Shown here: piece by piece, positions 1 to 25,834 of the stretch
Position numbering within the stretch: the stretch's first letter is position 1
How the letters are laid out: every line of letters begins with the position of its first letter
Assembly (NCBI GenBank): GCA_041170585.1
Contig: JBEDNN010000017.1
Location: forward strand, 1-25,834
Source: Pseudomonadota bacterium
GTDB lineage: Bacteria > Pseudomonadota > Gammaproteobacteria > Burkholderiales > Burkholderiaceae_C
Length of the DNA stretch: 25,834 nt
Direction: 5' to 3'
Notes under the pieces: model-generated
What the model saw: the letters and a program-made list of their open reading frames with translations, nothing else
Database searches by the model: none
What the model was told of the DNA's origin: nothing
Program-made: the position numbers and the translations under genes

Positions 1-2
1 AT

Positions 3-140
3 TATGTTATTTATGGCGGCATTGCTGCTTTAAGTGTACCGAAAGATGTCAGTAAAGCCGCAAAAGCACAAGGTTTATTTGTACTTAAACGCAAAGGCGA
101 ACAACTCAATATTCAAACAGATGGTATGAAAGGTTTTTAG
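3..140 (+). CDS. 3' end of an unidentified CDS (5' end outside the window); 45 codons ending at TAG 138-140
   Basis: Open frame from the window edge, translating ...YVIYGGIAALSVPKDVSKAAKAQGLFVLKRKGEQLNIQTDGMKGF*. Composition is host-like (about 42% GC), unlike the AT-rich spacer 141-330 that follows. No motif recognised. Confidence 0.3.
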   Translation, partial: YVIYGGIAALSVPKDVSKAAKAQGLFVLKRKGEQLNIQTDGMKGF

Positions 141-330
141 GAAGGTATTTTTAATGACTTTGAAATAGGACTATTTATAAATAATAATTACAATTAACAC
201 ACCCATAAAAAGCTGTTAAAAAGAAACTTTAAAATACTGTTTTGTGAGGGATTTAGAGCGTAAAATTACCCAGTGTGGTTTTATTAGTTACTATTTTACT
301 GAACTATACAAACAGATAGGATAAATAAAA

Positions 331-1509
331 ATGCTTAAAATAAACAAAATAAAAATGACTGGAATAGGACCAATAAAAAATTTGGAACTATCCTTTGACA
401 ATCATTTCAATATAATCTGCGGACAAAATGGAATTGGCAAAACAACAATTTTAGATTGCCTGGCACAATCATTTGGAACAAGTAATACTTCTGTTAAAAG
501 GACAGCAGGATTAGAAAAAGGGAATTGGGACATTAATGTGACAATTAACAATGTTAGCCAATCCAAATCTTTTAATATACTCCTTTTTCACCCTAACGAA
601 AACACTTATCAATCACAAGGGTTTTACCAAAACTCAAATGACATTATTGTTTTTAAAACCCACAGAGATATTCCATATCAACATTTAGGCTCACTTAAAA
701 CTGACCCACAAAAAAACTTTTATCAGTTTGCTGAAGAAACAATGAAAGGCTCTTTGCCAAGTGATTTGAAAAATTGGTTTGTAAATAGACATTTGTGGTC
801 AGTACACCAAAATCATTTAGACGAACACCAAATTAAAAATATCACTCTTGCAAAGGAGTGTTTTAATATTCTTAATCCAAATATTTCGTTTAGCAAAGTA
901 AATCCTAGCTCCAATGATATTTTACTAAATACTCCAAATGGAGAAATTTATTTTGAGTATTTATCATCAGGTTACAAGTCTTGTATGGCGGTTTTAATTG
1001 GCTTGATTAAAGAAGTTGAGTTCAGATTTAAAGAACCAAGTAAGTTTATTAAAGACTTTGATGGTATCGTATTTATAGATGAGCTTGATTTGCATTTACA
1101 CCCTGAATGGCAAGCAAAAATATATGAAGCATTAAAAATAATTTTGCCAAATGCACAAGTATTTACATCAACACATAGCCCTCATATTATTCAAGTTGCA
1201 AATGCGAGAGAAATTATTCCACTAATACTTGACGAAACAAATGAGGTTAAATTAAATCAAATCATAAATCAGGAATATGGTTGCCAAGGTTGGACAGTAG
1301 AAGAAATTTTATCCGATGTTATGGGAATGACTGAAACAAGAACTTCTACATATTTAGATGCAATTTCAAATTTCAATATTGCTATTGACAGTGAAGATTT
1401 TAAAGCTGCAAATGCACAATTTTTAATTCTTGATGCTATGTTGCATCCAGAAAACTCGTTGAAAAAAATATTAAAAATACAATTAACTGGAATTTCAGCA
1501 AATGATTAA
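331..1509 (+). CDS. AAA_15/AAA_21-type (ABC/SMC-like) ATPase, Septu PtuA-like
   Basis: Walker A GQNGIGKTTILD near the N-terminus. ABC-signature-like LSSGYKS. Walker B/D-loop IVFIDELDLHLHP. H-loop TSTHSP. True ATG start. Stop overlaps the start of the downstream HNH gene by 8 nt. Very AT-rich compared with flanking genes. Confidence 0.6.
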   Translation: MLKINKIKMTGIGPIKNLELSFDNHFNIICGQNGIGKTTILDCLAQSFGTSNTSVKRTAGLEKGNWDINVTINNVSQSKSFNILLFHPNENTYQSQGFYQNSNDIIVFKTHRDIPYQHLGSLKTDPQKNFYQFAEETMKGSLPSDLKNWFVNRHLWSVHQNHLDEHQIKNITLAKECFNILNPNISFSKVNPSSNDILLNTPNGEIYFEYLSSGYKSCMAVLIGLIKEVEFRFKEPSKFIKDFDGIVFIDELDLHLHPEWQAKIYEALKIILPNAQVFTSTHSPHIIQVANAREIIPLILDETNEVKLNQIINQEYGCQGWTVEEILSDVMGMTETRTSTYLDAISNFNIAIDSEDFKAANAQFLILDAMLHPENSLKKILKIQLTGISAND

Positions 1510-2254
1510 GTTAGATAGAACGCCAAAACCTGTCGAACTCACAACTACATTGCAAGTTGAGTTGACAGATGAATTTAAATTAACAGGCAAATCAGTTTGG
1601 AACATTGATTTTATCAAAAAAGGGTTATTAGGTTTTTCTAATGACAAATGTTGCTATTGTGAAGCGAACATAAATGAAGAAAGTAAATATTTGGAAGTAG
1701 AACATTTTCATCATAAAGACAAATATAAAGACGAAGTTTTAGAATGGGATAATTTACTGCCTTCGTGTAAAAAATGTAATGGAACAAAAAATAACCACGA
1801 CACCAAATTAGAACCAATAATTGACCCAAGCCAAATTGATCCCAAAGTCCATCTCAAATATTGGCGATATAGAATAAAAGGGACTGACGACTTTGGTAAA
1901 TTAACAGTTTCAGTACTAAACTTAAATGACCAAGACAGACTGGTTAAAAAGAGATTTGAAATCGGTAATGCTATCCACGTCAAATTGGAACAATTAAACG
2001 AATTGATAGACGATTACATTAATGGAGTTCAGACAAGCACACAGAGAAAAAATAGAATTGTAAATGGAACAAAAGACCTTATGAGAGAAGGACTTCCGAC
2101 AGCTATTTATTCAGCAACATCTGCAGCTGTAATTTTGACAGATACTGAATTTAAAGCACTAAAAAGTAAATTGGCTTCTTTAGGATTTTGGGATGCAGAG
2201 CTATCTCAGCTTGAAATTGACTTAATTAAAACGGCATTACAACTTGAAAACTAG
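1502..2254 (+). CDS. HNH endonuclease, Septu PtuB-like (TIGR02646-type)
   Basis: HNH motif CCYCE...LEVEHFHHKDKY...WDNLLPSCKKCNGTKNN (Cys pairs plus the catalytic His). Translationally coupled to the upstream ATPase. Matches the ATPase-plus-HNH-nuclease gene pair that defines Septu. AT-rich. Confidence 0.6.
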   Translation: MIKLDRTPKPVELTTTLQVELTDEFKLTGKSVWNIDFIKKGLLGFSNDKCCYCEANINEESKYLEVEHFHHKDKYKDEVLEWDNLLPSCKKCNGTKNNHDTKLEPIIDPSQIDPKVHLKYWRYRIKGTDDFGKLTVSVLNLNDQDRLVKKRFEIGNAIHVKLEQLNELIDDYINGVQTSTQRKNRIVNGTKDLMREGLPTAIYSATSAAVILTDTEFKALKSKLASLGFWDAELSQLEIDLIKTALQLEN

Positions 2255-2411
2255 AAAAGTTATTCATAAAAGTTGTTTTACAAAAAAGTAGAGCGTACTT
2301 TTATAAAAGGTGAAGTTTTATTAACAATCCAGAAAACCACAGCCAATAATCAATTTGTTTTTACTGATTACTGGCTATTTAGTAATACGATTAATATTAA
2401 TTTGAACTCAA

Positions 2412-3635
2412 TTAAGTACGGTATTCAGCATTTATTTTGACATAATCGTAACTATAATCGCATGTCCAAACGGTTGTATGTGCTGTGCCACGTCCCAATT
2501 GAACCGTAACCGATATTTCAGATTTTGCCATAATAGCTGCACCTTGTGTTTCTGTGTAATCAATAAAACGTTGCCCGTCTTTAACCACACACACATCATC
2601 TAAAAAAATACTGCAATTGTTTGTATTTAAATCAGGAATAGCATTGCCAACCGCCATAATTAAACGCCCTAAATTTGGGTCGCTAGCAAAAAAAGCGGTT
2701 TTAACCAAAGGTGAATGGGCAATAAACTTACCGCAACGGTGTGCTTCTTCATCATTTTTAGCGTGTTCTATATTAATCGTTATTAATTTAGTCGCACCTT
2801 CACCATCACGTGCAATGGCTTGTGCTAAAGGTTGAGCCACACTCAATAAAGCTGCATACAAGGCTTTATATTCGGGCGTATTGAGCGTAATTTCAGGGCT
2901 GTTGCTTTGCCCTGTAGCAATTAACACAAAACTATCGTTGGTTGAGGTATCGCCATCTATAGTCACCCGATTAAATGAAGCATCGGCAACACTTTTAACT
3001 AAAGTTTGTAAAGCTAGCGGTTCAACTGTTGCATCGCAGGCTAAATAAGCCAGCATAGTTGCCATATTAGGCTGTAACATGCCCACACCTTTAGCAATGC
3101 CTGTAATGGTAATGGTATGTTTGTTTAATTGAAAACGCGTACTATTGGCTTTGTGAATAGTGTCAGTCGTCATAATAGCTTGTGCCGCTTCGCACCAAGT
3201 GGTATCTGACAAACTATTTACGGCATCAGGTAGAGCATTAACGATTTTATCAACGGGTAAATGTTCTAAAATAACGCCAGTACTAAAGGGTAGTATGTTT
3301 TCAGCATCGCAATTAAGCAAAGCTGCCACAGCAGCACATACTTTTTTAGCGGCTTGTAATCCTTGTTCGCCAGTGCCACAATTGGCATTGCCTGCATTGA
3401 TGATTAAAGCCTTAATCGCTTTTCCAGCACTTAAATGTTCACGGCATATTTGTACGGGTGCTGCAGCAAAAGCATTTTGTGTAAACACGCCAGCGACGCG
3501 GCTATTGGGGGCTAATTGCATCAGCATAACATCATTACGTTGCCATTTTTTTATGTGTGCTTTAGCGAAACCCAGTTTCACTCCAGCTACTGCATAAATA
3601 TGTTTTGGGTTGGGGGCATTTAAATTAACGGGCAT
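2412..3635 (-). CDS. argJ: bifunctional ornithine acetyltransferase / N-acetylglutamate synthase ArgJ
   Basis: 407 aa with the ArgJ self-cleavage region PNMATMLAYLACDA (ATML threonine) and typical ArgJ N- and C-terminal blocks. ATG start confirmed on the reverse strand. Confidence 0.88.
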   Translation of the reverse strand: MPVNLNAPNPKHIYAVAGVKLGFAKAHIKKWQRNDVMLMQLAPNSRVAGVFTQNAFAAAPVQICREHLSAGKAIKALIINAGNANCGTGEQGLQAAKKVCAAVAALLNCDAENILPFSTGVILEHLPVDKIVNALPDAVNSLSDTTWCEAAQAIMTTDTIHKANSTRFQLNKHTITITGIAKGVGMLQPNMATMLAYLACDATVEPLALQTLVKSVADASFNRVTIDGDTSTNDSFVLIATGQSNSPEITLNTPEYKALYAALLSVAQPLAQAIARDGEGATKLITINIEHAKNDEEAHRCGKFIAHSPLVKTAFFASDPNLGRLIMAVGNAIPDLNTNNCSIFLDDVCVVKDGQRFIDYTETQGAAIMAKSEISVTVQLGRGTAHTTVWTCDYSYDYVKINAEYRT

Positions 3636-3711
3636 AATAAAGTAGTAAAGTAAAGGGTAGAGTAGAGGGTTTTTTGGTTGTTAAAAATATAAAATAATAA
3701 AATAATAAAAT

Positions 3712-5490
3712 TTACAAAGCCTGTAAAGTAGCTAAACGTTGATATAAACCCGGTTGAACGATGAGTTCACTGTGTGAACCCATTTGAATAATTTGTCCAG
3801 ATTCAAAAACATAAATGATATCGCAATGCTGGACTGTTGCTAAACGATGGGCAATAATTAATACAGTTTTATTGTGCATTGCAATATTTAAGGCTGTTTG
3901 TACCGCTGATTCATTATTAGCATCTAAGGCAGCAGTGGCTTCATCTAACAATAAAATCGGTGCATTGCGTAAAATCGCTCGGGCAATCGCCAAACGTTGT
4001 TTTTGCCCACCAGAAAGCCTTACACCGCGTTCACCCAATTCAGTGTCATAACCGTCAGGCATACTTTGAATAAACTCATGTAATTGTGCAGCGGTAGCAG
4101 CAGCAATGACTTGTTTTAAATCAGCTTCCATTGCACCGTAGCGAATGTTATTGGCAAAAGTATCTGAAAAAATAGTGGGTTCTTGAGGCACAATGCTGAT
4201 TAAATTACGTAAATCAGATAATGATAAACAGTTAATGGGTATACCCGCTATGCTTATATTACCTGACAATGGCTCATAAAACCGTTGTAATAAAGCAAAT
4301 ATAGTAGTTTTTCCCGCACCGCTAGGCCCGACTAAAGCAACACGTTGCCCAGCTTTAATATCAAAATTTAATTGTTTTAAAATATTAATATCGGGACGGG
4401 CAGGGTAGTTAAACATAATGTTTTTAAACTGAATGTTAATGGCAGTATTAATGGGGATTGTTTTTGGAGTTACTGGGTCATTAATGCTGGGCATTACCGC
4501 AAGTAACTCAAATAAACGTTCTGATGCCCCTGATGCACGTTGTATATCGCCCCATACTTCAGCCATAATACCCACACCTGAACCCACCATCATCGCATAA
4601 ATAAAAAATTGTGTAAGCTCTCCAACAGTGGTTTCACCCGCCATTACGCTGTTAGCACCTAGCCATAAGCCTAATAATAAAGCGGCTGAAAAAGCCAACA
4701 TAATAAATACCATCATCACGGCACGTAAACGGGTTCGGCGCATCGCTGTACTAAAAGCCTCCTCTACTCTTAAGGTAAATCGGTGGCTTTCATAGCCTTG
4801 TTGGTTGTGTGATTGAACCGTACTAATCGCGTTGAGTGCTTCACCTGCCAAGCTGGAAATATCAGCTACGCGGTCTTGACTGGCACGAGATAACTTACGA
4901 ACACGGCGAGAAAATAAACTAATAATAGCCATAACCACTATGATAATTAGCAATACCAAGGCTGTCGTCATAGGGTAAGTATAAAATAACATACCAATAC
5001 TGCCAACAACCAATAAACTATTACGAATGCCCATAGATAAACTTGAGCCGACTAAAGTTTGAATCACAGTGGTATCGGTCGTTAAGCGGGATAAGACTTC
5101 ACCTGTTTTTAAGGTTTCAAAATAATGCGGTGGTTGATGAAGTAAACGCGCATAGACTGCATTGCGAATATCACTGACAACGCGTTCGCCTAACCAGCCA
5201 ACAACCATAAAACGCGCACCTGCTGCTAAAGCCATTAATCCTACTGCCGCACCTAGTTTGAGTAAGGTCGTTATTAAGTAAACACTGTTTTTTTCAGCAA
5301 TTGCTTTGGTAAAACCTTGGTCAATAACTTGTCGCAAAATTAAAGGGGTCGCCAGTGTTGCTAGGGCTGCAATGATTAAAAATATACTGGCCCACACTAC
5401 GCGTATACGATAAGGTTTTAAAAAAGGTAGCAAGGCACGTAAACTAGAAGATTTTAGATTTTTTTTATCGTTCATTGAAAATGAATTCAT
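3712..5490 (-). CDS. ABC transporter, fused permease/ATP-binding exporter (MsbA-like)
   Basis: N-terminal six-helix transmembrane domain. C-terminal ABC domain with Walker A GPSGAGKTT, signature LSGGQKQRLAIARAIL and Walker B ILLLDEATAALD. Start moved from the ORF-track 5529 to the ATG at 5490 (MNSFSMNDKK...), because the 13 upstream codons MYLLYLLYLKKLN are encoded by an intergenic 9-bp tandem repeat. Confidence 0.82.
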   Translation of the reverse strand: MNSFSMNDKKNLKSSSLRALLPFLKPYRIRVVWASIFLIIAALATLATPLILRQVIDQGFTKAIAEKNSVYLITTLLKLGAAVGLMALAAGARFMVVGWLGERVVSDIRNAVYARLLHQPPHYFETLKTGEVLSRLTTDTTVIQTLVGSSLSMGIRNSLLVVGSIGMLFYTYPMTTALVLLIIIVVMAIISLFSRRVRKLSRASQDRVADISSLAGEALNAISTVQSHNQQGYESHRFTLRVEEAFSTAMRRTRLRAVMMVFIMLAFSAALLLGLWLGANSVMAGETTVGELTQFFIYAMMVGSGVGIMAEVWGDIQRASGASERLFELLAVMPSINDPVTPKTIPINTAINIQFKNIMFNYPARPDINILKQLNFDIKAGQRVALVGPSGAGKTTIFALLQRFYEPLSGNISIAGIPINCLSLSDLRNLISIVPQEPTIFSDTFANNIRYGAMEADLKQVIAAATAAQLHEFIQSMPDGYDTELGERGVRLSGGQKQRLAIARAILRNAPILLLDEATAALDANNESAVQTALNIAMHNKTVLIIAHRLATVQHCDIIYVFESGQIIQMGSHSELIVQPGLYQRLATLQAL

Positions 5491-5697
5491 ATTAAGTTTC
5501 TTTAAATACAATAAATACAATAAATACAAAATATATGTTTTATATTTACGAAGTACATATTAAAGCATAACTATTCTATTAATCCAACAGTTTACAATTG
5601 CGTAATGTCGTAATGACAACATAATGATAATTTAATAATTTGATAATTTGATAATTAAGTTTGTTCAAACCCATTTAAATATTTACAAGGAGTTTTT

Positions 5698-7806
5698 ATG
5701 ACCGCACAATATACGACTCAAGGTATGGTAGCCCTAATTACTTTAGACAATCCACCCGTTAATAGTTTGGGATTGAATACTCGGCAAGCGATTTGCACGC
5801 ATATTGTCGCTGCTAATCAAGATGAAACCATTAAAGCTATTGTGATTACGGGGTCAGGTAAAGCTTTTTGCGGTGGAGCTGATATTACCGAGTTTGGTAC
5901 GCCAAAAGCTTTACAAGAGCCTAATTTATTAAGTGTCATTAGCGTTATAGAAAATTCTAATAAACCTGTGATAGCCGCAATTAATGCAACGGCAATGGGC
6001 GGTGGCTTAGAGTTAGCACTAGGTTGCCATTATCGTTTAGTACAAGCAGGGGTTAAAGTAGCTTTGCCCGAAGTTAAACTCGGTTTAATTCCTGGGGCGG
6101 GTGGTACACAGCGGCTACCCCGTGCAATTGGTATTGAAAATGCTTTAAATATGATAGTAAGTGGCGAACCGGTTGCGGTTGAGTTATTGGCTGCTATTCC
6201 AAATCAAGTCTTATTTAATAAAGTGCTTGAAGAGGACGAAGAGTTACTAGTATTTGCAAATCATTTTGCCACAATGATACATGCTGCACGACCTTTGCCT
6301 AAATTAAGTCTTTTAAATGTTCAGCACGACAATGCCGATGGGTATTTTCAATTTGCACGCAATACTGTTCGTACCACGGCAAAACAGTATCCTGGTCCCC
6401 TAAAGTGCGTTGATGCAGTTGAGTCAAGTTTGAAAAAAAGTTTTGCTTTAGGTATGGCTCATGAACAAGAGTTGTTTGTCGCTTTAATGATGACGCCAGA
6501 AAGTCGGGCGCTTCGCCATGCTTTTTTCGCAGAACGGGGCTGTAGCAAAATCATAGATGTACCTGACTCAACACCAAAGCGAACCATTAAAACCGTTGGA
6601 ATAGTCGGTGCCGGTATGATGGGGGGCGGTATTGCGATGAATTTTTTGAATGTGGGTATACCTGTTATTTTGTTAGAAACGAATCAAACTGCTTTAGACC
6701 GTGGTTTAAATATGTTACGCGGTAATTATGCAGCTCAAGTCGCTAAAGGTAAATTAAAACAAACTGTATTTGATGAGCGTATGGCTTTATTAACCAGTAC
6801 TTTGGATTACAGCTCATTTAAAACAGTTGATTTAGTGATTGAAGCCGTATTTGAAGAGATGAGTGTTAAAGAAAGTGTCTTTAAGCAATTAGATGCTGTC
6901 TGTAAATCAGGGGTTATTTTAGCGTCTAATACCAGCACTTTGGATTTAAATACAATCGCTCACTGTACTAAGCGTCCACAAGATGTGGTTGGTTTACACT
7001 TTTTTAGCCCCGCGAACGTCATGAAATTGTTAGAAGTTGTCCGTGGAACGGCTACCAGCCATGAAGTGTTGGCAACGGTGATGGCATTAGCAAAAACCAT
7101 TAAGAAAACAGCGGTTGTTAGTGGTGTGTGTGATGGTTTTATTGGTAACCGTATGATTGACCCGTATGCCCGTCAAGCGGGTTATTTGTTAGATGAAGGC
7201 TGCACACCACAACAGGTTGATAAAGCCATTGAAAATTTTGGTTTCATGATGGGTCCATTTCGTATGTGGGATATGGCAGGCAATGACATTGCTTGGGCGA
7301 TTCGTAAACGCCGTGCGATTGAACAACCGCATATTCGTTACAGTAAAACAGCTGATTTATTGTGTGAAATGGGACGAATGGGACAAAAAACCAATGCAGG
7401 CTGGTACGATTATCAAGTCGGTAAACGAGAGGCTATTCCAAATATCAGTGTAGAAGAGATGATTATCAAACACCGTGAAAGCCTAGGTATCACACCACGT
7501 AAAATTAGTGATGAAGAAATTGTGCAGCGTTTAATATTTGCTTTAGTCAATGAAGGGGCTTATATTTTAGAAGAAGGCATTGTCAGCAAAGCCAGTGATA
7601 TTGATATGGTGTATTTAACAGGCTATGGTTTTCCTGTCTTTCGTGGTGGGCCTATGAAATATGCTGATGAATTGGGTTTATTTAATGTGGTGCAGGCAAT
7701 GAAACAGTTTGCTAATTATTTACCAGATGCGGCTGATTGTTGGCAGCCAGCACCTTTATTATTACAGTTAGCGACAGAGGGTAAAACTTTTAGCCCGTTG
7801 CGTTAA
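5698..7806 (+). CDS. fadB: fatty-acid oxidation complex alpha subunit (enoyl-CoA hydratase / 3-hydroxyacyl-CoA dehydrogenase)
   Basis: 702 aa. N-terminal crotonase fold (GSGKAFCGGADITEF). Central NAD-binding GIVGAGMMGGGIA of 3-hydroxyacyl-CoA dehydrogenase. Followed directly by a thiolase gene, the fadBA order. Strong RBS AGGAG before the ATG. Confidence 0.85.
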   Translation: MTAQYTTQGMVALITLDNPPVNSLGLNTRQAICTHIVAANQDETIKAIVITGSGKAFCGGADITEFGTPKALQEPNLLSVISVIENSNKPVIAAINATAMGGGLELALGCHYRLVQAGVKVALPEVKLGLIPGAGGTQRLPRAIGIENALNMIVSGEPVAVELLAAIPNQVLFNKVLEEDEELLVFANHFATMIHAARPLPKLSLLNVQHDNADGYFQFARNTVRTTAKQYPGPLKCVDAVESSLKKSFALGMAHEQELFVALMMTPESRALRHAFFAERGCSKIIDVPDSTPKRTIKTVGIVGAGMMGGGIAMNFLNVGIPVILLETNQTALDRGLNMLRGNYAAQVAKGKLKQTVFDERMALLTSTLDYSSFKTVDLVIEAVFEEMSVKESVFKQLDAVCKSGVILASNTSTLDLNTIAHCTKRPQDVVGLHFFSPANVMKLLEVVRGTATSHEVLATVMALAKTIKKTAVVSGVCDGFIGNRMIDPYARQAGYLLDEGCTPQQVDKAIENFGFMMGPFRMWDMAGNDIAWAIRKRRAIEQPHIRYSKTADLLCEMGRMGQKTNAGWYDYQVGKREAIPNISVEEMIIKHRESLGITPRKISDEEIVQRLIFALVNEGAYILEEGIVSKASDIDMVYLTGYGFPVFRGGPMKYADELGLFNVVQAMKQFANYLPDAADCWQPAPLLLQLATEGKTFSPLR

Positions 7807-7886
7807 AAAATAAAAATTTAAAAAATTTAAAAAATTTAAAAAATTTAAAAATATATAGATATATATAGATATATATAGATATATAA
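7807..7886. repeat. compound A/T-rich microsatellite in the fadB-fadA spacer: (aaaaatttaa)x4 then (atatatagat)x3
   Basis: Perfect tandem copies visible directly in the sequence. Ends 25 nt before the fadA RBS. Confidence 0.9.
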
Positions 7887-7911
7887 AAATATTAAAAACT
7901 AGGAGATTATT

Positions 7912-9087
7912 ATGGTTGATGCCGTTATTGTGTCCACAGCACGTACCCCACTGGCTAAAAGCTGGAAAGGTTCTTTTAATATGACTCACGGAGCAACGCT
8001 AGCGGGTCATGCCATTGAACACGCCGTCAAACGTGCGGGTATTGAAGGTGCGGAAGTTGATGATGTATTGCTGGGTTGTGCTAATCCCGAAGGTGCAACA
8101 GGTTGGAATATTGCCCGTCAAGCTGCATTGCGTGCAGGTTTACCCGTATCAGTATCAGGTGTAACGGTTAATCGTTTTTGTTCCAGTGGTTTACAAACCA
8201 TTGCAATAGCCAGTCAGAGAATTATTGCAGGTGAAGGTGATATTTACGTGGCAGGCGGTGTAGAAAGTATTTCATGCGTCCAGCAAGAGTTAAATATGCA
8301 TATGTTTAAAGAAAATTGGTTAAGTAAACATAAGCCTGAAATTTATTGGCCAATGCTTAATACGGCTGAAAACCTTGCTAAACGGTATCAGATTAACCGT
8401 CTTGAGTGCGATGAATATGGCGTATTAAGCCAGCAAAAAGCCTGTGCTGCCCGTGATGCAGGTTTGTTCGATGCAGAAATAGTCCCTATTACAGTTACCG
8501 CAGGTGTAGCCGATTTAAAATTAGGGATACGTAGCCAAGTAGTGACTGTTAGCTGTGATGAAGGATTTCGTGACGGTACTACTTTAGAAGCCTTAAGTGC
8601 AATTCGTTCAGCTATTCCTAATGGTGTGGTCGCTGCAGGTAATAGTAGTCAATTTAGCGATGGGGCGGGTGCATGCGTAGTGATGAATGCCCGTTTAGCT
8701 GAACAAAAAGGACTGTCTCCGTTGGGTATATTTCGTGGATTTGCCGTAGCGGGTTGTGAGCCTGATGAAATGGGTATTGGTCCTGTCGTAGCTGTCCCTA
8801 AACTATTAACCCGTTTGGGTTTAACCATTCAGGACATTGATTTATGGGAAATAAATGAAGCCTTTGCGGTACAAGTATTGTATTGTGCAAAAAAATTGGG
8901 TATTCCAATGGATAAGCTAAATGTCAATGGAGGAGCAATTGCTTTAGGACACCCGTATGGCGTGAGTGGACAACGCTTAACAGGACACGCTTTAATTGAA
9001 GGCAAACGCCGTGGGGCAAAATTAGTCTGCGTGACGATGTGCGTAGGCGGTGGTATGGGCGCAGCAGCCGTATTTGAGGTGGCATAA
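7912..9087 (+). CDS. fadA: 3-ketoacyl-CoA thiolase (acetyl-CoA C-acyltransferase)
   Basis: Thiolase active-site motifs NRFCSSGLQ (Cys), [12 protein letters not shown] and C-terminal [17 protein letters not shown]. Stop TAA overlaps the purK ATG (ATAATG). Confidence 0.9.
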
Positions 9088-10256
9088 TGACGGATATTCA
9101 ACGAACAATAGGTATTTTAGGCGGTGGTCAGTTAGGGCGAATGTTTTGCCATGCAGCACAACAATTAGGCTTTAAAACTACCGTCTTAGATGCGGATAAT
9201 ACCAGCCCAGCAGGTTTGATTGCACACCAACATATTCAAGCAGCTTATGATGATTTAACGGCTTTAAAACAGTTAGCACAATCCTGTGAGGCGATTACGA
9301 CTGAATTTGAAAATGTACCTGCGGATTCTTTAGCCTACTTAGCCGCTATGACGGCGGTATACCCCAGCCATACAGCAGTGCGGGTGTGTCAAGACCGTAC
9401 GCTAGAAAAACAATGGTTTGCGGATTGCCAAATTGCGTGTGCACCCAATGTTACGCTAGCACAAGCACAAGATTGTTTAACGATTTCATCAGACTTGTTT
9501 CCCGCTATTTTAAAAACAGCACAAATGGGTTATGACGGCAAAGGACAATTAACAGTGAATACCCACGCTGATTTATTGGTTGCCTTTAAACAGTTAGGTT
9601 CAGTGCGTTGCGTATTAGAAAAAAAATTACCATTAGACTATGAAATATCGGTCATTGTTGCACGCAGTACTGATGGCGTAGTGGTTAATTTGCCAGTACA
9701 ACAAAATAATCATGTGGGCGGTGTTTTGGCTTTAACGCAAGTCCCTGCACCCAATCTTAGTACTGAACAAATTAAACAAGCAATTAATGCGGCAACAATG
9801 ATTGCACAACGTTTAGAATATGTGGGCGTATTGTGTGTAGAGTTTTTTATCTTGCAAGATGGTCGTTTGGTCGCTAATGAATTAGCACCTAGGCCGCATA
9901 ATAGCGGACATTACAGTATTGAAGCGTGCGATACTAATCAATTTCAATTACAAGTGCGCACAGTAGCGGGCTTACCTTTAATTCAACCCCGTCAAATTCA
10001 AGCGGCGGTGATGGTCAATCTTTTAGGTGATATTTGGTTTAATTCGCCTGATACTGATGGATTATGTGAGCCAGATTGGACAAGCATTTTAAATATGAGT
10101 GGGGTTCATTTACATTTATACGGTAAAACAACTCCAAAAATAGGGCGAAAAATGGGACATATTACGGTTACTGCTGATACTTTAGAAGATGCTCAAATAA
10201 AGGCAAAGCAGTGTTGTGAGTATTTAGGATTACAACATTACTTTGTTCAACAATAA
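9087..10256 (+). CDS. purK: N5-carboxyaminoimidazole ribonucleotide synthase (ATP-grasp)
   Basis: N-terminal GILGGGQLGRM and ATP-grasp blocks (ILKTAQMGYDGKGQ, EFF...NELAPRPHNSGH) typical of PurK. No purE adjacent. Confidence 0.82.
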   Translation: MTDIQRTIGILGGGQLGRMFCHAAQQLGFKTTVLDADNTSPAGLIAHQHIQAAYDDLTALKQLAQSCEAITTEFENVPADSLAYLAAMTAVYPSHTAVRVCQDRTLEKQWFADCQIACAPNVTLAQAQDCLTISSDLFPAILKTAQMGYDGKGQLTVNTHADLLVAFKQLGSVRCVLEKKLPLDYEISVIVARSTDGVVVNLPVQQNNHVGGVLALTQVPAPNLSTEQIKQAINAATMIAQRLEYVGVLCVEFFILQDGRLVANELAPRPHNSGHYSIEACDTNQFQLQVRTVAGLPLIQPRQIQAAVMVNLLGDIWFNSPDTDGLCEPDWTSILNMSGVHLHLYGKTTPKIGRKMGHITVTADTLEDAQIKAKQCCEYLGLQHYFVQQ

Positions 10257-10300
10257 CATTTAATTATATTACTCAATAATTATATTTAATAACGATACCA

Positions 10301-10816
10301 ATGATGCCATCAGATTTGTCCGATGACTATTTTATGCGCTTAGCTTTAGAGCAAGCGTATTTGGCTCAAGAGATTGACGAAGTCCCTGTTGGGGCTGTCT
10401 TAGTGCAAGCAGGGCAGGTGTTAGCGGTAGGGAGTAACCGTGTGATTCATGAGCATGACCCGAGTGCACACGCAGAAATAATTGCATTGCGTATGGCGGG
10501 AAAGATACGGTCTAATTACCGCTTACCGCATACGACTTTATATGTTACTTTAGAACCGTGTGCAATGTGTGTATCGGCTATATTCCATGCCCGTGTTCAG
10601 CGGGTGGTTTATGGTGCAACAGACCGTAAAACAGGTGCGTGTGGTGGCAATACTGATTTGCGTACCTTGTCAATTAATCACCATACCCGTTTTGAGTCGG
10701 GTATTTTGCAGACAGAGTGTGCAATTGTTTTACAAGATTTTTTTAAAGAACGCCGTGCCGCTGCTAAGGCACTAAAGGCACTAAAGGCATTAAAAATACT
10801 CAACACACATGATTAG
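10301..10816 (+). CDS. tadA: tRNA adenosine(34) deaminase
   Basis: CDA-fold zinc motifs HAEIIAL and LEPCAMC. About 170 aa. The C-terminal tail AAAKALKALKALKIL is encoded by a 9-bp tandem repeat. Confidence 0.85.
   Translation: MMPSDLSDDYFMRLALEQAYLAQEIDEVPVGAVLVQAGQVLAVGSNRVIHEHDPSAHAEIIALRMAGKIRSNYRLPHTTLYVTLEPCAMCVSAIFHARVQRVVYGATDRKTGACGGNTDLRTLSINHHTRFESGILQTECAIVLQDFFKERRAAAKALKALKALKILNTHD
10763..10797 (+). repeat. in-frame 9-bp tandem repeat (gctaaggca/ctaaaggca)x3 inside the tadA 3' end, encoding KALKALKAL
   Basis: Seen in both the DNA and the translated C-terminal tail of TadA. Confidence 0.85.
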
Positions 10817-11783
10817 TTCATTGACTTCAAAAAAACTGACTTTAAGAATTGTTGCACCCAGTGGGGTAATGGAACACCCTGATATTTTGCAACGTGCAGT
10901 CAAGCGTTTAAAACGAATGGATTTGAGGGTTGAATTAGATGAGCAAACAGCATTGATTCACCAGCGGTTTGCTGGGACTGACGAACAGAGAGCGACCGCG
11001 TTAGAACGTGCTTTACTAGACCCTAATGTTAATATTGTGATGGCAGCACGCGGAGGTTACGGTGCGCATCGCTTACTGCCGTTAATTGACTGGAAGGCAG
11101 CAGCAGCAGCGGTTAAGTTAAACCATAAAATAATTATTGGGCACTCTGATTTCACTGCCATTCAGTTGGCTTTATTGTGCCATGGTGCTGCCAGCGTGGC
11201 TGGGCCTTGTGCGGGTGTAGACTTTGGCGGTGAGCGTTGTAATTCGTTTATGAAACAGTCGTTTAATGAAATAATAATGCCTATATATTTAAATAGCTTT
11301 ATTTTACATAACGAAAATAATGCACCCATTAAATTTAAAACAAATACAATAACTGCTACTGGATTTAATACAACGGGTATAGTTTGGGGCGGTAATTTAA
11401 CCATGCTATGCAGTTTATTAGGTACACCTTATTTTCCTAAATTAGAGCAGATTAAAGGTGGGATTTTATTGATAGAAGATGTCAATGAACGCCCTTTTCG
11501 CATAGAACGTATGTTGAACCAATTATACTTGGCAGGGGTATTAAGCTGTCAAAATACCGTGTTATGGGGAGATTTCGGTCATCCAAGTATTTTAGATTAT
11601 GACCGAGGGTATGATTTAAACAGTGTGATTGATTATGCACGCAATACTTTGGATTTAGGTGAGCGGCTTATTACGGGCTTACCATTTGGTCATTGCCCTA
11701 AAAAACTATCATTACCGATGGGGGTTCAAGCAAATTTAAGCCTTAGTACAAATCAACAAGTTAGCCTACAGTATTATATTTAA
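10809..11783 (+). CDS. ldcA: LD-carboxypeptidase (peptidase S66, muramoyltetrapeptide carboxypeptidase)
   Basis: Blocks ARGGYGAHRLLP, IGHSDFTAIQ (nucleophile Ser), WGGNLTML and LLIEDVNERPFRIERML are collinear with E. coli LdcA. Start overlaps the tadA stop by 8 nt. Confidence 0.75.
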   Translation: MISSLTSKKLTLRIVAPSGVMEHPDILQRAVKRLKRMDLRVELDEQTALIHQRFAGTDEQRATALERALLDPNVNIVMAARGGYGAHRLLPLIDWKAAAAAVKLNHKIIIGHSDFTAIQLALLCHGAASVAGPCAGVDFGGERCNSFMKQSFNEIIMPIYLNSFILHNENNAPIKFKTNTITATGFNTTGIVWGGNLTMLCSLLGTPYFPKLEQIKGGILLIEDVNERPFRIERMLNQLYLAGVLSCQNTVLWGDFGHPSILDYDRGYDLNSVIDYARNTLDLGERLITGLPFGHCPKKLSLPMGVQANLSLSTNQQVSLQYYI

Positions 11784-11812
11784 ATGTTTTAAATGTATAT
11801 AAAATAATCTTT

Positions 11813-11878
11813 TATCAGTGATATTTGAACATTACCAAAAAATCTTATTTTAAAATACTATGACTATAGTTTATATTA
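11813..11878 (+). repeat. copy A of a ~50-65 bp dispersed direct repeat (tatcagtgNtatttgaacattaccNaaaaat...actatRactatagtttata)
   Basis: Near-identical to copy B at 13534-13586 apart from one 13-16 bp indel. Contains the 10-bp palindrome aactatagtt. Its 3' end covers the flotillin stop codon. Confidence 0.75.
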
Positions 11879-13336
11879 TTTTTTAATATCTAATACTTTC
11901 TCGGCAACTGCCATAATGTCAGGGTTATTCTTTAGTGCAGATACCATAGCCCCTAATTTTGTACCGCCTTTGGCTGAAAAAATCTCTCCAATTGAACCAA
12001 TACCCTCTGTTACCGTACCACCGTTCGCAATTACTTTAATGTCCGCATTTTCAAGTGCTTTTGCATTGGCAATACCAATTTTCTCAACAGCCTCAAGGTT
12101 TCTAACACTCACAAGATAGGCTTGATACTTATCATCCCCCCCAATTTTGTCTGCTAAGGTTATTTGTGCATCTACGGGAGCCATAAGCTTGGCTTTATCT
12201 GCGATACCTTGTGCAATACCGACAGCTTCAATACCTTCGGCATTGTTTTTTTGTAATATAAGATTGCCTTCAGCAATAAGAATTGTGGCATCTTTATCAC
12301 CATTTGCTTTTGTTACAATCACTTCTTTGTCTGCTTGTGCTTTGGTAACGGCTACTTCTTTGTCTGCATTGGCTTTAACAACAGCCACTTGCTTTTGTGC
12401 TTCTGCATCTACCACGGCGACATCTTTCTTAATTTCTGCATCACGCACATCGTTCATTTGTCGAACTGCCATTGTTCGTTCAGCCGTTGTTTTTGCTTCA
12501 ATTTGAATCTCTTGTTGTGCACGTTCTCCAGCAATTCCAATGGCTCGTTTGGTAGTTGCCGTTCGTTCACCCACCAGTTGTTCGGCTTCTTGCTTACGTA
12601 AATCAATTTGTTGCTGTGCTTCAATTTCTGCGGTTAATGCAGCACGTGAGTTTTCTGCGACTTTTGTTCTAGACTCCATCTCTATGCGCGACTTCTCTTT
12701 CGCCATAATATTGGAGATAACTTCAGAACCTTTATGGTCTCTGATATCCATAAACTCAATCGTTTTTGAGGTTTTTACGCCCCACTGAATCAGTTGATCA
12801 TCAATTTCATTTGTGAACTGTTCACCTAAAACAGACCTGTCTTGCATAATGACTTCAAGGTCATTGGTCGCCAAAATTCTACGAACCACACCCTGAAGTA
12901 CACCACTTAACTGGTCTCGGAGTTCATTTGATGAATTCATACGAGCAGCTGCCAGTTCAAAATCATCAATTCGAAAGAAAGCCTGTATATTTACTTCAAA
13001 AGGTAAACGGCCTTTATCATAAGCTTCATAGGCTTCTAAGCTAACATCAAAAATTGATTTTGGAAATGTTCTAGCATCTACACCAAGAATGGGTAACCAG
13101 CTAGGCCAAGCGTAGTAAACAGTCCCCGGATCAATAATAATAGAACCTTGTTCATCTTTTTTATCTGTTTGACCTGTGCCGTATGAAACAGTTTTACTTT
13201 TAGAGCGAACGACATGCACTTCATTGGTTGAAACCACACGGCGTAACAATGACATCACCCAAAATACGACAACAAAAAATATTGCGGCGACAGTAATAAA
13301 TACTATGAGCATTGAGAACGGTGACATTGTGTCCAT
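11876..13336 (-). CDS. SPFH/band-7 flotillin-like protein (YqiK/FloT family)
   Basis: N-terminal transmembrane helix followed by an SPFH domain. Long Ala/Glu/Lys-rich coiled coil with repeats (KDVAVVDAEAQKQVAVVKANADKEVAVTKAQADKEVIVTKA). Start moved to the ATG at 13336 (MDTMSPF...), which has AGGAG 9 nt upstream; the ORF-track start at 13357 is a TTG. Confidence 0.8.
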   Translation of the reverse strand: MDTMSPFSMLIVFITVAAIFFVVVFWVMSLLRRVVSTNEVHVVRSKSKTVSYGTGQTDKKDEQGSIIIDPGTVYYAWPSWLPILGVDARTFPKSIFDVSLEAYEAYDKGRLPFEVNIQAFFRIDDFELAAARMNSSNELRDQLSGVLQGVVRRILATNDLEVIMQDRSVLGEQFTNEIDDQLIQWGVKTSKTIEFMDIRDHKGSEVISNIMAKEKSRIEMESRTKVAENSRAALTAEIEAQQQIDLRKQEAEQLVGERTATTKRAIGIAGERAQQEIQIEAKTTAERTMAVRQMNDVRDAEIKKDVAVVDAEAQKQVAVVKANADKEVAVTKAQADKEVIVTKANGDKDATILIAEGNLILQKNNAEGIEAVGIAQGIADKAKLMAPVDAQITLADKIGGDDKYQAYLVSVRNLEAVEKIGIANAKALENADIKVIANGGTVTEGIGSIGEIFSAKGGTKLGAMVSALKNNPDIMAVAEKVLDIKK

Positions 13337-13533
13337 TTTAGAAACTCCTAAAATCAATGCTGGTACACGACATCGCTGCCGTGTACTAAGCTAAACAAGT
13401 TTTATAACCTGTTTTTATAAGCTGTATTTTCAGAATAAAAATAGGTAATGTTAAAATTTAACTTTTATAATATTTATACTGGTGAGGTAGCCTGTTTATT
13501 TTACTGGTTACTTCTTAATTATTAAACTTTTTG

Positions 13534-13586
13534 TATCAGTGCTATTTGAACATTACCTAAAAATACTATAACTATAGTTTATAGTT
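13534..13586 (+). repeat. copy B of the same dispersed direct repeat
   Basis: Same orientation as copy A. Overlaps the stop codon of the peroxiredoxin gene. Confidence 0.75.
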
Positions 13587-14082
13587 GTGCTAATACATTT
13601 TCTGCACTAGAAACTTCATATTTTCCAGCTACTTCGTGTCCTAACCAAGTAACAATACCATCATTAACAATCATTGCAAAGCGGTCTGTACGAATACCCA
13701 TACCATGGGCTGTTAAATCTGATTCTAAACCTAAAGCTTTGGTATACGTTACATTGCCATCAGCAAACATACGTACTTTACCAGTCGCTTGATTGTCTCT
13801 GCCCCACGCACCCATTACAAAAGCATCATTGGTTGCTAAACACCATACTTCATCAACACCTTTGGCTTTTAAAGCAGCATGGTGTTGAACAAAGCTAGGT
13901 AACTGTTTAGCCGAACAGACGGGGGTATAAGCACCTGGTAAACCAAATACAACGATTTTTTTGCCTTTTACTAAATCAGACACTTTAAATGTATTAGGCC
14001 CCAAAGAACAACCGTTGCCTTCAACTTCAATAAACTCTGTTAATGTACCTGCTGGAAGTGATTGACCTGTAGTAATTGTCAT
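13579..14082 (-). CDS. peroxiredoxin, Prx5-like (AhpC/TSA family)
   Basis: 167 aa with the peroxidatic Cys motif PGAYTPVCS and the Prx5-type fold order. No fused glutaredoxin domain. Confidence 0.8.
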   Translation of the reverse strand: MTITTGQSLPAGTLTEFIEVEGNGCSLGPNTFKVSDLVKGKKIVVFGLPGAYTPVCSAKQLPSFVQHHAALKAKGVDEVWCLATNDAFVMGAWGRDNQATGKVRMFADGNVTYTKALGLESDLTAHGMGIRTDRFAMIVNDGIVTWLGHEVAGKYEVSSAENVLAQL

Positions 14083-14100
14083 AATGAACCCTTTGAAAGA

Positions 14101-14181
14101 TAAAAATAAAAAATAAAAATAAAAATAAAAATAAAAATAAAAAGTAAAACTAAAAAATTTAAAAATTTAAAAATTTAAAAA
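14101..14181. repeat. microsatellite block (aaaaataa)x5-6 then (aaaaattta)x3 upstream of the peroxiredoxin gene
   Basis: Tandem copies seen directly. Lies in the 5' leader/promoter region of the minus-strand peroxiredoxin gene. Shares the aaaaattta unit with the fadB-fadA spacer. Confidence 0.9.
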
Positions 14182-14195
14182 TCTCATCTATAAAA

Positions 14196-14501
14196 TCAAA
14201 TAGCGACTATATCTGTAACTTCATACAGTTGTGCTAATTGTTTTAAAGCAATAGGTATGTGTTGATGCTGAATAGTCAGTGTAGTAAAACGTTTTTTAAA
14301 AAATAGTATAAAAGCCAAAGCACTACTATCTACTACAGTACACGCTTGCCAATTTACGGTAAATATCTGTGCTACTGTCGCATTATTTGACCGCATAGCA
14401 GTTTGAATGGCCAATAGACAATCCGCTTTAGCAGTTTGCCAGTTTGTATGGTTAAGTGTGGCTGGGGTAGCCCAACTACTGGTATTTAAAGCGGCATTCA
14501 T
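14196..14501 (-). CDS. mlaB: STAS-domain protein, probable MlaB (phospholipid ABC transport auxiliary subunit)
   Basis: About 100 aa, typical size for a STAS / anti-sigma-antagonist-like protein. Lies immediately downstream of mlaC on the same strand. Assigned by context and size only. Confidence 0.45.
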   Translation of the reverse strand: MNAALNTSSWATPATLNHTNWQTAKADCLLAIQTAMRSNNATVAQIFTVNWQACTVVDSSALAFILFFKKRFTTLTIQHQHIPIALKQLAQLYEVTDIVAI

Positions 14502-14582
14502 TAAGAATTTATATTAAGGATTTATTTATATAAGATATATAAGAGTTTATATTAAATAGTCGCATTTAATATTAAATACTGA

Positions 14583-15224
14583 CTATTTGCTACCATTACG
14601 AGTTTTCAAAAACTGAATTAGACCCGCAATGCCATTGGTTTCAATTTCTTTTGCAAATACACCACGGTAGTTTTGAACTAGCCAAGAACCTGCAACGTTT
14701 AAATCATATACTTTCCAAGCACCTGATATTTTTTCTAAGCGATAATCAACATTAATGGGTTCACCTTTTGCAATAACACTGGTACGTACTAAAGCATCTA
14801 TTGATTCAGGTTTAATATTAGAACGTCCCATTTTTAGAGTAGCATCTTTAGCTAAAGACAAAGCCCCACCATAAGTACGTTGCAGTAAAATTCTAAATTC
14901 TTTTTGTAACGCTGCTTGCTCTTCGGGTGTTGCTTTAGACCAGCTACGCCCTACTGCACTTTGGGTCATTTTAGCCAAATTAACATTAGGTAGTATTTTT
15001 TCATTGACTAAAGCATTAATTCGTTGTGGATCACCTGCCATTACTGCTTTGTCTGTTTTGATAGTTGCAAGTAAATCTTCAGCCGTTGCTTTAACAAATG
15101 CAACTGGGTCGCCTTGTGCGGTTTGTGCCAAAGCAGCATTTTGAATCAGTAGCAGACTTAATACACAACTCACTTGGGCTAAACCCTTGATGGCTATTTG
15201 ACTTATTTTATTGTAATGTTTCAT
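14583..15224 (-). CDS. mlaC: MlaC / Ttg2D-family periplasmic phospholipid-binding protein
   Basis: Signal peptide (hydrophobic stretch ending ALAQTAQG). About 210 aa. Conserved Ttg2D-like blocks (ILPNVNLAKMTQSAVGRSW, LQKEF..LL..TYGGAL). Confidence 0.72.
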   Translation of the reverse strand: MKHYNKISQIAIKGLAQVSCVLSLLLIQNAALAQTAQGDPVAFVKATAEDLLATIKTDKAVMAGDPQRINALVNEKILPNVNLAKMTQSAVGRSWSKATPEEQAALQKEFRILLQRTYGGALSLAKDATLKMGRSNIKPESIDALVRTSVIAKGEPINVDYRLEKISGAWKVYDLNVAGSWLVQNYRGVFAKEIETNGIAGLIQFLKTRNGSK

Positions 15225-15343
15225 ATTAAAAATATCCTAAAAATAAATATTAAAAAAAATTAAACTGTTTAGTAAAATTATTCAGTAAAAATAATATTAT
15301 AAGTACAGTGAGTGTGCTAAACGTAATAAATATATTAAATATA

Positions 15344-15394
15344 CTAAATGTAGTAAATATTAAATGTAGTAAATATTAAATGTAGTAAATATAT
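15344..15394. repeat. 16-bp tandem repeat (taaatgtagtaaatat)x3 in the fabG-mlaC spacer
   Basis: Three perfect tandem copies, probably in the mlaC promoter region. Confidence 0.9.
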
Positions 15395-15420
15395 TAAGTA
15401 CGGTTAAATACTTTACTCAA

Positions 15421-16194
15421 TTACATATACATTCCACCATTGACATGCAAAGTAGTCCCTGTAATATAGTTACCCATCGGTGAAATTAAAAATAAAACGG
15501 CATTAGCAATATCTTGTGGCATACCAAAGTGACCTAAAGGAATTTGAGCTTGCATAGTATTTACGACAGATTCCGATAAAGCCTGTGTCATATCTGTTGT
15601 AATAAACCCTGGGGCAACGCAATTAACAGTAATATTGCGTGAACCCAACTCACGTGCTAACGCACGTGATAAACCCTCTAACCCTGCTTTCGCCGCACAA
15701 TAATTGGCCTGTCCTGCATTGCCCAAACTACTCACGACAGAAGAAATATTCACAATACGCCCTGTCCGTGCCTTCATCATTGGACGCATAACCAACCTAG
15801 ATAACTTAAATATCGCCGTTAAATTAGTGTCTAAAACAGATGACCAATCCTCATCTTTCATACGCATGGCTAAACCGTCACGGGTAATACCCGCGTTGTT
15901 AATTAATATATCTATTTTGCCGTACTTTAAAAGTATAGTATTCAAAGCCAGTTCAGACTCTGTAGTATCTGTTACATTTAAAACAATCCCGTATCCTGCT
16001 TGTTCACCTAAACCTAGAGCGGATAATTTGTCAGTAATAGACTGTGCCCCCAATTCGGTTGTGGCTGTACCAATGACTGTTGCCCCCGCTTGAGCACAAG
16101 TTAGAGCAATCGATTGACCTATCCCGCGACTAGCACCTGTTACCCATACAATTCTACCAGTTAAATCAGTTAATGTCCCTTGTAATGTACTCAT
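15421..16194 (-). CDS. fabG: 3-oxoacyl-[acyl-carrier-protein] reductase
   Basis: Short-chain dehydrogenase cofactor motif VTGASRGIGQSIA, NNAGITRD, and catalytic triad YCAAKAGLEG. Collinear with E. coli FabG through to the C-terminal HVNGGMYM. ATGA overlap with the fabD stop. Confidence 0.9.
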   Translation of the reverse strand: MSTLQGTLTDLTGRIVWVTGASRGIGQSIALTCAQAGATVIGTATTELGAQSITDKLSALGLGEQAGYGIVLNVTDTTESELALNTILLKYGKIDILINNAGITRDGLAMRMKDEDWSSVLDTNLTAIFKLSRLVMRPMMKARTGRIVNISSVVSSLGNAGQANYCAAKAGLEGLSRALARELGSRNITVNCVAPGFITTDMTQALSESVVNTMQAQIPLGHFGMPQDIANAVLFLISPMGNYITGTTLHVNGGMYM

Positions 16195-17126
16195 TGAATC
16201 ACCTTTAAAGTCATATTTAAACTGTCATTATCAAATATATTGTATATCATTGCTTCAGGGGCGATTCGCTTCAATAACCCCGCAAGCACTTTACCAGGTC
16301 CACACTCTATAAAAGTAGTTATACCTTGTTTTTGCATAGTATTAATCGTTTCTACCCAGCGTACAGGGTTATAGGATTGTCGTATTAAAGCATCTTTAAT
16401 GTCGGTACTTGTGGTTAATTCAGACACATCAACATTATTAATCACGGGTAAGTAAGGTGTGTTTAAATGTATTTTTTCTAAAGTAATCGCTAATACATCG
16501 CCTACAGGCCGCATTAAACTGGAATGAAAAGGTGCAGAAACAGGCAATATTAAACCACGCTTTGCCCCAGCTAATTTACACGCTTCAATAGCAGCGGTAA
16601 CTGCCGAAGTATGTCCAGCAATTACAGTTTGTAATGGATCATTGTAATTAACGGCTTCCACAACGGCGGTATCAGTAGACAAGCTTCGGCAAATCTCACG
16701 TACTTTGGCTGAATCCAAGCCCAAAATAGCCGCCATTGAACCCACACCGACAGGAACAGCCGATTGCATCGCATTGGCACGAATACGCACTGTACGAATT
16801 GCATCAGCCAAGTCCATTGCACCAGAAGCAACCCATGCCGTATATTCACCTAAACTATGTCCTGCCATTATTGTGGGTGTTTGCCCACCTGCAGCAATCC
16901 AAGCTTGATATGCCGCATAACTTGCAGCCAACATCACAGGTTGTGTATTGGTCGTTAAGCCTAATTGTTCTGGTGTACCGTGAGCGATTAAGTCGCTTAA
17001 ATTTTCATTTAAAGCGTTGTTAGCTGTTGTCATCACCTGTCTAACGGCTGGATTATCAGCCCAGCCTGACATCATACCTATTGATTGTGAACCTTGACCC
17101 GGAAATAAAAATGCAAGTTTTTTCAT
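16191..17126 (-). CDS. fabD: malonyl-CoA:ACP transacylase
   Basis: N-terminal LFPGQGSQSIGM. Active-site GHSLGEY. About 310 aa. Confidence 0.9.
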   Translation of the reverse strand: MKKLAFLFPGQGSQSIGMMSGWADNPAVRQVMTTANNALNENLSDLIAHGTPEQLGLTTNTQPVMLAASYAAYQAWIAAGGQTPTIMAGHSLGEYTAWVASGAMDLADAIRTVRIRANAMQSAVPVGVGSMAAILGLDSAKVREICRSLSTDTAVVEAVNYNDPLQTVIAGHTSAVTAAIEACKLAGAKRGLILPVSAPFHSSLMRPVGDVLAITLEKIHLNTPYLPVINNVDVSELTTSTDIKDALIRQSYNPVRWVETINTMQKQGITTFIECGPGKVLAGLLKRIAPEAMIYNIFDNDSLNMTLKVIQ

Positions 17127-17215
17127 AAATATTTAATATGTTTGTGTTTGTTTATATCTTTGTCTATTTGTATTGTCTATTTATATTATAAATATTTAAA
17201 ATAAATACTAAAAAA

Positions 17216-18313
17216 TTATTTATCAGACTTTCGTCTATTGTCATTTTTACATAACATCTGGCAATTTTCTTCGGTTGTCTTGCCGTTGTCTTTCCAAGGG
17301 GTTATGTGGTCGCCTTCCATCTCTGATATATCAAATTCATTTTTGCAAATAATACATTTGCGTCCTTGTTTTTCATATACTTTTTGCTTTACGCTGTCTG
17401 AAAATGTACGAATACCTAAATACCGTTCGTCTCTTGTCAAAATGTAGGCATAAATCCCGCTTTTTCTTTCCACTTCATCGTCTGCAATAAGTTTAGCAGT
17501 TTCTTCTTCAATGGCTTTAGTGTCATACATCACGTCTTTATGTGTGTTGTAAAGCAAACCCCAAGCAATGCCTTTCATAAATTTTTTACGCTTATTTGTA
17601 AAAGTTGCATCAACCCAAGTCATTACTGATTGAAAATATAACCATAAGGCCGTTGCATTTGGGTCGTGTTGGTGTTTCGCCATATAGCGTTTAATACCAT
17701 CATCGCTATCATCATTATTTATCCAGCCAATCACAGTTTCTAAATACTCTTGTCTATTGACTGAACCGTTTAAATAATCGCTGCCAATTTTTGAAGCAGC
17801 ACAAGCAGTTTTACTGAAGTAGGTTTTTGCACTTGAAACCCAAGCCCCTGTATAAACGGCATTACGCAACTCTTGTTCAGTTAATTTTTCGCCTGCAATA
17901 TTGATAGTCTTAAACCATTCTAATTTTTCGCTTTCTGTGCCGCTACAGACATACACCATTAATGTATAGTCTAGGATTTGTTCTTTTTCATCATCTTTAA
18001 GATTGTGAAAATATCTATTTTGATATGCAAAATCGCCATTCACATATTGACAAATTGAAATAGTTCTTTGTTGTCCGTCAATCACTTCAAAAGTGGTATC
18101 TTTACTGGCTGCCCAATACATTACATTTAAAGGGTATTTTTTGATAACTGTATTAATGACGGCATCACGTTGTTTGTCTTTATAAATAAACTCACGTTGA
18201 TAAGGAGGGCGTATATCCAACTTGCCATCAAAACCAGTTACACCGTTTTCTGCGTTGTCTTTAAAGTTTTTTGATAGTTCTCTTATTTTTATTTTATTGA
18301 GTTCTATATTCAT
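17216..18313 (-). CDS. DUF262 (ParB/GmrS-like NTP-binding) domain fused to a C-terminal HNH nuclease; putative restriction endonuclease
   Basis: DUF262 hallmarks PPYQREF...DGQQR in the N-terminal 100 aa. C-terminal HNH EGDHITPWKDNGKTTEENCQMLCKNDN preceded by CIIC. Start overlaps the stop of the upstream methyltransferase (ATGA). Strongly AT-rich. Confidence 0.7.
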   Translation of the reverse strand: MNIELNKIKIRELSKNFKDNAENGVTGFDGKLDIRPPYQREFIYKDKQRDAVINTVIKKYPLNVMYWAASKDTTFEVIDGQQRTISICQYVNGDFAYQNRYFHNLKDDEKEQILDYTLMVYVCSGTESEKLEWFKTINIAGEKLTEQELRNAVYTGAWVSSAKTYFSKTACAASKIGSDYLNGSVNRQEYLETVIGWINNDDSDDGIKRYMAKHQHDPNATALWLYFQSVMTWVDATFTNKRKKFMKGIAWGLLYNTHKDVMYDTKAIEEETAKLIADDEVERKSGIYAYILTRDERYLGIRTFSDSVKQKVYEKQGRKCIICKNEFDISEMEGDHITPWKDNGKTTEENCQMLCKNDNRRKSDK

Positions 18314-19311
18314 ATTTTTTTATTCTTTATCCAAATTCTTTTATAAACTAATCTCTCGCTATTGTGTATTTTATGAGTTGGTTTTTGAAAAATACCTGGT
18401 TTAACTTCAATATTTTCAAAAGTTTCCGCACCTAAAATTTCAAACTGTTCTGGATTATATTTATCAATAAAAGTTATTGGTACGCCAATTACACCTTCAT
18501 AATCGCAAGGAATATCTTTTGTTTTATCAACATTAATGGCATCATAATTTTCATAGGTTGGATATTCACTTTCATTGCCGTAGTATTTTTTGTATAAAAA
18601 TAAATCTTCGTGCCTTTTTTTAGTATCAATATTTGTGTACCATACAACACCTGAAACCCTTATCATACCTTCTCTATGGTCAGCATCAGAAGCATAATCA
18701 ACATAATGTTGATTTACAAAATGTGCCATATTTCTATTAAACCCATAACCTAACCAAAGCTTATTACTTTTAATTAATTTAAAAATTTCTTTGTAAGTTA
18801 TGGCATTTTGATGTCCGACAATAACAAATTTTTTGTCGTACTCAACCAACTGGGCTACATACTCACGAAACAGTGAAAACGGCGGATTGGTTACAACAAT
18901 GTCGGCTTGCTTTAACAATTCAATACATTCGGCACTTCTAAAATCGCCATCGCCTTTTAAATAAGTAACCTCAATGTCTTCGCGTTTAGGTACTACATCA
19001 CCATTGCTTACGCCAGTATATTCAAGCGAAATACCTCTTTCACATTGATGTGTACTAAATAAATCCATATCTTGGTTTTTATAACACGTTGCAATTAGTT
19101 TTTTTAAGCCAAATTTTTCAAAGTTATATGAAAAAAAGTGAAAGAAATTGCTAATTCTTGGGTCGTCACAATTACATAAAACTACTTTGTTTTTAAAGTG
19201 GTCGCGGTAATGTTTTAGTTCTTTTTCAATATCAGATAATTGTGTATAAAACTCGTCTTTTTTATTGGCTTTTGCAAGCGTTAAATTTGAATTATGTGAT
19301 TTTTTTGTCAT
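18310..19311 (-). CDS. N6-adenine DNA methyltransferase, EcoRI-methylase-like family
   Basis: N-terminal DEFYTQ block and the catalytic motif IV VVTNPPF of amino-methyltransferases. About 333 aa. Start moved to the ATG at 19311 (MTKKSHN...), which has GAGGA 8 nt upstream; the ORF-track start at 19326 is a TTG. Assignment to the EcoRI-methylase family rests on motifs I recalled from memory. Confidence 0.62.
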   Translation of the reverse strand: MTKKSHNSNLTLAKANKKDEFYTQLSDIEKELKHYRDHFKNKVVLCNCDDPRISNFFHFFSYNFEKFGLKKLIATCYKNQDMDLFSTHQCERGISLEYTGVSNGDVVPKREDIEVTYLKGDGDFRSAECIELLKQADIVVTNPPFSLFREYVAQLVEYDKKFVIVGHQNAITYKEIFKLIKSNKLWLGYGFNRNMAHFVNQHYVDYASDADHREGMIRVSGVVWYTNIDTKKRHEDLFLYKKYYGNESEYPTYENYDAINVDKTKDIPCDYEGVIGVPITFIDKYNPEQFEILGAETFENIEVKPGIFQKPTHKIHNSERLVYKRIWIKNKKI

Positions 19312-19370
19312 TACTATTTTCCTCAAACTAACACTTGCACAGTGTCTAAACTTTTATTAAGACTTTTTTA

Positions 19371-20654
19371 CTAATTTAAAACTTTTTTTACTAATTTTGG
19401 TGCATGTTTGCCATTGACACAATCAGCGTCTACAAAGACTGTAACAACGTCATTTATGCTAGGCAATTCATACATTGTGTCTAATAAAACGTTCTCCAAT
19501 ACACTACGTAAACCCCGTGCGCCTGTTTTGCGAGCAATAGCCAGTTCAGCGATTGCACTTAATGCCTCTTCGGTGACTTCTAAATTAACATTTTCCATCG
19601 CTAATAAAGCAGCATATTGTTTGATAGCCGCATTTTTAGGTTGAGTCAAAATATTAATTAAAGCGGCTTTGTCCAATTCGGCTAAAGCGACCATCACAGG
19701 CATACGGCCAACAATTTCAGGGATTAAGCCAAAACGAATTAAATCATCGGGCTGTACATCTTTGAATACATCAGTCAAGCTGCGGCTATCAACACTGCGG
19801 ACTTGTGCACCAAAACCAATACTTGACTTGTCTGTTCGGGCAGATACAATTTTGTTTAAGCCTTCAAACGCACCGCCACAAATAAATAAAATTTGCGAAG
19901 TATCAACAGTCACCGTATTTTGTCCTGGGTGTTTACGTCCACCACTGGGCGATACCGATGCTTTTGTACCTTCAATTAATTTTAATAATGCCTGCTGAAC
20001 ACCTTCACCCGATACATCACGAGTAATTGACGCATTTTCTGATTTTCTAGAAATTTTATCAATTTCATCAATATAGACAATGCCACGTTGCGCTTTTTCA
20101 ACATCATTATCACAATTTTGTAATAGTTTAGCGATAATGTTTTCTACATCTTCACCCACATAGCCTGCTTGCGTCAGTGTTGTCGCATCAGCAATCACAA
20201 AAGGGACATCTAATAAACGAGCTAAAGTTTGAGCCAATAAAGTTTTACCCGAACCGGTTGGCCCAATCAACAGTACATTGCTTTTGGTTAATTCAACGGT
20301 ATGCGCACTTTGAACGTGTTCTAAACGTTTATAGTGGTTGTATACAGCGACTGACAATACCCGTTTAGCAGTTTCTTGACCAATCACATATTCGTCTAAA
20401 GTGGCTTTAATTTCGGCAGGTTTAGGCAGTTTTTTAATGTCAGTTTGCTGCTGGCTTGCCGATTTTACGCTTACATCAGTTGGCTTTGATGGGGCTTGAG
20501 TGGGCGATGTAGTACCGAATTCCTCGTCTAATACGGTTTGACATTCCGCTATACACCCGTCACAGATATAAAATTTACCTGCATTAATGAGTTTACGAAC
20601 TTGGTGTTCGGCTTGTCCACAAATAGAACAAGACAAAGTTTTTCCTAAAGCCAT
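19371..20654 (-). CDS. clpX: ATP-dependent Clp protease ATP-binding subunit ClpX
   Basis: N-terminal zinc-binding C4 motif CSICGQ...CDGC. Walker A GPTGSGKT. Walker B VYIDEIDK. ClpX-type sensor regions. TAATG overlap with clpP. Confidence 0.95.
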
Positions 20655-21343
20655 TATGCTGCACCTGTATTGGGCGTAGTGGGTGTTAAATCAGACGTAG
20701 GGTCTGGACGCTTTAATAACATAGTATCAATTAAACCGTATTCAACCGCTGCTTCAGTAGACATAAAAGTATCTCGTTCAGTATCTTGCTCAATACGCTC
20801 AATGCTTTGCCCTGTATGGTGTACCAATATTTTATTTAAACGGCCTTTTAAATCTTGAATTTCACGTGCTTGAATCTGAATATCTGTGGCTTGACCACTT
20901 GCACCGCCTGATGGTTGATGAATCATAATACGTGAATTAGGCAAAGCGAAACGCTTACCTTTTTCACCAGCAGCCAATAAAAAGGCCCCCATACTCGCGG
21001 CTAAACCACAGCACAAAGTAGAGACTTGTGGGCGAATAAACTGCATTGTGTCGTAAATACCCATACCTGCATACACACTACCACCTGGGCTATTAATATA
21101 AAATGAAATGTCTTTGTCTGGATTTTCACTTTCTAAAAACAATAATTGTGCAATGATTAAATTAGCACTGTAGTCATTGACTGGACCTACTAAAAAAATA
21201 ACCCGCTCACGCAGCAACCGTGAATAAATATCATAAGCACGTTCACCACGGCCACTTTGTTCAATGACCATAGGCACCATACCCAAATTTTGGGGGGTAT
21301 TACGTTCAGGATTGGCATGCCAATCGCGTAGATCAAAACTCAT
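20654..21343 (-). CDS. clpP: ATP-dependent Clp protease proteolytic subunit ClpP
   Basis: Ser-His-Asp catalytic context ([16 protein letters not shown]). Immediately upstream of clpX. RBS AGGA. Confidence 0.95.
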
Positions 21344-21382
21344 AAATTATCCTATATATAGTATTAAATATTAAGCATTAAA

Positions 21383-21498
21383 TATTAAATGTTAAATGCT
21401 AAATATGTTAATTATTAAATGTTAATTATTAAATGTTTAATATTAAATGTTAAATGCTAAATATGTTAATTGTTAAATGTTAATTATTAATTTTAATT
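21383..21498. repeat. 58-bp unit tandemly duplicated (tattaaatgttaaatgctaaatatgttaatt...) in the tig-clpP spacer
   Basis: Two near-identical 58-bp units that differ at a few positions. Followed by smaller duplications (gaattaaatt x2, aagtaaataa x2). Probably the clpP promoter region. Confidence 0.85.
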
Positions 21499-21540
21499 GA
21501 ATTAAATTTTGAATTAAATTAAGTAAATAATTAAGTAAAT

Positions 21541-21580
21541 AAAAACACCGTAGGTACTGTAATAGCCAACGGTGTTTTCA
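21541..21580 (-). terminator. rho-independent terminator downstream of tig (the hairpin is also readable on the plus strand)
   Basis: Inverted repeat AACACCG...CGGTGTT. On the minus-strand transcript it is followed by a TTTTT run, about 20 nt after the tig stop. Confidence 0.5.
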
Positions 21581-21600
21581 AAAGCATCGTTTTTTAGCGG

Positions 21601-22911
21601 TTAAGCTGCCATTACTTCTTCAAATGGCACAACCGTAGTAGTTACGGCACAGTTATTTAGTAGCCACTCCACGGCATTATCTTCTAATACAACGGCTTCT
21701 ATTTCTTGCAAACGTTCGCGGCTACCAAAATACCAAGCGGCTACTTCTTCAGGCTTTTGATAGCTAGCACTAATTTCATCAATTCTTTGGCGTACTTGTT
21801 CAGGCTTAACCTGTAGTTTATTTTGTGTAATTAATTCACCTAAAGCCAAGCCCAATTTGACACGTTTGGTACTTTGCTCAATAAACGCGTCTAATGGCAA
21901 ATCAGGCACATTGTCAGTCATACCTTGGCGTTTCATTTGTTCTTTAAACTGTTCTTTTTGTGCAGCACACTCATCATTAATTAATGATTTAGGTGCGTCA
22001 AAACTAGTATTAGTCAGCATTGAATCTAAAGCGGCTTGTTTACTGCGAGCATACATACGCCCTTTTACTTCACGTTCTAAATTAGCTTTAACATCTGTTT
22101 TTAATTTTTCTACATTGCCGTCTTCAAAACCCATTAATTTAGCAAAATCAGCATCTAGCTCCGGTAATACTGGCGTTTCTATGCTTAAAGCAGTGAGTTC
22201 AAATTGTGCAGTTTTACCTTTAACTGCTTCACCTGAATAGTCATCAGGGAAGGTTAAATCAAACAGTTTAGTTTCGCCTGCTTTGATACCTGTTGCCGCC
22301 GCTTCAAATTCTGGCAACATACGACCAGCGCCTAATTCAAAATTAAACTGTTCAGCCGTGCCACCTTCAAATGCCACACCATTGACTTTACCAATAAAGT
22401 TACAATTTATTTTGTCACCTTTTTCAGCCATTTTGTTAGTAACAACATAGTTTGCACGTTGTTTACGTAATTTATTTAAAGTGTCTTCAATATCAGAATC
22501 TGTAATGTTGGCTTGAAATGACTCAAAATTAACGGATTTAAAATCACCAAAATGAATGGTTGGATACACTTCAAATGTTGCACTAAACGCTAATTCTTCA
22601 GGGTTAGAGTGATTTTCAATTGCGGTAATATCTGGACGGCCTGCAATACGTAATTTTTGTGCATCAGCTGCCTTGGCAAAAGTATCAACTACTTGTTCAT
22701 TTAAAGCATCATTAAAGGCACTATAACCATAATTTTTTTCAATCATACTTAAAGGCACTTTACCTGGACGAAAACCAGGTAATCTAACGGTTTTACTCAA
22801 TTTTTGTAATTGCTTTTTAGTCGCAGTTTGGACATCAGACTCTAAAACCGCGAAATTCATTTTTCGGGTTATGCTGGATACGTCAGACAATGTTTCAATC
22901 GTTACTTGCAT
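21601..22911 (-). CDS. tig: trigger factor (ribosome-associated peptidyl-prolyl isomerase chaperone)
   Basis: Begins MQVTIETL as canonical trigger factor does. FKBP-like middle domain (GKVNGVAFEGG). Start moved to the ATG at 22911, which has AGGAA 5 nt upstream; the ORF-track start at 22959 adds 16 implausible residues. Gene order tig-clpP-clpX is conserved. Confidence 0.9.
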   Translation of the reverse strand: MQVTIETLSDVSSITRKMNFAVLESDVQTATKKQLQKLSKTVRLPGFRPGKVPLSMIEKNYGYSAFNDALNEQVVDTFAKAADAQKLRIAGRPDITAIENHSNPEELAFSATFEVYPTIHFGDFKSVNFESFQANITDSDIEDTLNKLRKQRANYVVTNKMAEKGDKINCNFIGKVNGVAFEGGTAEQFNFELGAGRMLPEFEAAATGIKAGETKLFDLTFPDDYSGEAVKGKTAQFELTALSIETPVLPELDADFAKLMGFEDGNVEKLKTDVKANLEREVKGRMYARSKQAALDSMLTNTSFDAPKSLINDECAAQKEQFKEQMKRQGMTDNVPDLPLDAFIEQSTKRVKLGLALGELITQNKLQVKPEQVRQRIDEISASYQKPEEVAAWYFGSRERLQEIEAVVLEDNAVEWLLNNCAVTTTVVPFEEVMAA

Positions 22912-23001
22912 GTTGTTCCTTAAAATAAGCTGTGTTAAAAATAAAATGGTATAAAACAATTAAAGATAAAAACCAAATATAAATATGTAAATTATTTATA
23001 G

Positions 23002-23085
23002 ACTATATAAAAACCATATAAAAACCATATAAAAACTATATAAAAACTATATAAAAACTATATAAACTATATAAACCAAATATAC
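23002..23085. repeat. 11-13 bp tandem repeat (tataaaaacNa)x6-7 upstream of tig
   Basis: Degenerate tandem copies: ccatataaaaa / ctatataaaaa / ctatataaa. Confidence 0.85.
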
Positions 23086-23157
23086 AAAGACTAAATAATT
23101 TAACATTGTAAACTAGGCTTTAAATGGTGTGTTTATAGGCTGTTTTTCAATAAAAAA

Positions 23158-23214
23158 ATCAAATAAAAATCAAATCTAAATCAAATCTAAATCAAATCTA
23201 AATCAAATCTAAAT
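23158..23214. repeat. 11-bp tandem repeat (aaatcaaatct)x4-5, immediately 3' of the TatD-family gene stop
   Basis: Perfect tandem copies that end at the stop codon. Confidence 0.9.
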
Positions 23215-24014
23215 TAGCAATGATTCACTCTTGGACTAAATAAACGCCAAAAATTTTGACTGGTTTGTTGTGCAAAATCTACTGATTGAATACCACGTAA
23301 TTGAGCAATAAAATCACCTACATGGCTTACATAAGCGGGTTGATTGTCTTTGCCACGCTTGGGAACGGGTGCTAAATAAGGCGAATCTGTTTCTATCAAA
23401 ATACGATCACTGGGAATTTTTAAAGCGACTTCGCGTAAAGCGGTTGCATTTTTAAAGGTAGTAATGCCTGAAAATGAGATATAAAACCCTAAATCTAACG
23501 CCGCTTTAGCAACTTCCCATGTTTCAGTGAAACAATGAATCACACCGCTACATTGACTGGCATTTTCAGCCAATAAAATAGCTATCGTATCGTTAGATGC
23601 TTCGCGGGTATGAACAATAAGTGGTTTATTACACTTAATCGCGGCTTGAATATGGGTAGCGAAACGTTGCCGTTGCCATGCTAAATCGGCTGGATTAGTT
23701 TCATGATCGGTTTTAAACCAATGATAGTCTAACCCCGTTTCACCGATTGCCAGCACTTTAGGGGAGCGTCCAGCTAAATCCAGTAATGAGTCTATACTGG
23801 GTTCATCACTGTCCTTGTATTCAGGGTGTACACCCACACTGGCATATAAATGCGTATGATTGTTTGCAATATCTAATACAATTTTAGAATCCGCTAAAGT
23901 TGTACCAATAACCAATGCAGCATCAACGTTGTGCATATTCATATTGGTCAATAATTGCGGTATTTGCGACAATAAGCGTTCGTCAGATAAATGACAATGA
24001 GAATCAATCCACAT
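23214..24014 (-). CDS. TatD-family metal-dependent hydrolase / deoxyribonuclease (YcfH-like)
   Basis: 266 aa. N-terminal IDSHCHL. TatD-fold His/Glu/Asp ligand blocks (GETGLDYH, HTR, HCF, ETDSPYL). Confidence 0.85.
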   Translation of the reverse strand: MWIDSHCHLSDERLLSQIPQLLTNMNMHNVDAALVIGTTLADSKIVLDIANNHTHLYASVGVHPEYKDSDEPSIDSLLDLAGRSPKVLAIGETGLDYHWFKTDHETNPADLAWQRQRFATHIQAAIKCNKPLIVHTREASNDTIAILLAENASQCSGVIHCFTETWEVAKAALDLGFYISFSGITTFKNATALREVALKIPSDRILIETDSPYLAPVPKRGKDNQPAYVSHVGDFIAQLRGIQSVDFAQQTSQNFWRLFSPRVNHC

Positions 24015-24020
24015 AATTTT

Positions 24021-24095
24021 TTAGTTATTTAGTTATTTAGTTGTTTAGTTGGTTTAACTTTAATTTAAGTTAATGGTGTTTAAGTTAATGGCGTT
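24021..24095. repeat. 9-bp tandem repeat (ttagttatt)x4 plus (taagttaatggYgtt)x2, between the methyltransferase gene stop and the TatD-family gene start
   Basis: Tandem copies seen directly. Confidence 0.85.
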
Positions 24096-24099
24096 GCAG

Positions 24100-25830
24100 T
24101 CATTTTAAAAACCCCAATTCATACACCATTGGCCTAAGTTTTTCAGACAGTTCGGCATAGGCTGTTTTAAACGGGTCAAAATCCACTACTTCGTTTTTAG
24201 CGTGGGCTTCTAGGGCTTTGCGAATTTGATACCAGCCGACATCAGCACGATTGAGTTTAAACTCATCTTTAATTTTGTGTTCAAATTCGATGGCGTGATA
24301 TTGTTGCCATAGCATTTTACCTTGTGCTAAAACGGCTTTGGCTTCTTTAGACAACTGTGTTTTTTTAATGGCATTTAAATAATCCACCATAAAGTTGGAT
24401 TCAAATTTATCATTTGCCCCCACTTCAGCAGCGGTAAAAGGAATAAAGTGATTGACGATACTCCATTTTTTTTCGTTCCATTTTAAATTATTGGCACTGG
24501 CGGTGAGGTTGCTGCCGTTAAATAATAACCAAACCAAACAATCATTTTTAAAGACTTCGGTTAAAGGTTCGGTCGCTTGTAAAAACTGGTCACGGTCGTT
24601 TAACCACGTAGGTTTAATTAAGCGGCGTACCGCAAAAATAACTGCCGCTTGAGCGAGGTTGTCTTTGGTTATATAAAAACCGCAGCCATTACTAAAAACT
24701 GATGACAATATTGCAGTATGTGTTGCGGTTTGCTGAAGATCATTGCCAGCACTCCAAAAATATCCAATTGAACTGCTATTCCATGCTGTTACTTTTGCAT
24801 ATGCAATTTGAGGGGATATAGCATTTTTTAATGGAATATTGATTGTATTTGTTGGCAATCTTGGAAGCCATTCATTTAACAATAACTTTGTTGGTAGATT
24901 ATAAAAAACTTTTTCTCCTGCGTATTTGACATTTTTATCTAACGCCGTCGTAGTAATTTCAGTAATTGTTTTTTTCTTGCTAGTGTCCCACACTAAAAAG
25001 CCAATAGGAAAATTACCATTTAAGCCATCAAAAGCCTTGCTATGTACTACAAAGCCACCTAAATAGTGTGCCTGCCATTTTTGTCTAAATTGTTCAAAAT
25101 TGGGAGCATTAACATATTTTAAAGTACTAAACATTGCCAGCTTTGCAGTGGGAATTTCTTTTTGTATACGTGCCATAAACTGTACAAATAACTCACGCGA
25201 GGCATAACCATAACCTGTTTCGTCCATTAATTTACCAATTTGAGTTTTAGAAACACCTTTTTTTGTTTTAATCTCACCACCTGTAATTGTATTTTCAGAG
25301 TTTGAAGCCTCTGCATACGGCGGGTTAATCAATATTAATATCTGTTTTGCACTTTTTACGCCTTTGTCGGCATCAGTAATCGCTTGACGTAAAGATAGGG
25401 GTAATTTATGACTGATTTGATAATCAATATTACCAAAATCATCAATATCATCATTCAAATAATCATATTGAAATTTGGTCGCTTGAACGCACGTTTTAGC
25501 AGCTTTCATTACGTCAATATCGGCTTGGTCTAGCGTACTCATAAATAAATTATTATGATTACTGTGCTTGACTTCAAGGTTGCCCACACCGCAACACATA
25601 TCCCAAACAATGTATTTTTGTTGCCAATTTTTACCCAAGGTTTGGGCTAATAAATCATAAGCCTTGTCCACAACTTTGAGCGGCGTGTAATACGCCCCTT
25701 TAAAATTGCGTTCATCAAGCGGCAATAAACTGTCGCGTCGTGCCAGTAAATATTCGCGGTGTTCAACTTCAGGCGGGCGGTGATACATCGCCCAAAACCG
25801 CCGATAACCTTCGCTACTAGATAACCTCAT
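24100..25830 (-). CDS. gamma-class N6-adenine DNA methyltransferase plus target-recognition region; 5' end may be truncated by the window edge
   Basis: Motif X GAYYTPLKVV, motif I WDMCCGVGNLE, motif IV INPPYAEAS, then about 350 aa of non-conserved sequence (a putative target-recognition domain). The first in-frame ATG is 4 nt from the window end, so the true N-terminus may lie outside. Confidence 0.6.
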   Translation of the reverse strand: MRLSSSEGYRRFWAMYHRPPEVEHREYLLARRDSLLPLDERNFKGAYYTPLKVVDKAYDLLAQTLGKNWQQKYIVWDMCCGVGNLEVKHSNHNNLFMSTLDQADIDVMKAAKTCVQATKFQYDYLNDDIDDFGNIDYQISHKLPLSLRQAITDADKGVKSAKQILILINPPYAEASNSENTITGGEIKTKKGVSKTQIGKLMDETGYGYASRELFVQFMARIQKEIPTAKLAMFSTLKYVNAPNFEQFRQKWQAHYLGGFVVHSKAFDGLNGNFPIGFLVWDTSKKKTITEITTTALDKNVKYAGEKVFYNLPTKLLLNEWLPRLPTNTINIPLKNAISPQIAYAKVTAWNSSSIGYFWSAGNDLQQTATHTAILSSVFSNGCGFYITKDNLAQAAVIFAVRRLIKPTWLNDRDQFLQATEPLTEVFKNDCLVWLLFNGSNLTASANNLKWNEKKWSIVNHFIPFTAAEVGANDKFESNFMVDYLNAIKKTQLSKEAKAVLAQGKMLWQQYHAIEFEHKIKDEFKLNRADVGWYQIRKALEAHAKNEVVDFDPFKTAYAELSEKLRPMVYELGFLK

Positions 25831-25834
25831 GGGC

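What the first reader, a model, noticed from the sequence alone, without database searches (positions are those of the whole stretch)
331..2254. Septu-like two-gene defence module (AAA_15/21 ATPase plus HNH nuclease) in a very AT-rich islet next to argJ
The 392-aa protein has Walker A GQNGIGKTT, an ABC-signature-like LSSGYKS, Walker B FIDELD and an H-loop. The 250-aa protein that overlaps its stop by 8 nt has an HNH core (CxxC...HFHHK...CKKCN). ATPase plus HNH is the defining architecture of Septu (PtuA/PtuB). The ATPase is shorter than classical PtuA, which is around 500 aa or more. It could be a compact Septu variant or a related but distinct AAA_21-HNH system. GC content drops sharply relative to the flanks. 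The module is followed by convergent argJ, and no integrase or transposase is present.
Basis: partly seen in the sequence, partly recalled or inferred. Interest (0 to 1): 0.55.

Follow-up and report, generated by a model that had tools for sequence, protein, structure and literature searches.

The report
Ordinary two-gene Septu phage-defence cassette
This is an intact but ordinary Septu anti-phage module (PtuA ATPase plus PtuB HNH nuclease), from a compact subfamily already covered by defence-system catalogues, that a betaproteobacterium picked up from a gene pool living mostly in Bacteroidota.

Summary
Two intact, co-directional ORFs (331-1509, 392 aa; 1502-2254, 250 aa) overlap by 8 nt.

This is a stand-alone (type I) Septu system, not a distinct AAA_21-HNH system:
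- Both proteins match dedicated PADLOC PtuA1/PtuB1 profiles end to end (7e-159 over 390/392 positions; 1.1e-96 over 246/247).
- The 50 best structural matches listed for an AlphaFold model of the ATPase are all PtuA chains, with E. coli Septu first.
- The pair is adjacent, with the same overlap, in 15 of 15 related loci.
- No reverse transcriptase or third conserved gene is present.

The short ATPase is not new. About 70 cluster representatives at 50% identity have the same 385-412 aa length. Roughly 68 residues are missing from the middle region, while the C-terminal helical tail is kept.

Named relatives are almost all Bacteroidota (77-92% identity), whereas the host is a Burkholderiales-like betaproteobacterium. 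The cassette (window 145-2411) occupies a variable slot. One close relative carries a methyltransferase there, and another carries only Septu remnants around a MITE-like element.

Verdict: a new member of a known kind, of low interest.

The parts
145..2411 (.). Septu cassette: the segment present here but replaced by other genes in the closest syntenic relative
   Evidence: blastn of L001 against L016 (ArgJ 94% identical). Synteny runs to L001 8476 and resumes at L001 10744, the argJ stop. With window = L001 - 8332, the segment is window 145-2411. L016 carries a VanW fragment, a 49-aa ORF and a methyltransferase there instead. GC is 0.303.
331..1509 (+). ptuA: ABC/SMC-type ATPase, 392 aa
   Evidence: PADLOC PDLC00305 PtuA1 at 7e-159, residues 2-389 against profile 1-390/392. 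Pfam AAA_15, AAA_21 and AAA_23 are above cut-off. AlphaFold model has pLDDT 81.5, and the 50 best PDB matches listed are all PtuA chains, 8eea_C first at E 1.1e-19.
421..447 (+). PtuA Walker A, GQNGIGKTT (K37)
   Evidence: Read directly from the sequence. G31-T39 are invariant or nearly invariant in 42 homologues.
961..981 (+). PtuA ABC signature motif LSSGYKS, with Tyr215 in the position of the canonical Gln
   Evidence: L211-S217 invariant. It aligns with LSDGLR of E. coli Septu PtuA and LSDGQR of retron PtuA. The motif is described in PMC12819146.
1066..1089 (+). PtuA Walker B and D-loop, IVFIDELD (D250, E251)
   Evidence: D250, E251 and D253 invariant.
1165..1182 (+). PtuA H-loop, TSTHSP (H282)
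   Evidence: T281, H282, S283 and P284 invariant.
1297..1506 (+). PtuA C-terminal helical extension (aa 323-392), the likely PtuB-docking tail
   Evidence: The AlphaFold model has helices at 323-330, 339-353, 357-371 and 378-385, and the last 20 residues are low-confidence. phmmer aligns up to residue 362 with retron PtuA residue 509 of 551. The role of this tail in binding the PtuB C-terminal domain is taken from PMC12819146. That it does so here is inferred.
1502..2254 (+). ptuB: HNH nuclease, 250 aa
   Evidence: PADLOC PDLC00342 PtuB1 at 1.1e-96, residues 1-248 against profile 1-246/247. Pfam HNH scores 22.2 bits (cut-off 21.4). The PDB match to 9n69_F, a TIGR02646 family protein, has E 4.5e-4.
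1649..1798 (+). PtuB HNH / zinc-finger core (C50, C53, H68, N84, C89, C92, N93, H99)
   Evidence: All eight residues are invariant in 12 PtuB sequences, including a 41%-identical one. The H68-N84 spacing of 16 equals the H75-N91 spacing of the residues mutated in Septu EcB88 (PMC13096335).
1502..1509 (+). 8-nt ptuA/ptuB overlap (ATGATTAA), which implies translational coupling
   Evidence: The same overlap geometry occurs in 15 of 15 related loci.
160..188 (+). Candidate sigma-70 promoter (TTGAAA-17-AATAAT, 10 of 12), weak evidence only
   Evidence: The number of promoter-like sites in the region (11) is not above the shuffled controls (12.8 +/- 4.0). It lies in the part of the cassette that is not shared with the Bacteroidota loci.
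2339..2378 (-). 16-bp-stem hairpin followed by a T-run, between the convergent ptuB and argJ. Terminator-like on the argJ strand and possibly bidirectional

Best explanation
The locus is a stand-alone (type I) Septu anti-phage system of the compact 392/250-aa subfamily. That subfamily circulates mainly in Bacteroidota. Here it was acquired horizontally by a low-GC Burkholderiales-like betaproteobacterium, in a variable slot beside argJ.

Shown here:
- Both genes are intact, translationally coupled and full-length members of PADLOC's PtuA1 and PtuB1 families.
- All ATPase and HNH catalytic residues are conserved.
- The pair is under purifying selection and always travels as a pair.

Inferred from characterised homologues:
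- PtuA, an ABC/SMC-type ATPase, oligomerises and holds the PtuB HNH nuclease through its C-terminal helical tail.
- In uninfected cells the nucleotide-bound assembly keeps the nuclease quiet.
- A phage cue (a phage protein, or a fall in ATP) releases nuclease activity. [quoted passage not shown]
- Phage replication is arrested at the cost of host growth.

The substrate and the trigger for this subfamily are unknown.
For: Family assignment:
- PADLOC gives PtuA1 PDLC00305 at 7e-159 (390/392 profile positions) and PtuB1 PDLC00342 at 1.1e-96 (246/247). All 25 best ATPase hits are PtuA or retron I-A ATPase models.
- Pfam AAA_15, AAA_21, AAA_23 and HNH are above cut-off.
- PDB sequence hits are PtuA and PtuB chains.
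- The AlphaFold model (pLDDT 81.5, pTM 0.79) has PtuA chains as its 50 best Foldseek matches listed, with 8eea_C (E. coli Septu) first at E 1.1e-19 and TM 0.64.

Gene pairing:
- ptuB follows ptuA with the same overlap in 12 of 12 genome loci and in 3 further metagenome loci.
- No other neighbour is conserved.

Selection and conservation:
- dN/dS is 0.05-0.17 for both genes.
- Catalytic residues are invariant.

Stand-alone rather than retron-linked:
- There is no reverse transcriptase upstream in L001 or L002.
- There is no Rfam hit in the window.
- PtuA has no N-terminal extension: its residue 3 aligns with residue 2 of E. coli Septu PtuA, but with residue 55 or later of retron PtuA.

Defence-island context in relatives:
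- A type I R-M HsdM lies beside it in L009, and tyrosine integrases in L003 (Pfam) and, by blastp clustering with it, in L010 and L011.
- Abi_2 and MukE-containing genes lie beside it in L019.

Mechanism, from the literature:
- A 6:2 PtuA:PtuB complex, ATP-inhibited DNA nicking and no ATPase activity in E. coli Septu (cited in PMC12819146 and PMC12640716).
- tRNA-Tyr cleavage that needs Walker A/B and HNH residues in Septu EcB88 (PMC13096335).
Against: - No experiment exists for this subfamily. Identity to any solved PtuA is only 14-19%.
- The curated NCBIfam cut-offs are not reached: retron PtuA 122 against 500, retron PtuB 62 against 150, TIGR02646 39.7 against 52.15.
- About 68 residues of the PtuA middle region are missing relative to E. 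coli PtuA, so the 6:2 assembly may not carry over.
- No promoter stands out above chance, and expression in this host has not been shown.
- A sister lineage (L015) has deleted the interior of the cassette. The system is therefore dispensable.
Confidence: 0.88

Rival explanations
1. A related but distinct ATPase-HNH system that only resembles Septu.
For: The NCBIfam PtuA, PtuB and TIGR02646 cut-offs are not met. Identity to solved PtuA structures is only 14-19%. PtuA is about 70 aa shorter than E. coli PtuA.
Against: Both proteins match PADLOC models named PtuA1 and PtuB1 over their full length, so the subfamily is already inside the operational definition of Septu. The 50 best structural matches listed are all PtuA. 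Domain order, gene order and the C-terminal helical tail are the same as in PtuA.
Confidence: 0.04
2. An effector pair of a type I-A retron (Septu type II) whose reverse transcriptase and ncRNA lie elsewhere or were lost.
For: The best NCBIfam hits are the retron Ec78 PtuA and PtuB equivalogs. The best PDB sequence hits include retron PtuA chains.
Against: Those hits are far below cut-off. No reverse transcriptase lies upstream in L001 or L002, where the upstream gene is a 188-aa protein conserved in the lineage. There is no Rfam match. In 15 related loci the ORFs directly upstream are under 240 aa or are integrase, RF-1 or UvrC. PtuA lacks the N-terminal extension that retron PtuA uses to contact the reverse transcriptase (PMC12819146).
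Confidence: 0.02
3. A silent or decaying passenger in this host: a horizontally acquired cassette that is not expressed or no longer useful.
For: The close relative L015 keeps only the first 77 nt or so of ptuA and the last 210 nt or so of ptuB, flanking a MITE-like element. No promoter stands out above chance. The composition has not drifted towards the host's.
Against: Both ORFs are intact and full length with every catalytic residue present. The sequence is identical on two contigs from different metagenome samples. dN/dS is low, although that reflects the whole clade rather than this branch alone.
Confidence: 0.06

Closest known systems
Stand-alone E. coli Septu PtuAB (PDB 8EE4, 8EE7, 8EEA, 8SUX; Li et al. 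2024, doi 10.1038/s41594-023-01172-8, known here only through citing papers)
   Same: It has the same two-gene ptuA-ptuB order and the same pairing of an ABC ATPase with an HNH nuclease. PtuA has no N-terminal extension. The canonical Gln of the signature motif is replaced (Leu there, Tyr215 here). The C-terminal helical tail is present. It is the best structural match (8eea_C, E 1.1e-19).
   Different: PtuA here is 392 aa rather than 465 aa. About 68 residues are missing between the Walker A lobe and the signature motif. PtuB is 250 aa, against 215-227 aa for the solved PtuB chains matched here. Identity is about 16-18%. Whether the 6:2 assembly and ATP-inhibited nicking apply here has not been tested.
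Septu EcB88 (PMC13096335)
   Same: It is a stand-alone PtuAB system. The essential residues Walker A Lys, Walker B Asp, HNH His and HNH Asn all have counterparts here (K37, D250, H68, N84), and the His-Asn spacing of 16 is identical.
   Different: The Walker A to Walker B distance is 273 residues there (K43 to D316) and 213 here (K37 to D250). A tRNA-Tyr variable-loop target has been shown only for EcB88.
Retron type I-A / Septu type II effectors (retron Ec78/Eco7 and Ec83/Eco4 PtuAB; PMC12819146, PMC12640716, PMC11555353)
   Same: The ATPase core, the HNH nuclease and the interface between the PtuA tail and the PtuB C-terminal domain are homologous.
   Different: Here there is no reverse transcriptase, ncRNA or msDNA. 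PtuA has no N-terminal extension, and it is 150-160 aa shorter. The NCBIfam equivalog cut-offs are not met.
Other ABC-ATPase plus nuclease defence systems (Gabija GajA, PARIS AriA/AriB, OLD family)
   Same: They share an ABC/SMC-like ATPase head that regulates a nuclease. AriA is a weak PDB hit (E 6e-7, around the Walker B region only).
   Different: Their nuclease is Toprim rather than HNH. None of them appears among the 25 best PADLOC hits.

Membership tests
Septu type I (PtuA + PtuB, stand-alone) | An ATPase that matches a PtuA profile over its full length | tested here: met
   PADLOC PDLC00305 PtuA1 at 7e-159, residues 2-389 against 1-390/392. Pfam AAA_15 scores 78.5 bits and AAA_21 73.2 bits. 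The fold is PtuA.
Septu type I (PtuA + PtuB, stand-alone) | An HNH nuclease that matches a PtuB profile, with an intact HNH/zinc-finger core | tested here: met
   PADLOC PDLC00342 PtuB1 at 1.1e-96, residues 1-248 against 1-246/247. Pfam HNH scores 22.2 bits against a cut-off of 21.4. C50, C53, H68, N84, C89, C92 and H99 are invariant.
Septu type I (PtuA + PtuB, stand-alone) | ptuA immediately upstream of ptuB on the same strand, and conserved as a pair | tested here: met
   The genes overlap by 8 nt. The same arrangement holds in 15 of 15 related loci, and no third gene is conserved.
Septu type I (PtuA + PtuB, stand-alone) | No associated reverse transcriptase (this separates type I from type II / retron I-A) | tested here: met
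   The genes upstream of ptuA on L001 and L002 are IMPDH, RecJ, cytochrome b and a 188-aa protein with no family match. There is no Rfam hit.
Septu type I (PtuA + PtuB, stand-alone) | PtuA oligomer bound to PtuB through the PtuA C-terminal extension | not testable with these tools
   Only a monomer model could be made. It shows a helical C-terminal tail (aa 323-385) whose last 20 residues are low-confidence. This fits a docking element but does not prove one.
Septu type I (PtuA + PtuB, stand-alone) | Protection against phage that depends on both the ATPase and the HNH active sites | not testable with these tools
   This needs a phage challenge with K37A, E251Q and H68A mutants.
Retron type I-A effectors (NCBIfam NF041760 PtuA, NF041761 PtuB) | A score above the curated equivalog cut-off | tested here: not met
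   PtuA scores 122.4 bits against a cut-off of 500, and PtuB 62 bits against 150.
TIGR02646 (retron-system putative HNH endonuclease subfamily) | A score above the curated cut-off | tested here: not met
   39.7 bits against a cut-off of 52.15, with E 4.8e-10 over the HNH core only. The protein is related but falls outside the curated family.
RecF / ABC transporter ATPases (non-defence alternatives) | A score above the curated cut-off | tested here: not met
   RecF TIGR00611 scores 30.7 bits against 172, on the N-terminal 79 residues only. Pfam ABC_tran scores 16.2 bits against 25. The name 'Recombinase RecF' that some sources give to homologues is not supported.

The most novel reading that the evidence does not exclude
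The compact, Bacteroidota-centred PtuAB clade lacks about 68 residues of the PtuA middle region and has a Tyr in the signature motif. It might assemble with a different stoichiometry, or use a different trigger or nucleic-acid target, from the E. coli Septu systems studied so far. Its presence in a betaproteobacterium would then show that such a variant works across phyla without any host-specific partner.
Probability: 0.2. Interest if true: 0.35.

Novelty: new member of a known kind. Interest (0 to 1): 0.17.

Why it matters
The finding matters little on its own. It is a routine PADLOC-type annotation of a Septu type I system.

Three modest points may be useful:
- It documents that the 392/250-aa Septu subfamily is a self-contained two-gene cassette. 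Its GC stays at 0.28-0.35 (about 0.30-0.31 in most loci) in hosts whose flanking DNA ranges from 28 to 48% GC, and it crosses phylum boundaries.
- It pins the insertion to a variable slot beside argJ, where close relatives carry different cargo or a decayed copy. This is a small natural example of defence-gene gain and loss.
- No member of this compact clade appears to have been characterised biochemically. It would therefore be a reasonable minimal Septu for structural work.

Tried and rejected
- A single-sequence AlphaFold run of PtuA gave an unusable model (pLDDT 37.8). It was replaced by a run with a 42-sequence alignment.
- Rfam and tRNA scans of the window found nothing. There is therefore no retron ncRNA and no tRNA integration site.
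- A search for direct or inverted repeats flanking the cassette gave only short matches at chance level. No attachment sites or terminal repeats were identified.
- The promoter scan was not above the shuffled controls.
- The Li et al. 2024 Septu structure paper is not held in the library. Its findings are cited second-hand, through PMC12819146 and PMC12640716.
- A literature search for Septu in Bacteroidota or Flavobacterium returned noise, because 'septu' also matches 'septum'.
- The 188-aa gene upstream was considered as a third component and rejected. It is conserved in L016, which lacks Septu, and it has no PADLOC hit.
- A chimeric metagenome assembly was considered and rejected. The same junctions occur on contigs from two samples, and a third assembly carries remnants at the same site.
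Full report
**Observation.** The window carries two co-directional ORFs: 331..1509 (392 aa) and 1502..2254 (250 aa). They overlap by the 8 nt ATGATTAA.
- In the ATPase: Walker A GQNGIGKTT (aa 31-39), signature-like LSSGYKS (211-217), Walker B/D-loop IVFIDELD (246-253) and H-loop TSTHSP (279-284).
- In the second protein: a CxxC...EH...N...CxxC...H HNH/zinc-finger core (aa 50-99).

GC is 0.30 across the islet, against 0.38 for the rest of the window and 0.40-0.43 in the neighbouring genes. The downstream gene on the minus strand is a bona fide argJ (513 bits against a cut-off of 351). No integrase or transposase turned up among the window ORFs of 100 aa or more that were scanned or carry precomputed Pfam hits.

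**What it is.** Against PADLOC-DB the 392-aa protein matches the PtuA1 model PDLC00305 end to end (7e-159; residues 2-389 on profile positions 1-390 of 392). The 250-aa protein matches the PtuB1 model PDLC00342 end to end (1.1e-96; 1-248 on 1-246 of 247). The next 24 ATPase hits are all PtuA or retron I-A ATPase models.

Other evidence agrees:
- Pfam gives AAA_15, AAA_21 and AAA_23 for the ATPase, and HNH just above cut-off for the nuclease.
- Sequence hits in the PDB are PtuA chains for the ATPase (E. coli Septu 8ee4_A at 1e-17; retron PtuA at 1e-18) and PtuB/TIGR02646 chains for the nuclease.
- An AlphaFold model built on a 42-sequence alignment (pLDDT 81.5, pTM 0.79) returns PtuA chains for all 50 best Foldseek matches listed in the PDB. 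E. coli Septu 8eea_C is first (E 1.1e-19, TM 0.64).

The non-defence alternatives fail. RecF scores 30.7 bits against a cut-off of 172, and ABC_tran 16 bits against 25.

**Stand-alone, not retron-linked.** The exact PtuA protein is found on two JGI metagenome contigs, L001 and L002. These extend the window leftwards. The upstream genes are IMPDH, RecJ, a cytochrome b561 and a 188-aa protein with no family match. There is no reverse transcriptase. Rfam finds nothing in the window.

PtuA starts at the position where E. coli Septu PtuA starts. Retron PtuA carries 50-70 extra N-terminal residues, which are used to contact the reverse transcriptase and ncRNA (PMC12819146). The retron equivalogs NF041760 and NF041761, and TIGR02646, are all below their curated cut-offs.

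**The 'short' ATPase.** phmmer aligns residues 3-45 with 2-44 of E. coli PtuA, and 197-333 with 265-400. About 68 residues are therefore missing between the Walker A lobe and the signature motif. The C-terminal tail is similar in length (59 against 65 residues) and is predicted to be helical (helices 323-330, 339-353, 357-371, 378-385). [quoted passage not shown]

The compact length is not an oddity. An exhaustive search of 1.84 billion cluster representatives gives 13,598 relatives at E <= 1e-3 and 114 at E <= 1e-30. About 70 of these representatives align end to end with lengths of 385-412 aa.

The signature motif has Tyr215 where canonical ABC ATPases and retron PtuA have Gln, and where E. 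coli Septu PtuA has Leu. This puts the protein on the stand-alone side. In E. coli Septu, ATP binding rather than ATP turnover is reported to regulate the nuclease. Whether that holds here is inference.

**Co-conservation and mobility.** A scan of 185,579 species genomes returned 12 loci. Eleven are Bacteroidota (Cytophagales, Flavobacterium, Sporocytophaga, Chitinophagaceae, Emticicia, Bacteroidales) and one is a Pyrinomonadales MAG. In all 12, a PtuB homologue starts 5 nt before the end of the PtuA match. Three further metagenome loci show the same 392/250-aa pair with the same 8-nt overlap.

No other neighbour is conserved. The neighbours vary widely:
- a tyrosine integrase beside it in L003 (Pfam), with ORFs in L010 and L011 clustering with it;
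- a type I R-M HsdM in L009;
- Abi_2 and MukE-containing genes in L019;
- DUF4917 genes in L018;
- plain housekeeping genes (RF-1, UvrC, AcrB) elsewhere.

The cassette keeps a GC of 0.28-0.35 (about 0.30-0.31 in most loci) whatever the flanking GC (0.28-0.48). dN/dS against seven relatives is 0.05-0.17 for both genes. Nucleotide similarity to the Bacteroidota loci covers only window 321-2285 (87% to a Chitinophagaceae MAG). That is the two ORFs plus about 10 nt upstream and 30 nt downstream.

**Host and insertion site.** ArgJ's best named relatives are Burkholderiales and other betaproteobacteria at 62-69%. The rest of the window is housekeeping: fadB, thiolase, purK, mlaC, fabG, fabD, clpX, clpP, tig and tatD. 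The cassette is therefore foreign to its host's phylum.

Comparison with close relatives of the host defines the unit.
- L016 (ArgJ 94% identical) is syntenic up to the end of the 188-aa gene and again from the argJ stop. Between these points it carries a VanW fragment, a 49-aa ORF and a methyltransferase. The cassette is therefore window 145-2411.
- L015 (ArgJ also 94% identical) retains, at the same site, 51 nt of upstream sequence plus the first 77 nt of ptuA, and the last 210 nt or so of ptuB. A 113-bp MITE-like element with terminal inverted repeats lies between them.

The system was thus gained in this lineage and has since been destroyed in a sister lineage. A chimeric assembly is excluded, because the junctions recur in independent samples.

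**Mechanism.**
- Shown here: both genes are intact and translationally coupled, all catalytic residues are present, and the pair is obligate.
- Taken from characterised homologues: E. coli Septu forms a 6:2 PtuA:PtuB complex whose DNA-nicking activity is inhibited by ATP and which lacks ATPase activity (cited in PMC12819146 and PMC12640716). Stand-alone Septu is reported to be sensitised by phage tail fibre (PMC12819146). [quoted passage not shown]
- Most likely model for this locus: a PtuA oligomer holds PtuB through its C-terminal tail in a nucleotide-bound, inactive state. A phage cue then unleashes the HNH nuclease on DNA or tRNA. Phage replication is arrested at a cost to host growth.
- Unknown for this subfamily: the target, the trigger and the stoichiometry. 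These may differ, given the shortened middle region.

**Verdict.** This is a Septu type I system, a new member of a known kind that is already captured by PADLOC's models. Interest is low. The only mildly notable aspects are the spread of an unaltered two-gene cassette across phyla and the visible gain and loss at a variable slot beside argJ.

Noticed in passing
window 17216-19326 (minus strand): There is a second defence islet between fabD and clpX. It holds an EcoRI-family adenine methyltransferase (18310..19326; Pfam PF13651 at 6e-133; PADLOC MTase_II at 3.5e-122). This overlaps by 4 nt a DUF262/GmrSD_N-HNH nuclease (17216..18313; PADLOC REase_II PDLC03418 at 1e-131, end to end). GC is 0.29-0.36, against 0.38-0.47 in the flanks. 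It looks like a type II R-M pair.
   Followed up: partly
window 13427-13555 (minus strand); also L001 95-207 and L015 4036-4148: A MITE-like repeat of about 113-130 bp has terminal inverted repeats (AGGTAATGTTCAAAT ... ATTTTAACATTACCT) and 80-90% identity between copies. In relative L015 one copy sits exactly at the junction where the interior of the Septu cassette has been deleted.
   Followed up: partly
L015 3661-4277 (relative of the host; corresponds to window 280-407 and 2045-2411): A decayed Septu lies at the same chromosomal site. Only the ptuA 5' end with its upstream 51 nt and the ptuB 3' end survive, and the neighbouring 188-aa gene is reduced to 79 bp.
   Followed up: yes
window 1-139 (3' end of a gene; complete at L001 7906-8472): A 188-aa protein lies directly upstream of the cassette. 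It has no family above threshold and only faint HSDR_N/NERD (PD-(D/E)XK-like) similarity. It has a homologue in L016, which lacks Septu, so it is not part of the system.
   Followed up: partly
L001 189-3068 (outside the window, 5 kb upstream of the cassette): A three-gene minus-strand operon includes an AAA_5/McrB-like protein (PADLOC REase_II models at 4.5e-34). At the equivalent place L016 has an Abi_alpha/DUF2806 gene. This points to a second variable defence slot beside IMPDH.
   Followed up: no
window 331-2254 compared with L010 6001-7918: Synonymous divergence from the Chitinophagaceae copy is much lower for ptuB (dS 0.31) than for ptuA (dS 0.81). This may mean there has been recombination within the cassette.
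   Followed up: no
window 24100-25830 (minus strand): A 576-aa ORF at the window edge has only weak methyltransferase-like signals (Pfam MTS 23 bits; PADLOC MTase_II at 2e-6) and no NCBIfam family.
   Followed up: no

What the first reader, a model, noticed from the sequence alone, without database searches (positions are those of the whole stretch)
17216..19326. Translationally coupled EcoRI-like N6A methyltransferase plus DUF262(ParB/GmrS-like)-HNH nuclease: a restriction-modification-like module of unusual architecture, inserted between fabD and clpX
Two AT-rich genes of roughly 30% GC, both on the minus strand, overlap by ATGA and sit between host-composition housekeeping genes of about 42% GC. 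This points to a horizontally acquired defence islet. The upstream gene carries the DEFYTQ and NPPF blocks of the EcoRI-methylase-type N6-adenine methyltransferases. The downstream gene fuses a DUF262 domain (PPYQR...DGQQR) to a classical C-terminal HNH (HITPW...EENCQMLC). DUF262 is the ParB-like NTP-binding module of GmrSD, BrxU and SspE. Nucleases of that family are normally modification-dependent (type IV). They are not normally partnered with a cognate protective methyltransferase. A tight methyltransferase plus DUF262-HNH operon is therefore unexpected. It could be a type II-like restriction-modification system that uses a ParB/NTPase-gated HNH nuclease. Alternatively, the methyltransferase could mark self DNA against a nuclease that senses modification in a new way. 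I do not recognise this pairing as a described system.
Basis: partly seen in the sequence, partly recalled or inferred. Interest (0 to 1): 0.72.

Follow-up and report, generated by a model that had tools for sequence, protein, structure and literature searches.

The report
EcoRI-type methylase with ParB-HNH restriction nuclease
This is an ordinary two-gene restriction-modification cassette from a very large mobile family that defence databases already list as Type II, but its nuclease has an unusual, biochemically undescribed build: a ParB-like nucleotide-binding domain fused to an HNH cutter.

Summary
Two overlapping minus-strand genes encode an EcoRI-family N6-adenine methyltransferase (18310-19311, Pfam PF13651, E=6e-133) and a 365-aa nuclease (17216-18313) with GmrSD_N/DUF262 plus a C-terminal HNH. 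The claim that the pairing is unexpected and undescribed holds only in part. Both proteins match PADLOC's 'Type II restriction enzyme' and 'Type II methyltransferase' profiles end to end. The nuclease has relatives in at least 591 species. In all 159 assessable loci (79 genomic, 80 viral/prophage) an EcoRI-type methylase lies upstream on the same strand. The pair also occurs on plasmids and in a cultured Flavobacterium phage. Authentic M.EcoRI is 51% identical to the window methylase and keeps 112 of the 123 positions conserved among nuclease-partnered methylases. A GAATTC-like target is therefore plausible but untested. The nuclease is not a GmrSD-family member, because it carries a classical Cys4 HNH and not DUF1524. 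Its DGQQR nucleotide pocket is invariant, so nucleotide gating is likely but inferred. I found no paper that characterises this nuclease type. Verdict: a new member of a catalogued Type II family, of moderate mechanistic interest.

The parts
18310..19311 (-). EcoRI-family N6-adenine DNA methyltransferase, 333 aa from the ATG at 19311. The mechanical ORF extends to a TTG at 19326.
   Evidence: Pfam PF13651 EcoRI_methylase at 6.2e-133, profile positions 1-345 of 345. PADLOC MTase_II PDLC03297 at 3.5e-122, end to end. 51% identity over the full length to authentic M.EcoRI, taken from an E. coli plasmid where it sits beside 'type-2 restriction enzyme EcoRI'. The NPPF catalytic motif is at residues 147-150 of the 338-aa ORF.
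19321..19324 (-). GAGG ribosome-binding-site-like motif 9 nt upstream of the methylase ATG. It overlaps the TTG of the longer ORF.
   Evidence: Read directly from the sequence. Gene callers on L094-L096 use the ATG.
18310..18313 (-). ATGA overlap: the methylase stop TGA overlaps the nuclease start ATG, giving translational coupling in the order M then R.
   Evidence: Read directly from the sequence. The same 4-nt overlap recurs in many related loci, where the methylase ORF ends at 10004 and the nuclease starts at 10001, and in phage laban6-1.
17216..18313 (-). Restriction nuclease of 365 aa: ParB/Srx-like DUF262 domain, helical middle region, and C-terminal Cys4 HNH.
   Evidence: PADLOC REase_II PDLC03418 at 3.2e-132, residues 1-365 on profile positions 1-372 of 372. 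Pfam PF03235 plus PF01844. AlphaFold2 model with mean pLDDT 80.7. dN/dS of 0.18 against the 95%-identical relative.
17852..18217 (-). DUF262/GmrSD_N (ParB/Srx fold) domain, residues 33-154, carrying the PPYQR and DGQQR nucleotide-pocket motifs.
17219..17356 (-). HNH nuclease domain, residues 320-365, with a Cys4 zinc site.

Best explanation
This is a mobile Type II restriction-modification cassette.

The upstream gene makes an M.EcoRI-family methyltransferase. It puts N6-methyl groups on an adenine in a short site throughout the host DNA. By homology that site is most likely GAATTC or a close AATT-core relative.

The downstream gene is translationally coupled, so it is not made without the methylase. 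It encodes the restriction endonuclease. Its C-terminal zinc-stabilised HNH domain cuts DNA that lacks the mark.

The N-terminal ParB/Srx-like DUF262 domain and the helical region after it are inferred to bind DNA and a nucleotide triphosphate and to gate the HNH cutter, as the same domain does in BrxU, GmrSD and SspE.

Shown here: domain content, intact catalytic and pocket residues, purifying selection, strict co-occurrence and gene order, mobility, and end-to-end profile matches to Type II R and M families.

Inferred: sequence-specific cleavage blocked by methylation, the identity of the site, and nucleotide dependence.
For: - Domains and full-length Type II profile matches.
- An EcoRI-type methylase lies upstream on the same strand in 79 of 79 assessable genomic loci from many phyla and in 80 of 80 viral/prophage loci.
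- All of the 25 best plasmid hits to the nuclease carry the methylase gene in the same record. In one, Chryseobacterium, it is frameshifted.
- The pair, with the 4-nt overlap, is also in Flavobacterium phage laban6-1.
- The methylase does occur without this nuclease: with R.EcoRI on E. coli plasmids, and with no annotated neighbour and no high-ranking nuclease hit on a Vibrio harveyi plasmid. The nuclease was never seen without a methylase gene. That asymmetry is what a toxic restriction enzyme and its protective partner would show.
- HNH and DGQQR residues are invariant across subfamilies about 40% identical. dN/dS is 0.18.
- The cassette sits at the same clpX/fabD site in contigs from several samples that encode an identical FabD. 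Three of them span both genes and clpX.
- For the target site: authentic M.EcoRI is 51% identical to the window methylase and up to 63% identical to other nuclease-partnered methylases. It shares 112 of the 123 positions that are at least 90% conserved among them.
- Methylase and nuclease lineages partly reassort (mirror-tree r=0.42; for example, nucleases 84% identical paired with methylases 53% identical). That is easiest to tolerate if the whole family shares one specificity.
Against: - No biochemical or methylome evidence for any member was found in seven literature searches.
- I could not retrieve which REBASE entries seeded the PADLOC/DefenseFinder profile. They may be predicted rather than tested enzymes. 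The DefenseFinder paper does not say, and the earlier Oliveira et al. study used BLAST for Type II enzymes.
- Pooled k-mer analysis of 1.26 Mb around 71 loci shows no outstanding avoidance of GAATTC (O/E 0.77), AATT (0.94) or any other single site. The window keeps 3 GAATTC and 303 AATT sites.
- All characterised DUF262 nucleases are modification-dependent or modification-sensing, not modification-blocked.
- One plasmid has a frameshifted methylase beside an intact nuclease. A sequencing error is not excluded.
Confidence: 0.75

Rival explanations
1. SspE-like self-mark sensing. The nuclease does not simply cut unmethylated sites. Its DUF262 region reads the m6A mark laid down by the methylase on host DNA, and this switches its NTPase and HNH activity. 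Unmarked invading DNA is then nicked or degraded without strict site specificity.
For: - The DUF262 pocket residues are invariant.
- The closest solved multi-domain relatives are BrxU, SspE and DndI.
- In SspE, binding of the phosphorothioate mark triggers the NTPase and activates the nuclease.
- There is no detectable avoidance of any one site in host DNA.
Against: - The strict M-then-R translational coupling, and the absence of any nuclease without a methylase gene, are explained just as well by classical restriction.
- The C-terminal domain is a classical HNH, as in Type II enzymes such as KpnI and Hpy99I, and not DUF1524.
- The protein matches a profile labelled Type II REase end to end.
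Confidence: 0.12
2. Addiction (post-segregational killing) module with little defensive role. The pair persists as a selfish element, because loss of the methylase lets a poorly specific HNH nuclease kill the cell.
For: - Extreme mobility, with more than 80% identity across phyla.
- Presence on plasmids and phages.
- Insertion into a housekeeping gene array with no obvious mobility gene.
- Lower dS than the flanking gene.
Against: Selfish maintenance and defence are not exclusive for Type II systems. Some loci lie in defence-rich surroundings: a GmrSD gene and an integrase next door in L005, and OLD-like ATPase or Fic genes embedded between M and R.
Confidence: 0.08
3. A modification-dependent (Type IV) nuclease that merely sits beside an unrelated methylase, as characterised GmrSD-type enzymes would suggest.
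For: The N-terminal domain belongs to Pfam GmrSD_N. Characterised DUF262 nucleases are Type IV.
Against: - 159 of 159 loci keep the same methylase family upstream on the same strand, often with a 4-nt overlap.
- A Type IV enzyme that targeted its neighbour's product would be suicidal.
- A Type IV enzyme that ignored its neighbour's product would have no reason for obligate linkage.
- The DUF1524 domain that defines the family is absent.
Confidence: 0.03

Closest known systems
EcoRI restriction-modification system (M.EcoRI / R.EcoRI, GAATTC) and its isoschizomer systems such as LraI
   Same: The methylase belongs to the same family. It is 51% identical to M.EcoRI over the full length and keeps 112 of 123 family-conserved positions. 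Both are two-gene Type II cassettes carried on mobile DNA.
   Different: The nuclease is unrelated to R.EcoRI. It is ParB-like plus HNH, with no EcoRI-type domain hit. The gene order here is M then R with an overlap, whereas on the E. coli plasmid R precedes M. LraI, described as an EcoRI isoschizomer, is an EcoRI homologue and not this nuclease. Identity of the target site is not shown.
GmrSD / BrxU family of Type IV restriction enzymes (DUF262 + DUF1524)
   Different: The C-terminal nuclease is a classical Cys4 HNH (PF01844), not DUF1524 (PF07510). The protein is about 200 residues shorter. It is always linked to a methylase, so it is presumably blocked by modification rather than dependent on it.
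SspE and DndI (DUF262 nucleases partnered with a DNA-phosphorothioation module)
   Different: The mark here would be N6-methyladenine made by one small methylase, not a backbone sulphur made by a multi-gene pathway. The nuclease domain differs. The linkage here is a tight two-gene operon.
HNH (beta-beta-alpha-metal) Type II restriction enzymes such as KpnI, Hpy99I and PacI
   Different: Those enzymes are small (about 140-220 aa, from general knowledge) and have no ParB-like nucleotide-binding domain.
Other DUF262 defence proteins: Menshen NsnA and PD-T4-2 protein A
   Same: Profile similarity over the DUF262 and following region: NsnA at 3.7e-28 (residues 29-167) and PD-T4-2_A at 4e-15 (residues 30-282).
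   Different: Those proteins lack the HNH domain and work with separate effector proteins. They are not obligately paired with a methylase.

Membership tests
Type II restriction-modification system (separate R and M genes) | Adjacent, co-oriented methyltransferase and endonuclease genes | tested here: met
   Both genes are on the minus strand with a 4-nt ATGA overlap.
Type II restriction-modification system (separate R and M genes) | DNA methyltransferase with an intact catalytic motif | tested here: met
   PF13651 matches over the full length. NPPF is present, and the protein is 51% identical to M.EcoRI.
Type II restriction-modification system (separate R and M genes) | Endonuclease with intact catalytic residues | tested here: met
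   HNH matches at 2.7e-13. D335, H336, N350, N359 and four Cys are invariant across subfamilies.
Type II restriction-modification system (separate R and M genes) | Endonuclease obligately linked to its methylase, while the methylase can occur without it | tested here: met
   159 of 159 assessable loci have the methylase upstream. The methylase family is also found with R.EcoRI, and with no annotated neighbour on a Vibrio plasmid.
Type II restriction-modification system (separate R and M genes) | Match to a catalogued Type II endonuclease family | tested here: met
   PADLOC PDLC03418 REase_II matches end to end at 3.2e-132. The seed enzymes of that profile could not be identified.
Type II restriction-modification system (separate R and M genes) | Cleavage at or near a defined sequence, blocked by the cognate methylation, needing only Mg2+ | not testable with these tools
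   This needs enzyme assays. The conserved nucleotide pocket raises the possibility that an NTP is also needed.
M.EcoRI family (Pfam PF13651) | Full-length similarity to M.EcoRI | tested here: met
   6.2e-133 against the profile. BLASTP gives 51% identity at 2e-115 to the methylase adjacent to R.EcoRI.
M.EcoRI family (Pfam PF13651) | Methylation of GAATTC | tested here: inconclusive
   Homology argues for it. Site-avoidance analysis gives no signal. A relative in Campylobacter is reported to recognise RAATTY rather than GAATTC; its family assignment rests on my recollection and was not tested.
GmrSD / BrxU / SspE family (Type IV or modification-sensing) | N-terminal DUF262 with the DGQQR motif | tested here: met
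   PF03235 at 3.5e-20. The motif VIDGQQR is invariant.
GmrSD / BrxU / SspE family (Type IV or modification-sensing) | C-terminal DUF1524 (PF07510) nuclease domain | tested here: not met
   There is no PF07510 hit. The C-terminus is PF01844 HNH.
GmrSD / BrxU / SspE family (Type IV or modification-sensing) | Acts on modified DNA, with no cognate protective methylase | tested here: not met
   The no-methylase half fails: the nuclease is always paired with the same methylase family. Substrate preference itself is not testable here.
R.EcoRI-type (PD-(D/E)XK) endonucleases | Sequence similarity to R.EcoRI | tested here: not met
   The only Pfam hits are GmrSD_N and HNH. There are no PDB sequence hits at all.

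The most novel reading that the evidence does not exclude
The DUF262-HNH proteins form a very widespread but biochemically uncharacterised class of restriction enzyme. In this class a ParB-like NTP switch, known so far only from modification-dependent or phosphorothioate-sensing nucleases, gates cleavage of unmethylated DNA. The class has repeatedly replaced the unrelated R.EcoRI as partner of the same methylase family, possibly at the same GAATTC site. If so, it would link Type II and GmrSD-type Type IV enzymes mechanistically. It would also be a clean case of non-homologous displacement of a restriction enzyme.
Probability: 0.3. Interest if true: 0.55.

Novelty: new member of a known kind. 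Interest (0 to 1): 0.35.

Why it matters
For this locus, very little: it is one more copy of a common mobile restriction-modification cassette.

For the family, three points could matter.

- The ParB-like DUF262 domain is currently discussed as a sensor of modified DNA. Here it sits in a nuclease that must spare modified DNA. Working out what the nucleotide pocket does in this setting would test how general the 'NTP switch' model of BrxU and SspE is.

- The same methylase family is partnered either with R.EcoRI or with this unrelated nuclease. That gives a natural experiment on how restriction enzymes are swapped under a conserved methylase.

- The family is abundant in genomes, plasmids and phages, yet genome annotation pipelines label the nuclease only as 'DUF262 domain-containing protein'. 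A characterised reference enzyme would improve annotation of hundreds of species.

Tried and rejected
1. Apparent methylase decay in the closest relative. In L001-L003 the gene callers listed only 108-aa, 44-aa and 81-aa fragments upstream of an intact nuclease. That would have argued against a toxic restriction enzyme. Inspection showed a run of N (a scaffold gap) inside the methylase in L001, and contig ends inside it in L002 and L003. It is an assembly artefact, not a pseudogene.

2. Inferring the recognition site from site avoidance. I computed observed/expected counts for all 4-, 5- and 6-mers, with a maximal-order Markov expectation, over 71 loci (1.26 Mb) that carry the system. Only the usual bacterial pattern of palindrome avoidance appeared. 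Nothing pointed to one site. No control set of genomes lacking the system was available.

3. Naming the REBASE enzyme behind PADLOC profile PDLC03418. The Oliveira 2014 and DefenseFinder papers do not list the seeds. Supplementary tables of the methyltransferase classification preprint are not held.

4. Literature. Seven full-text searches were run. Two promising hits were unrelated. LraI is an EcoRI homologue. The Paracoccus 'HNH endonuclease' is a 16-kDa protein.

5. Sequence search of solved structures found nothing for either protein.

6. NCBIfam has no family model for either protein. The only hits were sub-threshold matches of the HNH region to IscB and Cas9d.

7. A neighbour-joining tree of the methylases, meant to test whether M.EcoRI nests inside the nuclease-partnered clade. 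With midpoint rooting it falls just outside, next to the Enterococcus subfamily. The tree is not robust enough to decide.
Full report
**The observation.**

The nuclease runs 17216-18313 (365 aa). The methylase ORF runs 18310-19326.

The mechanical TTG start at 19326 is unlikely to be used. A GAGG at 19324-19321 sits 9 nt before the ATG at 19311. M.EcoRI aligns from that methionine. Gene callers on independent contigs chose the 333-aa product.

The methylase stop and the nuclease start overlap as ATGA at 18313-18310.

Pfam gives the following:
- EcoRI_methylase PF13651 at 6.2e-133 over the whole profile.
- GmrSD_N/DUF262 PF03235 at 3.5e-20, nuclease residues 33-154.
- HNH PF01844 at 2.7e-13, nuclease residues 320-365.

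GC content is 30.1% for the methylase and 34.8% for the nuclease. The flanks are fabD 41.6%, fabG 41.1% and clpX 39.7%. The rest of the window is 37.4%.

**Is the pairing uncatalogued?**

No. Against PADLOC-DB the nuclease matches PDLC03418, labelled 'REase_II, Type II restriction enzyme', over residues 1-365 and profile positions 1-372 of 372, at 3.2e-132. The methylase matches PDLC03297 'MTase_II' end to end at 3.5e-122. Weaker hits cover the DUF262 region only: Menshen NsnA at 3.7e-28 and PD-T4-2 protein A at 4e-15.

I could not find which REBASE entries seeded the profile. They may be predicted rather than tested enzymes. NCBIfam has no model for either protein. PGAP therefore names the pair 'DUF262 domain-containing protein' and 'adenine-specific methyltransferase EcoRI family protein'.

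**How common is the pair, and how tightly linked?**

The nuclease has thousands of close relatives. The best 120 are all at least 80% identical and come from Flavobacterium, Spirosomataceae and many metagenomes.

- One-genome-per-species collection: at least 591 stretches encode relatives. The 80 kept span Bacteroidota, Campylobacterota, Acidobacteriota, Spirochaetes, Planctomycetes, candidate phyla, Neisseria, Alysiella, Riemerella and Fibrobacter. tblastn finds an EcoRI-type methylase upstream on the same strand in 79 of the 80. The last locus has only 177 nt of upstream sequence.
- An independent scan of viral and prophage contigs found 211 relatives. All 80 loci kept have the methylase upstream on the same strand.
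- Plasmids: all of the 25 best nuclease hits carry the methylase gene in the same record. Hosts include Macrococcoides, Aeromonas, Sulfitobacter, Variovorax, Gordonia, Enterococcus and lactobacilli. In one, a Chryseobacterium plasmid, the methylase has a single frameshift that may be a sequencing error.
- The cultured Flavobacterium phage vB_FspS_laban6-1 carries the pair with the same 4-nt overlap.

The methylase family does occur without this nuclease. It sits next to 'type-2 restriction enzyme EcoRI' on small E. coli plasmids. On a Vibrio harveyi plasmid it has no annotated neighbour, and that record is not among the top nuclease hits. A nuclease that never lacks a methylase gene, alongside a methylase that can do without the nuclease, is the pattern expected of a toxic restriction enzyme and its protective methylase.

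**A false alarm.**

In the closest relative (nuclease 95% identical, same clpX/fabD site) the called genes upstream of the nuclease were short fragments. That suggested a decayed methylase beside an intact nuclease. It is an assembly artefact. L001 has a run of N inside the methylase, and L002 and L003 begin inside it. That lineage does carry an extra 108-aa ORF and an extra 49-aa ORF between M and R.

**Local history.**

Contigs from several samples that encode an identical FabD show the same arrangement. Three of them span clpX, M, R and fabD. One of these is 100% identical to the window over 2300 bp.

Between the window and the 95% relative, the nuclease has dN/dS 0.18, which indicates purifying selection. 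Its dS is only 0.12, against 0.46 for the adjacent fabD. The cassette is therefore younger than the divergence of the flanking genes, or it has been exchanged between the two lineages.

No integrase, terminator or convincing promoter lies within the islet. It is embedded co-directionally in the tig-clpP-clpX ... fabD-fabG array.

**The nuclease.**

An AlphaFold2 model was built from 34 sequences of two subfamilies. Its mean pLDDT is 80.7. It shows three parts:
- an N-terminal alpha/beta domain, to about residue 125;
- an all-helical middle region, about residues 127-300;
- a small C-terminal beta-beta-alpha unit.

Foldseek against the PDB finds ParB bound to CDP or CTP (6sdk at probability 0.94; 7bm8) and sulfiredoxin for the N-terminus. 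For the C-terminus it finds Gme HNH 4h9d and Cas9 HNH domains.

Across two subfamilies only about 40% identical, three sets of residues are invariant:
- the nucleotide-pocket residues P36, Y38, Q39, R40, E76, D79, G80, Q81, Q82 and R83;
- the HNH residues D335, H336, N350 and N359;
- the four zinc cysteines C320, C323, C351 and C355.

The DGQQR motif is the one assigned to NTP binding in GmrSD, BrxU and SspE. The protein is therefore related to the GmrSD family through its N-terminal half. It is not a member of that family. The defining DUF1524 domain is replaced by a classical HNH, and the gene is never free of a methylase.

**The methylase and the likely site.**

The authentic M.EcoRI gene was taken from an E. 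coli plasmid where it follows R.EcoRI. It is 51% identical (68% similar) to the window methylase over the whole length. It is up to 63% identical to other methylases that partner the DUF262-HNH nuclease. It has the consensus residue at 112 of the 123 positions that are at least 90% conserved among 80 such methylases.

Pairwise identities of nucleases and of their methylases correlate only moderately (r=0.42, permutation p=0.001). There are clear reassortments, for example nucleases 84% identical joined to methylases 53% identical. That is easiest to tolerate if all share one specificity.

Together these results make GAATTC, or a near relative with an AATT core, the best guess. It is only a guess:
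- A Campylobacter methylase first reported as GAATTC-specific turned out to recognise RAATTY.
- Pooled site-avoidance analysis gave no signal for any site.

**Mechanism.**

The most likely mechanism (about 0.75) is a classical Type II cassette. The methylase marks an adenine in a short site. Translational coupling makes the nuclease only after ribosomes have read the methylase. The HNH domain then cuts unmarked incoming DNA.

The role of the ParB-like domain is inferred. Its invariant pocket suggests that NTP binding or hydrolysis gates DNA clamping or nuclease activation, as in BrxU and SspE.

The rivals are:
- an SspE-like scheme in which the protein reads the m6A mark on self DNA (about 0.12);
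- a mainly selfish addiction module (about 0.08);
- a true Type IV enzyme that merely happens to sit by a methylase (about 0.03), which the obligate linkage makes very unlikely.

**Literature.**

Seven full-text searches found no paper that describes this pairing or the biochemistry of the nuclease.

- A review of DUF262 in defence lists GmrSD, BrxU, SspE, Menshen, Dazbog and PD-T4-2 only.
- The 2025 host-dependent restriction review mentions DUF262 only for GmrSD-type enzymes and SspE.
- LraI, an EcoRI isoschizomer with an M.EcoRI-type methylase, has an EcoRI-like nuclease.
- The Paracoccus 'HNH endonuclease' is a 16-kDa protein and unrelated.

**Verdict.**

The claim of an unrecognised system is not. 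This is one copy of a very abundant, mobile family that defence databases already list as Type II.

What remains open is biochemical:
- the recognition site;
- whether the enzyme needs a nucleotide;
- why the same methylase family is served by two unrelated nucleases.

I rate the locus as a new member of a known kind, with moderate interest (0.35).

Noticed in passing
window 331-2254 (+ strand): A two-gene Septu-type defence system lies in a 30-32% GC stretch at the start of the window. PtuA is an AAA ATPase of 392 aa (PADLOC PDLC00305, 7e-159, end to end). PtuB is an HNH protein of 250 aa (PDLC00342, 1.1e-96, end to end). The two genes overlap by 8 nt. The window therefore carries at least two acquired defence islets.
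   Followed up: partly
whole window: Several 4-bp palindromes are strongly under-represented against a Markov expectation: CCGG 0.17, TCGA 0.18, GATC 0.20 (9 sites), GCGC 0.23, GGCC 0.34 and CATG 0.43. GTAC (0.97), TGCA (0.95) and TTAA (1.09) are not. This suggests long exposure of this lineage to several four-base restriction systems. It is unrelated to the cassette studied here.
   Followed up: no
L018 7529-9412; L057 5474-7282; L043 9041-9979; L061 9269-9997; L001 9465-9791; L093 1164-3128: In a minority of related loci, extra genes are inserted between the methylase and the nuclease. By eye these are OLD-like/AAA ATPases (L018, L057), a Fic-family protein (L043) and antirepressor- or RhuM-like proteins (L061, L001). 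On an Enterococcus dispar plasmid the inserted gene is the oxazolidinone-resistance gene optrA. About a quarter of the viral loci have a gap of about 1 kb between M and R. The identities of the inserted proteins were not checked with profile searches.
   Followed up: partly
L001 16457-17860; L002 7200-8603: The closest relative carries a gene with an R.HinP1I restriction-enzyme domain and a NOV_C-domain gene next to mnmA, a few kb from the cassette. At the corresponding place the window has an LD-carboxypeptidase and a deaminase instead. This neighbourhood therefore differs between the two lineages.
   Followed up: partly
L005 3793-9013: One metagenomic locus has two tandem EcoRI-type methylase genes before the nuclease. 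A full GmrSD (DUF262+DUF1524) gene lies immediately after it, with an integrase and a resolvase nearby. L016 and L018 also have two methylases.
   Followed up: no
L092 2068-2876 (Chryseobacterium taklimakanense plasmid NZ_CP034172.1): The methylase upstream of an intact nuclease has a single frameshift near residue 247 and is not in the plasmid's gene table. This is either a sequencing error or a rare case of an inactivated methylase beside an intact nuclease.
   Followed up: partly
window 10301-10816 (+ strand): A 171-aa protein gives its best Pfam match to MafB19-like deaminase (1.9e-33), along with the general cytidine/deoxycytidylate deaminase domain. It is probably an ordinary tRNA or nucleotide deaminase, but this was not examined.
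   Followed up: no
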